Of a DNA stretch of 64,000 nucleotides, positions 1-64,000 are shown one piece after another. The notes under the pieces are model-generated. The model was not told where the DNA came from. It ran no database searches and saw nothing but the letters and a program-made list of their open reading frames with translations. The number at the start of each line of letters is the position of its first letter. Positions within the stretch are counted from its first letter, which is position 1. The position numbers and the translations under genes were made by a program. The DNA is taken from assembly GCA_034090805.1 (NCBI GenBank), contig JAXDRV010000138.1, positions 66,188 through 130,187 of the forward strand. Direction: 5' to 3'. Source of the DNA: Clostridia bacterium. GTDB lineage: Bacteria > Bacillota > Clostridia > UBA1381.

Positions 1-1129
1 GGTCGGCAAGGAAAATTGTATGTACATTCACCTGACTCTTATCCCGTACATTTCAACCTCCGGTGAGCAAAAGACAAAGCCGACACAGCACAGCGTAAAG
101 GAGCTGTTAAGCTTTGGTATTCAGCCGGACGTGCTTGTTTTGAGAACGGAAAAGCCGCTTGAGGAGGGACTTGCGGAAAAGATAGGTCTTTTCTGTAATG
201 TTCCGAAGGACTGCGTTATAGAAAACCTTGATTTGGATACGCTTTACGAGGTTCCGCTCGGACTTGAGGAGCAGGGGCTGGCAAGAGTTGTATGCCGCAG
301 ATTGGGACTTGAGGACAGAGAGCCGCAGCTCGGCGAATGGAAAGCTATGGTTGATGTTGTCAAGGAGCTTATGAAGGGCGAAAGCGACGAGGTTACAATA
401 TCGCTTGTCGGCAAGTATGTTTCGCTCCATGACGCATATATCTCTATTGTTGAGGCATTAAAGCACGGCGGAATTGAAAATCACGCAAATGTAAACATAA
501 ACTGGGTAAACAGTGAGGAAGTAACGAAGGAAACAGTTCACGAAATGCTTAAGGACAGCGATGGAATACTCGTTCCGGGCGGCTTCGGCGACAGAGGAGT
601 TGAGGGTAAGATACTTGCGGCAGAATATGCAAGAGAAAACAATATACCGTATTTCGGTATTTGCCTCGGTATGCAGATTGCGGTTATAGAATACGCAAGA
701 AACGTTCTCGGATATGAAGATGCTCATTCCTCGGAGCTTAATCCCGAAACGACTCACCCGGTAATTGATCTTATGCCGGAGCAGAAGGACGTTGAAAATC
801 TCGGCGGAACGATGCGTTTGGGGATTTATCCGTGCAAAATCAAGCCGGATACTCTCGCAGCCGAGGTGTACGGCAGTGATTTGATTTATGAAAGACACAG
901 ACACCGTTATGAATTTAACAACTACTACCGCAGAGAGGTAGAGGAAAAGGGCATGGTGCTGAGCGGTCAGTCGCCCAACGAAAAGCTGGTTGAGATGGTG
1001 GAAATTCCGGAGCATCCGTGGTTTTTGGCGGTACAGTTCCATCCGGAGTTTAAGTCACGCCCCAACCACGCACACCCGCTGTTCAGATCATTCATTGGGG
1101 CAGCACTTAAATATAAAGAACAGAAATGA
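1..1129 (+). CDS. pyrG: CTP synthase, C-terminal portion (gene start lies upstream of the window)
   Basis: Frame is open from the window edge. The translation carries [20 protein letters not shown] and glutamine amidotransferase motifs [21 protein letters not shown]. Confidence 0.9.
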
Positions 1130-1233
1130 TTTCTCCGCCGTACGGATCTGATCCGTCGGCGGATATTTCAAAGCAGAGGACAATTGAAAAATCCCGTTTC
1201 ACAATTGTTCGGAAAATAAAGGGAGATTTATAT

Positions 1234-2967
1234 ATGAAGCATTATTGGAAATACATTAAGCCGTATATTCCGTACTTCATTTTCGGGCCGCTGCTGATGC
1301 TTACCGAGGTAGCGGGAGAAATCGTTCTTCCCAAGATTATGTCGGAGATGATTAATGTCGGAATAGCAAATGCCGACGCGGCATATATTTTGGGGCGTGC
1401 GCTGAAGATGATAGGCTTTGTCTGCGTGATGATAATCGGCGGCGTGGGAGGGCATTATCTCTCCATAAAAGCCGCGGTTTCGTTTTCGGCGGATTTAAGA
1501 AAGGATATGTTCGGAAAGGTACAGGGCTTTTCATTCAAAAACATAGACGATTTTTCGACAGGGTCGCTTGTTACCCGTCTTACGAATGATATTACACAGA
1601 TGCAAAATCTCATACGTATGTCACTGATTATGGCGATGCGTGCACCGGGAATGCTGATAGGCGGACTGATTATGGCTCTCAGCATAAACAAGGAGCTGGC
1701 TACGATACTTCTTGTTGTTATACCGTGCCTTGCGGTTGTTATAACCATACTTCTGCGCACAGGCTTTCCGAGATTCGGAATTATGCAGAAAAAGCTTGAT
1801 GCTCTTAATTCGGGAATCCAGGAAAATATCACAAACGTGCGTGTCGTAAAATCTTTTGTTCGTGAAAAATTTGAAATTGAAAAATTCGGAAAAGCAAATA
1901 CGGATCTGATGGATACGACTCTGAGCGCATTGAGCATAGTTGTTATGACGATGCCCGTTATGACGCTTGCAATGAATATAACAACGCTGCTCGTTGTATG
2001 GAACGGCGGAAATCTTGTTATAAACGGCGGTATGCAAATCGGAGATCTGTCTGCATTTACTACATATATAGTACAGATTCTGATGTCGCTTATGATGCTT
2101 TCGATGCTGATTATGCAGATGTCGAGAGCCATGGCGTCATCAAAACGTATATGCGAGGTGCTTGATACAAAAGCGGATTTGAGCGATGATAAATCGGCGC
2201 ATAAGGATTCGGTGATTTCAAACGGAAAAATTGAATTTAAAAACGTTTCGTTCAGATACTATAAAAATAGGAAGGAAAATGTTCTCGATAATATATCATT
2301 TACGATAAATCCCGGTGAAACGGTAGGAATTATAGGAACAACGGGAAGCGGCAAAAGCTCGCTTGTGCAGCTTATACCCCGTCTTTACGATGTAAATGAG
2401 GGAGCGGTTCTGATTGACGGAGTTGACGTTCGTGACTACAGTCTTGAGCATCTGAGGACGGCTGTCGGAATGGTTCTTCAGAAAAACGTGTTGTTTTCGG
2501 GAACTATCAAGGATAACCTCAAATGGGGTGACGAGAATGCCTCGGATGAGGAAATATTTGCGGCGGCGGACAGCGCACAGGCGCACGGCTTTGTGGAAAG
2601 CTTTACGGAGGGATATAACACAGAGCTGGGTCAGGGCGGAGTGAACGTGTCCGGCGGTCAGAAGCAAAGATTGTGTATTGCAAGAGCATTGCTGAAAAAG
2701 CCGAAGATTTTGATTCTTGACGACAGCACAAGCGCAGTCGATACGGCAACGGAGGCGAAGATAAGAGAAGCGTTCAGAACATCTCTTAAAGACTCCACAA
2801 AGATAATAATTTCGCAGAGGATAAATTCCGTGATAGAAGCGGATAAAATAATAGTTCTTGAGGACGGTCGTATTTCCGGAATAGGCACTCATGAGGAGCT
2901 TATGAGAAGCAGCGGCGAATACAGAGAGATATACAGCTCTCAGACCGATATGAAGGAGGTGTCTTGA
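1234..2967 (+). CDS. ABC exporter, fused permease/ATPase subunit (first of a heterodimeric pair)
   Basis: ATG 1234 is preceded by AAAGGGAG. A multi-TM N-terminal half is followed by Walker A GTTGSGKSS, signature VSGGQKQR and Walker B ILILDDSTSAVD. The ORF-track start at 1126 lacks an RBS. Confidence 0.9.
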   Translation: MKHYWKYIKPYIPYFIFGPLLMLTEVAGEIVLPKIMSEMINVGIANADAAYILGRALKMIGFVCVMIIGGVGGHYLSIKAAVSFSADLRKDMFGKVQGFSFKNIDDFSTGSLVTRLTNDITQMQNLIRMSLIMAMRAPGMLIGGLIMALSINKELATILLVVIPCLAVVITILLRTGFPRFGIMQKKLDALNSGIQENITNVRVVKSFVREKFEIEKFGKANTDLMDTTLSALSIVVMTMPVMTLAMNITTLLVVWNGGNLVINGGMQIGDLSAFTTYIVQILMSLMMLSMLIMQMSRAMASSKRICEVLDTKADLSDDKSAHKDSVISNGKIEFKNVSFRYYKNRKENVLDNISFTINPGETVGIIGTTGSGKSSLVQLIPRLYDVNEGAVLIDGVDVRDYSLEHLRTAVGMVLQKNVLFSGTIKDNLKWGDENASDEEIFAAADSAQAHGFVESFTEGYNTELGQGGVNVSGGQKQRLCIARALLKKPKILILDDSTSAVDTATEAKIREAFRTSLKDSTKIIISQRINSVIEADKIIVLEDGRISGIGTHEELMRSSGEYREIYSSQTDMKEVS

Positions 2968-2968
2968 T

Positions 2969-4765
2969 ATGCCGCCTTTAGGAAGAAATAACAAAAATCA
3001 AGGACCCGTGAAAAAGCCGAAAAACACAAAGGCAGCCCTTAAGCGGCTCATGGGATATATAAGTGATGAAAAACCAAGGCTTGTGCTTGTGCTGATATGT
3101 GTTCTGCTGAGCGCAGCGTCAAACCTTGTCGGTTCATATATGCTAAGACCCATAATAAACAGATATATCGTGCCGACGGACGGCTCGGCGGGAGATCCTG
3201 TTGGGCTTATCGGAGGAATTGCCGTAATGGCGGCGGTGTATTTGGTGGGAGTGGGCGCAACGTATCTGCAAATGCGTACAATGATAGGCGTGTCGCAGAG
3301 AGCACTGTCAAAGCTGAGAACGGAGCTGTTCACCAAAATGCAGAAGCTGCCGGTAAGGTTTTTCGACACTCACCCCACGGGCGAGGTCATGAGCCGATAT
3401 ACAAACGACGTTGACGCAATAGGCGAAATGCTCAATAATACGATAGTCCAGATTATATCCGGAGTTATCAGCATAACGGGTACGCTGTGCCTTATGATTT
3501 ACACAAATCCGTGGCTGACGCTTGTAACGCTTGCTATGGCACCGATTATGGCAAAGGTCGGAACGGCGATAGCGTCACATTCGAGAAAGCATTTTGCGTC
3601 ACAGCAGAAGGCATTGGGCGATGTCAACGGATACATAGAGGAAAGCGTGACGGGACAGAAGGTCATAAAGGTTTTCTGCCATGAGGATAAGGCGATAGAG
3701 GAATTTTCAGAGCTGAACGATAAGCTCAAAAACGCACAGATAAGAGCGCAGTTTGCGGGTGGTATAACGGGACCTGCGATGAATGCACTCAGCCAGGTGA
3801 ATTATACGCTTACTGCCTGTGTCGGCGGTCTGCTGTGTGTTTTAAGAGGCTTTGACGTGGGCGGACTTACGGTGTTTGTGAATTTTTCGAGGCAGTTTTC
3901 GAGACCTATAAACGAATTTGCGCAGCAGCTTACGACTGTAATGTCGGCACTTGCGGGTGCGGAGAGAGTTTTTGAGGTTATGGACGCAGAGCCTGAAAAA
4001 GCGAACGAGGGCGAGCGTGACCTCGGTACGGTAAGTGGCGATGTTGTTGTAAACAACGTCACATTCGGATATAATCCCGACAAAACGATACTTAAGAATA
4101 TTTCGATTTATGCGCATCCCGGTCAGAAAATAGCTCTTGTAGGCTCAACCGGAGCAGGTAAAACAACGATAACCAATCTCATAACGAGATTTTATGATGT
4201 CGATGACGGTGAAATAACCATAGACGGAGTGAATATTCAAAATATCACGCGTGACTGTCTGCGGCGCAATATTGCTATGGTTTTGCAGGATACGCATCTG
4301 TTTACGGGAACCGTTATGGAAAATATAAGATACGGCAGACCAGACGCAACCGACGATGAGGTGCGCGCGGCGGCTATGACGGCAAGCGCACACAGCTTTA
4401 TACGCCATCTTCCCGACGGCTACGATACTGTGCTTGAGGGTGACGGAGCGAATTTGTCGCAGGGACAGCGTCAGCTTTTGAATATCGCAAGAGCGGCTTT
4501 GTCGAAAGCACCGATACTTGTTCTTGACGAGGCGACAAGCTCTGTCGATACCATGACCGAAAAGCATATCAACGAGGGCATGGACGCACTGATGGAGGAC
4601 AGAACAACATTTGTAATTGCACACAGACTGTCCACAGTGCGTAATGCGGACGCAATTATGGTGCTTGAAAACGGCGAGATAATCGAACGAGGAAGCCATG
4701 ATGAGCTGCTTGAGAGGAAGGGCAGATATTACGAACTTTACACAGGCTTGAAGGAATTGGATTAA
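2969..4765 (+). CDS. ABC exporter, fused permease/ATPase subunit (second of pair)
   Basis: ATG 2969 lies one nt after the upstream stop, with RBS AAGGAGG. Motifs: Walker A GSTGAGKTT, signature LSQGQRQL, Walker B ILVLDEATSSVD, H-loop IAHRLST. Confidence 0.9.
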   Translation: MPPLGRNNKNQGPVKKPKNTKAALKRLMGYISDEKPRLVLVLICVLLSAASNLVGSYMLRPIINRYIVPTDGSAGDPVGLIGGIAVMAAVYLVGVGATYLQMRTMIGVSQRALSKLRTELFTKMQKLPVRFFDTHPTGEVMSRYTNDVDAIGEMLNNTIVQIISGVISITGTLCLMIYTNPWLTLVTLAMAPIMAKVGTAIASHSRKHFASQQKALGDVNGYIEESVTGQKVIKVFCHEDKAIEEFSELNDKLKNAQIRAQFAGGITGPAMNALSQVNYTLTACVGGLLCVLRGFDVGGLTVFVNFSRQFSRPINEFAQQLTTVMSALAGAERVFEVMDAEPEKANEGERDLGTVSGDVVVNNVTFGYNPDKTILKNISIYAHPGQKIALVGSTGAGKTTITNLITRFYDVDDGEITIDGVNIQNITRDCLRRNIAMVLQDTHLFTGTVMENIRYGRPDATDDEVRAAAMTASAHSFIRHLPDGYDTVLEGDGANLSQGQRQLLNIARAALSKAPILVLDEATSSVDTMTEKHINEGMDALMEDRTTFVIAHRLSTVRNADAIMVLENGEIIERGSHDELLERKGRYYELYTGLKELD

Positions 4766-4779
4766 GACGTAAAAATTTT

Positions 4780-4821
4780 GGTGTAAAGCCTCGAAAATAA
4801 TAGGTTTTACACCTTGATTTT
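4780..4821 (+). terminator. Intrinsic terminator after the ABC pair
   Basis: Stem GGTGTAAA (4780-4787) / TTTACACC (4806-4813), followed by TTGATTTT. Confidence 0.6.
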
Positions 4822-4842
4822 GCGGCTGTGATATGATATAAT
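4814..4842 (+). promoter_or_regulatory. Sigma-A-type promoter for the 4967 gene
   Basis: TTGATT (4814-4819), 17-nt spacer, TATAAT (4837-4842), with TGA giving an extended -10. Confidence 0.55.
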
Positions 4843-4966
4843 AAAAACAATACAGATAACCGGAACGATTTATATCGACAAGGGCGGTGTAGAGTCTGAA
4901 TTAAGGGGAGAGTCGCATCGCTTTTTGTGCTGTTATTCATATAAAAAAAGGAAGGGGAGGCATTTA

Positions 4967-7114
4967 ATGAAGGTATATCAGATGATATATACGTCGGTGC
5001 TTCACAGCCTGTCCGATCAGGAGCTTGGACTGTCGAATCAGTCGGGAATGAGAGTTTACTCCTGTTCGCAGGGATTGGAGCGGGAAAACCTTGATGAGGT
5101 GGCAAGGTTTTCAAATTACAGACTGCCTAAAAACAATAAGCAAAGCTATTCCGACAAAGTGGGTGATCCGGGAGTGCCGGAGCTGTTCCCGAAAACCTTC
5201 AGAACGATTAAGCTGTCTGACGGCAAATATGCTGCAATCCAGTCGGTGTTTGCGGGAGTTGACCACCAGGGTCATGAAGGGAATTTCTTTGCTCATGCGC
5301 TTATATTTGAAAACGTTGGTGAGGACTTTTTCCCGGAGCAATACTGTCACAGCAAAACGTTCAGAACGCATCTGACGGAAAAGGAAAGCGCAAGGGAGAT
5401 CGTTCATTATCTTCCGATACTCGAGGACGCAGAGCGAGATCTCGGCTATGAGGAGGAGATATATAAATTTATTGACGAGCATAAAAAGGAGCTGTCATAT
5501 CTGATAAACAGCCTGATAACCATGCTTCTCGGCAGCAATATCAAAAACATCTGCATAGCAACGCTCAGTGCGGAGGAAACGGAAAAATATCTGATTTCTC
5601 TTAAATATCTTCTGCCGCGGGACGTAAGCCTCGGTGCGGGAATATCAACGTATAATGTCTACCTTCCCTCCGACAAGCAGGACAGCATATGCCTGCACGG
5701 AACGATTAAGGGTAAAAACAATATAACACGTGAGGCGATAGAGTCAAAGCCGGATTGTATGTATATCGATATGGACAAGATAGATACGTCTACATACGAA
5801 ATATCGCCGCTTTTGGCAAACTGGAGCGTAAAGGAGCTGCGTGAGCAGTACAATACGCTGAAAATCAATTCCGTTACGGGACTTCTCGATTGGGTGTCAA
5901 GCTTTGACAATACCGACAAGCCTGGTATGGGCGGAAAGCTGATACGCCTGAAATCATCGGCGGGCGATGCGGCATTTGCAAAGCGTGCCTCCGAAATTTA
6001 TCCGCTTATAAAGGATAAGGAATACGATGCGGTAAGATTTGAAATTACAAAGGTAATGTACGACAATATAGATATGTTCCCCGATGAGCTTGAGGATCTG
6101 ACGGATTCATACCTCACTCTGACGATTGAAAATCTTGCAAAAGGTCATAAATACGACCTCGGAGCGGTATTTTCATCAACTGCAAACGAAAAGAGCCAGG
6201 TAGCGGTGATGAAGAAAAAAATCCCCGAAATCATGGCTAAGCTCGGAGCGGCGGGGAGCAAAATAAGCGATAAAAACAAGTTTGTCATTCTCGGATTTTT
6301 TGCACAGCTTAAGCATAAATACGGCGACGACAGCTGGAAGGACTTTTTTGCGGGAAACAGAATGCACCTTACGACCTTTGTCGAGATTGCGGCAGGAGTT
6401 GTTATAACGGGCTACGGCGTAAAGCCGTTTTCGCCGCCGTCAAACTGGGAAAAGGACGATTTGGACGAGCTTATAGCATTTTTTGAAAGCTCCACCGAGG
6501 ACGAAAAACTGCGCAGCCTGTGCCTTAAGTATATATATTCAAATACCGACACGGACTGGAACTCCTACGGCATTACTCTGACAAAGCACACCAAAACAAG
6601 GGGCGAGCAGGCAGCGGATATGAGAAAAATACACGCAATTCTCTCAAAGGTAGGCTATGAGCCGTATCAGAGAGGCACGTATATGAGTGTAAAGCCCGAT
6701 GTGAGAGCTGATATTGAGGGCAGTATGTCACCGCTTTTGCTCACAAGGCTTCTCGACGCATATTACCGCTGGCAAAGATGCTACGGAAATCAGCCGCAGG
6801 CAAAGAAATATGCGCAGAGATTCAGAGCACTGCTGCTTGAGATGAAAAAAACTCAGCGCACATGCTATGATTACGTAATTCCCAAGCTTGCGCTTGAGAT
6901 AATCGAAACGCCCGGCCATTACCACGAAATTATGATTAACATGGATACAATGTATCCGGGATTTTGGAATTGGTTTTTGATAGGCTATAAGCGCAGAAAG
7001 CGTGATGATGAAATAATGCTCACCTATACAAGAATTTATGAAGCAAGCAAATCGAAAATGTCAAAGCTGCCGATAAGGAAAAAGCTGAGGGCGGCATTCG
7101 GAAACATAGATTAA
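4967..7114 (+). CDS. Large (715 aa) soluble hypothetical protein; N-terminal ~130 aa resemble the GAP1-N (GTPase-associated protein 1 N-terminal) domain family
   Basis: ATG 4967 lies 7 nt after GGAAGGGGAGG. No TM segments. The N-terminus MKVYQMIYTS...SGMRVYSCSQGL...GHEGNFFAHALIF recalls the xQxxYTS / GNFxAHxL pattern of GAP1-N domains; this is recollection, not a search. I recognise no motif in the rest of the protein. Confidence 0.6.
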   Translation: MKVYQMIYTSVLHSLSDQELGLSNQSGMRVYSCSQGLERENLDEVARFSNYRLPKNNKQSYSDKVGDPGVPELFPKTFRTIKLSDGKYAAIQSVFAGVDHQGHEGNFFAHALIFENVGEDFFPEQYCHSKTFRTHLTEKESAREIVHYLPILEDAERDLGYEEEIYKFIDEHKKELSYLINSLITMLLGSNIKNICIATLSAEETEKYLISLKYLLPRDVSLGAGISTYNVYLPSDKQDSICLHGTIKGKNNITREAIESKPDCMYIDMDKIDTSTYEISPLLANWSVKELREQYNTLKINSVTGLLDWVSSFDNTDKPGMGGKLIRLKSSAGDAAFAKRASEIYPLIKDKEYDAVRFEITKVMYDNIDMFPDELEDLTDSYLTLTIENLAKGHKYDLGAVFSSTANEKSQVAVMKKKIPEIMAKLGAAGSKISDKNKFVILGFFAQLKHKYGDDSWKDFFAGNRMHLTTFVEIAAGVVITGYGVKPFSPPSNWEKDDLDELIAFFESSTEDEKLRSLCLKYIYSNTDTDWNSYGITLTKHTKTRGEQAADMRKIHAILSKVGYEPYQRGTYMSVKPDVRADIEGSMSPLLLTRLLDAYYRWQRCYGNQPQAKKYAQRFRALLLEMKKTQRTCYDYVIPKLALEIIETPGHYHEIMINMDTMYPGFWNWFLIGYKRRKRDDEIMLTYTRIYEASKSKMSKLPIRKKLRAAFGNID

Positions 7115-7134
7115 AGGATAAATGAAAGGATTAA

Positions 7135-8052
7135 ATGGTTATGAAAAACTCAGTTAAAAAAATATTTTTAGTTTTATGCGCAGCGTCCGTAATGCTGATT
7201 TCTTCTACAGCTTTTGCCACTCCGACGAGCGAGCCGGCAGCGAGAACGACAAAAACAATATCCGCCTCCGATACATCTGCGGCAACAAGTACAGCGGGTG
7301 ATGACGAAGTGGAGGATACTTCCGATACCGAAGCCGATACGGAAAACACAACAACGGCAGGTGCGGCAGCATCGGGAGCGGTTGTGCAGTCATCGGCAAA
7401 TCCCGTTCCGACAGCTATATCAACAGGTCAGAATCAGACAGGTGTTGTTCAGAATACCGAGGCGCAGAGAGTGGCGGAAAAGAAGTATGCCTCAAAGGGT
7501 TCGCTTGCGGTATGGATTATACTTACGATTTTGATTAATGCAATATTGAGCTTTGCAATAGCAAACAGATTTTACAAGCTTGCCAAAAAGGATACTCACG
7601 TAAGCGCCGAGCTGCGTGCTCTTCGCCGTGACCTTGAGGAAAAATTCGTAAGCAATGTCGGCGGCTTTACCGAAATGGAAACGGATGTTTCAAATACAAA
7701 CGATAATTATTCCATGAACGGCTCCATAAAAATGCCCGAAAGAAAGAGCACTGATTTTGCGGCTGAATCCGAGGACGTGTTCAAGAGATGGGAAAGCCGT
7801 ATGTCGCAGCGCAGCGGCGCAAGAGCTGTCGTTACCGAGGAAACGGATGCAGAGCCGGAGGAGGATTTTGAAGAAGAGGAAAGACGTCCTGTCAGAAAAT
7901 TCCGTCCGACACGTGCAAGCGTGCCCGAAGCTGACGATGCGGAGGACGAGAGCTATGACGACGAGCAGCCGGAGGAAAGATCCGTTGCAAAGAGCGTTAA
8001 GAATAAAGCAAAGAATATCCTCGGCGATATATTCCCGTTTAAAGAGGATTAA
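7135..8052 (+). CDS. Single-pass membrane protein with signal peptide, low-complexity S/T/A/D ectodomain and acidic cytoplasmic tail
   Basis: Starts 20 nt after the upstream stop (GAAAGGA RBS). Signal-like MVMKNSVKKIFLVLCAASVMLISSTAFA, TM helix LAVWIILTILINAILSFAIANRF, and a D/E-rich C-terminus. Confidence 0.7.
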   Translation: MVMKNSVKKIFLVLCAASVMLISSTAFATPTSEPAARTTKTISASDTSAATSTAGDDEVEDTSDTEADTENTTTAGAAASGAVVQSSANPVPTAISTGQNQTGVVQNTEAQRVAEKKYASKGSLAVWIILTILINAILSFAIANRFYKLAKKDTHVSAELRALRRDLEEKFVSNVGGFTEMETDVSNTNDNYSMNGSIKMPERKSTDFAAESEDVFKRWESRMSQRSGARAVVTEETDAEPEEDFEEEERRPVRKFRPTRASVPEADDAEDESYDDEQPEERSVAKSVKNKAKNILGDIFPFKED

Positions 8053-8140
8053 TCGTCCTAATATTTTCGGCAAATAGACGAATGAAACCGACTTTTGGGT
8101 GCGTTCGGGTATATAGAATGACAATTATGTTGAAAGCCTG

Positions 8141-8169
8141 TTGACAAGTGGGCATTCAAATGATACAAT
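8141..8169 (+). promoter_or_regulatory. Sigma-A-type promoter of the ilvBNC operon
   Basis: TTGACA (8141-8146), 17-nt spacer, TACAAT (8164-8169), preceded by TGA (extended -10). A ~165-nt leader follows. Confidence 0.6.
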
Positions 8170-8334
8170 ATTCTATTATGATAATATTCTCACATATATA
8201 CAACTGTGTGAGTTGACGGCGCAAAGATATACTTTTTGCGTGATATACAATCATCCTTTATGTAAAGATGATGATGCGGCAGAATACCTAAAATGCCGTG
8301 GGACAATTTATACTGTAATAAAGGAGGAATTTAT

Positions 8335-10005
8335 TTGAAACTGACCGGAGCTGAAATGGTTGTAAAAACGCTGGAGAAAAACGGCGTAAAAATAGTATTC
8401 GGTTATCCCGGAGCGGCAAACTGTCCGATAATAGACAGATTATCGTTTTCACCGATAAAGCACATTCTCACGAGAAATGAGCAGGGAGCGGCGCATATGG
8501 CGTCGGGTTATGCAAGGGTAACAAAGGAGGTCGGAGTTTGTACTGCAACCTCCGGACCGGGAGCGACAAACCTTATCACGGGTATCGCAACGGCTTATAT
8601 GGATTCCATTCCGATGGTGGCTCTTACCGGCCAGGTAGGAACAAAGCTGATAGGAAAGGATGCGTTCCAGGAGGTTGATATTACCGGTGCAACGCTCCCG
8701 TTCACAAAGCACAGCTATCTTATAAAAGACGGACTTGAAATTCCGAATGTTGTGAACGAGGCTTTCCACATTGCCGGAACGGGCAGACCGGGACCGGTGC
8801 TTATCGATTTTCCGATGGATATATTGAAGCAGGAATTTGAATATCCCGATGAGGAAACGCCGATAACGATAAGAGGATATAAGCTTGTAGGCAAGGCGAA
8901 CGAGTCGCAGGTAAGAAAGGTTGCGGACGCAATCAAGAATGCGCAGCAGCCGGTGATACTTGCCGGCGGCGGAATTGTAATTTCCGATGCGGTAGACGAG
9001 TTCAGAAGATTAATACAGGAAACGGATATTCCCGTAGTTTCGACAATGATGGGTATAGGCGTTATGCCGTCATCAAGTCCGAGATATTACGGAATGATAG
9101 GATCGCACGGAGCAAGACGTGCAAATCTCATACTTAACCGTGCCGATCTTGTAATCGTAATGGGTTCAAGACTCGGCGACAGAAGCGTAGCTCATGCGGG
9201 TGGCTTTACGAGCAACAAAAAGATTGTTCACATAGACTTAGATCCTGCCGAGATAGGAAAGAATGTTATTCCGGATATTCCGATAGTGGGAGATATAAAG
9301 GACGTAATAAATCAGCTTATGCCGCTTGTAAAAGGATATAAAGCGGACAGAGAGTGGATTATGTCTGCCGATGATCTGAGAGTAAAGACCACACGTGAGC
9401 TTGAAACAAAGGATACCGGCTATGTAAATCCGAAGTATTTCCTGCAAAGACTTTCGGAAAAAACAAATTCGGACGTATATCTCTCGACAGAGGTGGGACA
9501 AAATCAGATTTGGACAGCGAACTATTTTAACTTTACCACACCGAGAAGCTTTCTGACGTCGGGCGGCTTTGGAACGATGGGATACGGACTTCCCGCAGCG
9601 ATCGGAGCGTCAACGGCTGTTGATAAGCCGGTTATTGCGGTAATGGGTGACGGTTCGTTCCAGATGGATTTGCCGGAGCTGGGTACGATGTGCCAGTGGG
9701 ATATTCCGGTAAAGATGGTTCTTTTCAGAAATAACCGTCTGGGAATGGTTCACGAGCATCAGTATCTGCTTTATAAGTCAAATTACCAAGCGGTAACTAT
9801 AGAGGGCAGTCCCGATTTTAATAAGCTTGCGGACGCTTACGGAATAGCAAATTCGGAAATACACGAAAACAGCGATATAGACGCCGGAATAGATGCGCTT
9901 ATGGGTGCGGAAGGCTCATATTTGCTTGTTGTAAACGTAAATCCGTTTGAGCCTACGGGCGACTCGCTCAACGAGGACAGACTTCCCAAGAAAGGCGGTA
10001 ATTGA
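8335..10005 (+). CDS. ilvB: Acetolactate synthase (acetohydroxyacid synthase) large subunit
   Basis: TTG 8335 lies 7 nt after AAGGAGG. The N-terminus (M)KLTGAEMVVKTLEKNGVKIVFGYPG is typical, and the TPP-binding motif GDGSFQM...NN is present. Confidence 0.92.
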   Translation: MKLTGAEMVVKTLEKNGVKIVFGYPGAANCPIIDRLSFSPIKHILTRNEQGAAHMASGYARVTKEVGVCTATSGPGATNLITGIATAYMDSIPMVALTGQVGTKLIGKDAFQEVDITGATLPFTKHSYLIKDGLEIPNVVNEAFHIAGTGRPGPVLIDFPMDILKQEFEYPDEETPITIRGYKLVGKANESQVRKVADAIKNAQQPVILAGGGIVISDAVDEFRRLIQETDIPVVSTMMGIGVMPSSSPRYYGMIGSHGARRANLILNRADLVIVMGSRLGDRSVAHAGGFTSNKKIVHIDLDPAEIGKNVIPDIPIVGDIKDVINQLMPLVKGYKADREWIMSADDLRVKTTRELETKDTGYVNPKYFLQRLSEKTNSDVYLSTEVGQNQIWTANYFNFTTPRSFLTSGGFGTMGYGLPAAIGASTAVDKPVIAVMGDGSFQMDLPELGTMCQWDIPVKMVLFRNNRLGMVHEHQYLLYKSNYQAVTIEGSPDFNKLADAYGIANSEIHENSDIDAGIDALMGAEGSYLLVVNVNPFEPTGDSLNEDRLPKKGGN

Positions 10006-10006
10006 T

Positions 10007-10513
10007 ATGGAAAGATATACGCTTTCGGTGCTTGTTGAAAATCATCCCGGTGTTCTTTCGAGAGTAGTCGGACTGTTCAGCCGCAGAGGCTTTAATATAT
10101 ATTCGCTGTCTGTGGGTACAACGGTAGACGATACGGTATCACGTATCACGATAGAGGTTGAGGGTGATTCGCTTATTGTCGAACAGGTTTCCAAGCAGCT
10201 TTCAAAGCTTATGGAGGTTATAAAAATAAAGACGCTTCCGAGCAATGAAATGGTAAAAAGAGGACTTATCCTGTGTAAGGTGCGTGTATCGCCCAAAACA
10301 AGGGGAGAGGTCATAGAGATAACAAATATCTTCCGTGCCAAGATAATCGATATATCACCGTCCACGATGACGATTGAGCTTACGGGAAATGACAAAAAGC
10401 TTGACGCATTTTTGGATATGATTTCGATTTACGGTATTGAAGAAATTGCAAGAACGGGTATGACGGCTCTTGAAAGAGGCGCAAATGTTTTGAAGCTTGA
10501 TAAAAACAGTTAA
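10007..10513 (+). CDS. ilvN: Acetolactate synthase small (regulatory, ACT-domain) subunit
   Basis: ATG 10007 lies 1 nt after the ilvB stop. ACT-domain sequence YTLSVLVENHPGVLSRVVGLFSRRGFNI. Confidence 0.92.
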   Translation: MERYTLSVLVENHPGVLSRVVGLFSRRGFNIYSLSVGTTVDDTVSRITIEVEGDSLIVEQVSKQLSKLMEVIKIKTLPSNEMVKRGLILCKVRVSPKTRGEVIEITNIFRAKIIDISPSTMTIELTGNDKKLDAFLDMISIYGIEEIARTGMTALERGANVLKLDKNS

Positions 10514-10549
10514 TAACGAGGTGCAAAAGCCTCCTATTATATAATTCAA

Positions 10550-10796
10550 TAGGTAATTGTAAAATGTCGGTTGGGGATTTGAGAGTGTTTTTGAATTTAT
10601 TCGTACTCAAACATCCCTTGCGGTAACTCGTCCGAACAAACTCAAAAACACTCTCAAATCCTATAATTTTGAAAGAATTTGTGATGTTTATGATTGAGTT
10701 TCGGCGAGTTACCGAACAAAGTGAGGGATGTCTGAGCCGAGGCTCAAGCAGAAATATCTCAAATTCCTAAGAAATCTCGAATTTTACAATCGCCTA
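10550..10796 (+). mobile_element. MITE-like modular repeat, composite form (TIR-L, hairpin module A 10575-10661, inverted paralogous module B 10675-10766, TIR-R)
   Basis: Ends are TAGGTAATTGTAAAAT ... ATTTTACAATCGCCTA. The direct repeat TATATAATTCAA lies at 10538-10549 and 10795-10806. Homologous to 7 other loci in this window. Confidence 0.85.
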
Positions 10797-10810
10797 TATA
10801 ATTCAACTAA

Positions 10811-11857
<1,047 letters not shown>

Positions 11858-11871
11858 TTTAAAAACATACG

Positions 11872-11912
11872 CACCGCATCGGGAGCAAATACCTCGATGC
11901 GGTGTTTTTTTT
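11872..11912 (+). terminator. Intrinsic terminator after ilvC
   Basis: Stem CACCGCATCG (11872-11881) / CGATGCGGTG (11895-11904), followed by T8. Confidence 0.85.
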
Positions 11913-11988
11913 GTTACGAAGTACACATTTTAATATGAAAGGGGAGAAGGCAAACAAAAAGACGGCTTGGAAATCCAAACCGTCAAAT

Positions 11989-12075
11989 TGGTGCCGATGA
12001 CCGGGGTCGAACCGGTACGGTATCGCTACCACCGGATTTTGAGTCCGGCGCGTCTGCCAATTCCACCACATCGGC
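11989..12075 (-). tRNA. tRNA-Leu (anticodon CAA)
   Basis: Reverse complement reads GCCGATG...CCGGA-CTCAAAA-TCCGG...long variable arm...ACCGGTTCGACCCCGGT-CATCGGC-A-CCA. The cloverleaf was folded by eye. Confidence 0.85.
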
Positions 12076-12109
12076 ATATGCGGCACTTATGCGCCGCTTA
12101 TTTTTTAAA

Positions 12110-12355
12110 TTATTCAGCTACGAACGGGAGAAGAGCTATCTGTCTTGCTCTCTTTATAGCTGTAGTAAGCTGTCTTTGATGCTTTGCACAGTTACCGCTG
12201 ATACGTCTGGGAACAATCTTTCCTCTTTCGGAAACGTATCTTCTCAGCTTTGCTGTGTCCTTGTAATCAATATGCTCAACCTTATCTACACAGAACAGGC
12301 AAACCTTTTTCTTAGGTCTTCTTGCTCTCTGGGGTCTTTCATTTCTTTCAGCCAT
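12110..12355 (-). CDS. rpsR: 30S ribosomal protein S18
   Basis: Translation [48 protein letters not shown]. Confidence 0.95.
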
Positions 12356-12379
12356 GATTATATCCTCCTTATCATTGTT

Positions 12380-12883
12380 TTAGAACGGTAGGTCGTCTTC
12401 GCTGCCGTCAATATTGGCAAAGTCCATTTCATCAAAATCTCCGCTGCCGAAATTCGGCTCAGCTCCGCCCTGGGGCGCTCCGAAGGACTGTGCCTGCGGT
12501 GGCTGATTATTGTATCCGCCGCCGTAATTCTGGTTATAGCCGCCGTTTGAGCCTGTGCCTGTTTCCGCTTTTGAGCCGGTAAAGTATGCCTCGTCAATAA
12601 CAACCTCAGTTGAATACTGACGCTTGCCCTCTTTATCGTCCCATGAACGAGTCTGTATGTTTCCCACAACGGCAATCATGCTGCCTTTTTGGAAATATCT
12701 GCATATGAACTCCGCAGTCTGACGCCATGCCGTGCAGCTGATAAAATCAGCCGTCTGCTGACCGTCTTTGCCGGCAAATCGTCTGTTCACCGCAATGGTG
12801 AGCCTTGCAACGCTCACTCCGGCGGGAGTTTGTCTTAATTCGGGGTCACGTGCCAAACGCCCCATTAAAATAACCTTGTTCAT
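12380..12883 (-). CDS. ssb: Single-stranded DNA-binding protein
   Basis: OB-fold N-terminus MNKVILMGRLARDPELRQT, Gly/Asn/Gln-rich linker, and acidic tail DDLPF. Confidence 0.95.
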   Translation of the reverse strand: MNKVILMGRLARDPELRQTPAGVSVARLTIAVNRRFAGKDGQQTADFISCTAWRQTAEFICRYFQKGSMIAVVGNIQTRSWDDKEGKRQYSTEVVIDEAYFTGSKAETGTGSNGGYNQNYGGGYNNQPPQAQSFGAPQGGAEPNFGSGDFDEMDFANIDGSEDDLPF

Positions 12884-12900
12884 CTTCCTACCTCAAAAGA

Positions 12901-13203
12901 CTATTCTTCGTCTTTTCTGATTATGATAGTTCTCAAGATACCGTCGGTAATCTTGTACTGTCTGTCAAGCTCCTTCGGGAACTCGGCATCAGCCTTGAAG
13001 TCTACTAAATAATAGTAACCCTCTGTTCTATCATTAATCTCGTAAGCAAGTCTTCTCTTGCCCCACTCGTCAACGGATTCCAGTGTGCCGTTCTTTTCGA
13101 TAAGTCCGGTGAACTTATCCTTAAGAGCTGCTACCTGTTCCTCGGTAAGTGTTGCGTCAATGATAAAAATTGTTTCATAGCTGTTCATAATTTTCTCAGC
13201 CAT
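12901..13203 (-). CDS. rpsF: 30S ribosomal protein S6
   Basis: Translation YETIFIIDATLTEEQVAALKDKF...GKRRLAYEI. Standard rpsF-ssb-rpsR order. Confidence 0.95.
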   Translation of the reverse strand: MAEKIMNSYETIFIIDATLTEEQVAALKDKFTGLIEKNGTLESVDEWGKRRLAYEINDRTEGYYYLVDFKADAEFPKELDRQYKITDGILRTIIIRKDEE

Positions 13204-13275
13204 TTTCGCACCTCCTTATGGACATTAGTCCCGAAAGCCTGTCTTTCGGGCAAGGATGTCCGCCTTTCAGCAGAC
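13204..13275 (-). promoter_or_regulatory. Structured rpsF leader (candidate S6:S18 autoregulatory leader)
   Basis: On the - strand, GGACAT...ATGTCC encloses the hairpin CCCGAAAG-ACAGG-CTTTCGGG directly upstream of the RBS AAGGAGGTG. The assignment to the S6:S18 leader class is from memory. Confidence 0.45.
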
Positions 13276-13281
13276 TTTAAT

Positions 13282-13310
13282 ATTATACACCAAAATAACG
13301 CTTTTGTCAA
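13282..13310 (-). promoter_or_regulatory. Sigma-A-type promoter of rpsF-ssb-rpsR
   Basis: On the - strand: TTGACA (13305-13310), 17-nt spacer, TATAAT (13282-13287). Confidence 0.65.
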
Positions 13311-13449
13311 TATGTTTTTTTGAAATTTTTTAGCTTTTTATGGCAGGGTAATTCAGAATTTACAATGGAACAAGTGAATATATATTCATATGTTGTGCAA
13401 AAACGACAAAGAATTCATGGTAAATTATACATATCTCACCATTTAAAAT

Positions 13450-13466
13450 TATCACGATACGTGATA
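13450..13466. promoter_or_regulatory. Perfect 7-bp inverted repeat overlapping the -10 region of the hydrogenase operon (candidate operator)
   Basis: TATCACG-ATA-CGTGATA. The right arm overlaps TATAAT at 13465-13470. Confidence 0.4.
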
Positions 13467-13532
13467 TAATTAATCTGTACGGATATTTGTAATCAATTTA
13501 TCTAACAATATAAAATGAGGAGGCATAATTGA

Positions 13533-14039
13533 ATGGAGAAAAAACCGGCGATCCCTTTTAAGGGGACGAAGGCACAGGAGCTTGAGCTCAAGGAATTTAT
13601 CGAGCTTGAAAAATCTCAGCCGGGAGCACTGATGCCAGTGCTACAGAAGGCGCAGGAAATTTACGGCTATCTGCCTGTTGAGGTGCAGAGCATGGTTGCG
13701 GAGGGATTGGGGATCTCTCTCAGTGAGGTATACGGCGTTGCGACATTTTATTCGCAGTTTTCGCTCAATCCCAAGGGCGAGCATCGCATAAGCGTATGTC
13801 TCGGAACGGCTTGCTACGTTAAGGGTGCGGATAAGATCCTTGAGGGACTTGAGCAGCGTTTGGGGATTAAATGCGGAGAATGTACTCCGGACGGAGTATT
13901 TTCGATTGATTCATGCCGCTGCGTAGGAGCTTGCGGACTTGCTCCCGTTATGATGATTGATGATGACGTTTACGGAAGAATGACCGTTGATCAGATTGAC
14001 GATATACTCAAGAAATACACAGTAAAGCGCAGAAAGTAA
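13533..14039 (+). CDS. hydC: NuoE-like [2Fe-2S] subunit of trimeric [FeFe] hydrogenase (HydC/gamma)
   Basis: Cys motif CLGTACYVKG...CRCVGACGLAP. RBS GAGGAGG. Confidence 0.85.
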   Translation: MEKKPAIPFKGTKAQELELKEFIELEKSQPGALMPVLQKAQEIYGYLPVEVQSMVAEGLGISLSEVYGVATFYSQFSLNPKGEHRISVCLGTACYVKGADKILEGLEQRLGIKCGECTPDGVFSIDSCRCVGACGLAPVMMIDDDVYGRMTVDQIDDILKKYTVKRRK

Positions 14040-14051
14040 GGAGGGACATGA

Positions 14052-15929
14052 ATGCTTACCGTTGAAGAATTAAATAAAATCCGGGAAAAAATGAAGGACA
14101 TCGTTTCGATGAGAGATGAGGGTGCCGAAAACAAATCCGGCTACAAGTACCAGGTGCTTGTCTGCGGAGGTACGGGCTGTCACTCATCGGGCAGCCAGAA
14201 GGTGCTTGACGCACTGAATGAGCAGATTGCGGCTCATCAGCTTGAAAAGGATGTAAAAATAGTAAGAACGGGCTGTTTCGGACTTTGTTCGTTAGGCCCT
14301 ATAATGATAGTTTATCCTGAGGGTGCATTTTATGCAAGAGTTCAGCCGGAAACAATTTCGGAAATAGTTGAGGAACATCTTATAAAGGGTAATGTTGTAA
14401 AGCATCTGCTTTATGAAAGCACAGTCTGCGAGGACGGAACGATAAAATCCCTCCAGGAAACAGACTTCTATAAAAAGCAGCTCAGAGTTGCGCTCAAAAA
14501 CTGCGGCGTAATCGACCCTGAGGATATTGAGGAATACATAGCTACAGACGGTTATCAGGCACTTGCAAAGGTGCTTACAACCATGACACCGGATGATGTT
14601 ATACAGGTGCTGCTTGATTCGGGCTTAAGAGGCAGAGGCGGCGGCGGCTTCCCGACAGGACGCAAGTGGGCGTTTGCGAAGGCGTCGGACAGCGATCAGA
14701 AATACGTATGCTGTAATGCGGACGAGGGTGACCCCGGAGCGTTCATGGATCGTTCCATACTTGAGGGCGACCCGCACACGGTGCTTGAGGCTATGGCAAT
14801 TGCCGGCTACACAATCGGCGCAAACAAGGGCTTTATATATGTACGTGCGGAGTACCCCGTTGCCGTAAACAGACTTAACGTTGCGATTGCGCAGGCTAAG
14901 GAATACGGACTTTTGGGCGAGGGTATTTTCGGAACGGATTTCTCGTTTGATATTGAGTTAAGACTCGGTGCGGGCGCGTTTGTCTGCGGTGAAGAAACAG
15001 CACTTATGACGTCAATCGAGGGTAACAGAGGTGAGCCCAGACCCAGACCGCCGTTCCCGGCAGTAAAGGGTCTGTTCGGAAAGCCGACAATACTTAATAA
15101 CGTTGAAACATATGCAAATATTTGTAAGATTATATTAAACGGTCCTGAGTGGTTTGCGTCCATGGGTACAAAAACCTCAAAGGGAACAAAGGTATTCGCG
15201 CTCGGCGGAAAGATCACGAACGTAGGTCTTGTTGAGGTTCCGATGGGAACAACGCTGCGTGAAATCGTTGAGGAAATAGGCGGCGGAGTGCCGAACGGTA
15301 AGAAGTTCAAGGCTGCTCAGACGGGCGGACCGTCGGGCGGATGTATTCCCGCTTGTCATATTGACGTGCCTATCGATTACGAAAACCTGATAAATCTCGG
15401 CTCGATGATGGGATCGGGCGGTCTTATCGTAATGGACGAGGATACTTGTATGGTTGACATTGCAAAGTTCTTCCTTGAATTTACAGTGGACGAGTCATGC
15501 GGAAAATGTACGCCGTGCCGTATAGGAACAAGACGACTGTATCAGTTTATAGATAAGATAACAAAGGGCGAGGGAGAGCTTGATGATCTGGACAAGATAA
15601 AAGAGCTTTGTTCGCATATGCACTCGACATCACTGTGTGCGCTCGGTCAGACTACTCCGAACCCGGTAATTTCGACAATGCGCTACTTTGAGGACGAATA
15701 CATTGCTCATGTTAAGGATAAGACCTGTCCGGCAGGAGTGTGCAAGAGCCTGATGTCTTACGAGATTATTCCGAAGCTTTGTAAGGGTTGTACGCTTTGT
15801 GCAAAGAACTGTCCCGTCGATGCTATTTCCGGCGAGGTTAAAAAGCCGCATAAGATTGACAGACATAAGTGTATCAAGTGTGGTTTGTGCATGAAGAATT
15901 GTAAGTTCGGCGCTATTATTAAGAAATAG
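14052..15929 (+). CDS. hydB: NuoF-like NAD(P)H/FMN-binding subunit of trimeric [FeFe] hydrogenase (HydB/beta)
   Basis: Motifs GRGGGGFPTGRKW and CGKCTPCR, plus a C-terminal 2x[4Fe-4S] region CKGCTLCAKNCP / CIKCGLCMKNC. Confidence 0.87.
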   Translation: MLTVEELNKIREKMKDIVSMRDEGAENKSGYKYQVLVCGGTGCHSSGSQKVLDALNEQIAAHQLEKDVKIVRTGCFGLCSLGPIMIVYPEGAFYARVQPETISEIVEEHLIKGNVVKHLLYESTVCEDGTIKSLQETDFYKKQLRVALKNCGVIDPEDIEEYIATDGYQALAKVLTTMTPDDVIQVLLDSGLRGRGGGGFPTGRKWAFAKASDSDQKYVCCNADEGDPGAFMDRSILEGDPHTVLEAMAIAGYTIGANKGFIYVRAEYPVAVNRLNVAIAQAKEYGLLGEGIFGTDFSFDIELRLGAGAFVCGEETALMTSIEGNRGEPRPRPPFPAVKGLFGKPTILNNVETYANICKIILNGPEWFASMGTKTSKGTKVFALGGKITNVGLVEVPMGTTLREIVEEIGGGVPNGKKFKAAQTGGPSGGCIPACHIDVPIDYENLINLGSMMGSGGLIVMDEDTCMVDIAKFFLEFTVDESCGKCTPCRIGTRRLYQFIDKITKGEGELDDLDKIKELCSHMHSTSLCALGQTTPNPVISTMRYFEDEYIAHVKDKTCPAGVCKSLMSYEIIPKLCKGCTLCAKNCPVDAISGEVKKPHKIDRHKCIKCGLCMKNCKFGAIIKK

Positions 15930-15946
15930 TCAGGAGGAGTATATAG

Positions 15947-17683
15947 ATGGTAACATTAAAAATAAACGGCATCAGCGTTACTGTGCCGGAGGATTATACT
16001 ATTCTTCAGGCGGCAAAGGAGATTAATGTTGAAATACCCTCCCTGTGCTATCTGAAGGACGTAAACTGCATCGGCGCCTGCCGTGTGTGTGTAGTTGAGC
16101 TTGTTGAAAGAGGAAGAAGCCGTCTTGTGGCATCGTGCGTTTATCCGGTTGCTGAGGGCATGGAGGTATACACAAACACTCCTGCTGTAAGAACCTCAAG
16201 ACGTACAACAATTGAGCTTATTCTTTCAACACATCATAAGAAATGTCTTTCCTGCGTGAGAGGAAACAACTGCGAGCTGCAGAAGCTTTCGTTTGACTAC
16301 GGAGTTGATGAGGATCGCTTTGCTCAGGAGGAAATCGTATACGATATAGATAATTTGTCACCGTATATTATAAGAGATAACAATAAATGTATTATGTGCC
16401 GCCGCTGTACGGCTGCCTGCAACAAGGTTCAGACTGTCGGCGCAATAGGCGAGATTGCAAGAGGCTATAAGGTACACGTAGGCTGTGCATTTGAAAAGAG
16501 CATGAATGACGTTTCGTGCGTGGGCTGCGGTCAGTGTATAGTTGCCTGCCCTGTAGGCGCACTTAACGAAAAGAGCCAGATTGACGAGGTTTGGGACGCA
16601 ATCGCAGATCCGTCAAAGAAGGTTGTTGTATTTACCGCCCCGTCGATAAGAGCAACACTCGGCGAATGCTTTGATATGCCTGTCGGCACAAACGTTGAGG
16701 GTAAGATGGTATCGGCTATAAGACGTCTTGGTGTTGACGGCGTATTCAACATGGACGTTACGGCGGATCTCACGATAATGGAGGAGGCAACCGAGCTGCT
16801 TGAGCGTATTGACCACGGTGACGGTCTGCCGATGTTCACAAGCTGCTGCCCGGGTTGGGTTAAGTTTGTTGAGCATCAGTATCCGGATTTCATTCCGAAT
16901 CTGTCAACGTGTAAATCACCGCAGCAGATGTTCGGCGCGGTATTAAAGACGTACTATGCGCAGAAGATGGGAATAGATCCGAAGGATCTGTTTGTTGTCA
17001 GCGTAATTCCGTGTACGGCAAAGAAGTTTGAGTGTACAAGACCTGAGGAAAACGCTTTTGATTTTGCGGATGTGGACGTTTCGCTTACGACACGTGAGCT
17101 GTCGAAGATGATTAAGGGTGCTGGACTGAAGTTTACAGAGCTTAAGGACGAAGCTTTTGACAATCCGTTTGAAACAGCTACAGGTGCCGGCGCAATATTC
17201 GGCGCAACGGGCGGCGTTATGGAGGCTGCATTAAGAACAGCGGCGGACGTGCTTGACGGCAGTTCGAGAAAGATCGAATTCAGAGAGGTAAGAGGCACCG
17301 AGGGAATCAAAGAGGCTACATATACCTTGGGCGGACAGAAGCTCAGAGTTGCCGTTGCATCGGGACTCGGAAACGCAAGAAAAATCCTTGACAGCATAAA
17401 GAACGGCGAAAAGCAGTATGATTTTGTTGAGGTTATGGCGTGTCCCGGAGGCTGCGTAAACGGCGGCGGTCAGCCTGTTCAGGGTGACAGCGTGAGAAAT
17501 TACGTTGACCTCAAGACTTTGAGAGCAAAGGCACTGTACGATACGGATAAAAAGCTTAAGTACAGAAAGGCGCATCTCAATCCCGTTATACAAATGCTGT
17601 ATGATGAGTATTTTGACGCACCGGGCAAGCACCGTGCTCACAGACTGCTCCATACTCAGTATGTAAAGAGAGACAGATACTAA
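15947..17683 (+). CDS. hydA: [FeFe] hydrogenase catalytic subunit (HydA/alpha)
   Basis: N-terminal ferredoxin-like Cys clusters. H-cluster motifs FTSCCPGW, IPCTAKKFE, VMACPGGCVNGGGQP. Confidence 0.92.
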   Translation: MVTLKINGISVTVPEDYTILQAAKEINVEIPSLCYLKDVNCIGACRVCVVELVERGRSRLVASCVYPVAEGMEVYTNTPAVRTSRRTTIELILSTHHKKCLSCVRGNNCELQKLSFDYGVDEDRFAQEEIVYDIDNLSPYIIRDNNKCIMCRRCTAACNKVQTVGAIGEIARGYKVHVGCAFEKSMNDVSCVGCGQCIVACPVGALNEKSQIDEVWDAIADPSKKVVVFTAPSIRATLGECFDMPVGTNVEGKMVSAIRRLGVDGVFNMDVTADLTIMEEATELLERIDHGDGLPMFTSCCPGWVKFVEHQYPDFIPNLSTCKSPQQMFGAVLKTYYAQKMGIDPKDLFVVSVIPCTAKKFECTRPEENAFDFADVDVSLTTRELSKMIKGAGLKFTELKDEAFDNPFETATGAGAIFGATGGVMEAALRTAADVLDGSSRKIEFREVRGTEGIKEATYTLGGQKLRVAVASGLGNARKILDSIKNGEKQYDFVEVMACPGGCVNGGGQPVQGDSVRNYVDLKTLRAKALYDTDKKLKYRKAHLNPVIQMLYDEYFDAPGKHRAHRLLHTQYVKRDRY

Positions 17684-17687
17684 TTAA

Positions 17688-17716
17688 TAAAGGCGGCTCA
17701 ATGAGCCGCCTTTTAT
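17688..17716. terminator. Bidirectional terminator between hydA and the phosphohexomutase gene
   Basis: Sequence AAAGGCGGCTC-AAT-GAGCCGCCTTTT. Confidence 0.85.
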
Positions 17717-17726
17717 ATGCTTAATT

Positions 17727-19469
17727 TTACAGTCCGAACTGCTCCTTGCAGGATTCCAGAACCTTGTCTATTGTTGCTTCCGCAGATTCAAAGCTATCGG
17801 CAAAGGTGCCGAGATACAGCTTAATTTTCGGCTCTGTGCCGGAGGGTCTTACGATGAAGTAGGTCTTGTCGTCCGACAGATTATACTTGAGAACATCAGA
17901 TTTAGGCAGATCCTTGATCGGTGAAACACCGCCCTTTGTATCCTTTATTGTCTGAGTCTTGTAGTCGGTGTAAAGAATAACGTTCATACCGGCAACCTTT
18001 GTGGGGGGAGTCTGTCTTAAGCCGGCAAGCAGAGCTGCCATTTTCTCCATGCCGTCCTTACCGGGCATTGTGAAGGAAACGGTTCTTTCTGCGTAGTAGC
18101 CGTAACGCTTGTATATATCCTGAAGCGCTTCGTAAAGCGACATTCCCTTTGTTTTGTAATAAGCTGCCATTTCGGCAATGAGCATAGTCGCAACAACACC
18201 GTCCTTGTCACGTGCGTGCGTGCCGACAAGATAGCCGTAGCTTTCCTCGAAGCCTATCAGATAGGTGTGATTTCCCTTTTCGGCAAATTCGGTCATTTTC
18301 TCACCTATGTACTTGAAGCCGGTCAGTACATTCATTACCTCCATGCCGTAGCTGTTGGCGATCGCCGCCGCAAGCTCGGTTGTAACGATAGTCTTTATAA
18401 CAACTCCGTTTTCCGGAAGAACGCCCTTTTCCTTCTTTGAACGCAGGATGTATTCAACAAGCAAAGCACCCGTCTGATTTCCTGTGAGAGTTCTGTATAT
18501 TCCGTCCGCATCACGTACAACGATACCTACTCTGTCGCAGTCAGGGTCTGTTCCGATTATAACATCAACATCATTTTCCTTAGCCATTTGGATAGCTATG
18601 GTGAAGCCCTCCTTGTTTTCGGGATTGGGGGATTCCACTGTCGGGAAGTCGCCGTCCTCTGTATCCTGCTCCTTTACAACAAGCACATTCTTAAAGCCTA
18701 TGCGGTTTAAGATAGCCTTTATGGGTCTTGAACCGGTGCCGTGGAAAGGTGTGTAAATCAGCTTAAAGCTGTCTGCAACCTCTTTAACGGCTTCGGGGTT
18801 TTGCTGCTGCGACATTACCGCGTCAAGGAACTTTTCATCAAGCTCTGTACCGGGAACGGTAAGCAGGTCATTTTCGGCAGCTTCTTCAAGCGAAATATAT
18901 TTAATATCGTCAAAAACATCATAGCTGTTTATTGCTTCGATAACAACATCGGCAGCATCGGGAGGGAGCTGACCTCCGTCGGGGCCGTAAACCTTATAGC
19001 CGTTGTACTCCTTGGGATTGTGCGAGGCGGTAATCATAACTCCGGCCGCACAGCCAAGCTCTCTTATTCCGAACGATACCTCCGGAACGGAATGTACGAT
19101 CGGGAACAGATAAACGTGTATTCCGGCACAGGCAAGAACCTTCGCCGTTTCCTCGGCAAATATACGTGAAAAATTACGTGTATCGTAGCCTATAAGCACG
19201 CCTGCCTTTGCAGCGTCCGCACCCTTTGAATTTACGTATTTTGCAACTCCCTGGCTTGCACGGCGCACATTGTAAATGTTCATGCGGTTGGTACCCATGC
19301 CGAGTATGCCTCTCATTCCGGCAGTACCAAATTCAAGCTCACGGTAAAATCTTTCCTCAATTTCCTTTTCGTTGCCCGCAAGAGCCGCAAGCTCTGCTCT
19401 GTCGCCCTCTGACAGAACGGGAGAATTAAGCCATCTTTCATATGTTTCCTTGTAACTCATTTTAAACAT
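17727..19469 (-). CDS. Phosphoglucomutase/phosphomannomutase family protein
   Basis: Active-site loop ITASHNPKEYNGYK and Mg-binding GTDPDCDRVG. 580 aa. Confidence 0.87.
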   Translation of the reverse strand: MFKMSYKETYERWLNSPVLSEGDRAELAALAGNEKEIEERFYRELEFGTAGMRGILGMGTNRMNIYNVRRASQGVAKYVNSKGADAAKAGVLIGYDTRNFSRIFAEETAKVLACAGIHVYLFPIVHSVPEVSFGIRELGCAAGVMITASHNPKEYNGYKVYGPDGGQLPPDAADVVIEAINSYDVFDDIKYISLEEAAENDLLTVPGTELDEKFLDAVMSQQQNPEAVKEVADSFKLIYTPFHGTGSRPIKAILNRIGFKNVLVVKEQDTEDGDFPTVESPNPENKEGFTIAIQMAKENDVDVIIGTDPDCDRVGIVVRDADGIYRTLTGNQTGALLVEYILRSKKEKGVLPENGVVIKTIVTTELAAAIANSYGMEVMNVLTGFKYIGEKMTEFAEKGNHTYLIGFEESYGYLVGTHARDKDGVVATMLIAEMAAYYKTKGMSLYEALQDIYKRYGYYAERTVSFTMPGKDGMEKMAALLAGLRQTPPTKVAGMNVILYTDYKTQTIKDTKGGVSPIKDLPKSDVLKYNLSDDKTYFIVRPSGTEPKIKLYLGTFADSFESAEATIDKVLESCKEQFGL

Positions 19470-19642
19470 CTCCTCACTCTTAATTATTTATCATGCCGAT
19501 GATTACTGTATACTATTATACAATAAATCTCGGAATAATTCAATCCTTATTATGTTGAAATTTTTCGCATATTCTTATTCAAATTGCTAAAAATTGAGCT
19601 TGTACCGCAATTTTTGCTATGTGTCGCCAAAAGCCGCATCAG

Positions 19643-21028
19643 TCACTGCATCGACTTTTCAATGAACTCACGTCCGGCGGCTATTGCCTTTTCAACGGTT
19701 GTTTTTGCGGGACCTCCGGTCAGGTTTCGGCCGTTTACGCACGTTTCCATGCTTATTGCGTCGTAAATATCCTCATCGATTATGTCCGAAAAGCTCTTAA
19801 ATTCATCGATTGTGAAATCATCAAGATTTTTTTCGTTTGTAACGGCATAATATACCATCTGCCCGACTACGCTGTGCGCTTCACGAAACGGCAGTCCCTT
19901 TTTGACAAGATAATCGGCAACGTCCGTAGCGTTTGTGAATCCGCCCTTTGAGCCTTTGAGCATATTATCCTTTTTAACCGTCATAGTTGCAATCATATCG
20001 CAGAACACCGGCAGACAAAGCTTAACGGTGTCTATACTGTCAAATATAGGCTCCTTATCCTCCTGCATATCCTTGTTGTAGGCGAGAGGGATACCCTTCA
20101 TGGTAGTAAGAAGCCCCATAAGATGACCGTAAACACGTCCCGTTTTGCCTCGTATCAACTCCGCAACATCGGGATTTTTCTTTTGAGGCATGATAGACGA
20201 GCCTGTTGAAAAGGCATCGTCCATTTCCACAAACGAAAATTCGTGACTCGACCATAATATAAGTTCCTCGCAAAATCTTGAAAGGTGCATCATGATCATC
20301 GACAGGCATGACGCAAGCTCGATAACGAAATCCCTGTCCGAAACTCCGTCGAGAGAGTTCATCGTAACAGCGTCAAAACCCAGCTCCTCTGCGACCGATT
20401 CTCTGTCTAAAGGATACGTTGTGCCGGCAAGTGCGCCCGAACCGAGAGGCATGATATTTGTGCGTTTGCGGCAGTCGTCAAGGCGCATAACGTCACGCTT
20501 GAACATTTCAAAATATGCCATCAGATGATGAGCAAAGGTAACCGGCTGCGCCTTTTGCAGATGAGTATATCCGGGCATTATCGTTTCCGTATGCTCCGCA
20601 GCAAGATCCGTAAGCACCGTAAGGGTGTGAAGAAGCATTTGCCTAAGCTCCTCCGTTTCGTCCATAAGATACATACGTATGTCGAGAGCAACCTGATCGT
20701 TTCGGCTGCGGCCTGTGTGCAGACGCTTGCCGGCGTCGCCTATGCGGTCGGTGAGGATCTTTTCTATATTCATATGTATGTCCTCTGCATCAATTAAAAA
20801 CTCAACGTTTCCGTTTTCTATGTCGGAAAGAATGTTGTTAAGCTCCGAAACGATAGCCTCGCTGTCCTCCTTTGAAATGATACCCTGTCTGCCGAGCATT
20901 TTTGCATGAGCAACAGAGCCTTTTATGTCTTGCTTGTACATACGCTTATCAAAGCGTATGGAGGAGTTGAAATCATCAACCTTTTTGTCGGTGCTTTTCT
21001 GAAAGCGACCGCCCCATAATTTTGCCAT
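19643..21028 (-). CDS. argH: Argininosuccinate lyase
   Basis: N-terminus MAKLWGGRF and fumarate-lyase signature [12 protein letters not shown]. Confidence 0.95.
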
Positions 21029-21149
21029 ATTTTAATCGTTCCTTTCGTGTGTGTTATAAACATATTATATCACACACACCGTCGGCGGTCAAGGTTTTGT
21101 TTGATTTATGAATACAATATATTTATTTAGATGTGCCTGCATTTTTGCG

Positions 21150-21190
21150 TTTAAAGCAGAAAGCTGACACCGCCCGAAGTGATGTCAGCA
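21150..21190 (-). terminator. Terminator downstream of the XRE-family gene
   Basis: Stem GCTGACA (21163-21169) / TGTCAGC (21184-21190). A T-rich run follows on the - strand. Confidence 0.55.
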
Positions 21191-21222
21191 CATTGCCTGA
21201 AGCATGATGAATGACACGGTTT

Positions 21223-21576
21223 TTAATCCTCGTCCGCAATGGGAAGAGAATTACCGCACAAAACATATATCATATGCTTAATAAGCTCCTTTGACGGCAT
21301 ATCAAGCGATTTGTAAATACGCATGACGTCATCATCGGACAAAAGATTGTATTCCTCGTATTCGTTTTCCGAAATATCCCTTAAGGTATCGGCAAACGGA
21401 ATATCGTACAGCCGGCAGAGCCGCTCGAAGGAATCTATGTCGATTTTGCTCTTGCCCCGCTCCCAGCTGCTGATGTTCTGAGAGGTTTTGTTTATATATT
21501 CCGAAACCTGAGCCTGACTCAGATTCGCCGCAATTCTTGCGTTTTTGAGAGTTACACCTAATTTTTTATAATTCAT
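21223..21576 (-). CDS. XRE-family helix-turn-helix transcriptional regulator
   Basis: Start chosen at MNYKK (GGAG 6 nt upstream); the longer ORF-track start has no RBS. HTH sequence LSQAQVSEYINKTSQNISSWERGKS. Confidence 0.8.
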   Translation of the reverse strand: MNYKKLGVTLKNARIAANLSQAQVSEYINKTSQNISSWERGKSKIDIDSFERLCRLYDIPFADTLRDISENEYEEYNLLSDDDVMRIYKSLDMPSKELIKHMIYVLCGNSLPIADED

Positions 21577-21882
21577 ATTCTTCTCCATTTCGCTGCTTTT
21601 TTCTGTATTAATCCTATATGCCAACGAAACTCCGCACATATTACGGTGGTTAAACGAGTGTGCCGTTATGACTTATATATTATATAATGATTTTGGGAAA
21701 AAGTCAAATTTTATTTTACGAAGCTGCCCAAAATAATGCAGGTTAATACAATATATAAAATTATATTTTAGTTATCATTAGGTGAAAAACAAAAATATTG
21801 AGCAAAATATCTAAAAAATTACACTCAATTTATGCATATGTAATAAATAAGTGCAAAAAATGAAGAAAATATGAATGAAATG

Positions 21883-21911
21883 TTGACAAATTTAATTTGA
21901 TATGGTATTAT
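21883..21911 (+). promoter_or_regulatory. Sigma-A-type promoter for the 21950 gene
   Basis: TTGACA (21883-21888), 17-nt spacer, TATTAT (21906-21911), in a very AT-rich 300-bp spacer. Confidence 0.55.
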
Positions 21912-21949
21912 AATTACATCAAAATAAAAAAAGAAAGGTGGGTTTCTAA

Positions 21950-22768
21950 ATGAAACTTAACAAAAAGGTTGCTTGCCTTGCGTTGACTGCGGCTCTTTCG
22001 GCTGCATCAGTGTCGGCGTTTGCTGCAACACCGGATTATGATTATCTTATGGTAAAGGCTGAGGAAGCTTATCAGCAGGGCATGTATTATGAGTCGAGTG
22101 CGCTCCTGGAAAAAGCCAACAGCGTAATATACAACACTCCCCAGTATAAAGCTCTTAAGGCTGCTGTTGATTTCCGTATAATGGTTCTCAACTCGCTTCC
22201 GGCTGTAAAGGCTCTTCCGCAGGCATTCTCGCTTATCGACAGCTTGATGGCTGAAGGACTTTACTATGAGTCGGCAGATCTTCTCGGTAATGTAAAGAGC
22301 GTTTTTGCAAACGAGATTGCAGCAAGCGCAGAATTTACAAGCAAGATAGGTATGTATGAGATAAGAATCAACGAAAAGATAGCTGAATGGGAATTCCGTG
22401 ATGCTATGAACAAGGCATATTCATACTACTATGACAAGCTGTACTATCAGGCACAAGATGCTCTTGCAAATGTACCCGTATCAACACAGGCTCAGAGAAA
22501 TGAGTTTACAAAGCTTGCTGACAAGGTAGCTTATAAGATTGCTCATATTGCCGCTGATCCTAACGAAGCTATCGCTATCTTAAAGCGTGATATGAACATT
22601 GCAAAGGATCCTGATTTTGGCTTTGAGGCATCGGCAGTTTATGTAGGCGGCGAGCTGACAGGTTACACAATCACGGTTTACAGCAAGAAGGCTTATAACC
22701 TCGGTTACGCTTCGACACTGTCGACATATTTTGTAGATGTTGCCGGCGGCTGCACACGTTTATCATAA
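21950..22768 (+). CDS. Secreted hypothetical protein with three internal YY-x-S/A...LL repeats
   Basis: Signal peptide MKLNKKVACLALTAALSAASVSAFA. Repeats GMYYESSALLEKANSV / GLYYESADLLGNVKSV / KLYYQAQDALANVPV. RBS AAAGGTGG. Confidence 0.75.
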   Translation: MKLNKKVACLALTAALSAASVSAFAATPDYDYLMVKAEEAYQQGMYYESSALLEKANSVIYNTPQYKALKAAVDFRIMVLNSLPAVKALPQAFSLIDSLMAEGLYYESADLLGNVKSVFANEIAASAEFTSKIGMYEIRINEKIAEWEFRDAMNKAYSYYYDKLYYQAQDALANVPVSTQAQRNEFTKLADKVAYKIAHIAADPNEAIAILKRDMNIAKDPDFGFEASAVYVGGELTGYTITVYSKKAYNLGYASTLSTYFVDVAGGCTRLS

Positions 22769-22804
22769 GGAATATTGAAACCGGGCGCAGAGCGCAGGTT
22801 GTCT

Positions 22805-22834
22805 GAAAGGGGCTTTGAGCCCCTTTCTTTTTTT
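22805..22834 (+). terminator. Intrinsic terminator
   Basis: Stem AAAGGGGCT-TTG-AGCCCCTTT, followed by CTTTTTTT. Confidence 0.85.
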
Positions 22835-22986
22835 CAAATCCTATAAATAATTATAATTTTGAAAGAATTTGTGATGTTTATGATTAAGTTTCGGCGAGTT
22901 CTCGAACGAAGTGAGAGATGTCTGAGCAGAAGCTTAATCAGAAATATCTCAAATTCCGGTGGAATTTCGAATTTGGCAATTAGACG
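22834..22986 (+). repeat. Partial copy of the MITE-like family (module B plus right TIR only)
   Basis: Region 22865-22956 aligns with module B of the 10550 and 51680 copies. The right end GAATTTGGCAATTAGACGG resembles TIR-R. Module A is absent. Confidence 0.75.
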
Positions 22987-23018
22987 GTGTGTTATTATAT
23001 GAAAGGAATGTATCTGCA

Positions 23019-23219
23019 ATGAAAATTCATAAAAGACTGTATACATATATTAAAAGTAAAAATATATCCATGAGTGAAATATCAAGCGTCAGCGGAATAT
23101 CCGAAAAAAGGCTCAGACGTATTTTTGCGGAAGAGGAATGTGAAATGGCTCTTGAAGAGTACGTTGCCCTATGCAAGGCGGTGGGGGTTCCGATAGATTA
23201 TTTCACGGTGAAGGTATGA
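23019..23219 (+). CDS. Small (66 aa) Cro/C1-type HTH protein
   Basis: ATG 23019 follows GAAAGGA. HTH sequence ISMSEISSVSGISEKRLRRIF. The upstream part of the ORF-track frame runs through the repeat. Confidence 0.6.
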   Translation: MKIHKRLYTYIKSKNISMSEISSVSGISEKRLRRIFAEEECEMALEEYVALCKAVGVPIDYFTVKV

Positions 23220-23297
23220 GGTCTGAATGAAACGGACGTGCGTGGCGGCGTACACGGCTTTGTGCGCCGTGATGCGGCGTTCTTTTTGGGGGTATAG

Positions 23298-23341
23298 AAA
23301 AGCCTCGCGGCACTGCATATCGCAATGCTGTGAGGCTTTTA
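23298..23341. terminator. Bidirectional terminator hairpin
   Basis: Stem AAAAGCCTC (23298-23306) ... GAGGCTTTT (23332-23340). Confidence 0.7.
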
Positions 23342-23367
23342 TGGACTGATATAAGGCGATGCCTTAA

Positions 23368-24006
23368 TTAATCAACGATTGTTTTTACATACTCGGCAAT
23401 CTTGTCGCACTTGCAGTTGGGGAAGAATAAATCCTTGAACTGCTTTCCGGCAACGGCTCCCTTAACAAGCTCAGGATCGAGGTTGGGGAGAATGTCGAGA
23501 AGATCTCTGTGGGTAACCTTTTTAACCTCGTTGAGGATTTTAGCGTTTCTCTGTTCGGGAACGGCTCTTTCCTTGGGATAACCGCCGCCCCATTCTTCAA
23601 CAAACAGCTTCTCGAATACATACTGAAGATTGAGCTCTGCGCCCCAGCCCCAGCCCTTGGCAAAAGGCATGGCGATACAGTTGCCGTTGTTTACCTGTGT
23701 GAACTGATAAGCGTCTGTCGGGTCAACAACGTGTCCGCAAAGTACGCCGGGGAATGCGTTGCAGGCAAGGCAAGCACCCTCGCCGGTGCCGCAGCCCGTG
23801 ATAACAAGATCAGCTGCGCCCGAATTTAAAAGTATAGCGGCAAGAATACCGATCTGAACATATGTAAGCTGTTCAGCATCATCTGCCGAATACATACCAT
23901 AGTTGTCAACTGTGTGACCTAAAGGCTCAACGACCTTTTTAAGTGTTTCAACGATTACGCCATTCTTTGCAGCCTGGCTGTTTTCGTTAATTAATGCGAT
24001 TCTCAT
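23368..24006 (-). CDS. RpiB/LacA/LacB-family sugar-phosphate isomerase (long form, 212 aa)
   Basis: Start at MRIALINE (AAGAGGTAAT RBS). Motif LVITGCGTGEGACLACNAFPGV. The ORF-track extension runs into the tRNA. Confidence 0.8.
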   Translation of the reverse strand: MRIALINENSQAAKNGVIVETLKKVVEPLGHTVDNYGMYSADDAEQLTYVQIGILAAILLNSGAADLVITGCGTGEGACLACNAFPGVLCGHVVDPTDAYQFTQVNNGNCIAMPFAKGWGWGAELNLQYVFEKLFVEEWGGGYPKERAVPEQRNAKILNEVKKVTHRDLLDILPNLDPELVKGAVAGKQFKDLFFPNCKCDKIAEYVKTIVD

Positions 24007-24125
24007 TGGAATTACCTCTTTCTCTTTTATTGTATCTATATTATAGCATAGTTTTTGCATTATGGCAAGTGTTTTAGTGATTTTCTTTAAAATGAAACAG
24101 CATCGGCTATATAAACCGATGCTGT

Positions 24126-24199
24126 TGGCTGCGGAATCAGGATTCGAACCCGAACAAAATGAGTCAGAGTCATTCGTGCTACCTTTACACAATTCCGCA
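24126..24199 (-). tRNA. tRNA-Gln (anticodon CTG)
   Basis: Reverse complement reads TGCGGAA...AATGA-CTCTGAC-TCATT...TCGGGTTCGAATCCTGA-TTCCGCA-G-CCA. Confidence 0.82.
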
Positions 24200-24220
24200 T
24201 CGTTCTTGACGACAGATAAT

Positions 24221-24249
24221 ATATTATCAGAAATTTAACGGTTTGTCAA
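24221..24249 (-). promoter_or_regulatory. Promoter for tRNA-Gln
   Basis: On the - strand: TTGACA (24244-24249), 17-nt spacer, TAATAT (24221-24226). Confidence 0.5.
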
Positions 24250-24358
24250 TACTTTTTTTCAAAAAACTTGATTTTTTTTTGCTTTTGTGGTAAAATGATA
24301 ACATCAACGCAAAAATTGACAGAATATCGTATAATTTTACTGTTTTCGTATTTTTGGA

Positions 24359-24392
24359 CAAAGAAAATGCGGCATGATAAATCATACCGCAT
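24359..24392 (-). terminator. Terminator after tRNA-Leu(GAG)
   Basis: On the - strand: ATGCGGTATGAT-TT-ATCATGCCGCAT followed by TTTTCTT. Confidence 0.65.
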
Positions 24393-24397
24393 ATCGT

Positions 24398-24482
24398 TGG
24401 TGCGAGGGACCGGACTTGAACCGGCACGGGGTTAACCACACGCCCCTCAAACGTGCGCGTCTGCCTATTCCGCCACCCTCGC
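24398..24482 (-). tRNA. tRNA-Leu (anticodon GAG)
   Basis: Reverse complement reads GCGAGGG...CACGT-TTGAGGG-GCGTG...long variable arm...CCGGTTCAAGTCCGG-CCCTCGC-A-CCA. Confidence 0.82.
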
Positions 24483-24500
24483 ATCTCAAGGACGTGTTCT

Positions 24501-24529
24501 ATTATACCAGTATTTTTTCGATTTGTCAA
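24501..24529 (-). promoter_or_regulatory. Consensus promoter for tRNA-Leu(GAG)
   Basis: On the - strand: TTGACA (24524-24529), 17-nt spacer, TATAAT (24501-24506). Confidence 0.7.
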
Positions 24530-24600
24530 GAATTAATTTCAAAAAAAATTATATATAATATTATAGGATTTTAAATAAATTTTTGGGGAGTATGTCAAAT

Positions 24601-25728
24601 ATGAAAAAACAGCTATTGATTTTAACAATAACGGGAGTTCTTGCAGCGTTTCCGATAACCTCGCACGCCATGGCGGACAGCGCTTCGGCAGCCTGCGTGA
24701 TAAACGGAGTGACGGGAGAGATTGTATTTGAAAAAAATGCCCATGAGCGGCGGTCTATGGCAAGTACGACAAAAATGATGACGGCGATTGTTGCGCTTGA
24801 AAATTCAAATCCCGACGATGTGATAACGGTTTCCGAGGATGCGGCGATACAGGAAGGCTCGTCCGCATACATAGAGCCGGGGCAGCAGATATTCATGAGG
24901 GATATGATTTTTGGACTTATGCTTAATTCCGGCAATGATGCCGCATATGCCATAGCCGAGCATATGGCGGGCAGCCGTGAGGCATTTGCCGATATAATGA
25001 ACAAATACGCATGGGAAAAGATAGGCGCAGTCGATACGCAGTTCATCAATCCGAGCGGACTTGACGGTGAGGGACATTATTCAAGTGCCTATGATTTAAC
25101 ACTTATCGCGAAATACGGTCTTAACAATCCGGAGTTTCGGCGGGTGGTGGCAACACGGACAATGACGGCGCAGCCGATTAACAGTGAGGAGCCGCTGTAT
25201 TTTTCAAATCATAACAAACTGCTTGATATGTACGAGGGGTGTATAGGCGTGAAAACGGGATACACCTCCAGCACGGGCAGATGCCTTGTGTCTGCTGCGG
25301 AGCGTGACGGAATGTTGTTTATCGCCGCCACTCTCGATGACAATGACGATTGGAACAGCCATATGGAAATGCTTGATTATGCCTTTGCGGGACATTATAA
25401 AAAAGCTGCCGTATTAAAAAATCAGATTGTAAAAAAGGCTGTTATAGACGGCGAGGTATGCAGGTTTGTGTATGCAAATGACTTTAACGTTCCGTTACAT
25501 AATAACAATCGTGTTGAGCTTAAGGTAGTAAACCACATGGAAAACAACCTCGGCCGCCCGATAAATGAAGGAGAAAAAGTCGGCTGGGCGGAGATATTTT
25601 ACGGGAACACCGTTGTGGGAACGGTCGATATTCTGTCCGATACGGAAATCCGCGGAATAAGCAATATACGCTTAAAGAACAGCTTTTTCGGCTCGTTTAT
25701 AAGAGCGTTTAATATATGGCTTCTGTGA
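24601..25728 (+). CDS. D-alanyl-D-alanine carboxypeptidase (S11 family, PBP5-like)
   Basis: ATG 24601 lies 10 nt after GGGGAG. Signal peptide present. Motifs: SxxK MASTTKMMT, SxN LNSGND, KTG VKTGYT. Confidence 0.87.
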   Translation: MKKQLLILTITGVLAAFPITSHAMADSASAACVINGVTGEIVFEKNAHERRSMASTTKMMTAIVALENSNPDDVITVSEDAAIQEGSSAYIEPGQQIFMRDMIFGLMLNSGNDAAYAIAEHMAGSREAFADIMNKYAWEKIGAVDTQFINPSGLDGEGHYSSAYDLTLIAKYGLNNPEFRRVVATRTMTAQPINSEEPLYFSNHNKLLDMYEGCIGVKTGYTSSTGRCLVSAAERDGMLFIAATLDDNDDWNSHMEMLDYAFAGHYKKAAVLKNQIVKKAVIDGEVCRFVYANDFNVPLHNNNRVELKVVNHMENNLGRPINEGEKVGWAEIFYGNTVVGTVDILSDTEIRGISNIRLKNSFFGSFIRAFNIWLL

Positions 25729-25854
25729 TGAAGCGAAGGGGTGGAAGGCTGTCATAAACAATATCCTTTACGTGCTCAGGTGCGGCACTGCCGGAACAGC
25801 ATTTTCGGATAATTTCCTCAACAAATTTGAAGCACAAAAAATAATTAATATCCA

Positions 25855-25883
25855 TTGACTAAAAGTAATAGGTGTGGTATAAT
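25855..25883 (+). promoter_or_regulatory. Near-consensus promoter upstream of small ORF/rluB
   Basis: TTGACT (25855-25860), 17-nt spacer, TATAAT (25878-25883), with TGG giving an extended -10. Confidence 0.65.
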
Positions 25884-25906
25884 AATACAAAACAGGGAGG
25901 CTTGAT

Positions 25907-26023
25907 ATGAAAAAGAAAATTGCTGTTATTTTGAGCTCGGCCTTGTGTTTTGCAGCCGTATCAGCAAACGGCATGGAGATATTTGAGGGAACCTGTTCAA
26001 ACGGCAGGCTTAACAGATTCTAA
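25907..26023 (+). CDS. Candidate 38-aa secreted peptide precursor
   Basis: GGGAGG (25895-25900) lies 6 nt before the ATG. Translation MKKKIAVILSSALCFAAVSA/NGMEIFEGTCSNGRLNRF has a classic signal peptide. It is too short for the ORF track. Confidence 0.45.
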   Translation: MKKKIAVILSSALCFAAVSANGMEIFEGTCSNGRLNRF

Positions 26024-26049
26024 GCGGATACGGCGGAAAGGATATATTA

Positions 26050-26775
26050 ATGGGAGAAACAGTACGTCTGCAAAAGTATATTGCAATGAGCGGCGCAGCA
26101 TCAAGACGGGCGGCGGAGGCGCTTATAGACGAAGGCAGAGTAAAGGTAAACGGCAGCACCGTAACGGAGCAGGGTGTAAAGGTTGAAATCGGAGCAGATA
26201 AGGTAAGCCTTGACGGCGAGGAGCTTAAGGTCAAAAATAAGCACTATTATATCATGCTCAACAAGCCTGTGGGATATGTCACGACGGTGAACGATCAGTT
26301 TGACCGCCCTACGGTGATAGACCTTGTCAGGACGGATTTGAAGGACGTAAGGCTTTTCCCTGTCGGCAGGCTCGACTACGATACGGAGGGTCTGCTGCTG
26401 CTCACAAATGACGGTGATTTTGCGTATCATGTCACGCACCCGAAATTCAATACCGACAAGACATATATCGCAAAGCTCAAGGGCGGCATAACGATAAAAG
26501 GCATAAACCGTCTTAAAAACGGAGTTAAGATAGACGATTATACAACAGCGCCGGCAGAGGTGTCGATAAAGGACGCAGTCGACGGATATGTGTTTGCGGA
26601 AATAACGATTCACGAGGGCAAAAACCGCCAGGTGCGGCGTATGTTTGAGGCTGTCGGTTCAAAGGTGACTGCACTTCAGCGGATAAAAATCGGCACGGTG
26701 GAGCTTGGTAATCTGCCGCTCGGTAGATGGCGTCATTTAACCTCTCACGAGGTCAATTATTTGATGAATAAATAA
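26050..26775 (+). CDS. rluB: RsuA/RluB-family pseudouridine synthase
   Basis: S4 domain LQKYIAMSGAASRRAAEALI and catalytic motif PVGRLDYDTEGLLLLTNDG. Confidence 0.87.
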   Translation: MGETVRLQKYIAMSGAASRRAAEALIDEGRVKVNGSTVTEQGVKVEIGADKVSLDGEELKVKNKHYYIMLNKPVGYVTTVNDQFDRPTVIDLVRTDLKDVRLFPVGRLDYDTEGLLLLTNDGDFAYHVTHPKFNTDKTYIAKLKGGITIKGINRLKNGVKIDDYTTAPAEVSIKDAVDGYVFAEITIHEGKNRQVRRMFEAVGSKVTALQRIKIGTVELGNLPLGRWRHLTSHEVNYLMNK

Positions 26776-26794
26776 AAGGAAGGAATGAATATAA

Positions 26795-27439
26795 ATGGAC
26801 GCAGTACAGAAATGGAAAAACGAATTAAAAATTAAGGAGCTTATCGAGGTTCTGAAAAAGCGTGATTTTAACGCAGTTATGGCAGAGGACAAGGAGGACG
26901 CAAAGAGAATTGTGATGGATATGATTCCCGAAGGCTCGGTTATTGCGGTAGGCGGCAGCGTTACCCTTAACGAAACGGGAATACTCGATGAAATAAGAAG
27001 TGACAAATATAAGTTTATTGACCGCTATAACGTTGCGTCATACGAGGAAATGCTCGACAAATACAGAGAGGGATATTATGCGGACGTGTTTGTGTCCAGC
27101 ACGAATGCGGTAACGATGGGAGGTCAGCTTGTTAATATCGACTGTACAGGCAACAGAACGAGCCAGATTGTGTTCGGACCGAAAAAGGTAATTATCGTTG
27201 CGGGCGTGAACAAGATTGTTGAAACAGTCGAGGAGGGCATGAAGCGTGCAAAGTCGATTGCTCCGATGAACGCAAGACGCATATCTCACAAGACTCCATG
27301 CGCAACGGATACAAGCTGCAAATGTACGGAATGCTCCGTTCAGGCGAGAATGTGCAACGTAACAAGCATAGTTGACGGCTGTCACTATTTCCCGCAGAGA
27401 ATAAATATAGTTCTCGTTCCGGAAAATCTCGGATATTAA
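26795..27439 (+). CDS. LUD-domain (lactate-utilisation / DUF162) protein
   Basis: Pattern GGSVTLNETG...VFVSSTNAVTMGGQLVNID and a C-terminal Cys cluster. Family call is from memory. Confidence 0.7.
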   Translation: MDAVQKWKNELKIKELIEVLKKRDFNAVMAEDKEDAKRIVMDMIPEGSVIAVGGSVTLNETGILDEIRSDKYKFIDRYNVASYEEMLDKYREGYYADVFVSSTNAVTMGGQLVNIDCTGNRTSQIVFGPKKVIIVAGVNKIVETVEEGMKRAKSIAPMNARRISHKTPCATDTSCKCTECSVQARMCNVTSIVDGCHYFPQRINIVLVPENLGY

Positions 27440-27477
27440 TTTAGAATACATAACACAGGAAAGGATCAGCCTTATCA

Positions 27478-28620
27478 ATGAAAAGCTTTGACATAAAAAC
27501 AAAAATATATTTCGGACAAAATTCTCTTGACAGACTTGCGGATTTGCCGTATAAAAAAGCACTTATAATAACAGACCCGTTCGTTGCAAAGAGCGGAATG
27601 CTGCAAATGATTACATACAGACTCCAGGACGGATATACGGAATTTGAAATTTTTTCGGACGTTGTTCCCGATCCTCCGATTGAGAAAATCTCGGTAGGAG
27701 TCAAAAAGCTGCTTGAATATGCTCCCGACTGCGTAATCGCAATCGGCGGCGGAAGCGCAATCGACAGCGCAAAGGCAATACGTGAGTTTGCGGCAAGAGG
27801 CGGCGGAGGTGAAACTGCTCTTATCGCAATCCCGACAACATCAGGTACGGGAAGTGAGGTAACGAGCTTTGCGGTCGTTTCCGATCCGGCAAATGACACA
27901 AAGTATCCGCTTGTATCTGATTCAATGCTCCCGACAGAGGCGATTCTTGATGCCGATTTGGTAAAAAGCGTTCCGGCGGCGGTAACGGCAGATACCGGAA
28001 TGGACGTGCTTACTCATGCGATTGAGGCATATGTCAGCATAAACAACAACGAATTCAGTGCCGCTCTTGCGGAAAAGTCGATTGAAATCTGCGGAACGTT
28101 TTTGCTGAGGTCGTATCTTGACAATAACGATACTCACGCACGGCAGAAGATGCACGTTGCGTCGTGCCTTGCCGGGCTTGCATTCAACAGCGCATCACTC
28201 GGACTTAACCACGGTGCGGCTCATGCTCTCGGAGCGAAATTCCATATTCCGCACGGACGTGCAAACGCAATGCTGCTGCCGCATATAATCGAGTACAATT
28301 CGGGTATAAACCGCCATTCAAAGAGCAAAAAGGAATACCCGCCCTGCGTGCGTAAATATGTGAACATAGCAAAGCTTCTCGGTGTTAATAACTTTAACGA
28401 AATAACAACTGTTCGTGCGCTGGTGAGCTGGATACAGTTCATGCTTAAGGAGATGAACGTGCCGCTGTCCGTTTCACAGTGCGGAGTGGACAGAACGGAG
28501 TATTTTAACGCCATAGATTCAATGGCGGAAAAGGCTCTTGCCGACGCTTGCACGGCAACAAATCCGAGAGTTCCGACCAAGGACGAGATCGTTCAGATTT
28601 TTGAGCATCTGTATGAGTAA
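27478..28620 (+). CDS. Iron-containing (group III) alcohol dehydrogenase
   Basis: Motif IAIGGGSAIDSAKA and metal-binding His motifs THAIEAY, HGAAHALG. Confidence 0.87.
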   Translation: MKSFDIKTKIYFGQNSLDRLADLPYKKALIITDPFVAKSGMLQMITYRLQDGYTEFEIFSDVVPDPPIEKISVGVKKLLEYAPDCVIAIGGGSAIDSAKAIREFAARGGGGETALIAIPTTSGTGSEVTSFAVVSDPANDTKYPLVSDSMLPTEAILDADLVKSVPAAVTADTGMDVLTHAIEAYVSINNNEFSAALAEKSIEICGTFLLRSYLDNNDTHARQKMHVASCLAGLAFNSASLGLNHGAAHALGAKFHIPHGRANAMLLPHIIEYNSGINRHSKSKKEYPPCVRKYVNIAKLLGVNNFNEITTVRALVSWIQFMLKEMNVPLSVSQCGVDRTEYFNAIDSMAEKALADACTATNPRVPTKDEIVQIFEHLYE

Positions 28621-28701
28621 CCGCTTTTGAAATGTTGTATAGCTTTTGATGTGGTAATTTGTGAAAAGTACATAAACAATAAATAATTTTCAAAAATACT
28701 A

Positions 28702-28731
28702 TTGACATTTCTTACATGAAAGGTGTATAAT
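28702..28731 (+). promoter_or_regulatory. Promoter P1 upstream of leu operon
   Basis: TTGACA (28702-28707), 18-nt spacer, TATAAT (28726-28731). Confidence 0.55.
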
Positions 28732-28771
28732 ACAAACGGAATGTGAAAATATGTTCCGTAATCAATCATCA

Positions 28772-28822
28772 GGGGCGGTACTCCTTGGGAAGAGAAGGAG
28801 TGCCGGCCCGTTTCCTTTTTTA
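28772..28822 (+). terminator. Strong GC-rich intrinsic terminator about 40-95 nt downstream of P1
   Basis: GGGGCGGTACTCC (28772-28784) pairs with GGAGTGCCGGCCC (28797-28809) in 12 of 13 positions, then GTTTCCTTTTTTAT. Confidence 0.7.
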
Positions 28823-28841
28823 TGGGGAGATAAAAAAATAC

Positions 28842-28870
28842 TTGCAATAATTGAGAATTAGTAGTATAAT
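28842..28870 (+). promoter_or_regulatory. Promoter P2 immediately upstream of repeat and leuC
   Basis: TTGCAA (28842-28847), 17-nt spacer, TATAAT (28865-28870). Confidence 0.55.
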
Positions 28871-28890
28871 AATTTAGTAATAAATATAAT

Positions 28891-29032
28891 TAGGCAATTG
28901 TAAAATTTCGGTTTGGGATTTGAGAGTATTTTTGATTTTATTCGTACTCAAACATCCCTTGCGGTAACTCGTCCGAACAAACTCAAAAACACTCTCAAAT
29001 TCCGAGGGAAACTCGAGTTTTGCAATCGTCTG
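28891..29032 (+). mobile_element. MITE-like repeat, short form (TIRs plus module A)
   Basis: Ends TAGGCAATTGTAAAAT ... GTTTTGCAATCGTCTG. A perfect 12-bp duplication AATAAATATAAT lies at 28879-28890 and 29033-29044. Confidence 0.9.
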
Positions 29033-29059
29033 AATAAATATAATATGAGGTGAAAAAGC

Positions 29060-30322
29060 ATGGCTATGACAATGACACAGAAGATTCTTGCCCGCGCGGC
29101 GGGACTTCCGTCCGTTAAGGCGGGGGATCTGATAATGGCGGATCTGAATCTTGTGCTGGGAAATGATATTACAACGCCTGTTGCAATCAATGAATTTGAT
29201 AAGATAGGTACGGAGTCTGTATTCGACAAGACTAAGATTGCGCTTGTGCCTGACCATTTTACTCCGAATAAGGATATTAAATCGGCACAGCAGGCGCTTA
29301 AGGTTCGTAATTTTGCAAAGGATATGGACATACTTAACTATTTTGAGGTAGGCGAAGTGGGTATTGAGCACGCACTGCTGCCCGAAAAAGGACTTGTGGT
29401 TGCGGGTGACGTTGTTATAGGCGCCGATTCGCATACGTGTACCTACGGTGCTTTGGGAGCGTTCTCGACCGGCGTAGGCTCGACAGACATGGCGGCGGGC
29501 ATGGCAACCGGTAAGGCGTGGTTCAAGGTTCCGGAGGCAATTAAGTTCAATCTTACGGGAAAGCTTAACGATTATGTAAGCGGAAAGGATCTTATTTTAC
29601 ATATAATCGGAATGATAGGCGTTGACGGTGCGTTGTATAAGTCAATGGAATTTACGGGCGAGGGAATGCACACACTCACGATGGATGACCGTTTCACAAT
29701 CGCAAACATGGCGATAGAGGCAGGCGCAAAGAACGGTATATTTGAGGTTGACGAGCTGACCGAGGAATACATGAAGGGACATTCCGACAGAGAGTACACT
29801 GTATTTAAGGCAGACGATGATGCGGAGTATTCGCAGGTTATCGATATTGACCTTTCAAAGGTTCCGCATACCGTTGCGTTCCCGCATCTGCCGGAGAATG
29901 CAAGAACACCCGAAAACTGGGGCGAGGTTGAGATTGACCAGGTTGTTATCGGTTCGTGCACAAACGGACGTATTTCGGATTTGAGAAATGCCGCAAGGGT
30001 ATTAAAGGGCAGACACGTAAAGAAGGGGATACGTGCTATTGTGTTCCCTGCAACGCAGAGAGTTTATCTTGAAGCGTTAAAGGACGGCACGCTTTCAACG
30101 CTTGTTGAGGCAGGCTGCGTAATATCTGCGCCGACGTGCGGACCGTGTTTGGGCGGTCACATGGGTATTCTTGCCGAGGGTGAGAGGTGCGTGTCGACAA
30201 CGAACAGAAACTTCATCGGACGTATGGGACACGTGGACAGTGAGGTTTATCTCGCAAGCCCTGAGGTTGCGGCGGCGAGCGCAGTAATGGGCAGAATAGC
30301 AATTCCAGAGGAATTGGCGTAA
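29060..30322 (+). CDS. leuC: 3-isopropylmalate dehydratase large subunit
   Basis: Aconitase-family Cys ligand motifs GSCTNGR and CGPCLG. N-terminus [11 protein letters not shown]. Confidence 0.95.
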
Positions 30323-30340
30323 ATATCAGGAGGTACAGCG

Positions 30341-30823
30341 ATGGAAGCAAAAGGAAAAGTAATCAAATACGGTGATAACATAGATACCGACGTTATAATT
30401 CCGGCAAGATACCTTAACACTGCCGACCATAACGAGCTTGCAAAGCACTGCATGGAGGATATTGACAAGGATTTTGTGAACAAGGTGCAAAAGGGCGATA
30501 TAATGGTAGGCGGAGCGAATTTCGGCTGTGGTTCGTCAAGAGAACACGCTCCGATTGCGATTAAGGCAAGCGGTATTTCGTGCGTTATAGCAAAGGATTT
30601 TGCAAGGATATTTTACAGAAACTCAATCAATATCGGTCTGCCGATTCTTGAGTGTGCGGAGGCATCCGAGGATATAGACGGCGGTGATGAGGTTGAGGTA
30701 AACTTCGATACGGGAGTAATCACTAATCTTACAAAGAACAAGACGTACAAGGCGGTTGCTTTCCCTGAATTTATGCAGGGGATAATCAATGCCGGCGGTC
30801 TTGTTGAATATCTGAAGAAATAA
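30341..30823 (+). CDS. leuD: 3-isopropylmalate dehydratase small subunit
   Basis: Motif [14 protein letters not shown]. 160 aa. Confidence 0.95.
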
Positions 30824-30841
30824 CGGAAAGGAACATAGGTC

Positions 30842-31900
30842 ATGGAATTTAATATAGCTCTTATACCGGGTGACGGAATCGGTCCGGAGATTGTCGGCGG
30901 CGCAGTTACGGTGCTTAAGGCGGTTGAGGAAAAATTCGGTCATAAATTCAATTTTACGGAGGTTTACATGGGCGGCTGTGCAATTGATAAGTACGGCGAG
31001 CCGCTGCCTCAGGAAACGATAGATATATGCAAAAAATCCGACAGTGTGCTTTTGGGTGCAGTCGGAGGACCTAAGTGGGACGGAGCACCCAAGCGCCCTG
31101 AGGCGGGACTTTTGGGCATAAGAAAGGCACTGGGACTTTATTCAAATCTTCGTCCGTCAATCCTCAAGCCGCAGCTTAAGGAGGCATCGCCCTTAAAGGA
31201 CGAAAAGCTTGCAAACGGGCTTGATGTTATGGTTGTGCGTGAGTTGACGGGAGGTATTTACTTCGGTAAGCGTGAAAAGGCAGAGGACGGCTCATGGGCG
31301 TCCGATGAGGAAAAATACAGCGTTGAAGAGGTAAAGCGCATAGGCAAAATTGCGTTTGAAACCGCAATGATAAGAAATAAAAAGCTTGTAAGCGTTGACA
31401 AGGCGAACGTGCTTGAATCGTCAAGGCTTTGGAGAAAGACGATTACGGAAATGTCGGCGGAGTACCCGGAGGTTGAGCTTTCGCATATGTACGTAGACAA
31501 TGCGGCAATGCAGCTTGCGATAAATCCGTCACAGTTTGACGTTATCGTAACATCGAATATCTTCGGTGATATTCTGTCGGATTTGTCATCGGCGATAGCG
31601 GGTTCGATAGGAATGCTGCCGTCGGCATCTCTCGGAGCGACAAAGTGCGGTATGTATGAGCCGATTCACGGCAGTGCGCCTGATATTGCCGGAATGGATA
31701 TAGCAAACCCGATTGCAACGATCGTGAGTGCGGCTATGATGCTTGAGATGTCGTTCGGACTTGCGGACGAGGCAAAGGCAATAAACAAGGCTGTGGACAA
31801 GGTGCTTGACATGAACTACAGAACAACCGATATTATGTCTGAAGGCATGACAAAGGTAGGCTGCAAGGAAATGGCTGAGCTTATAGCTGATAATTTATAA
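30842..31900 (+). CDS. leuB: 3-isopropylmalate dehydrogenase
   Basis: N-terminal [13 protein letters not shown] and motif [26 protein letters not shown]. Confidence 0.95.
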
Positions 31901-31911
31901 AAGCTTATAAG

Positions 31912-31961
31912 AAAAACTCTTGAAATCCGATCTTTTACCGATCGGCTTCAAGAGTTTTTTT
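31912..31961 (+). terminator. Long terminator hairpin after leuB (member of a 2-copy hairpin family, see 60008)
   Basis: AAAAACTCTTGAA-AT-CCGATC-TTTTACC-GATCGG-C-TTCAAGAGTTTTTTT. Confidence 0.8.
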
Positions 31962-31963
31962 AT

Positions 31964-31993
31964 CTAATAGGAAATTTCTCAATTTCCTATTAG
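31964..31993. other. Perfect 13-bp palindrome
   Basis: CTAATAGGAAATT-TCTC-AATTTCCTATTAG. Confidence 0.8.
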
Positions 31994-31994
31994 C

Positions 31995-32043
31995 AAAAAA
32001 GCTTACCTTGCGCCAAAGGCGCAGCTTTGTCAAAAGCTTTTTT
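31995..32043 (-). terminator. Terminator hairpin for the convergent cyclophilin gene
   Basis: Outer stem AAAAAAGCTT / AAGCTTTTTT and inner stem GCGCC-AAA-GGCGC. The U-run falls on the - strand. Confidence 0.7.
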
Positions 32044-32046
32044 ATT

Positions 32047-33069
32047 TTATTCTGTTGTGATTGATTTAATAATTACGTCCTCAAGCGGCTTGTCACCGCT
32101 GTCTGTGGCGGACGAGGCTATCTTATCGACAACGTCCATGCCATCTGTAACCTTGCCGAAAGCAGCGTAATCGCCGTCAAGTGACGGTATGGTTTGGTGC
32201 ATGATAAAGAACTGTGACGAGGCGCTGTCTTTGCTCTGCATCGTTCTTGCCATCGAGATAACGCCTCTTTCGTGCGTTATCAAGTTTAAATATCCGTTTG
32301 AGATGAACTGACCGCTTATGGCAGATGAGTTTTTCATTGTGCCGTCTGCGTCATAGCCACCGCCTTGAATCATAAAATCCTTTATGACTCTGTGGAACGT
32401 AAGACCGTTGTAAAAGCCGCTGTCCGCAAGCTTGACGAAGTTTTCGACCGTTTCCGGGGCAATATCGGGGTAAAGCTCAAGCTTTATCGTATCTCCGTTT
32501 TCAAAATTGATTGCAGCCTTGACGGTACGTGCCTTTCCGTGAACGTATGCGTCATAAGCGTCATACATTGTGTTCATTTCCTGCTCATATGACAAAAGCT
32601 GTTTTGCAATGCCTGTGTTTTCCTCCGGTGTAAACTGCAAATCAACAGAAGCGGTCAGCGTTTCCTGATCCCAGCCGACCTCTGCTCCCAAAAGCTCTCC
32701 GACGGCACGCAGCGGAAGCATTGTTCTGTCGTTTATTACTACGGGCGGCATATCCATGTCGTAATAACCCTCAATCGAAACGGGCGAAAGCTTAAAGGCG
32801 GTGTTTTTTGTGAGCCACATCATATATAAATGATTGTCACGGTAAATGTTTACGCCTTTTGAGGCATCGTCCCATTCAACATCGCAGTTTAAAGCCTCGG
32901 TTATAGCACGCACGGGAACAACGGTTCTGTCGTTAATCACCATAGGCGGTACGTCTGTGTTCAGCTCTGTACCGTTTACCTTGATTTTTATGTCATCGGC
33001 AAGAGCGGCTGACGAGAAAAGCATTGCCGCAGCACTTAAAACGGCGGCAAATATCATTTTATTTTTCAT
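32047..33069 (-). CDS. Secreted peptidyl-prolyl isomerase: signal peptide, 2 copper-amine-oxidase-N-like domains, cyclophilin domain
   Basis: Repeats DRTVVPVRAITEALNCDVEWD and DRTMLPLRAVGELLGAEVGWD. Cyclophilin motifs FHRVIKDFMIQGGG, SMARTMQSKDSASSQFFI. Confidence 0.87.
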   Translation of the reverse strand: MKNKMIFAAVLSAAAMLFSSAALADDIKIKVNGTELNTDVPPMVINDRTVVPVRAITEALNCDVEWDDASKGVNIYRDNHLYMMWLTKNTAFKLSPVSIEGYYDMDMPPVVINDRTMLPLRAVGELLGAEVGWDQETLTASVDLQFTPEENTGIAKQLLSYEQEMNTMYDAYDAYVHGKARTVKAAINFENGDTIKLELYPDIAPETVENFVKLADSGFYNGLTFHRVIKDFMIQGGGYDADGTMKNSSAISGQFISNGYLNLITHERGVISMARTMQSKDSASSQFFIMHQTIPSLDGDYAAFGKVTDGMDVVDKIASSATDSGDKPLEDVIIKSITTE

Positions 33070-33083
33070 TGTTACCTCCGTAT

Positions 33084-33566
33084 TTATGCGAGTCTTATCG
33101 TCTTTATTATCTGATCCTCAAGCGGCTTATCCTGTACGTCTGTGGGTACGGCGGCGATTTCGTCCACTACTTCTATTCCGTCCGTAACCTTGCCGAATGC
33201 GGCATACTGACCGTCAAGATGCGGCGCATTTTGGTGCATGATGAAAAACTGCGATGAAGCACTGTTCGGGAACATGGTTCTTGCCATTGACAGTACACCT
33301 CTTGTGTGCTTGAGAGTGTTTTTCACTCCGTTTGAGTCGAACTCACCCTTTATGGATGCTGCCTCCTTGTGTGTGCCGTCGGCCGCAAAGCCGCCGCCCT
33401 GAATCATGAAGCCCTCGATTACACGGTGAAAGATAAGTCCGTCAAAAAAGCTGTCGTTTATAAGCTTAACAAAATTTTCGACCGTTATCGGAGCAACTTC
33501 GGGATATAACTCCGCCTTCATAACCTTTCCGTTTTCCATCTCGATTTCGATATTTATTGTTTCCAT
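33084..33566 (-). CDS. ppiB: Cytoplasmic cyclophilin-type peptidyl-prolyl isomerase
   Basis: Motifs FHRVIEGFMIQGGG, SMARTMFPNSASSQFFI. No signal peptide. Confidence 0.9.
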   Translation of the reverse strand: METINIEIEMENGKVMKAELYPEVAPITVENFVKLINDSFFDGLIFHRVIEGFMIQGGGFAADGTHKEAASIKGEFDSNGVKNTLKHTRGVLSMARTMFPNSASSQFFIMHQNAPHLDGQYAAFGKVTDGIEVVDEIAAVPTDVQDKPLEDQIIKTIRLA

Positions 33567-33596
33567 ATTATAATAGTCCTTTCTGCATTTTATTTA

Positions 33597-33725
33597 CCGT
33601 GCATTTGCGAAATGACGGTTGAGATTTGAGCGTGTTTTGAGTTTGTTCGGACGAGTTACGCTTGCGTATGTTTGAGTCCGAATAAATTCAAAAACACTCT
33701 CAAATTTAAATTTTACATTTATTGT
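33597..33725 (-). repeat. Decayed short-form copy of the MITE-like family, reverse orientation
   Basis: Region 33623-33705 is the reverse complement of module A (GATTTGAGCGTGTTTTGAGTTTGTTCGGACGAGTTACG...). The TIRs are degenerate. Confidence 0.75.
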
Positions 33726-33730
33726 ATTTA

Positions 33731-34393
33731 TCAGCCTTCTAACGAGATTTTAATGCTCTTTATAACTATCGGATTTTCGGGAACGTCCGACATACCGTTT
33801 TCAAGTGATTTTGTCGGCTGAGATGCAATCTCGTCTATAACCTCAAGCCCCTCCGTAACCTTTCCGAATGCCGCATATTCACCGTCAAGCGAGGGGTAGT
33901 CCTCGTGCATGATAAAGAACTGCGATGATGCGCTGTCGGGAACGGAAGTACGTGCCATTGACAGCACACCTCTTTCGTGCTTTAACGGGTTTTCAAAGCC
34001 GTTTGACTTAAATTCACCCTTTATCGAGGCTGTTTCCTTTTCGGTCATATCCTCGCTGTAGCCGCCGCCTTGAATCATAAAGCCGGATATTACACGATGG
34101 AATATCAGTCCGTCATAAAAATTTTCCGATGCAAGCTTTTCGAAATTTGCGACCGTTTCGGGCGCAAGATCGGGGTAAAGCTCCGCTTTCATAACCTTGT
34201 CCTCGCCGTTTACGTTTACCGTGATTTCAACGTAGTCCTTGCGTGAGGTCAGCTCCTCAAGGGATTTTGACGGAGCGGCCGTTGAAGTCGGTGCCGGTGT
34301 GGCTGTCGGAGCAGGTGCTTTTGCTCCGCATGATGTGAGTGTAAGAGCGGCGGTCATAACAAGAGCTGCCGCAATAATGCTTTTTATTTTCAT
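33731..34393 (-). CDS. Lipoprotein cyclophilin-type peptidyl-prolyl isomerase
   Basis: Lipobox LTLTSC. Motifs FHRVISGFMIQGGG, SMARTSVPDSASSQFFI. Confidence 0.87.
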   Translation of the reverse strand: MKIKSIIAAALVMTAALTLTSCGAKAPAPTATPAPTSTAAPSKSLEELTSRKDYVEITVNVNGEDKVMKAELYPDLAPETVANFEKLASENFYDGLIFHRVISGFMIQGGGYSEDMTEKETASIKGEFKSNGFENPLKHERGVLSMARTSVPDSASSQFFIMHEDYPSLDGEYAAFGKVTEGLEVIDEIASQPTKSLENGMSDVPENPIVIKSIKISLEG

Positions 34394-34420
34394 AATTATA
34401 ACATTCCTTTCGGGTTTAAA

Positions 34421-36973
34421 TTAATCGTCCAAATCGGGTTTTTCTTCTGCCGGATCCTCAAGGATCTCGCCGTCCTCGTCCGGGACTTCGTTTTCCGGCT
34501 CGGCTGCATCATCGCCTCTTTCGGTAAGTGCGATTGAAACAACGCTGACACCTTCGTCAAGGCGCATGAGTCTTACGCCCTGCGTCTGTCTGCCGTAGGT
34601 GCTTATCTCGGCTGCGTGCATTCTGATAACAACACCCTCCGATGTGATCATCATTACGTCGTCATTGTCCGTAACAGCCTCAACTCCGGCAACCTTGCCT
34701 GTTTTTTCTGTTATGCGGTAGGTATACAAGCCCTTTCCGCTTCTTGTCTGCAAGCGGTATTCGGAAAATTCCGTCTTTTTGCCGTAGCCGTTTTCCGTAA
34801 CAACAAGCAGTGACGCACCCTCGGTAACAGGACCTGCGCAAGCTCCGACAACGTAATCACCATCGTTTAAGGTGATGCCCTTAACGCCTCGTGTCGTTCT
34901 GCCCATGGCTCTTACGTCCTTTTCGGCAAAGCGTATTGCAAGACCGTCATGAGTGATAAGCATAATTTCACTGTTGCCGTCTGTGAGGCGAACCTCGATA
35001 AGCTCGTCACCGTCAACAATTTCGATAGCTCTCAAGCCGCCGCTGCGTATTTTGGAATAATCCATAATATCCGTCTTTTTAACAAGTCCGTTGCGTGTCA
35101 TGAATGTGAGATAATCACCCTTTTCAAACTCCGCAACCGGTATCATTGCATTTATCTTTTCGCCCGGCTCAAGCGGCAGAAGATTTACTATCGCCGTACC
35201 CTTTGCCTGACGTGCAGCCTCGGGAATCTGATAACCCTTGAGCTTGTACACATATCCTCGTGTTGTAAAGAAGAGAATGTTGTGGTGCGTTGAGGTGGTG
35301 AACAGATGCTCGACAAAATCCTCCTCACGTGTCGTTATGCCGGTAATTCCTCGTCCGCCTCTGCGCTGTGAACGGTAGGTGTCGACAGGCATACGCTTTA
35401 CATAGCCGTTGTGCGTTACCGTAACAATGCACTCTTCCTCGTCAATCAGATCCTCCATGTCGATTTCGTCAAATACCATCTCGATTGAGGTGCGGCGGCT
35501 GTCACCGTATTTGTTCTTGATTTCGATAAGGTCGTCCTTAACGATAGCAAGAACTCTGCCCTCGTGTGCGAGTATATCCTCGAACTCGGCAATCTTCGCA
35601 ACAAGCTCCTCGTATTCGCTTTCTATCTTATCACGCTCCATGCCGGTAAGACGTCCCAGGGGCATCTGAACGATTGCCGTGGTCTGAATATCCGACAAAT
35701 CAAAGCGCATTGCAAGCTGTTCCTTTGCGTCGGGTATGCTCTTTGATGAACGGATTATGCGCACTACCTCGTCTATGTTGTCGATAACGATTCTGTAGCC
35801 CTCAAGCAGGTGTGCTCTTTCCTGAGCCTTTTTCAAATCGTATGCGGTGCGACGTCTTATTACGTCCTCCTGGTGTGCGATATAATAGTCTATCATCTCA
35901 CGCAGGTTGAGAATTTTCGGCTGTTTGTCAACAAGCGCAAGCAAAATTACACCGAAGGTGTCCTGAAGCTGCGTGTATTTGTACAGATTATTCAGTACAA
36001 CATTCGGATTTGCGTCACGCTTTAATTCGATTATAAGGTGAATTTCCTCGGCTGATTCATCTCTGGTTGAGGCGATGCCGTCTATTTTGCCGTCACGGAC
36101 AAGCTCGTTTATGTGCTTTTCAAGACGTGCCTTGTTCACCTGGTACGGCAGCTCGGAAACGACAATTCTCGTTCTGCCATTGCTGTCCTCCTCGATTTCG
36201 GCTCTTGCACGCAGAATAACTCTGCCTCGTCCCGTTGTATAGGCACTTCTTATTCCGCTTTTGCCCATGATAACGCCGCCGGTCGGAAAGTCCGGGCCGG
36301 GAATATAATTCATCAGCTCATCAATCGTTATCATCGGATCGTCTATGACCGCGATAATACCGTCAATAACCTCTGTGAGGTTGTGGGGCGGGATATTTGT
36401 CGCCATACCTACGGCGATACCTGCCGAGCCGTTGACGAGAAGATTCGGGAAGCGTGACGGCAAAACGTCCGGCTCCTTTAATTTATCGTCGAAATTCGGC
36501 ACAAAGTCAACCGTTTCTTTTTCAATGTCCGAAAGCATAAGAGCGGCAATCTTTGCCATCTTTGCCTCTGTGTATCTGTATGCGGCGGGAGGGTCACCGT
36601 CTATCGAACCGAAGTTTCCCTTACCCTGAACAAGCGGATAACGCAGAGAAAAGTCCTGCGCCAAACGCACAAGCGCATCATAAACCGAAGCGTCGCCGTG
36701 GGGGTGATACTTACCAAGCACGTCACCGACGGTTGTCGCCGATTTTCTGAAATCATTTTCGTAAACGAGGTTAGACTCGTACATATCATATAAAATACGT
36801 CTGTGAACCGGCTTCATGCCGTCTCGTACATCGGGAAGCGCACGGCTCACAATTACACTCATCGCATAATTGATATACGACTCCCTCATCTCGCTGTTGA
36901 GGTCAACATCAACAATCTTTTGATTTTGAATTGCCTCCATATTCAGCTCAAGTTCCTTGGATTTTTTAGCCAT
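34421..36973 (-). CDS. gyrA: DNA gyrase subunit A
   Basis: Active-site region AAYRYTEAKM, QRDR-like HPHGDASVYDALVRLAQ, and GyrA box QRRGGRG. 850 aa. Confidence 0.97.
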   Translation of the reverse strand: MAKKSKELELNMEAIQNQKIVDVDLNSEMRESYINYAMSVIVSRALPDVRDGMKPVHRRILYDMYESNLVYENDFRKSATTVGDVLGKYHPHGDASVYDALVRLAQDFSLRYPLVQGKGNFGSIDGDPPAAYRYTEAKMAKIAALMLSDIEKETVDFVPNFDDKLKEPDVLPSRFPNLLVNGSAGIAVGMATNIPPHNLTEVIDGIIAVIDDPMITIDELMNYIPGPDFPTGGVIMGKSGIRSAYTTGRGRVILRARAEIEEDSNGRTRIVVSELPYQVNKARLEKHINELVRDGKIDGIASTRDESAEEIHLIIELKRDANPNVVLNNLYKYTQLQDTFGVILLALVDKQPKILNLREMIDYYIAHQEDVIRRRTAYDLKKAQERAHLLEGYRIVIDNIDEVVRIIRSSKSIPDAKEQLAMRFDLSDIQTTAIVQMPLGRLTGMERDKIESEYEELVAKIAEFEDILAHEGRVLAIVKDDLIEIKNKYGDSRRTSIEMVFDEIDMEDLIDEEECIVTVTHNGYVKRMPVDTYRSQRRGGRGITGITTREEDFVEHLFTTSTHHNILFFTTRGYVYKLKGYQIPEAARQAKGTAIVNLLPLEPGEKINAMIPVAEFEKGDYLTFMTRNGLVKKTDIMDYSKIRSGGLRAIEIVDGDELIEVRLTDGNSEIMLITHDGLAIRFAEKDVRAMGRTTRGVKGITLNDGDYVVGACAGPVTEGASLLVVTENGYGKKTEFSEYRLQTRSGKGLYTYRITEKTGKVAGVEAVTDNDDVMMITSEGVVIRMHAAEISTYGRQTQGVRLMRLDEGVSVVSIALTERGDDAAEPENEVPDEDGEILEDPAEEKPDLDD

Positions 36974-37112
36974 ATTGTTTCCGTAGCCTTTCTGCCCACA
37001 AGCAGTAATAAATTATATCTCCCCGGGTGGGCGGACAGGGAGAAACCGCACCGCATGGGCGGCGCTGTGAGGGCGGATAATTCTTCATTCGGAACAATCC
37101 GCATATACATTA

Positions 37113-37141
37113 ATTATATCACAAAAATGACATAATTGCAA
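37113..37141 (-). promoter_or_regulatory. Promoter of gyrA
   Basis: On the - strand: TTGCAA (37136-37141), 17-nt spacer, TATAAT (37113-37118), preceded by TGA. This predicts a ~130-nt GC-rich leader. Confidence 0.6.
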
Positions 37142-37212
37142 GCTTTTACGGCGTTTTTTATCTATTTTTTACCGCAATGTAGGCTTTTTGGGGGATAAAA
37201 TAAAAGTAATAC

Positions 37213-37241
37213 TTGACTAAAGGTTATAAAGAAGGTATAAT
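37213..37241 (+). promoter_or_regulatory. Promoter of the lipid-kinase gene
   Basis: TTGACT (37213-37218), 17-nt spacer, TATAAT (37236-37241). Confidence 0.6.
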
Positions 37242-37249
37242 ATATATAG

Positions 37250-37391
37250 TTGGCAATTGTAAAACGGCGGTTTGGAATTTGAGAGTATTTTTGAATTTAT
37301 TCGTACTCAAACATCCCTTGCGGTAACTCGTCCGAACAAACTCAAAAACACTCTCAAATTCCGAGGAAATAACGAGTTTTACAATCGCCTG
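37250..37391 (+). mobile_element. MITE-like repeat, short form
   Basis: Ends TTGGCAATTGTAAAAC ... GTTTTACAATCGCCTG. About 90% identical to the 28891 and 41123 copies. Degraded 12-bp flank repeat TAATATATATAG / AAATATATAAAT. Confidence 0.88.
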
Positions 37392-37431
37392 AAATATATA
37401 AATATGTGAGGGATTACGGGAGGAGTATGAC

Positions 37432-38322
37432 ATGAATAAGAAAATGCTGTTTGTGTTTAATCCGCACTCCGGCAAGGGTCAGCTGAAAAACAGCCTGTTT
37501 GACATTATCGATATTTTCACAAAGGGCGGATATGAGGTTACGGTTCATCCCACACAAGAGAAAAATGACGCTTTCAGAGTCATAAGAGCGGAGGCGAGCG
37601 GGTTTGACGTTGTTGTTGTGTCCGGCGGTGACGGAACGCTCAACGAGGCGGTCAGAGGTGTTATGAGCTTTCCGCAGGAGGAAAGACCGCCGATAGGATA
37701 TATTCCGTCCGGTACGACAAACGATTTTGCTTCAAGCAGAGGTATACCCAAGGAGCCTGTCAAGGCGGCGGAAAAGATAGTGAACGGAACGGCTGTTCCG
37801 GGTGACATCGGAATGCTTAACGGAAACCCGTTTTGTTATGTTGCCGCATTCGGTGCGTTTACGGACGTTCCGTATGATACTCCGCAGGGAGCGAAAAACG
37901 TCCTCGGTCAGGCGGCGTATCTTATGGAGGGGATAAAGCGTCTGCCGAATATAGAATCGATTCATATCAGGCTTGAAAGCGAGGAGGCGGACATAGACGA
38001 TTATTTCTGCGTCGGCTGTGTGCTTAATTCAACAAGTATGGCGGGGATAAGCTTTGACGGAAAATATGGTGTAGAGCTTGATGACGGATTGTTTGAAGCG
38101 GCACTCGTTAAAATGCCCGTTTCGCTTATACAGGCGCAGGAGCTTGTTTGGACAGTGATTAAGGGCGAGGAGGATACGGAAAAGTTTCGGCTTATACGCT
38201 CCTCCGAATTTGTGCTTGATTTTGACGAGGAGGTCAAATGGACGCTCGACGGCGAATACGGCGGCGCATACCGTCATGCGGAAATAAAGGTGGAAAATAA
38301 AGCTGTGAGCTTTATATTATAA
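37432..38322 (+). CDS. Diacylglycerol-kinase-family lipid kinase (YegS/DagK-like)
   Basis: N-terminus MLFVFNPHSGKG and motif VVSGGDGTLNEA. RBS GGGAGGAG. Confidence 0.85.
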   Translation: MNKKMLFVFNPHSGKGQLKNSLFDIIDIFTKGGYEVTVHPTQEKNDAFRVIRAEASGFDVVVVSGGDGTLNEAVRGVMSFPQEERPPIGYIPSGTTNDFASSRGIPKEPVKAAEKIVNGTAVPGDIGMLNGNPFCYVAAFGAFTDVPYDTPQGAKNVLGQAAYLMEGIKRLPNIESIHIRLESEEADIDDYFCVGCVLNSTSMAGISFDGKYGVELDDGLFEAALVKMPVSLIQAQELVWTVIKGEEDTEKFRLIRSSEFVLDFDEEVKWTLDGEYGGAYRHAEIKVENKAVSFIL

Positions 38323-38496
38323 AATAAATTTAAGAAGGGTAATATTAACGTGAAAAATCACGTTAATTGGATTTAATTGCCCGTGCGATTTTCGCCTGCG
38401 GCGAACGCACATGGGCATGATTTTCACTTAACGCCTTGTCAGCCCACAGACAAGAACAGTTAAGATTTTTAATGACTATTTGAGGGCAGAAAGGCT

Positions 38497-39012
38497 ATGG
38501 AAATTAATATGCAGGGAATTGTACAGTCGATTGTAACGGGATTATCGGGAAAAATATCAAAGGAGTTTATTGTTTTTCTGGTGTCCATGATACCGCTTTT
38601 GGAGCTGAGAGGCTCGATACTTGCCGCAGGATTTATGAATATGGATTTTTTGCGGACGTTTATCGCCGCCGTGATAGGCAATATGCTGCCGATTCCGTTT
38701 ATTTTAATATTTATTGAAGCGATTTTCAATTGGATGAAAAAAACAAAGCATTTCAGAAAGCTCGCCTGCGGAATTGAGAAAAAGGCGCTTTCAAAGTCGG
38801 AGCAAATAGAAAAATACGGTTATTTGGGACTGTATCTTTTTGTGGCGATACCTCTGCCGGGAACGGGAGCGTGGACGGGGAGCTTAATCTCTGTTCTTTT
38901 CGGAATGAAACGTTGGAAATCGCTGTTTTTCATCTTTTTGGGAGTGCTTACGGCGGGGCTGATTATGTCGCTTTTGGCTTTCGGCATAATACAGAACATA
39001 TTTTATCATTAA
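38497..39012 (+). CDS. Small multidrug-export-like (COG2426-type) membrane protein
   Basis: Four to five TM segments. Sequence PLLELRGSILAAG...IPLPGTGAWTGSL. ATG 38509 is an equally plausible start. Confidence 0.7.
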   Translation: MEINMQGIVQSIVTGLSGKISKEFIVFLVSMIPLLELRGSILAAGFMNMDFLRTFIAAVIGNMLPIPFILIFIEAIFNWMKKTKHFRKLACGIEKKALSKSEQIEKYGYLGLYLFVAIPLPGTGAWTGSLISVLFGMKRWKSLFFIFLGVLTAGLIMSLLAFGIIQNIFYH

Positions 39013-39048
39013 AATTTAATCAAAATGTATAAAAATATAAAATTAGTC

Positions 39049-39077
39049 TTGACAAACATTTTTATACATGGTATTAT
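39049..39077 (+). promoter_or_regulatory. Strong promoter upstream of glnA leader
   Basis: TTGACA (39049-39054), 17-nt spacer, TATTAT (39072-39077), with TGG giving an extended -10. Confidence 0.6.
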
Positions 39078-39090
39078 AATAAGCAAGCAA

Positions 39091-39125
39091 GGACGCTGCC
39101 TACAGGATAGGAGCGTCCTTTTTCG
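39091..39125 (+). terminator. Intrinsic terminator inside the glnA leader
   Basis: GGACGCT-G-CCTA-CAGGA-TAGG-AGCGTCC followed by TTTTTCGTTT. It lies 85 nt upstream of the glnA start. Confidence 0.75.
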
Positions 39126-39207
39126 TTTATGACATATAATTTACGCCTTTGGAACGGAGGGCGAAGCTACGGTATTTAAGATTTAATCTCGGAAAGGAGA
39201 GTTTGCG

Positions 39208-40533
39208 TTGACAAAGCAGGATATTATAAAATTGGCTGAGGAAGAAGACGTAAGATTTGTAAGACTTCAGTTTACGGATATGCTTGGGCATATCAGAAAT
39301 ATGGCGGTTACTGTGTCAAAGCTCGGAGATGCGCTGGATAATCGTTGTATGTTTGACGGTTCGGCAATAGAGGGTTTTGCCGATATAGAGGAAAGTGATT
39401 TATATCTGCATCCCGACCTTGATACGTTCACCATATTCCCGTGGAGACCGCATCAGGGCAAGGTTGCAAGGCTGATATGTGACATATACACGCCCGATGG
39501 CGAGCCTCTCGCCTTTGATTCAAGGCTTGTTCTTAAAAAGGCGGTTGCCGAGGCGAAGGCTCTCGGCTATGATTTCGGAGTAGGTGCGGAATGTGAATTT
39601 TTCCTGTTCAAAACGGACGACAGCGGGAACCCGCTGCCGGAGCCGCACGATGAGGCGACATATTTTGACATTGCTCCGCTTGACGGGGGCGAAAACTGCC
39701 GCCGCGATATATGCCTTACATTGGAGGAAATGGGATACGGCGTTGAAGCGTCGCACCATGAGATTGCAAACGGACAGCATGAGATAGTTTTGCAGTATGC
39801 CGATGCGCTCACGATGGCGGACAGGCTTGTGACGTTCAGAATGGTTGCGAAAACTCTCGCAAGACGAAACGGTATGCACGCAACGTTCATGCCGAAGCCT
39901 TTTGAGGGACAGCCCGGAAACGGTATGCACCTTACGCTGTCACTGTCAAAGGACGGAAAAAATGTTTTCTATGATGAAAACGATCCGAAAAAATTCTCGG
40001 ATACGGCATATAAATTTATAGCGGGACTTTTAAAGTATACGCCAGACATAACGTGTATCACAAATCCTACGGTCAATTCCTATAAGAGGTTTGTGCCGGG
40101 GTATGAGGCACCGTGCTATATTTCATGGTCTGAAAAGAACCGCAGTCTGCTTGTGAGAATCCCAAGCTGCTGCAGCGGGGGCAACGCAAGAATAGAATAC
40201 CGCTCGCCGGATCCGACCGCAAATCCGTATCTTGCGCTTGCGGCGTGCTTAAAGGCGGGATTGCAGGGAATTAAGGATAATTTGCCTTTGCCGCCGTCGG
40301 TTGACGTGAATATTTACAAGCTGACCGAGGAGGAACGTGAGGCGATCGGAGTGAAAAATCTTCCGATAAGCCTTAACGAGGCAATATCTATCGCAAAGAA
40401 ATCCGACTTCATAACGGAGCTTTTGGGAAGAGATATGAAGAAAAAGTACCTGGACGCAAAAGCGTCTGAGTACGGCGAATACAGAAAAATTATAAGCGAG
40501 TGGGAGTTAAACACCTATATGCTCAGATACTGA
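39208..40533 (+). CDS. glnA: Glutamine synthetase, type I
   Basis: TTG start after GGAAAGGAGAG. Motifs FDGSAIEGF, KPFEGQPGNGMHLTLSL, NPTVNSYKR. Confidence 0.93.
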   Translation: MTKQDIIKLAEEEDVRFVRLQFTDMLGHIRNMAVTVSKLGDALDNRCMFDGSAIEGFADIEESDLYLHPDLDTFTIFPWRPHQGKVARLICDIYTPDGEPLAFDSRLVLKKAVAEAKALGYDFGVGAECEFFLFKTDDSGNPLPEPHDEATYFDIAPLDGGENCRRDICLTLEEMGYGVEASHHEIANGQHEIVLQYADALTMADRLVTFRMVAKTLARRNGMHATFMPKPFEGQPGNGMHLTLSLSKDGKNVFYDENDPKKFSDTAYKFIAGLLKYTPDITCITNPTVNSYKRFVPGYEAPCYISWSEKNRSLLVRIPSCCSGGNARIEYRSPDPTANPYLALAACLKAGLQGIKDNLPLPPSVDVNIYKLTEEEREAIGVKNLPISLNEAISIAKKSDFITELLGRDMKKKYLDAKASEYGEYRKIISEWELNTYMLRY

Positions 40534-40560
40534 TAAAATCAACGGCAGGGGGGATAGGCA

Positions 40561-41082
40561 GTGGAACGTGTTGTGCTGGCGTTTTCGAGAGAGGAAACGG
40601 CGAATAAGATAAAGCATATGCTTGACGGCTCGGGCTACGAGGTATGTGCCGTATGCCGCACTGCCTCGGAACTGCTGCGGTACACTGCCGATTACGATGT
40701 GTCGCTTGTGATAATGGGGTATAAGCTGGGCGGCGAGCTGGCGGATACGATCGCTGACGATCTTCCGCACGGGACGAAGCTTATGGCGATCGTAAGAGCC
40801 GAAAACAGCGACCTTATCTCAAACGAGGAAATTTTCGTGCTGACGCTGCCGGTTGACAGGAGGACGCTTTTGTCCTCGGCGGAGATTTTCCTCGGAGCGA
40901 TAAACAAGAATAAAAAAACAAGGCGCGACCCCGAAGAACAAAAGGTAATAGACGAGGCGAAGCTCTGGCTTATGGAAAAATACCGTATGACTGAGGAGCA
41001 GGCGCATCGTTTTATTCAAAAAAGAAGTATGGACACCGGCGCAAAGTTCATTGATACTGCAAGGCTCATACTGCACGTATAA
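40561..41082 (+). CDS. ANTAR-domain response-regulator-like protein (RNA-binding antiterminator family)
   Basis: GTG start after GGGGGGA. The C-terminal sequence IDEAKLWLMEKYRMTEEQAHRFIQKRSMDTGAKFIDTARLIL matches the ANTAR pattern. Confidence 0.8.
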   Translation: MERVVLAFSREETANKIKHMLDGSGYEVCAVCRTASELLRYTADYDVSLVIMGYKLGGELADTIADDLPHGTKLMAIVRAENSDLISNEEIFVLTLPVDRRTLLSSAEIFLGAINKNKKTRRDPEEQKVIDEAKLWLMEKYRMTEEQAHRFIQKRSMDTGAKFIDTARLILHV

Positions 41083-41122
41083 TCATTTTTGATGACGGCA
41101 TAAGCCGCCGAATGCTATAAAG

Positions 41123-41263
41123 TAGGTAATTGTAAAATGTAGGTTTGGGATTTGAGAGTATTTTGAGTTTATTCGCACTCAAACATCCCTTGAGGTAACT
41201 CGTCCGAGCAAACTCAAAAACACTCTCAAATTTTGAGGAAATCTCGAGTTTTACAATTGCCTG
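41123..41263 (+). mobile_element. MITE-like repeat, short form
   Basis: Ends TAGGTAATTGTAAAAT ... GTTTTACAATTGCCTG. Flanking 8-mers CTATAAAG (41115-41122) / TTATAAAG (41264-41271). Confidence 0.88.
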
Positions 41264-41287
41264 TTATAAAGATAAAGGAGTAAACTC

Positions 41288-42133
41288 ATGCAGACAATTA
41301 ATTTCACAAAAATGCACGGAGCCGGAAACGACTACATTTACGTAAACTGCTTTAAGGAAAAGGTGGAAAACATAAATGAAACCGCAAAAAAATTAAGCGA
41401 CAGGCACTTTGGCATAGGCTCGGACGGACTTGTGCTTATCTGCCCGTCCGATAAGGCGGATTTCAGAATGGATATGTACAACAGCGACGGCTCACAGGCG
41501 GAGATGTGCGGCAACGCAACACGCTGTGTCGGCAAATACGTCTATGATAAGGGACTGACCGACAAAACGGAAATAACACTCGAAACGCTTGCGGGGATAA
41601 AAATCCTTAAGCTAAATGTCGTTGACGGCAGCGTAAAAAGCGTATGCGTGAATATGGGTTCGCCGGAGCTTACACCTAAGAACATTCCGATAGACAGCAG
41701 CCTTGACAGGTTTATACAGCAGCCTGTGGAGGTGGAAGGAAGGGAGTATCTTGTTACGGGAGTATCAATGGGAAATCCTCATGCGGTGACGTTTATCGAT
41801 GATACCGACAGCCTTGAGATAGAAAAGATAGGACCGAAATTTGAAAATCATGAATTATTCCCAAGGCGCATAAATACCGAATTTGCTCAGATTGTCGACA
41901 GAGGTACGATAAAAATGAGAGTATGGGAAAGAGGAGCCGGCGAAACGCTTGCCTGCGGAACGGGAGCGTGCGCAACGCTCGTTGCGGCGGCGCTGTCCGA
42001 TTTTGTTGATGATGAGGCGGATTTGAAGCTTATCGGCGGCACGCTCCATATTAAATGGGATAAAGAAGAAAATAATATTTACATGACCGGCCCGGCGGAA
42101 TTTGTATTCGACGGAACGGTAACAATAGATTAA
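41288..42133 (+). CDS. dapF: Diaminopimelate epimerase
   Basis: Motif MHGAGNDY and the two catalytic Cys motifs MCGNATRC and ACGTGACA. Confidence 0.93.
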   Translation: MQTINFTKMHGAGNDYIYVNCFKEKVENINETAKKLSDRHFGIGSDGLVLICPSDKADFRMDMYNSDGSQAEMCGNATRCVGKYVYDKGLTDKTEITLETLAGIKILKLNVVDGSVKSVCVNMGSPELTPKNIPIDSSLDRFIQQPVEVEGREYLVTGVSMGNPHAVTFIDDTDSLEIEKIGPKFENHELFPRRINTEFAQIVDRGTIKMRVWERGAGETLACGTGACATLVAAALSDFVDDEADLKLIGGTLHIKWDKEENNIYMTGPAEFVFDGTVTID

Positions 42134-42152
42134 ATATATCTGAAAGGACTGT

Positions 42153-43370
42153 TTGAAAATGGCAAAAATCAATGATAATTATCTCAAGCTGCCCGGCAGC
42201 TATCTGTTTTCGACGATAGCCAAAAAGGTTGCCGCATACACAGCGGCTCACCCGGAGAAAGAGGTAATCAAAATGGGTATAGGCGACGTAACAAAGCCGC
42301 TTGCCCCGGCGGTGGTTGAGGCTCTGCACAAGGCTGCCGACGAAATGGGAACGGCGGAGGGCTTCAGAGGCTACGGCCCGGAGCAGGGATATGATTTTCT
42401 CCGTGAGGCAATAGTGGAAAACGACTATAAGGCAAGAGGCATAGATATTGAAGCGGACGAGATTTTTGTTTCCGACGGCGCAAAGTCCGACTGCGGAAAC
42501 ATCGGCGATATTTTCTCTGCCGACAATAAGGTTGCCGTGTGCGATCCCGTTTATCCGGTATATGTGGATACAAACGCAATGGCGGGGCGTGCGGGAGATT
42601 TTATCGGAAGTCACTGGAGCAAGCTTTATTATATGCCGTGCGTTGAAGAAAACGGATTTTTGCCGGAGCTGCCCAAGGAAAAGGTGGATATGATTTACCT
42701 TTGCTTCCCGAATAATCCAACGGGCGAGGCCGCAACTCGTGAGCAGCTTAAGGAATGGGTTGACTACGCAAAGGAAAACGGCTCTGTTATCCTGTACGAC
42801 AGCGCATACGAGGCATTTATAACGGACGAAAACGTACCTCATTCGATTTATGAAATAGAGGGAGCAAAAGACGTTGCGATAGAGTTCAGAAGCTTCTCAA
42901 AAACAGCGGGCTTCACCGGTACACGATGCGCATATACGGTTGTTCCCAAAGCACTTGTTGTTGAGGGGACGCCGCTTAATTCACTGTGGAACAGACGTCA
43001 ATGCACAAAATTTAACGGTGTGCCGTATGTGATACAGAGAGCCGCCGAGGCGGTTTATTCCGAAGAGGGCAAAAAGCAGGTGAGGGAAACGATAGAATAT
43101 TATCTTGAAAATGCGAAGATAATAAAGAATGCCCTGTCCGAAGCGGGATTGTCCGTTTACGGAGGTGTAAATTCGCCGTATGTATGGGCGAAAACACCGA
43201 ACGGAATGAAGTCGTGGGAATTTTTTGACAAGCTGCTTGAGGAGGCGAACGTTGTAACGACTCCCGGCGAGGGCTTTGGCCCAAGCGGCGAGGGATATAT
43301 AAGACTTACCGCCTTTAACACAAAGGAAAATACGGAAAAAGCCATGGAAAGAATAAAGGCTGTTCTTTAA
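42153..43370 (+). CDS. dapL: LL-diaminopimelate aminotransferase
   Basis: N-terminus [24 protein letters not shown] and PLP-lysine motif [15 protein letters not shown]. Confidence 0.85.
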
Positions 43371-43454
43371 TATATAGGGACAAGGGCGTCTCGGATACGG
43401 TGCGGTTTATGCCGTACCTGTATGTCCGTGCGCCCTTATTTTATCTATTTGTAA

Positions 43455-43665
43455 CTGCCCAATACACATTTTCTCTGGAATTTGAGATATTTCTGATTAA
43501 GCTTCCGCTCAGACACCCCTCACTTCGTTTGGGAACTCGCCGAAACTCAATCAGAAACATCACAAATTCCCCCAAAGCTGTAACAACTTGTAGGATTTGA
43601 GAGTATTTTTGAGTCTGTATAAACTCAAAAATACTCTCAAATCGAAAACCGAAATACTTATTATT
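43455..43665 (-). repeat. Decayed composite copy of the MITE-like family, reverse orientation
   Basis: Region 43477-43570 is the reverse complement of module B. Region 43593-43643 is a shortened module A forming a perfect 21-bp stem. The TIRs are eroded. Confidence 0.8.
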
Positions 43666-43692
43666 TTGTCTATCAGGAAAGGAATGAAAGAA

Positions 43693-46600
43693 ATGGAATA
43701 TAACGGATTACCCCAAAAACAGGGTCTTTACGATCCGCAGTTTGAGCATGATGCGTGCGGTATAGGCTTTATCGCAAACATAAAGGGAAAGACCTCGCAC
43801 GGAATTATAAACCAGGCAATTCAGATTTTGAAAAATCTTGCACACAGAGGCGGAGTCGGCTCCGATCCCGATACGGGTGACGGTGCGGGCATACTTATTC
43901 AGATGCCGCATACATTTATGAAGAAGGTGTGCAAAAACGAGGGCATAAAGCTGCCGAATAAGGGCGAATACGGCGTGGGTATGCTGTTTTTGTCGCCGGA
44001 TAAGGAAACGAGAGAGGAAAGCTTAAACAGGCTTACCAAAATCATTTCAGATGAAGGACAGACGCTTTTGGGCATAAGACGTGTGCCGGTGTACGAGGTT
44101 TGCATAGGCAGAGGCGCTCTTGATGCAATGCCGTATATCGTGCAGGTATTCATCGGAAAATCCTCGCCGGAGCTGAGCGCAGATGATTTTGAAAGACGTT
44201 TGTACGTTATCGGCAAAATCGCCGAGCGTGAAATCAGAAAAAGCGGTGTTGACAATTACTTCTATTTTGCATCGCTGTCGGCGCGGACTCTTGTATACAA
44301 GGGTATGCTTACGCCCGATCAGGTAAATAATTTTTATCTTGATTTAAAGGACGTGGATATGGAAACGGCGATAGCTTTGGTACACTCACGTTTTTCGACC
44401 AACACGTTCCCAAGCTGGGAAAGAGCGCATCCGAACCGATATATAATTCATAACGGAGAGATCAACACTATCCGCGGCAATGTCAACTGGGTAAAGGCAA
44501 GAGAGCATATGTTCATGACCCCGGAATTTGAAAATGACATGGATAAGATTCTGCCTGTAATCAACGAGGACGGCTCGGACTCGGCAATGCTCGACAATTA
44601 TCTGCAATTCCTGCATCTTTCGGGCTTCAGTCTGCCGAGAGCCGTTATGATGACTATCCCTGAGCCGTGGGAAAACAATACGGAAATGAAGCCGGAGATG
44701 AGGAAGTTTTACGAGTATCATTCGTGCATAACGGAGCCGTGGGACGGCCCGGCGGCAGTTGCGTTTACAGACGGAAGATTTGTCGGCGCAACGCTTGACA
44801 GAAACGGCTTAAGACCGGCGAGATATTACGTGACCTCAGACGATATGATAATCCTTTCCTCGGAGGTCGGAGTAACGGACGTTGACGAGGATAAGATTAT
44901 CAAAAAGGAAAGACTGCATCCGGGAAAAATGTTCCTTATCGACACAGAAAAGGGCAAGATAATAAGCGATGAGGAAATCAAGGAATACGAAGCAACGCAT
45001 AAGCCGTATTCGGAATGGGTTGACAAGACGCTTGTTGATATAGATAATCTCCCCAAATCGAAAACAAAGGGCGACACATGGCATGACCTTATTGAAAAAA
45101 TCAAGGCATCGGCAGTCGGCAACAGGCATTTTGACTTGATTTTAAGAAGCACGATAGAGCTTGAGAATATGTTTGTGAACCGTGAAAACGGCGAGGATAC
45201 TCTGCCGCTTTTGACACGTCAAAAAGCATTCGGCTACACGTGGGAGGACGTAAACAACACAATCAAGCAGATAGTGTTAAAGGCAGACGATCCGATAGGC
45301 GCAATGGGAGCGGATATACCGCTTGCCGTTCTGTCCGAAAAGCCGCAGCTTTTGTATAACTATTTCAAGCAGCTTTTCGCCCAGGTAACAAACCCGCCGA
45401 TAGATGCAATAAGAGAGCAGATAGTAACCTCAACATATACACTTTTCGGTTGCGAGCAGAATCTGCTTACCTCGTCGGAGCTTAACTGCCGCAAGGTGCG
45501 CGCGAACAGTCCGATACTCACAAACGAGGAGCTTGAAAAGCTGCGCAATATCGAGCTTGAGGGCTTTAAGAGCATAACTATCCCAATGCTGTTTAACACA
45601 AAGCAGGAAAACGATATGGAAACTGCAATAGACACAATATGCACAGCAGCGGATATAGCTATAGAAAACGGATACAATATCATCATCCTTTCGGATAAGG
45701 GAGTATCAAAGGATAAAGCACCCATTCCGGCACTTCTTGCCGCATCGGGACTGCATCATCACCTTATCAGACAGGGTACGAGAATGAAGGCATCGATCGT
45801 TCTTGAAACGGGCGAGCCGAGAGAGGTGCATCATTTTGCCTGCCTCATAGGCTACGGTGTAAACGGAGTGAATCCGTATCTTGCACTTGAGAGCGTTCGT
45901 GAGCTTGTTGATGAAAAGATAATCGACATGGACTACGAAACGGCAGAGGTAAATTACAGAACCGCCTGCACAAAGGGAATTGTCAAGGTAATGTCAAAAA
46001 TGGGTATCTCGACTATTCAGTCATACCAGGGCGCACAGATTTTTGAGGCTCTCGGTATAAGGGAAAGTGTTGTTGAAAAGTATTTCACCGGCACGGCAAC
46101 GAGAATCGGCGGTATCGGAACAGAGCATATCCAAAAAGAGGTAATGCTTCGCCATGACGAGGCATTCAGCAAGGTAAACGGCAAAAAAGCATTAAAAACG
46201 GGCGGAGAATACAAATGGAGAGCCAACGGCGAATACCATATGTTCAACCCGATTTCCATATACAAGCTCCAGACTGCGTGCAGAACGGGCGATTATAAGC
46301 TGTATAAGGAATATGCCGACGAAATGAACGCACACAATGACAAGTTGTGTACGATAAGAAGTATGCTTGACATAAAAACCATAGATAAGCCTATTGCAAT
46401 AGACAGCGTGGAAAGCGTGGACAGCATTGTAAAACGCTTTAAGACGGGCGCAATGTCCTACGGTTCGATAAGCCTTGAGGCGCATGAGTGCCTTGCGATA
46501 GCAATGAACCGTTTGGGCGGAAAGTCGAACAGCGGCGAGGGCGGCGAGAATCCCGACCGATATATTTCGGACGAAAACGGCGATTCACGCTCAAGCGCAA

Positions 46601-48387
46601 TCAAGCAGGTTGCGTCGGGACGTTTCGGTGTTCATATACACTACCTCAATCAGGCAAAGGAAATTCAGATTAAAATGGCGCAGGGAGCAAAGCCGGGCGA
46701 GGGCGGTCATCTTCCGGGCGGAAAGGTTTATCCGTGGATTGCAAAGGCAAGACATTCAACGCCGGGCGTGGGACTTATCTCACCGCCTCCACACCATGAT
46801 ATATATTCAATCGAGGATTTGGCGCAGCTTATCCATGACCTCAAAAATGCGAACCGTGACGCACGTGTAACGGTTAAGCTTGTTTCCGAGGCGGGAGTAG
46901 GCACGATAGCAGTCGGCGTTGCAAAGGGACGCGCGGACGTAATCCTCATTTCCGGCTATGACGGCGGAACGGGCGCAGCACCGAGAACATCGGTAAGACA
47001 CGCCGGACTTCCGTGGGAGCTGGGCGTTGCGGAAACGCATCAGGCGCTTTTGATGAACAACCTAAGAAACAGAGTTGTAATCGAAACGGACGGTAAGCTG
47101 CTGACGGGACGTGACGTTGCCGTTGCGGCGCTGCTGGGAGCCGAGGAATACGGCTTTGCGACAGGTCCGCTTATCGCAATCGGCTGTGTTATGATGAGAG
47201 TCTGCAATCTCGATACCTGCCCCGTAGGTGTTGCAACGCAGAGCCCGAAGCTCAGAAAGCGTTTTGCCGGAAAGCCGGAATACGTTGAGAATTTCATGCG
47301 GTTTATAGCGCAGGATTTAAGAGAATGGATGGCGAAAATAGGCGTAAGAACAGTTGACGAAATGATCGGTCATGTTGAAATGCTCAGCCAGAAAAAGGTT
47401 GAGGGCAACTGGAAGGCGAAGGAGGTCGACTTCTCGTCACTGCTGTATCAGCCGAAAATATGCACAAACGACTACGAGCGTTATCACAATACAGACCAGG
47501 ATCACGAGCTTGGCAAGACGCTTGATATGAACACGCTCATGCACCTGTGCGCACCGGCTGTGGAAAGCGGCAAAAAGATAAACGCAAAGCTTGAAATAGC
47601 GAACACAAACAGAGTAACAGGCACGATTCTTTCGTCCGAAATCGCAAGAAAATACGGCGAGGAGGGACTGCCGGAGGATACGATATGTCTGACCTTTGAG
47701 GGAAGTGCAGGTCAAAGCTTCGGAGCGTTCCTTGCACCGGGAGTTACCATGCGCCTTGAGGGTGACAGCAACGACTATATCGGCAAGGGTCTTTCGGGCG
47801 GTAAGCTTATAGTTGTACCGAAAAAGGATTCACGCATTAAGCCGTCGGAAAACGTCATCATCGGAAATGTTGCATTTTACGGTGCAATAAAGGGCGAGGC
47901 ATATATCCGAGGTGTTGCGGGAGAGCGTTTCTGTGTCAGAAACTCCGGCATGACCGCCGTTGTTGAGGGCATAGGCGACCACGGCTGCGAGTATATGACG
48001 GGCGGCTGTGTTGCCGTTATCGGAGAAACTGGCAGAAACTTTGCCGCAGGTATGTCGGGCGGCGTGGCATATGTCTATAATAAAGACGGAGAATTTGAGG
48101 CAAAGTGCAACAAGGGCATGGTATCGCTTGAAACACTCGGCGATAAGGACGCTCAAACGCTTAAGTCCATGCTTGAAAAGCACGTAAGATATACCGGCTC
48201 GGACGCTGCAAAGGCAATAGTCGATAGCTTTGACGAGGAACTGAGCAAATTTGTCAAGGTAATACCCAACGATTACAAAAAGGTTATAACCGTCCTTGAC
48301 GAGGAGCTTGAAAAGGGAGCCGACCGTGACAGCGCAATGCTTACGGCATTTGAAAGCGTAACGGGCAAGAAAGTCGAAATCGCATGA
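43693..48387 (+). CDS. gltB: Glutamate synthase large subunit
   Basis: Start [26 protein letters not shown] (ATG 43684 is an alternative; the ORF-track start lies inside the repeat). Ntn-amidotransferase Cys present, plus FMN/Fe-S central domains and a C-terminal GXGXG domain ([11 protein letters not shown]). Confidence 0.93.
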   Translation: [1564 protein letters not shown]

Positions 48388-48401
48388 GGAGGAACTGAAC
48401 C

Positions 48402-49856
48402 ATGGGAAAACCAACAGGATTTTTAGAATATGAAAGAAATCTTCCGAAGGACAGACCTCCTTCGGAGAGAATAAAGGATTATGACGAATTTCACACGCAT
48501 TTTGAGCTTGCAAAGCTTCAGCTTCAGGGTGCAAGGTGCATGGACTGCGGAGTGCCGTTTTGTCATACAGGTCAGGTGATAGGCAGAACGTCAATCGGCT
48601 GTCCGCTGAATAACCTCATACCTGAATGGAACGACCTTGTGTATAAGGGAGATATTGATGAGGCATACAGGAGATTATCTCTTACGAATAATTTTCCGGA
48701 ATTTACGGGACGTGTCTGCCCGGCACTGTGCGAGGGATCATGCACGCTCGGTATGCACGACCCGGCAGTGACGATAAAGAATATCGAATGTCATATAATA
48801 GACACGATGTTTGACGAGGGCAAGGTAAAGCCGAGACTGCCGGAAAAATCAACGGAAAAGCGTGTGGCGGTAGTAGGCTCCGGACCTGCCGGACTTGCGT
48901 GCGCCGACCAGCTAAACCAAATGGGACATCGTGTGACCGTGTTTGAGCGTGCCGACAGAGCGGGAGGTCTGCTTATGTACGGCATACCCAATATGAAGCT
49001 TGACAAAAAGGTTGTCGAAAGACGTGTGAAGCTTATGGAAAAAGAGGGAGTTGTGTTCAAGCTGAATACGGAAATCGGCAAAAATTACCCCTCGGTTAAG
49101 CTTGTAAATGAATTTGACGCTGTTGTACTTTGTACCGGCGCAACAAATCCCAGACCGTTAAAAACGGAGGGTGCAGATTTAAAGGGTGTTCACTATGCGG
49201 TGGATTTTCTTTCAAAAAATACAAAAAGCCTGCTTGATTCGCAGCTTGAGGACAGAATGTATATAAGCGCCGAGGGCAAGAACGTGATTGTAATAGGCGG
49301 CGGAGATACCGGTACGGACTGCGTGGGAACGGCGATACGTCACGGCTGCAAGAGTGTAACTCAGCTTGAGATTATGCCGGAGCTGCCGGAGGACAGACTG
49401 CCGTCAAATCCGTGGCCGGAGTGGCCGAGAGTGAAAAAGACCGACTACGGTCAGGAGGAGGCAATAGAGCTTTACGGAAAAGATCCGAGAGAATACCTCA
49501 CAACGGTTACAAAAATCGAGGGTGACGACATGGGTCAGGTAAAGGCTGTGCATACCGTCCAGGTGGATTGGTCAACCGGTGCGCCCGTACCCGTAAAGGG
49601 AACGGAGCAGGTACGTGACTGCGAGCTTGTGCTTATCGCAATGGGATTTTTGGGACCGGAGCAGGAGCTTGTAAGGCAGCTTACCCTTGCGTCGGATAAC
49701 AGAAGCAACATCAAAGCCTCCGAGGAGGATTACAAAACGACACTCAAGGGAGTGTTTGCCGCAGGCGACTGCCGCAGAGGTCAGAGTCTTGTTGTATGGG
49801 CAATCCGAGAGGGCAGAAGAGCCGCAGACGCAGTAAACGAATATTTAATGAAATAA
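48402..49856 (+). CDS. gltD: Glutamate synthase small subunit (NAD(P)H-dependent)
   Basis: N-terminal Cys cluster CMDCGVPFC...CPALCEGSC. Dinucleotide folds [14 protein letters not shown] and [11 protein letters not shown]. Confidence 0.9.
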
Positions 49857-49971
49857 ACAAAATATGTCTGTCTTAATTGTGCAGTATTACTCTTGAAGCT
49901 AAGCAAAAAGCGTGGTAGTATATATATGGTATTTTACGGTAAGTAAAAATAATTATAGACGGAGGAATATC

Positions 49972-50802
49972 ATGTATATAAGATTTAAAGACGGAAAGCG
50001 CAAGGCGCTCACATTAAGCTATGATGACGGAGTTGTTCAGGATATACGGCTTTCGGATATTATGAAAAAGAACGGCATAAAGGGTACGTTCAACATTAAC
50101 AGCGGGACATATCTTGATGAGGAGGCTGTTCGTGAGAAGTATTACGGCAGAATGAAGCTTTCGGAGGCAAAGGCACTCTACACAAATTCGGGCAATGAGG
50201 TGGCTGTTCATGCGTATACGCATCCTCGGCTTGAATTGCTTGATACGACAGAGATATTAAGCGAAGTTATTGAGGACAGAAAATCAATAGAAAAGGAATA
50301 CGGAACTATAGCAAGAGGCATGGCGTATCCTTTCGGAACCTACAGCGATAAGGTTGTCGAGGCACTTAAAATGTGCGGCATATGCTATTCAAGAACAACG
50401 AAGGCAACGGAGAGCTTCGGACTCCCGGAAAATTGGCTGACGCTTGACCCGACGTGCCACCACAACAACCCAAGGCTTATGGAGCTTGCAAAGCAATTTG
50501 TTGAAGAAGAACCGAGATGGGGCGGAGTGTGGATGTTCTATCTTTGGGGACACAGCTATGAGTTTGACAATAATGATAACTGGAACGTCATAGAGGAATT
50601 TTGTGAATACATGGGCGGCAGAGATGATATTTGGTATGCAACCAATATAGAAATATACGACTATGTAAAAGCATATGAGAATCTGCAAACGAGTGTAGAT
50701 AAAAAAATCATACACAATCCGTCAAATACGGACGTATGGGCAGAGCATAACGGCAAAGTAATAAAAATCAAGGCAGGCGAAACGGTAACGCTTGACGATT
50801 AA
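49972..50802 (+). CDS. Polysaccharide deacetylase family protein
   Basis: ATG 49972 lies 7 nt after GGAGGAA. Motifs LTLSYDDGVVQD and HAYTHP. Confidence 0.8.
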   Translation: MYIRFKDGKRKALTLSYDDGVVQDIRLSDIMKKNGIKGTFNINSGTYLDEEAVREKYYGRMKLSEAKALYTNSGNEVAVHAYTHPRLELLDTTEILSEVIEDRKSIEKEYGTIARGMAYPFGTYSDKVVEALKMCGICYSRTTKATESFGLPENWLTLDPTCHHNNPRLMELAKQFVEEEPRWGGVWMFYLWGHSYEFDNNDNWNVIEEFCEYMGGRDDIWYATNIEIYDYVKAYENLQTSVDKKIIHNPSNTDVWAEHNGKVIKIKAGETVTLDD

Positions 50803-50805
50803 TTT

Positions 50806-50838
50806 AAAACGGCTCGGAAAAGTTATCCGAGCCGTTTT
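50806..50838. terminator. Bidirectional terminator
   Basis: AAAACGGCTCGG-AAAAGTTAT-CCGAGCCGTTTT. Confidence 0.85.
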
Positions 50839-50847
50839 GTACGTTAT

Positions 50848-51648
50848 TTACCATGTACGTGATTTCATTTCCTTAAATTGTCCGACGGTTGAAACGTGAG
50901 CGTTTAAGCCGCCGTCAACGGTAACAACCTGACCTGTGAAGTATTCGCTTTCATCAGATGCCAGATAAACGCACATATTAGCAATATCCTTCGGATTCCC
51001 GTAACGGTTGACCATGATGTTGTTTAGAAAAATATCCTTAAGCGCCTGAGGTACGTGTGCTTCGTTTTCGGGTGTGACAATCAGACCGGGACGCACGCAG
51101 TTGCAGCGGATATTGTCCTTGCCGTACTGCAATGCCGTTGATTTTGTCAGCATATCAACTCCGGCTTTAGCACAAGCATATGCAGTCGAACCCAAATCTC
51201 CGCCGCATGATGCCATAGAGCCGATGTTAATAATCGAACCGCCGTTATTTTCCTTCATATACGGCAAAATGCACTTTATTGCATAGAATGTGCCGCGGAG
51301 ATCGCTTTGGAAAATTCCGTCCCACATTTCAAGCGTCAATTCGTCCACACGTCCGTCCTTGAGGGCAACGTTGGCGGCATTGTTTACCAAAATATCGATT
51401 TTTCCGTATTTATCGGCAGTATCCTGGAATAAAGCCTCAATACTGTCCGTTGCGGTAATATCCATAAAATGATAATATGCCTCTCCGCCCTCGTTTACTA
51501 TGCTGTCAACCACAGCCTGTCCCTTTGCCTCACGGCGTCCGCAGACAACAACCTTTGCACCCTCCGCGGCAAAAAGCTTTGCAATTCCTACGCCTATTCC
51601 GCTTGTTGAGCCTGTTACAACAGCAACCTTTCCTTTTAATCTGTCCAT
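50848..51648 (-). CDS. SDR-family oxidoreductase
   Basis: Motif TGSTSGIG, NNAA, and catalytic S...YACAKAG (YxxxK). Confidence 0.88.
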   Translation of the reverse strand: MDRLKGKVAVVTGSTSGIGVGIAKLFAAEGAKVVVCGRREAKGQAVVDSIVNEGGEAYYHFMDITATDSIEALFQDTADKYGKIDILVNNAANVALKDGRVDELTLEMWDGIFQSDLRGTFYAIKCILPYMKENNGGSIINIGSMASCGGDLGSTAYACAKAGVDMLTKSTALQYGKDNIRCNCVRPGLIVTPENEAHVPQALKDIFLNNIMVNRYGNPKDIANMCVYLASDESEYFTGQVVTVDGGLNAHVSTVGQFKEMKSRTW

Positions 51649-51679
51649 TTCAACCTTCCTCCTTTTTGGTTCAATATGC

Positions 51680-51935
51680 TAAGTAATTGTAAAATATCGG
51701 TTTTGATTTGAGAGTATTTTTGATTTTATTCAGACTCAAACATCCCTTGCGGTAACTCGTCTGAACAAACTCAAAAACACCCTCAAATCTCCCAATTCGT
51801 TACAGTTTCGGGGGGATTTGTGATGTTTCCGGTTAAGCTTCGGCGAGTTCCGAACGCAGTGCGGGTGTTTGTGCCAAAGCTTAATCGGAAATACCCCCAA
51901 TTCGGTGACGGTAATCCGCATTTTACAATTACCTG
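51680..51935 (+). mobile_element. MITE-like repeat, composite form (modules A and B)
   Basis: Ends TAAGTAATTGTAAAAT ... ATTTTACAATTACCTG. Collinear with the 10550 copy. Weak flank repeat TTCAATATG / TTTAATCTG. Confidence 0.85.
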
Positions 51936-52034
51936 AATTTAATCTGTAATTATATTATAAACCATTATGAGGAAAAAATCAATAGCATTTTTATTTTAAT
52001 AGGATAAATTATTATTAATTTTATAATTTGTTCA

Positions 52035-54488
<2,454 letters not shown>

Positions 54489-54495
54489 AATATAA

Positions 54496-54861
54496 ATGAG
54501 AGTGTTATCATGTGTTTGCGCTGTGCTTATAACCGGCGTGTGTGCAGGCTGCGGAGCGGCAGAGAGCGGCAGTGTTGCCGTTATAAGGTCAGACGGGGAA
54601 ATAATTGATGAAATAGATCTTGAAAAATACGGCGGGGACGGGCAGTTTACCGTTTCCGCCTCAAACGGCGGCGAAAACGTGATTGAAATTGCGGACGGCT
54701 GTATAAGCGTTGTTTCGGCATCGTGTCCGGATAAGATATGCATTCATCAGGGGAAGCGGGGCAAAAACTGCAAAAATTCCGCTCCCATAGTCTGTCTGCC
54801 GAACAGGCTGAGCATAGAGATAAAGAAAGGTGCGGAAGAAGCCGATGCCGTATCGGAGTAA
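54496..54861 (+). CDS. NusG-domain-II-like lipoprotein
   Basis: Lipobox-like VCAGCG. Motifs CPDKICIHQG ... IVCLPNRLSIEI. Family call is from memory. Confidence 0.65.
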   Translation: MRVLSCVCAVLITGVCAGCGAAESGSVAVIRSDGEIIDEIDLEKYGGDGQFTVSASNGGENVIEIADGCISVVSASCPDKICIHQGKRGKNCKNSAPIVCLPNRLSIEIKKGAEEADAVSE

Positions 54862-54889
54862 CGCATATAAACATGAAAGGAGTGAGCTT

Positions 54890-55573
54890 ATGCCCGAAAA
54901 TATACACAGCGGACACAGAAAGAGAATGCGCAGCCGATTTGACAAAGTGAGCTTTGAGGGCTGGTCTGAGCATGAGGTGCTTGAATATCTTTTGTTCTTT
55001 GTGTACAGGCGTTCCGATACAAACGCACTGGCGCACAGGCTGATAGACAGATTCGGCAGCCTGGAGGGCATATTTGAGGCAACGCAGCAGGAGCTTTGCA
55101 AAGTAAAGGGCGTGGGAGAGCAGGCGGCGTATTTTATGCGTGCCGTAGGCTCGGCGATTAAGTATATCGAAACCAACAGAACGCCGGAGGTGAGGATAAA
55201 CAAAGCCAATATCGGAAAGTATCTTTCGGGTATTTTTGCGAGCAAAAAGCGTGAATGTTTTTATCTTATTCTGCTTGATAAGAATATGCACGTGATAACG
55301 AATGTTGAAATGTCACATGGGGATTTTGAGCATACCGATATTGATATAAGTGAAATTATCAATATTGCAGTGAAGCATGAGGCAGCGGTTGCAATAGCCG
55401 CACATAATCACCCCAGCGGAGTGCTTGCGCCGTCGGAGGCGGATATAACGACAACAAGAATAATCAGCGAGGCACTTGCGCTTGTAAATTCCCGTCTTTA
55501 TGAGCATTACATCTTCAGCGGCGGGGAATATACGGGGATAATTGAATTTATGAACAAAAAGAAAAAGCATTAA
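54890..55573 (+). CDS. radC: RadC-family JAB/MPN-domain protein
   Basis: ATG 54890 lies 8 nt after AAAGGAG. HhH region present, plus JAMM motif AAHNHPSGVLAPSEAD. Confidence 0.85.
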   Translation: MPENIHSGHRKRMRSRFDKVSFEGWSEHEVLEYLLFFVYRRSDTNALAHRLIDRFGSLEGIFEATQQELCKVKGVGEQAAYFMRAVGSAIKYIETNRTPEVRINKANIGKYLSGIFASKKRECFYLILLDKNMHVITNVEMSHGDFEHTDIDISEIINIAVKHEAAVAIAAHNHPSGVLAPSEADITTTRIISEALALVNSRLYEHYIFSGGEYTGIIEFMNKKKKH

Positions 55574-55589
55574 AATAATGCTCACTGAA

Positions 55590-55821
55590 CAAATGCGATT
55601 TTCAATCGCATTTGGAAAAATTATGACTATTGTCAAAATTTTTCGTGTAAAATCAGGGATTTTACACAGTTCGCATTGATAAAGTCTGCTAAAATAAATA
55701 TTTTGATAACAAAATATTTATTTGTGGTGCAAGGATTTTTTCATATTTATGAAAAAATCCTTGCACCCAAACAATTATGAAACGCTTTTAAGCCGCCATG
55801 CGGCTGCGTTTCATAATTGTT
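55590..55821. other. Cluster of five perfect palindromes (stems 9-19 bp)
   Basis: Palindromes: 55590-55614 (11 bp), 55645-55667 (9 bp), 55692-55723 (13 bp), 55726-55767 (19 bp), and 55770-55821 (16 bp outer plus 6 bp inner). Confidence 0.9.
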
Positions 55822-56012
55822 CAGCAGTCATTAAAATAGATTTGAGATGATTTTTATCTGTTCTAATGGGATAACTTGAAAAATAAGAAACGCATCTTAC
55901 CGCACTCAGCAGCTTGAAGTATGCACATACATCGGCATTGCTTTGTGCGGCAATTTGCGTTCACCGAAAATAAACTCGAATGTAAGGAGTACGTGTTTTG
56001 CGGCAGCCGTAT

Positions 56013-56567
56013 TTAATCGTCCTCCGACGGCTTTTCCGGGAATGCGTTTACGATTGCTTCGTATACCTCGCCGTAATGCTCCTTGAAATATACGGCTATA
56101 CGCTCTGCCTCGGCACGTGATCCCGCATACAGAGTAAGCCCCATAAGCTCGGTTTTGTCATCATCATAGAGATGACATTCCGCTGCGTATTCGTTGCGGC
56201 GGACGGGAATAATATCACCCTTGACAGCATTTTTTCTGCGTTTTTCTATGTACATTTCCTTTATCGAATCGAGAATGGGTTCACGTATGTATATCGGAAT
56301 ATGACTTGTGAAAAATTCCACTGCGGCTGCGCCCTTTTCGGTGGGGGCGAATTTTTGGATATTTCCGGCAAGGATATATTGGCTTATGTGCTTTGTTACG
56401 AGCAAATTATCGAGAGCAAGCTGGAAATCCGTAAAATTTATGTTGCAGTTTTCAAGAACGAGATTGACAAGGTCGCTGTACGCCAAATCCTCGTCCGCTT
56501 TTGTGAGTGTGAAAAGTATTATAAACTGAATAAGCACCGAATCGTCTATTTCACGTTGATAAAGCAT
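56013..56567 (-). CDS. Hypothetical protein (probably the clostridial DUF4364 family)
   Basis: 184-aa intact ORF convergent with radC. N-terminus IQFIILFTLTKADEDLAYSDLVNLVLE. Family assignment is from memory only. Confidence 0.55.
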   Translation of the reverse strand: MLYQREIDDSVLIQFIILFTLTKADEDLAYSDLVNLVLENCNINFTDFQLALDNLLVTKHISQYILAGNIQKFAPTEKGAAAVEFFTSHIPIYIREPILDSIKEMYIEKRRKNAVKGDIIPVRRNEYAAECHLYDDDKTELMGLTLYAGSRAEAERIAVYFKEHYGEVYEAIVNAFPEKPSEDD

Positions 56568-56732
56568 ATTTGATCATTTCCCTTCATTATAGGTATGCGG
56601 ACGGTGTCCGTAATTATTATACCACATCGAACATATTATGTAAAGATATTTTTAAATTGTATGAAATTTATGTTGAATTAACAAATCCGATGTGATACAA
56701 TATAAGAAAACACGGAAAAGGAGAGGTTATAA

Positions 56733-57383
56733 ATGGCAAGAAAGCTTTCGCCGGAGGAGGAGCTGTCAAGGCTTGAGGAAATGTATTCCATAGAGCGAGC
56801 CAAGGCAGCGGAGGGGTACAAAATAATATGCGGCGTTGATGAGGCGGGGCGCGGACCACTTGCGGGACCTGTATATGCGGCTGCCGTTATACTGCCCGAC
56901 GGACTTGTTATACCGGGACTTAACGACTCAAAAAAGCTCTCCGAAAAACGGCGTGAGGAGCTGTTTGATATAATCATTGAAAAGGCTGCCGCCTATGCGA
57001 TAGCGTCCGTTGACGAGCGGCGCATAGATGAAATAAATATTTTAAACGCAGACTTTGAAGCGATGAATACGGCGGTTTCCGCGCTTAAGCTTAAGCCGGA
57101 TTTTGTGCTTGTGGACGGAAACATAATGCGGGGAATGACTTTGCCTCACGAAACAGTCGTAAAGGGTGATTCAAAATCCGCATCGATAGCGGCGGCATCT
57201 ATTTTGGCAAAGGTGAGCCGTGACAGGTATATGACAGCGGCAGCGGAAAGGTATCCCGAATACGGCTTTGAAAAGCATAAGGGCTACGGCACGAAGGCGC
57301 ATAACGAAGCCATACTTAAATACGGTCCGTGCGAGCTTCACAGGCGCACGTTTTTGAAAAAGCTTCTCGGTGACAGGCAATGA
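56733..57383 (+). CDS. rnhB: Ribonuclease HII
   Basis: Motif GVDEAGRGPLAGPVYAAAV and DSKKLS. Confidence 0.92.
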   Translation: MARKLSPEEELSRLEEMYSIERAKAAEGYKIICGVDEAGRGPLAGPVYAAAVILPDGLVIPGLNDSKKLSEKRREELFDIIIEKAAAYAIASVDERRIDEINILNADFEAMNTAVSALKLKPDFVLVDGNIMRGMTLPHETVVKGDSKSASIAAASILAKVSRDRYMTAAAERYPEYGFEKHKGYGTKAHNEAILKYGPCELHRRTFLKKLLGDRQ

Positions 57384-57745
57384 ATACAAAGCAGATAGGT
57401 GATTACGGAGAAAATGCGGCGGCAGCGTATCTTGAATACAAGGGATATGAAATAGTAAAAAGAAATTACCGCATACGAAACGGAGAAATCGATATTATTG
57501 CACGTGACACGAACGGTACGCTTGTTTTTGCCGAGGTGAAAACACGCAGCAGAACCGATTACGGCTTGGCGGCGGAATACGTAGACGCAAAAAAGAGGGA
57601 GCGGCTTATAAGAACGGCGCTGATATTCACGGGACGTGATGATATAGACATGAGGTTTGACGTGGTTGAGGTTTATTATTCGGTTGAAAACGGAGGGATA
57701 AAGCTTACAAGGATTAATCACATTAAAAATGCATTTGGAGGCTGA
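57380..57745 (+). CDS. YraN-family (UPF0102) endonuclease-like protein
   Basis: ATGA overlap with rnhB. Motifs GEIDIIA and FAEVKTR. Confidence 0.85.
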   Translation: MNTKQIGDYGENAAAAYLEYKGYEIVKRNYRIRNGEIDIIARDTNGTLVFAEVKTRSRTDYGLAAEYVDAKKRERLIRTALIFTGRDDIDMRFDVVEVYYSVENGGIKLTRINHIKNAFGG

Positions 57746-57833
57746 TGCGGAGCAGCATATTTTTCTGAGCGGATATACGTCTGAACCGAAAAGTAATTTG
57801 TTTGTTTTTTGTATCGGCGGAACGGAGATTGAT

Positions 57834-58706
57834 ATGGAATATAAAATATTTGACGCACACTGCGACACGCTCTGTAAACTGAACGATTTGGGCGGCTCTG
57901 CGGAGGAAAACGATTTTCACATTGACATAAAAAGAATGAGTAAATACAAAAAGTATACGCAGGTGTTTGCGTGCTTTATCGCACCGGAATACAGAAGCTG
58001 CGCTTTTGAGAGGTTTGCGGAGCTTTCGGATACATTTTACGAAAGCATACCCAACGGAATACTCAGCATAGAGGGCGGCAACATGATAAGCAGCTTGAAA
58101 ATGCTCAGAACTCTTTCAAGACTCGGAGTGCGCATTGCTGCGCTTACATGGAATTATTCAAACCACATAGCGTCGGGCGTGAACGAGCCGGATAAAACGA
58201 GGGGGCTTACACAATTCGGGAAAAAGGTTATTCTTGAGATGAACAGGCTTAATATGCTGATAGATTATTCGCACCTGAATGACAGATCCTTTTACGACAT
58301 TGCCGAAATATCGAAGCTGCCGATAGTCGCAACTCACTCAAGCTCAAGAGCCGTATGCGCGCATCCGAGAAATCTTACCGATGAGCAGTTTGGAATGATA
58401 ATAAAAACGGGCGGCTGTGCGGGTATAAATATTTATCCGCCGTTTCTTAAGGAAAGCGGTGATGCGGATATTGACGATATAGTAAAGCACATTGAGCATT
58501 TCATGAGCATGGGCGGCGGTAAAAATATCGGCTTGGGAGCTGATTTTGACGGTGTTGACTGTCTGCCGAGGGGAATAAGAGGGTGTGAGGATTTGTATAA
58601 AATTCCCGAACGGCTGCTGCAAATGAATTACCCGGAATGCGTTGTTGAGGATATTACATACAATAATTTTGACAGAATATTTAACGGAGGAAAGAACAAT
58701 GCCTAA
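57834..58706 (+). CDS. Membrane dipeptidase (M19 family)
   Basis: Start MEYKIFDAHCDTL (GGAG 9 nt upstream). Motifs LTWNYSN and ATHSSSRA. Confidence 0.85.
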   Translation: MEYKIFDAHCDTLCKLNDLGGSAEENDFHIDIKRMSKYKKYTQVFACFIAPEYRSCAFERFAELSDTFYESIPNGILSIEGGNMISSLKMLRTLSRLGVRIAALTWNYSNHIASGVNEPDKTRGLTQFGKKVILEMNRLNMLIDYSHLNDRSFYDIAEISKLPIVATHSSSRAVCAHPRNLTDEQFGMIIKTGGCAGINIYPPFLKESGDADIDDIVKHIEHFMSMGGGKNIGLGADFDGVDCLPRGIRGCEDLYKIPERLLQMNYPECVVEDITYNNFDRIFNGGKNNA

Positions 58707-59445
58707 ATTTTTCACGGCGAGAGAAAATATTTTTGAAAACGAGATTATAATAAATAACGAGGACGCAGCGCATATTACACGAGTTCTGCGACACAGCATC
58801 GGTGATGTGATAACGGTATGCGACGGCATGGGATATGATTATTCGGCAAGAATAGAGAGCATAGAGCCGAAGGAGATACGATGCTCGGTGCTGTCAAAGG
58901 AAAAATGTCCGTCCGAGCCTAATATTTCGGTCACGCTGTTTCAGGGGATACCCAAGGCGGCGAAGATGGATTATATTATTCAAAAAACAACGGAGCTGGG
59001 AATTTCAAGAATCGTCCCGGTGATGCTTTCGAGGTGTGTTGTAAAGCTTGAAAACAAAAAAGCCGAGGAGAAAAAGCACGAAAGATGGCAGAAAATAGCG
59101 AATGAGGCAGCAAAGCAATGCGGCAGAGGCGTTGTTCCGGAAGTGACTATGCCCGTAACGCTTGATGAGGCACTGAAAATGGCGGGTGAATCGGAGCTTG
59201 TTTTTGCGCCGTATGAATGCGAGGAGAAAAACAGGTTAAGAACAGTGCTGACGGAAAACAATACGGCAAAAAGCATAGGCTTTATAATAGGTCCCGAGGG
59301 CGGGTTTGATCTGTCTGAAACGGAACAAATAAAAGCGGCGGGATTTGAAACGATAACTCTCGGCAGACGTATTTTAAGAACTGAAACGGCGGGAGAGGCT
59401 GTTCTTGCGATGGTGATGTACGAGCTGGGTGATATAAATGGCTGA
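58699..59445 (+). CDS. rsmE: 16S rRNA (uracil1498-N3)-methyltransferase
   Basis: ATG follows GGAGGAAAG and overlaps the upstream stop by 8 nt. Motifs HITRVLR and IIGPEGGF. Confidence 0.88.
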   Translation: MPKFFTARENIFENEIIINNEDAAHITRVLRHSIGDVITVCDGMGYDYSARIESIEPKEIRCSVLSKEKCPSEPNISVTLFQGIPKAAKMDYIIQKTTELGISRIVPVMLSRCVVKLENKKAEEKKHERWQKIANEAAKQCGRGVVPEVTMPVTLDEALKMAGESELVFAPYECEEKNRLRTVLTENNTAKSIGFIIGPEGGFDLSETEQIKAAGFETITLGRRILRTETAGEAVLAMVMYELGDING

Positions 59446-60001
59446 CGTTTTTTTGGAATATGCCGATACGGCGGCTGTGAATAAGGATTTTTCGCAAAAG
59501 CGGCTTAAAAAGCTTGCAAGGCTGAAAAATCCGAAGGCGGCGGCTCTTTCGGCGGCGGCAGAGAGAGCACTCATTCGTGCGGTGCGTGCGTATTTTCCGG
59601 ATGTGCCGCTGCCTGTCGAATACGATTATACAGACAGCGGAAAGCCGTATCTTATCGGCAATAAAGCATATATCAGCCTGTCCCATTCGGGCGATATTGC
59701 GGTATGCGCAATATCTGAAAATGAGGTGGGAGTGGATATTCAGAAAATATCGGATTACGATAAGCGTCTTGCAGACCGTTTTTTTTGCCGTGAGGAAAGG
59801 GATTACATCAGCGCAGCCGATAACGAAAAATATGCCTTTTATGAAATTTGGACAAGAAAGGAAGCAAGGGTAAAGCTGACGGGCGAGGGCATAGGCACCG
59901 ATTTTGCCGAAATCAACTGCCTTGATGAAAGCGAGTACATATACACTGTGTCATCATGTGAAAACGGGAAATATGTAATGTGTATATGTGAACACAGGTG
60001 A
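59438..60001 (+). CDS. 4'-phosphopantetheinyl transferase (Sfp type)
   Basis: Motifs ISLSHSGD, VGVDIQ, EIWTRKEARVKLTG. Confidence 0.8.
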   Translation: MADVFLEYADTAAVNKDFSQKRLKKLARLKNPKAAALSAAAERALIRAVRAYFPDVPLPVEYDYTDSGKPYLIGNKAYISLSHSGDIAVCAISENEVGVDIQKISDYDKRLADRFFCREERDYISAADNEKYAFYEIWTRKEARVKLTGEGIGTDFAEINCLDESEYIYTVSSCENGKYVMCICEHR

Positions 60002-60007
60002 AAAACT

Positions 60008-60055
60008 AAAAACTCTTGAATTTGACCGGTAAAAGGTCTGATTTCAAGAGTTTTT
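60008..60055. terminator. Bidirectional terminator hairpin, inverted homologue of 31912-31961
   Basis: AAAAACTCTTGAA-TTT-GACC-GGTAAAA-GGTC-TGAT-TTCAAGAGTTTTT. Confidence 0.8.
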
Positions 60056-60103
60056 GTATATTGTGCTGTTTGAAAATAATTTTGTAACAGCCAATAAAGC
60101 TGT

Positions 60104-61606
60104 TTACGGAAGATTTATTTCTTCCAAATCCTTTGCCGGCAGTTTTACTGTCGAATCCTTTACGAATTTCTTTACGGCCTGCGTAGCCTGAGGGATCGTT
60201 ATGTTTGTTCCGGCACCGGCAACACAGCCTCCGGGACAAGCCATTCCCTCTATCAGGCAGCCATCCTTTTTACCGGCTTTTGCAAGCAGCAGCATTGTCT
60301 GACAGTTTGAAAGTCCTTCGGCGTGCTCGATGAATACGTCAACGTCGGGATAGTATTCGTTTACACACTGCTCTATAGCCGAGGCAACTCCCGTTGCAAC
60401 CGCATATCCGCGACCTGCGCCTGTTGCGTCATGTACGGGGACTTCCTTGTCGTATGTGTTAAAGTCGATGCCTTTTGCCTCAAACATAGCGGCAAGCTCC
60501 TCAAAGGTTATTACAAAATCAACATCGCTTCGTACCGTACGGCGTGACGCTTCAAGCTTTTTCGATGCGCATGGACCTACAAATACCACTCTTGCATTCG
60601 GACGCTTTTGCTTTATGCTTCTTGCCGTGGCAACCATGGGAGTGAGTGCGTTTGAAACGGTTTCAACCATGTCGGGCAACGTGCGCTTTGCAAGCATTGA
60701 CCATGAAGGACAGCATGACGTCAATAAAAACGGCAACTCGCCTGTTTTAACCTTTTCAACATAGTGGTGCGCCTCTGTAATCGCTCCTATGTCCGCTCCG
60801 AGTGCAACCTCGTAAACCTCTTTAAAGCCTAAATCCAAAAGTGCCGCCTTAATCTTCCATAATCTTACATCCTTTCCGAACTGACCCACAATTGCGGGTG
60901 CAACGGCGGCAACGACCTCGTCGCCCTTCTTTATTGCTTGGATAAGCTGGAATATCTGCGACTTGTCCGCAATTGCGCCGAAAGGACAGTTAACCATGCA
61001 CTGACCGCAGGAAACGCATTTCTCGTTGTTTATTTTTGCTCTGCCCTGTTCATCGCTCTCAATAGCATTCACGCCGCAGGCTGACGCACACGGACGCTCC
61101 TTTTTTGTGATGGCGTCGTAGGGGCATATTGCCTTGCATTTGCCGCATTTTATACATTTGTCACGATCTATGTAGGATTTTCCGTTGACCATGGAAATCG
61201 CATCTTTGGGACACACCTCGATACACGGGTGGGCAACGCAGCCGTGACACTGGTTTGTTACTTCATATACGTTATGCTCACACATATCGCACGCCGACGG
61301 GATAACCTGAAGCAGGGGCGGCTCGTAATACTTGTCCGAAATATTGCTTGCGCTCAGTCCGCTTGTGACGTGAACAGGCTGATTTTCGGGACGAAGTGAA
61401 AGCCCCATTGCAAGACGTACTCTCTCCGCCGCTATGGCTCTCTCTCTGTAAATACTCTCTCTGAAAAGAGGGACGTCCCCCGGTGTGATTTTGTAGGGGA
61501 TGGCTTCGATGTCGTCATTGATGTTATCCGACTCGAAAGCAACGCGGGCAACCTCCGTAAAAACCTTTCTTCTGATTTTAGTTATTGGTGTTTCTATACC
61601 TCTCAT
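60104..61606 (-). CDS. Monomeric [FeFe] hydrogenase-like protein (group-B-like)
   Basis: Several CxxCxxCxxxCP ferredoxin motifs. H-cluster-like motifs LTSCCPSW, GPCASKKLE, GMACPGGCVAGAG. Confidence 0.85.
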   Translation of the reverse strand: MRGIETPITKIRRKVFTEVARVAFESDNINDDIEAIPYKITPGDVPLFRESIYRERAIAAERVRLAMGLSLRPENQPVHVTSGLSASNISDKYYEPPLLQVIPSACDMCEHNVYEVTNQCHGCVAHPCIEVCPKDAISMVNGKSYIDRDKCIKCGKCKAICPYDAITKKERPCASACGVNAIESDEQGRAKINNEKCVSCGQCMVNCPFGAIADKSQIFQLIQAIKKGDEVVAAVAPAIVGQFGKDVRLWKIKAALLDLGFKEVYEVALGADIGAITEAHHYVEKVKTGELPFLLTSCCPSWSMLAKRTLPDMVETVSNALTPMVATARSIKQKRPNARVVFVGPCASKKLEASRRTVRSDVDFVITFEELAAMFEAKGIDFNTYDKEVPVHDATGAGRGYAVATGVASAIEQCVNEYYPDVDVFIEHAEGLSNCQTMLLLAKAGKKDGCLIEGMACPGGCVAGAGTNITIPQATQAVKKFVKDSTVKLPAKDLEEINLP

Positions 61607-61829
61607 TTATTACCACGCTCCGTTTCTCATATTCGCCTTTGTAAGGTGTTAATAATATTATAATAGAATTGCTCCTGTTTGTCAAGAAAAACCCATGGTT
61701 TTTGCATTATTACATTATAAGAAATTTTTTTGAAAATATCTTGACAAAGCATAAAAACGGATATATAATAAAACTATGTTATGCAACATTGTTGTATAAT
61801 GTATTTTTCGTGGCGAAGGAGTGAACGAT

Positions 61830-62438
61830 ATGCCTCCCAAAGCAAAATTTACAAAAGAGGAAATTGCAGAGCAGGCACTGAATATTATAAAAGAAGAGGG
61901 TGCGGCCGCATTGACAGCGAGAAGCTTGGGCGAGAGGCTGGGAACATCGTCAAGACCGATATTTACGGCGTTTGAAAATATGAATGAAGTAAAAGCGGCG
62001 GCGAGGGCGATAGCGATGCGTGAGTTTGAGGAATATATCAGCGATTTTGAGGAATACAAGCCGGCGTTCAAGCGGATAGGAATGCAGATGATAAATTACG
62101 GAATACATCAGCCTGAGCTTTTTAAGCTGCTGTTTATGCATGAGCATTCGGAGGCAAGGAGCTTTGAGGATATAATGACGGAGCTTGGCGGTATGGCGGA
62201 GATTTGCGTTGGTCTTATACAGCGTGATTATAAAATGACACGCAGTGAAGCGAAAATTTTGTTTGAGGATATGTGGGTATACACCTTCGGAATAGGCGCA
62301 TTGTGCGCAATGAGGGTATGTGATTTTACGGAGGAGGAAACAGCCGAAAGACTCGGACGTATATTTGTCGGTCAGGCTGCGGCGATGGGCTTCAATGCAG
62401 AATGCTGCAATGAGTCAAGCTTCTTTTCCACGTTATGA
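61830..62438 (+). CDS. TetR/AcrR-family transcriptional regulator
   Basis: ATG 61830 lies 8 nt after AAGGAG. HTH sequence [20 protein letters not shown]. Confidence 0.8.
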
Positions 62439-62472
62439 TTTATGCCGCATGGCGGCGGAATGGAGGATTATT

Positions 62473-62667
62473 ATGAAAAAGTTATATAAATCAAAATATG
62501 ACAGAAAGCTGTGCGGAGTGTGCGGTGGAATTGCGGAATATTTCGAGCTTGATCCGACATTGGTAAGATTGGGATTGGTGCTGTTCTGCGCACTCGGCGG
62601 CAGCGGTATAATCGCATATATTATTGCTGCGATAATAATTCCGGAAAAGCCGGATAATATTTTGTAG
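62473..62667 (+). CDS. PspC-domain membrane protein (64 aa)
   Basis: ATG follows GGAGG. Sequence [30 protein letters not shown], then a TM helix. Confidence 0.8.
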
Positions 62668-62858
62668 AAAAGGACTTATGAAAAATAGGACTTGCGGGCA
62701 GTCTGAAGCCTGCCTCGACTGTATGCTGTTATATCGGATCGGTTGAATTATTTCGCAGATAAGATAGGACGGAGATCTGAGTGTGCCTGTTTTGAATACA
62801 GCCAATATTCATATAAATGAAATTTACCGTAATGCAGTTGGGAAGAAAGGTGGTTAAT

Positions 62859-63317
62859 GTGAAGTTTAAAAATCCATTATTGGTTGTAGCCGACATGGAA
62901 AGATCGGTTGAGTTTTACAGATCGGTGCTTGGGCTGCGGAAAACTGCGGATTTTGGTGCAAATGTGACCTTGACGGGCGGTGTTTGCCTGCAAACGCAGG
63001 AGTCGTGGATCGGATTTATCGAAAATGAAGATATATGTTTCGGAGGCAGAGCTTTTGAGATATATTTTGAAGAAGATGATTTTGACGGCTTTTGCGAGCG
63101 GTTGAAAACACTTGACATAAATTACGTGCACCACGTTAAGGAGCACGCATGGGGACAGCGTGCGGTGCGTTTTTATGACCCGGATATGCACATCATCGTG
63201 GTAGGAGAGGATATACGTTCGGTGTGCAGACGGTTTCTGAACAGCGGCATGACGATTGAGCAGACGGCGGAGCGTATGGACGTACCGCTGAATTTTGTGA
63301 GGAACAGTGTAAAGTGA
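62859..63317 (+). CDS. VOC/glyoxalase-family protein
   Basis: GTG 62859 follows AAAGGTGG (ATG 62817 is possible). Sequence LLVVADMERSVEFYRSVLGL. Confidence 0.7.
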   Translation: MKFKNPLLVVADMERSVEFYRSVLGLRKTADFGANVTLTGGVCLQTQESWIGFIENEDICFGGRAFEIYFEEDDFDGFCERLKTLDINYVHHVKEHAWGQRAVRFYDPDMHIIVVGEDIRSVCRRFLNSGMTIEQTAERMDVPLNFVRNSVK

Positions 63318-63862
63318 AAAATAAGAATTTGCCGAATTTAATTACAATCAGCAGAATTGCGGCTGCGCTTTTTCTGATACCGCTGCGTGCTTTTTCGGCG
63401 GTGTTCTTTGTGGTTTATACATATTGCGGAATTTCCGATGTGCTTGACGGTGCATTGGCAAGAGGATTGGATTCCGCGAGCGAAAACGGGGCAAGACTGG
63501 ACAGTGCGGCGGATATTGCTTTTTATGCGATTATGGTGTTTAAAATTTTCCCGATCGTGCGCAGTGAGCTGACGCCTTTGATTTGGTGCATAATCGGAGC
63601 GGCGGTATTGCTGCGAGTTATCTGCTATATAACAGCCGCAGTGAAATACCGCCGTTTTGCGGCACTGCATACATATATGAATAAACTGACGGGATTTCTT
63701 GTTTTCAGCGTTCCGTACATATTTTTACTGCCGTTTTTCAAATGGGTATGCTTGCCGATAAGCATTGTCGCAGTGATCGCCGCCGCAGAGGAGCTTATAA
63801 TTCACATATGCTCAAATGACTGCAGTTCGGACGTAAAGAGTATATACGATTGGTTATGTTAA
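63314..63862 (+). CDS. CDP-alcohol phosphatidyltransferase family protein
   Basis: GTGA overlap with the upstream stop. Motif DVLDGALARGLDSASENGARLDSAADI. Multi-TM. Confidence 0.8.
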   Translation: MKNKNLPNLITISRIAAALFLIPLRAFSAVFFVVYTYCGISDVLDGALARGLDSASENGARLDSAADIAFYAIMVFKIFPIVRSELTPLIWCIIGAAVLLRVICYITAAVKYRRFAALHTYMNKLTGFLVFSVPYIFLLPFFKWVCLPISIVAVIAAAEELIIHICSNDCSSDVKSIYDWLC

Positions 63863-64000
63863 AGCTGCCGCATCATTTCAGGAAAGCAAAAATAGTACAC
63901 GAACCCAATCATCCCACGCACAAACCCGAATTTTCACATACGCCTGTGTCATCTCATTTAACTCATCGGATCTACAGATGATTATTTTGTTTGTTGAACA

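Follow-up and report, generated by a model that had tools for sequence, protein, structure and literature searches.

The window analysed here, a 64,000-nucleotide stretch of a contig from a Clostridia bacterium, opens within pyrG (20..1129, + strand; CTP synthase, Pfam CTP_synth_N and GATase), of which only the 3′ part lies inside the window start. pyrG overlaps the start of ABC1 (1126..2967, +) by 4 nt, and ABC1 is followed by ABC2 (2969..4765, +), by the gene of a 715-aa GAP1-like protein (4967-7114, +), by p305 (7135..8052, +), which encodes a single-pass membrane protein of 305 aa, and then by ilvB, ilvN and ilvC. ABC1 and ABC2 are half-transporters, each with Pfam ABC_membrane and ABC_tran domains. 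From motif reading, ABC1 has a degenerate ATP site, with ILILDD as Walker B (DD for DE) and Q in the H-loop, and ABC2, its heterodimer partner, has a consensus catalytic site (Walker B LVLDE, H-loop H) and a degenerate signature, LSQGQ. Domains and motifs together fit the heterodimeric type-IV ABC exporters with one degenerate ATP site (BmrCD/TM287-288-like); the NCBIfam matches of ABC1 are MsbA-like, every one under its curated cut-off. The spacer between ABC2 and the GAP1-like gene is 201 nt long, and a terminator scan of it (4766-4966) found none. A promoter-like site within the spacer (4814..4842, +; TTGATT-17-TATAAT, extended TG), picked up only in a consensus scan, may be an internal promoter in the window species. 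The only hairpin visible there by eye is AT-rich, at ~4781-4813, with 8 bp in the stem and a loop of 17 nt.

The GAP1-like open reading frame is real. Its translation is free of stops, and a ribosome-binding site, GGAAGGGGAGG, lies 7 nt 5′ of the ATG. All homologues begin with MKVYQ, and the longer form from a TTG at 4925 is therefore not real. Furthermore, the frame is intact, with no internal stops, in 86/86 carrier genomes of the family, complete copies, whether from homologues or from fetched loci, span 703-717 aa, and the alignment retains 50 invariant columns among sequences down to 37% identity. The translation contains SGMRVYSCSQGL, GHEGNFFAHALIF, KRRKRDDE and KLPIRKKLR, so that every motif quoted in an earlier sequence-only reading of this DNA, including the basic C-terminus, is present; that reading had also called the protein soluble, in agreement with the hydropathy profile, which has zero hydrophobic windows over the 715 aa. 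Scans of the protein against PADLOC matched no family at E up to 1, and against NCBIfam returned nothing meaningful.

The N-terminal domain is a GAP1-N2 domain (residues 1-140; 4967..5386, +), assigned by PF20013, by hhalign to canonical GAP1 and by the secondary structure of the AF2 model, which runs strand-strand-helix-strand-strand-strand-helix. PF20013 matches residues 4-140 of the window protein (E 9.5e-16, 58.5 bits, cut-off 24) and is matched by 50/50 aligned homologues. In profile-profile comparison with 30 canonical GAP1 proteins of 840-900 aa, residues 1-280 of the family are aligned with probability 100 and E 2.1e-43 (hhalign), a stretch that spans the PF20014 (GAP1-M) region of the canonical proteins. 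The homology thus reaches residue ~280 and includes GAP1-M, here a GAP1-M-like alpha/beta domain (residues ~155-280; 5429..5806, +). The PF20014 HMM itself does not match the window protein, a search of its own genome with this HMM is empty even at E 10, and 12/50 family members reach it weakly; GAP1-M in the window protein is visible by profile-profile comparison only. The remainder is an all-alpha C-terminal domain (residues ~281-715; 5807..7114, +, stop codon included) with a basic end, helical in the AF2 model at pLDDT ~90. This domain has no Pfam match, no PDB match by sequence and no homology outside the GAP1-like family, within which its relatives are confined to ~8 full-length 50%-identity clusters. 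As regards GAP1-C, hhalign gives no match past residue 280, and the canonical N2-type proteins examined, which would have to serve as the reference, likewise lack a Pfam match for a C-domain. Together, these results show that the protein is a cytoplasmic GAP1 derivative composed of GAP1-N2, GAP1-M and a lineage-specific helical C-terminal domain of ~430 aa. The sequence-only reading had proposed GAP1-N for the N-terminal ~130 aa, to be checked by a Pfam scan; the scan bears out the domain, as GAP1-N2, and the boundary moves to ~280. Its description of a helix-rich remainder with no motif that could be placed also holds, with no Pfam, PDB or informative Foldseek match.

GAP1 proteins have been described only in predicted conflict systems, where they consist of GAP1-N (type N1 or N2), GAP1-M and GAP1-C and are encoded beside, or fused to, a DO-GTPase (Kaur, Burroughs, Iyer and Aravind 2020, eLife; PMC7159879). 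N2-type systems also encode an FNIII-repeat protein and a variable theme of tubulin, HSP70/GrpE or kinase/PP2C (PMC7159879). Like these systems, the protein has homologous GAP1-N2 and GAP1-M domains in which the YTS and D..G..GN.F.H motifs are kept, and its setting is membrane-proximal, with a partner that spans the membrane, as noted for N2-type systems (PMC7159879). Unlike them, it has no DO-GTPase, either adjacent or elsewhere in the genome: DO-GTPase1 and DO-GTPase2 (PF19993, PF19975) have no match at cut-off in its own genome, which is 98.5% complete, or in five relatives, each of a different genus. As a positive control, other Bacillota genomes that encode GAP1-N2 were searched: DO-GTPase2 shares contig and strand with it in 5/5, lying ~0.3 kb upstream of GAP1 in four and ~8 kb away in the fifth. 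The canonical loop DYSGRxGNYFxH reads DxxGxxGNFFAH in the GAP1-like family, where the near-invariant canonical residues Y, S and R vary freely and D99, N106 and H110 are conserved. The C-terminal 430 aa are unrelated to those of canonical GAP1, and where canonical GAP1 is sporadic, this gene is a fixed, single-copy core gene. The FNIII, tubulin, HSP70 and kinase themes were not found in the window and L014 neighbourhoods. Together, these searches show a GAP1-like protein without a DO-GTPase partner, the GTPase having apparently been lost.

The gene downstream is the constant companion. p305 adjoins the GAP1-like gene in all 73 loci with sufficient 3′ sequence (median gap 13 nt; 2 nt in G016), p305 homologues are found in the same lineage only, with NCBI locus tags consecutive with the GAP1-like gene, and the pair is kept in two loci (L101 and L102) that lack both pyrG and the ABC pair. 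These data show that the GAP1-like gene and p305 form an obligate two-gene module. From hydropathy and an alignment of 21 orthologues, p305 has a signal peptide, a Ser/Thr-rich ectodomain that is hypervariable in length and sequence, and one transmembrane helix at ~122-146. On the cytoplasmic side (residues ~147-305), which is conserved, a juxtamembrane segment is followed by a linker that is charged and disordered, and the C-terminus carries the motif LGDIFPF(K/D)E. A Pfam scan of p305 found no domain, and neither protein of the two-gene module has a recognisable effector or enzymatic domain. The sequence-only reading had called the 715-aa protein an orphan, which the invariant p305 contradicts; it had reported no GTPase partner, as the searches above confirm, and had asked whether a GTPase or the downstream membrane protein is conserved across neighbourhoods, and it is the membrane protein.

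In the type VI secretion system of Acinetobacter, TagF and TagZ form a comparable pair (PDB 9t0n). TagF is cytosolic and consists of an alpha+beta N-domain and an alpha/beta C-domain; TagZ spans the membrane once, has a periplasmic domain that is disordered, and brings TagF to the membrane via a short cytosolic groove-binding peptide (bioRxiv 10.64898/2025.12.08.692957). The GAP1-like protein is similarly partnered with a single-pass membrane protein, and p305, like TagZ, combines a conserved short cytosolic motif with a variable unstructured extracytoplasmic part. However, the orientation is opposite (the motif is C-terminal in p305 and N-terminal in TagZ), the GAP1-like protein lacks sequence similarity to TagF and has the extra 430-aa helical domain, and its gene lies in Clostridia (Bacillota), outside any type VI secretion locus. 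By analogy, TagZ-TagF recruitment would be a precedent for membrane recruitment by p305. We infer, at about an even chance, that the GAP1-like protein, a descendant of GAP1, works as an adaptor recruited to the membrane. The conserved motifs of the p305 cytoplasmic tail would dock onto it, either on the helical domain or in a groove formed between N2 and M, and docking would recruit it to the membrane. There it would act, as an adaptor or a regulator, in some process of the cell envelope, and the most plausible such process is one tied to the ABC exporter that is usually encoded in the same operon; the variable ectodomain of p305 would be the outward-facing part.

The GAP1-like gene is present in 86/151 genomes of the family and 13/25 genera, as a single copy and consistently within genera, and was found in none of the 399 genomes searched from other families of the class. 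It occupies a fixed chromosomal site next to pyrG, the GC content is flat with no composition island, and mobile genes are not consistently nearby. This distribution shows vertical inheritance of the GAP1-like/p305 module, which in 13 genera of a single family of gut Clostridia (the Ornithomonoglobus/Hominilimicola group) belongs to the core genome in one copy, and the gene looks domesticated rather than like a mobile defence gene. The carriers come from chicken, rabbit, ruminant and human gut samples, and at least one, 'Lachnospiraceae bacterium MD329' (L052), is apparently cultured, since its record bears no metagenome-assembled label. These data answer the accessory-versus-core question raised in the sequence-only reading in favour of core, and they lend no support to its conflict or immunity framing. 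We therefore regard as unlikely a reading in which the pair is a stripped-down GAP1 immunity or conflict system, where the p305 ectodomain would sense invaders or damage to the envelope, upon which the GAP1-like protein would trigger an effector, possibly via the ABC exporter, without a GTPase switch. Its ancestry in a family described only from predicted conflict systems (PMC7159879) is compatible with such a role, as are the hypervariable ectodomain, which resembles the variable sensor parts of conflict systems, and the faster evolution of the GAP1-like protein (identity across relatives 38-85%) than of the ABC proteins (61-83%) and pyrG (71-90%). Against it stand the fixed, genus-consistent single copy, the empty PADLOC scan and the lack of an effector domain or, in the neighbourhoods examined, of any FNIII, tubulin, HSP70 or kinase theme; furthermore, the strain-level patchiness typical of defence is not seen here.

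Our adaptor model leaves the position of the ABC exporter to be considered. pyrG anchors the cassette at its upstream end and is conserved there, preceding the ABC pair in the majority of related loci, and the ABC pair in turn precedes the GAP1-like gene in most loci, with a median ABC2-to-GAP1 gap of 40 nt (69 loci). An ABC2 orthologue (63-82% identity) is present in 78/151 family genomes, all among the GAP1-positive ones: 78/86 GAP1-positive versus 0/65 GAP1-negative genomes. In two cassette-less genomes, unrelated genes follow pyrG and the four-gene block is missing. The sequence-only reading had seen no GTPase or ATPase in the cassette; the first half stands, and the ABC pair supplies the ATPases. 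It had named the ABC pair upstream and the ilv operon downstream as neighbours, correctly for the window, where the ilv adjacency is species-specific: ilvB lies next to the cassette in 0/78 related loci, and we reject the ilv operon as a partner. pyrG is likewise an unlikely partner, as the pair in L101 adjoins an AsnC gene and an aminotransferase gene rather than pyrG; that genome has a different type of pyrG, located elsewhere.

These relationships could be read to mean that the GAP1-like protein is an accessory ABC regulator, its N2-M region, an ancestral NTPase-binding platform, having been re-targeted from the DO-GTPase to the degenerate ABC1/ABC2 nucleotide-binding domain, with p305 as the tether. 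Operonic spacing in most genomes, the lack of ABC orthologues wherever the gene is missing, the absence of the four-gene block downstream of pyrG in cassette-less relatives and the single degenerate, presumably regulatory, ATP site all speak for this, and we nevertheless find it improbable. At least five genomes of genus g7 (half of that genus), as well as G552 and G553, keep the GAP1-like/p305 pair without an ABC orthologue, so that the ABC pair is not needed for whatever selection maintains the pair. One such g7 genome is 97% complete with 6% contamination. In addition, related genomes are non-independent samples, and the pyrG tree, which has a basal polytomy, does not tell whether cassette-less genera nest among cassette-bearing ones, the sign of independent loss of the four-gene block; the co-occurrence could stem from one gain and one loss, and the ABC link may be inherited synteny only. 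The 201-nt spacer of the window, with its promoter-like site, also weighs against the ABC link. Degenerate-site heterodimers are, moreover, common among ABC exporters.

Structural comparison gives leads of lower weight. The AF2 models are confident (pLDDT 90.1 and 92.0). Profiles of the family, of its N-terminal 400 aa and of canonical GAP1 retrieved only compositional helical-repeat noise from the PDB by sequence, and Foldseek with the full model returned generic alpha-solenoids and weak DENN matches from the PDB and nothing from a viral library. For the N-terminal 400 aa, Foldseek ranks TagF first, at a non-significant E of 7.8e-3 and TM of 0.27-0.31, and both models have DENN-type proteins (DENND1A, C9orf72-SMCR8, FLCN-FNIP2) among their best matches, also non-significant (E 0.008-0.3, TM <=0.29). 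The order of an N-terminal domain of strands and helices, an alpha/beta domain and then helices recalls the longin-DENN-dDENN module (PMC3521125), and DENN regulators, like canonical GAP1, are GTPase-associated. However, DENN regulators have no sequence-level link to the GAP1-like protein, and we treat the resemblance as a lead, not as membership; a literature link between TagF and DENN was not found. It would be a long shot to propose that the N2-M module is the prokaryotic counterpart of the longin-DENN NTPase-regulatory platform, with TagF in the same fold class, and that here it has exchanged its ancestral DO-GTPase for a membrane tether and an ABC ATPase. If true, this would be a natural example of the platform switching NTPase class, and if the weak TagF/DENN resemblance holds, it would be relevant to the prokaryotic ancestry of GTPase regulators in eukaryotes. 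It is very hard to credit that the gene is a functionless, decaying relic of a DO-GTPase system, as the lost canonical partner and the three relaxed loop residues might suggest, given a frame intact in 86 genomes at near-constant length, 50 invariant columns at identities down to 37% (a pattern that does not suggest dN/dS near 1), a confident predicted fold and a conserved partner gene.

GAP1/DO-GTPase systems are known only via comparative genomics, and the literature found consists of the founding paper, with no experimental member. GAP1 domains themselves were thus already known; what is new here is a GTPase-less GAP1 relative with a novel helical tail and a membrane partner. The two-gene GAP1-like/p305 system, with an apparently cultured carrier, offers a simple route to the binding targets of GAP1 domains. 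In these common gut Clostridia, N2-M is kept in a stable core gene, joined to a new C-terminal domain and served by a membrane partner of its own, which separates the module's own needs from the contribution of the GTPase. The family shows that the N2-M module can persist long-term under purifying selection without any GTPase.

The reading frame at 4967-7114 (+) is open over 715 codons, with its ATG 7 nt 3′ of GGAAGGGGAGG, and the encoded GAP1-like protein (GAP1, GTPase-associated protein 1), in which no hydrophobic segment was found, starts with MKVYQ, the same residues that open over 200 full-length homologues, which are 703-717 aa long. Its sole Pfam match is to PF20013 (GAP1-N2), over residues 4-140, scoring 58.5 bits where the gathering score is 24; the sequence-only reading, which had proposed a GAP1-N-like N-terminus, was therefore right about this domain. 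When 1.84 billion cluster representatives were searched exhaustively with HMMER, about 8 full-length clusters of the family came up and no more, and the next-best matches, aligned over residues 1 to ~250 only, are many canonical GAP1 proteins of 840-900 aa, with both GAP1-N2 and GAP1-M found by Pfam. Profile-profile comparison of 50 family members (alignment A1) with 30 canonical GAP1 proteins (A2) matched residues 1-280 (probability 100, E 2.1e-43), with no match past residue 280 of the GAP1-like protein. The protein is homologous to GAP1 at the domain level and, judging by the extents of the HMMER, Pfam and profile-profile matches, is composed of GAP1-N2, GAP1-M and a family-specific domain of ~430 aa.

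AlphaFold2 models the whole protein with a pLDDT of 90.1 and residues 1-400 with a pLDDT of 92.0 and a pTM of 0.88. The modelled N-domain has the order strand-strand-helix-strand-strand-strand-helix and is followed by an alpha/beta domain; the remainder is all helices. The structure search proposed in the sequence-only reading gave no significant match among PDB and viral structures. The ranking below significance is suggestive: with the N-terminal 400 aa as query, Acinetobacter baylyi TagF comes first (9t0n; E 7.8e-3, probability 0.82; below significance), with FLCN-FNIP2, C9orf72-SMCR8 and TagF of Pseudomonas aeruginosa among the other top matches, none significant, and the full model also returns DENND1A, C9orf72-SMCR8 and FLCN-FNIP2, again none significant.

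By the definition in the founding paper, the GAP1 gene typically follows that of a DO-GTPase or is fused to it, and GAP1-N2-type systems include an FNIII-repeat protein (PMC7159879). Neither DO-GTPase1 nor DO-GTPase2 was found at cut-off in the source genome (98.5% complete; P-loop fragments only), and DO-GTPase2 was not found in five relatives, each of a different genus and 98-99% complete, bearing out the earlier remark that the protein has no GTPase partner. As a positive control, 400 other Bacillota genomes were searched, and 6 had GAP1-N2; each of the five control genomes tested also had DO-GTPase2 over cut-off, on the contig and strand of the GAP1-N2 gene, ~0.3 kb upstream of it in four cases and at a distance of 8 kb in the fifth. 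The GTPase has been lost in the GAP1-like lineage. The most conserved loop reads DYSGRxGNYFxH in canonical GAP1 and DxxGxxGNFFAH in the GAP1-like family, which retains D, G, G, N and H, whereas Y, S and R, near-invariant in canonical GAP1, vary freely; at the sequence level a constraint would have been lost in part, in keeping with GTPase loss. Overall, what the sequence-only reading had observed was confirmed and its interpretation is supported in part only. A residual immunity function of the protein and its downstream membrane partner is a less likely alternative. NCBIfam and PADLOC searches with the protein gave no match.

The gene order in the window is pyrG, ABC1 (1126..2967, +), ABC2 (2969..4765, +), the GAP1-like gene, p305 (7135..8052, +), then ilvBNC. 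The pyrG stop and the ABC1 start share 4 nt (ATGA, 1126-1129), so that this housekeeping CTP synthase gene appears translationally coupled to the ABC exporter gene; in most related loci, too, pyrG and the ABC pair are neighbours. At 8141-8292, a near-consensus promoter (TTGACA-17-TACAAT, extended TG) lies ~120 nt 5′ of ilvB, with room for a leader or attenuator. The neighbourhood survey covered 18 genomes plus another 78 loci; apart from a single record that does not carry this label, all come from gut metagenome-assembled genomes. ilvB was near the cassette in 0 of 78 related loci. The ABC pair is a generic MsbA-like heterodimer with one degenerate ATP site (Walker B DD and H-loop Q in ABC1; signature LSQGQ in ABC2) and no NCBIfam match over a curated cut-off. 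It lies 5′ of the GAP1-like gene in most loci (median gap 40 nt, 69 loci), and in one genome, G016, the four cassette genes are tightly packed (gaps of −4, 11 and 2 nt); the GAP1-like gene is operonically linked to the pair in most genomes.

A dedicated ABC regulator is a further, less likely alternative. An ABC2 orthologue (63-82% identity) occurs in 78 of 151 family genomes, confined to exactly the same 13 genera as the GAP1-like gene, and in 0 of the 65 genomes without that gene; the nearest ABC2 relative in cassette-less genomes has 39-45% identity. On the other side, 10 of the 11 genomes of genus g7 carry the GAP1-like gene, but just 5 carry the ABC orthologue. Locus L101 reads AsnC, aminotransferase, GAP1-like gene, p305, and contains neither pyrG nor the ABC pair; L102 has no ABC pair within 2.9 kb upstream; neither genome has an ABC2 orthologue, and their best ABC1 relatives have 47-48% identity. 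Two cassette-less genomes keep the AsnC, aminotransferase, pyrG synteny, followed by unrelated genes. The pyrG tree does not separate a nested from a non-nested placement of the cassette-less genera among the cassette-bearing ones, so the co-occurrence may go back to a small number of evolutionary events.

Several loci differ individually. In one relative (L099:2051-6654), two inserted genes, encoding an alpha-L-rhamnosidase and a 750-aa SLH-domain protein, separate ABC2 from the GAP1-like gene. In G017 the ABC2 orthologue is broken across two reading frames near residue 414 (L018:7904-9650), a frameshift or assembly error, with the GAP1-like gene and p305 intact downstream. A cluster of tyrosine integrase, Mob_Pre relaxase and IS-type transposase, not seen in the window, lies ~3 kb downstream of the cassette in one relative (L014:13454-17887). 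The family has two deeply divergent pyrG types, on branches >1.3 substitutions per site apart (L108 = G552:C84, L028 and L029 versus window 20-1129); G552 has lost the pyrG-ABC segment beside the GAP1-like gene, and the other of the two pyrG types sits elsewhere in its genome.

Of 151 family genomes, 86 carry the GAP1-like gene; it was not found in 399 genomes from the rest of the class. Presence is strictly genus-consistent (e.g. 10/10, 19/19, 19/19 and 10/11 versus 0/20, 0/12 and 0/10), and GC content is flat across the region (41-49%); the gene is core within the carrying genera and vertically inherited. Each positive genome has a single copy, the one exception being split over two contigs. 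A relic, the reading that GTPase loss might invite, is very unlikely, given the absence of internal stops in all 86 positive genomes.

The product of p305 is the invariant membrane partner of the GAP1-like protein. Its gene, whose conservation the sequence-only reading had proposed to check, directly follows the GAP1-like gene wherever sequence exists in the surveyed genomes and loci (median gap 13 nt, 73 loci). All 145 detectable homologues come from the same lineage, none has a Pfam domain, and their NCBI locus tags run on from those of the GAP1-like genes. p305 comprises a signal peptide, a Ser/Thr-rich ectodomain highly variable in length and sequence, one transmembrane helix and a cytoplasmic part with a well-conserved juxtamembrane segment (NRFYKLxKKDxHVxxEIRALRRDLEEKF...VGGFSE), FxKWE and KYxPTR motifs, a charged linker and a conserved C-terminal LGDIFPF(K/D)E. 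The closest functional analogue, with no homology implied, is TagF-TagZ, in which single-pass TagZ, whose periplasmic part is disordered, recruits TagF (an alpha+beta N-domain and an alpha/beta C-domain) to the membrane via a short conserved cytosolic peptide in a groove (bioRxiv 10.64898/2025.12.08.692957). The tail motifs of p305 would tether the GAP1-like protein to the membrane, and the module would serve an envelope-associated role, probably connected with the ABC exporter but not dependent on it.

Follow-up and report, generated by a model that had tools for sequence, protein, structure and literature searches.

Non-autonomous, TIR-bounded transposable elements of bacteria (MITEs) are usually seen as inert insertion-sequence remnants that are held together by their ends only. 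Closest in concept to the element described here is bcr1 of the Bacillus cereus group, a non-coding MITE-like repeat of ~150 bp that is flanked by direct repeats and transcribed, and whose two independent stem-loops are kept by compensatory changes and have been read as a structured single strand (PMC3184786). The present element is likewise a small Firmicute MITE-like repeat with two stem-loops and compensatory changes, but its duplication is ~12-13 bp (5 bp in bcr1), no sequence similarity between the two is known, its stem-loops are inverted paralogues of one module, and its tip recurs on unrelated stems in distant organisms. Closest in geometry is the REPIN. REP/REPIN elements (PMC3116915, PMC3337134), which RAYT (Y1) transposases mobilize, resemble the present element in having a hairpin arranged as an inverted doublet with a short spacer, in copy numbers of hundreds, in compensated stem changes, and, on the reading preferred below, in being replicators that depend on structure and conserve the part that is recognized. 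REP units are ~25-35 nt long, with a 5′ GTAG-type tetranucleotide as their conserved part, and REPINs are not known to have TIRs or target duplications; the present units are ~90 nt long, their conserved part is the tip, and the copies have both TIRs and duplications. The Correia/NEMIS repeats of Neisseria and the ERIC/IRU, RUP, and BOX repeats are also small, non-autonomous, gene-adjacent in either orientation and capable of long hairpins, they can supply promoter parts, and BOX is likewise modular (see also PMC3184786). However, the duplications of Correia, ERIC, and RUP are TA or a few bases long, and their hairpin consists of the TIRs themselves (TA and 26-nt hairpin-forming TIRs in Correia/NEMIS), whereas here ~12-13 bp are duplicated and the hairpins are internal cargo between the TIRs, with a tip that is conserved across phyla.

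The window (64,000 nt, G000:C138:66188-130187) belongs to a genome, G000, of 2.54 Mb, 44% GC and 147 contigs. The flagged stretch lies in the 315-bp spacer between an ilvN-like ORF (end at 10513) and ilvC (start at 10829). Window positions 10550-10796 are one copy of a MITE (~247 bp) with 16-nt TIRs and a ~12-bp target duplication, and its cargo, 10575-10766, is a hairpin module of ~90 nt that is present twice, as A and B, the two having diverged and lying inverted to each other. The parts are as follows.

10538-10549, no strand: TATATAATTCAA, the left half of the target-site duplication; a 12-nt direct repeat (D2) with 100% identity between this half and 10795-10806
10550-10565, plus: left TIR, TAGGTAATTGTAAAAT; inverted repeat I4, and the point at which the 65-copy alignment begins
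10566-10574, no strand: left linker from TIR to hairpin A; a conserved GTCGGTTTGG-type linker in the copy alignments
10575-10661, minus: hairpin module A (inverted repeat I2), its favoured, G.U-containing fold on the minus strand by folding
10603-10633, minus: apical core of A, minus-strand reading GGAC-GAGTT-ACC..GGG-ATGTTTGA-GTAC; invariant or near-invariant columns of alignment A1, homologous to the inverted B apex
10662-10674, no strand: A-B linker of 13 nt, found in all A+B composites
10675-10766, plus: hairpin module B, inverted diverged paralogue of A (alignment of A with the reverse complement of B), its favoured fold on the plus strand by folding
10703-10738, plus: apical core of B, GGC-GAGTT-ACC..GGG-ATGTCTGA-GCC; exact match to the core pattern (G000:C138:76890-76925)
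10767-10780, no strand: right linker, the same as the right-hand linker of single-module units
10781-10796, minus: right TIR, plus-strand reading ATTTTACAATCGCCTA; inverted repeat I4 and copy alignments
10795-10806, no strand: right copy of the target-site duplication (direct repeat D2), overlapping the terminal TA of the element

Repeat detection in the window recovered both inverted repeats at the positions where a first-pass annotation of this DNA had placed them; the arms of module A (10575-10606 and 10630-10661, 32 nt each) are 91% complementary and those of module B (10666-10705 and 10736-10775) 75% complementary. The TIR sequence has 153 matches in the genome at two or fewer mismatches, and the B-type apical core is found also in the sister species and on distant metagenome contigs.

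BLAST and a module census place ~97 A-type and ~83 B-type modules at ~116 loci in G000, together ~1% of the genome. Size and dispersal are those of a MITE (138-266 bp, non-coding, 116 loci in 2.54 Mb, nearly all intergenic), as are the ends: the 16-nt TIRs are common to the copies, the duplication around the present copy is a perfect 12 nt, and ~35 of 43 TIR-bounded copies are flanked by A/T-rich target duplications of ~12-13 bp. The modules occur as TIR-A-TIR (~138 bp), TIR-A-B-TIR (~250 bp), and TIR-B-TIR (~147 bp) units, and in A+B composites their relative order and orientation are always identical; the family also includes tandem arrays (BBB, AAA, ABBB) and copies with decayed ends. Further occurrences in the window itself are as follows.

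22865-22956, plus: solo B-type module (C138:89052-89143)
28916-29000, minus: A-type module, the only one of a ~140-bp unit upstream of leuC (C138:95103-95187)
33623-33705, plus: A-type module, reversed (C138:99810-99892, a minus match, so that the favoured strand is plus)
37277-37359, minus: A-type module of a single-module unit (C138:103464-103546)
41148-41231, minus: A-type module of a single-module unit (C138:107335-107418)
43478-43569, minus: B-type module of a decayed reverse composite (C138:109665-109756, minus)
51705-51903, no strand: second A+B composite of the window, with A at 51705-51789 and B at 51816-51903 (C138:117892-118090)

Two variants of the family may be mentioned here. About 25 copies carry a GC-rich hairpin (GGGGCGG-N7-CCGCCCC) in place of the 3′ part of module B (for example, G000:C100:2998-3130, C50:2545-2700, and C26:5470-5620), with a T-run on neither strand. 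Tandem arrays of two to four modules without intervening TIRs lie at G000:C5:10251-10580, C145:31199-31458, C19:36456-36773, C121:10515-10879, and C13:4723-5191 and, in the sister species, at L042, L153, and L154, with periods of ~110-190 nt over these arrays.

TIR pairs of the same family may also be empty, as in a 48-bp mini-element, or enclose hairpins of another kind (G000:C129:14010-14057, G000:C14:~12620-12790, and G000:C116:~1497-1611), so the TIR element is a vehicle independent of the A and B modules, and the hairpins are its cargo. Copying of the stems from the target DNA was considered; for TIR-bounded copies it was ruled out, since their variable stems are internal to the TIRs. Duplications of 10-13 bp are typical of IS4/IS231-type DDE transposases, and IS4-derived MITEs such as MIC231 of Bacillus cereus resemble the present element in duplication length. 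The sole clear IS4-like DDE_Tnp_1 frame of the genome (433 aa, G000:C114:38449-39111) lies near a contig end, and a search of its surroundings found no ends resembling the MITE TIR. Since the TIR TAGGTAATTGTAAAAT also lacks the initial CA typical of IS4 ends, the IS4 link is only a lead. TIR pairs spaced 300-6000 bp apart in G000 enclose no transposase, in an assembly of 147 contigs that may miss a multi-copy insertion sequence. A Y1/IS200-type transposase (RAYT; Y1_Tnp, PF01797) has no match in G000 or in the congeneric sister species G002, and five of nine other congeners have Y1_Tnp matches. The likeness to REPINs that the first-pass annotation had pointed out thus holds for the geometry, with A and B inverted and 13 nt apart, and fails for the rest, there being no cognate RAYT in these two genomes and both TIRs and a target duplication around the doublet.

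That A and B are diverged paralogues in inverted orientation, as originally proposed, is borne out by alignment. Module A shares 65 identical columns with the reverse complement of B (z 8.7) and 56 with B as it stands (z 6.2), and the sequence blocks that had been quoted as shared are present in alignment A1. A/T-rich palindromes align somewhat in both orientations, as the second of these scores illustrates, and the resemblance and the strand asymmetry might on that ground be an accident between unrelated palindromes. However, the non-palindromic apex aligns in the inverted orientation only (z 4.6, with none of 1000 shuffles as good, against z -0.3 for the plus orientation), A-type variants with an 8-nt apical insert bear an apex of the reverse-complemented B type, and the tip is common to hundreds of copies in two species; the apex alignment, the insert variants, and the copy numbers already refute such a chance or artefactual origin, which is very improbable indeed. 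The further remark that the composite carries one module per strand describes the arrangement correctly, but this follows trivially, as inversion of an already polar module places one on each strand automatically, and it is no independent evidence.

On its sense strand the module consists of a long stem of 26-30 bp, a 3-bp helix (GGC/GCC), an asymmetric internal loop in which GAGUU stands opposite AUGUYUGA, and a small apical helix (CC../..GG) with a variable loop, so that the order is long stem, GGC, GAGUU, CC(loop)GG, AUGUYUGA, GCC, long stem. Across A, B, and G002, both strands of the internal loop and the GGC/GCC helix show no or almost no variation in alignment A1. The stems covary strongly in both alignments and above shuffles, the outcome that had been set as a check on the fold: in A1, 90.4% of cells are paired as opposed to 72.6% in shuffles, none of 500 shuffles reaches the score, slid controls are far lower, and 20 of 34 pairs have changed on both sides. 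In A2, which consists of metagenome matches fitted to the model and includes some antisense duplicates, both sides have changed in 29 of 34 pairs, with 651 double-changed cells against 187 in shuffles. Among 93 non-redundant G002-like hairpins, 576 cells have changed on both sides and are still paired, as opposed to 84 that have changed on one side and are unpaired. E-values of the purpose-built covariance model are rough. No Rfam 15 family is at or near its gathering score for the window region or the distant hairpins (sub-threshold miRNA-hairpin noise was returned), and to our knowledge the tip resembles none of the K-turn, hammerhead, SRP, and sarcin-ricin motifs. Stem pairing and apical sequence persist as stem sequence, TIRs, and host change, and the hairpin with its tip is therefore the conserved unit.

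Both hairpins of the window copy fold far better than shuffles on the favoured strand (z -6.3 to -8.8). With RNA parameters, module A gives -44.9 kcal/mol on the minus strand and -34.2 on the plus strand, and module B -36.1 on the plus strand and -22.7 on the minus strand; with DNA parameters, the asymmetry in this copy keeps the same sign. Genome-wide, the minus strand is the more stable in 89 of 90 copies of A and the plus strand in 61 of 61 copies of B, with a mean difference between strands of ~10 kcal/mol. Hence the claim that each module has a defined sense strand stands, but that of a nearly uninterrupted ~30-bp stem on it needs qualification for B, whose favoured stem is still interrupted three times in the window copy; A there contains only two A.C/G.U positions and one T.C mismatch. 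The disfavoured strand in this copy is itself still a strong hairpin (~-23 to -34 kcal/mol).

The first-pass annotation had also predicted that an excess of G.U over A.C pairs would persist when many copies are compared. Raw cell counts do favour G.U (350 vs 65 in A, 166 vs 48 in B, and 97 vs 55 in the G002-like family), although these copies are related. When every pair state is instead counted once and binned by its frequency among copies, states present in at least 10% of copies number 12 G.U and 1 A.C, those at intermediate frequency 30 and 28, and singletons 23 and 25. The common class divides into 3 vs 1 in A, 6 vs 0 in B, and 3 vs 0 in the G002-like family (binomial p = 0.003), and it differs from the singletons (Fisher p = 0.004). 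The predicted asymmetry is thus found among common states (12 vs 1) and not among copy-private changes, whose symmetry (23 vs 25) means that single insertions show no detectable selection; the polarity resides in variants that have spread through the families and not in post-insertion mutations. It is carried by a few inherited positions, three in A, six in B, and three in the sister family. One wobble site is homologous in all three families, a G before the T5 run that pairs with C or T after the A5 run; this site beside the T5/A5 run may be a C-to-T hotspot, and the 12 common G.U states are not fully independent. With three hot columns removed, the G002-like set retains 48 G.U and 38 A.C, and where GC and AT pairs alternate, G.U intermediates exceed A.C by ~3 to 1. 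Wobble polarity follows tip orientation in three lineages, A, B, and the family of the sister species.

Among 11 genomes of the genus, the module is present only in G000 (at least 148 matches) and G002 (at least 149). One of 150 further genomes of the taxonomic family, in another genus, carries a copy (G016:C20:6509-6595, L106). Its near identity to a single G002 copy makes mis-binning of the contig or recent transfer the probable explanation. The exact tip pattern, sought in 239 genomes of the order, is likewise limited to G000 (15) and G002 (112). The G002 hairpins have the same tip, a partly shared mid-stem, and very variable outer stems; about a quarter have, at one end or both, a recognizable TIR of this type, 41 of 43 are more stable on the sense strand defined by the tip, and a metagenome strain of the G002 species shows the same polarity in 65 of 75.

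Metagenomes were scanned for the exact tip, GGCGAGTTCC-N6-16-GGATGTYTGAGCC; only exact matches were taken, so the scan is no measure of tip variability elsewhere. Most matches come from a G002-like strain, but eight further hairpins lie on contigs of ~54% GC whose housekeeping proteins are only 21-32% identical to those of G000. Their stems are unrelated and near-perfect over 25-35 bp, their energies are about equal on the two strands, and they occupy ordinary intergenic spots after PAP2/Mur-ligase, SIS, M16-peptidase, and FliL genes. At one orthologous pair of sites on two of these contigs (L156:4659-4747 and L169:5087-5173; 86% protein and 78% DNA identity) the hairpin directly follows the same PAP2-family stop codon, with identical tip and orientation and with stems that have no similarity. 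Judged by this distribution, the tip is older and wider than the MITE, and its retention even on unrelated stems in very distant organisms fits the earlier suggestion that the conserved apex is a recognition site. Among representative genomes, neither an exact 24-mer nor a gapped apex pattern matched outside G000, the gapped pattern being too strict, as it missed the sister-species form; viral contigs yielded no tip motif, and a full-text literature search for the tip sequence returned unrelated primers only.

Orientation was counted with crude ORF calls. Between co-directional genes in G000, A+B composites are oriented with the genes in 21 cases and against them in 7, and single modules have their weaker strand in the mRNA sense 29 to 15; in G002-like DNA, the sense strand runs in gene direction 38 times and in the opposite direction 23 times. 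On these counts from both sources, the idea that the stable strand is the transcribed strand was rejected. Polarity has no relation to GC skew or the gene-majority strand (single modules 21 vs 30, composites 23 vs 17), and the orientation counts give no sign that the favoured strand is the transcribed or the fork-exposed one. The position of the elements relative to genes is more regular. A Shine-Dalgarno-like pentamer lies 14-19 nt beyond the TIR at 50 of 128 TIR-defined ends in G000, and 46 of the 128 have an outward-reading start codon 22-40 nt away; among random intergenic positions, 16% have a start within ~100 nt, and its distance is not fixed. The insertion target is a stretch of ~12 nt, about 88% A/T, directly upstream of a ribosome-binding site, as at 10797-10831 before ilvC.

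Taken together, the MITE cargo is, firmly, an inverted doublet of a structure-conserved hairpin with a recognition-like tip. It is likely but unproven that the fold matters as a single strand, with fixed polarity, in the propagation or maintenance of the hairpin lineage. The preferred reading, with a probability of about one half, is of a selfish, structure-dependent hairpin module with a conserved putative recognition tip that is used single-stranded with fixed polarity and probably does not serve the flanking genes. The module would be cis-acting, folded as ssDNA or as RNA with that one polarity, and a putative factor would read the tip during the element's own propagation or maintenance, much as a transposase reads REP/REPIN hairpins; the genes on either side would probably not be served by it, and the A+B composite would be a REPIN-like inverted doublet with one sense hairpin per strand. 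As G.T is tolerated in both RNA and ssDNA, the two are inseparable here. Selection on a single-stranded fold and not on the duplex, which the first-pass annotation had deduced from the arm mismatches, gains from the covariation and the tip-linked G.U pairs and loses from the symmetric private mutations and the orientation counts. It has also to be set against two general points: the TIRs and the target duplication suggest a DDE transposase, an enzyme that would work on duplex DNA with no need of a single-stranded hairpin, and the asymmetry is quantitative, since the weaker strand folds as well. More tentatively, the ~35-nt tip (GGC-GAGUU-CC..GG-AUGUYUGA-GCC) on its long covarying stem might be an undescribed structured motif that spreads horizontally and occurs in unrelated bacterial lineages, recognized by a putative single-strand-reading protein. 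The hairpin would then be the true replicator, captured in this genus as the cargo of a TIR-type MITE, and the system would be REPIN-like without a RAYT.

Two other explanations have to be weighed against the selfish module. The hairpins could function as RNA, transcribed with or between host genes as RNase III or other processing sites, mRNA stabilizers, roadblocks, or small RNAs, in which case the G.U bias would identify the sense strand of the RNA, with the tip as an RNA motif for protein binding. Toleration of G.U with avoidance of A.C, together with passage between GC and AU pairs by way of G.U, is the classic signature of RNA, the asymmetric internal loop of the tip could form tandem G.A/A.G pairs of a kind typical of protein-binding RNA motifs, ~40% of the element ends lie 22-40 nt before a start codon, so that many copies are just upstream of genes and could be in 5′ leaders, and the transcribed bcr1, with two stem-loops and compensatory changes, is a precedent (PMC3184786). 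Yet orientation to co-directional genes is not consistent (the weaker strand of single modules in the mRNA sense 29 to 15 in G000, but sense 38 vs antisense 23 in the sister family), at the distant orthologous site the sense strand runs opposite to the upstream gene, in L169 to the downstream gene too, copy-private mutations have no G.U preference, no Rfam family matches, and no U-tract follows the stems. A function of the hairpins at the RNA level is judged unlikely.

Alternatively, the element could be a palindrome of duplex DNA whose arms are recopied by quasi-palindrome template switching or arm-to-arm conversion without any selection on a single strand; the tip would then be a double-stranded protein-binding or recombination site, and the wobble polarity a founder effect combined with a C-to-T hotspot. 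Such recopying would readily give the near-perfect 25-35-bp stems of unique sequence in the distant lineage, and an excess of compensated over uncompensated cells of ~7 to 1 in the family of one genome is easier to obtain in this way than by selection at more than 100 loci. The symmetric private mutations, the restriction of the asymmetry to a few columns, one of them common to all families, the presence of the hairpins in either orientation to genes and to replication, and the opposite tip orientations at the same locus in two strains all fit a duplex palindrome as well. However, recopying would be expected to erase G.U pairs and not to hold them at frequencies of 10-84%, relative to the tip, the polarity of A, of B, and of the sister family has one sign, with most of the positions differing between them (12 vs 1), and G.U intermediates prevail over A.C ~3 to 1 where GC and AT alternate. 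A purely duplex palindrome seems doubtful for these reasons.

The internal cargo is the conserved part of this MITE, with an invariant tip, covarying stems, and a fixed polarity across a species pair. If the tip is indeed read single-stranded by a putative factor, the module would be a second kind of REPIN-like intragenomic replicator, and the tip a candidate for a new protein-nucleic acid recognition motif. The family lands immediately upstream of ribosome-binding sites, those of ilvC, leuC, and other core genes among them, and, to judge from this placement in the sequence, may shape the expression of biosynthetic operons in these uncultured bacteria.

Three minor observations concern individual loci. 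In two strains of the sister species (L221:1440-1600 and L161:2750-2955), one locus is occupied by clearly different members of the family, whose tips point in opposite directions, although the flanks are 99% identical and the element boundaries agree; either another copy has replaced the first or the hairpin has flipped. An insertion of ~200 bp in a metagenome strain (L129:3180-3379), absent from G002, lies between the two copies of a 10-nt direct repeat (CGGAAAGGAA) and has inverted ends of its own, and it is thus a different small mobile element. Finally, the left TIR of the window copy carries an outward-facing -35-like TTTACA, which together with a TATAAT of the target duplication makes an 11/12 sigma-70-like hybrid promoter (10536-10563, minus strand) that reads out of the left end of the element, antisense to ilvN.
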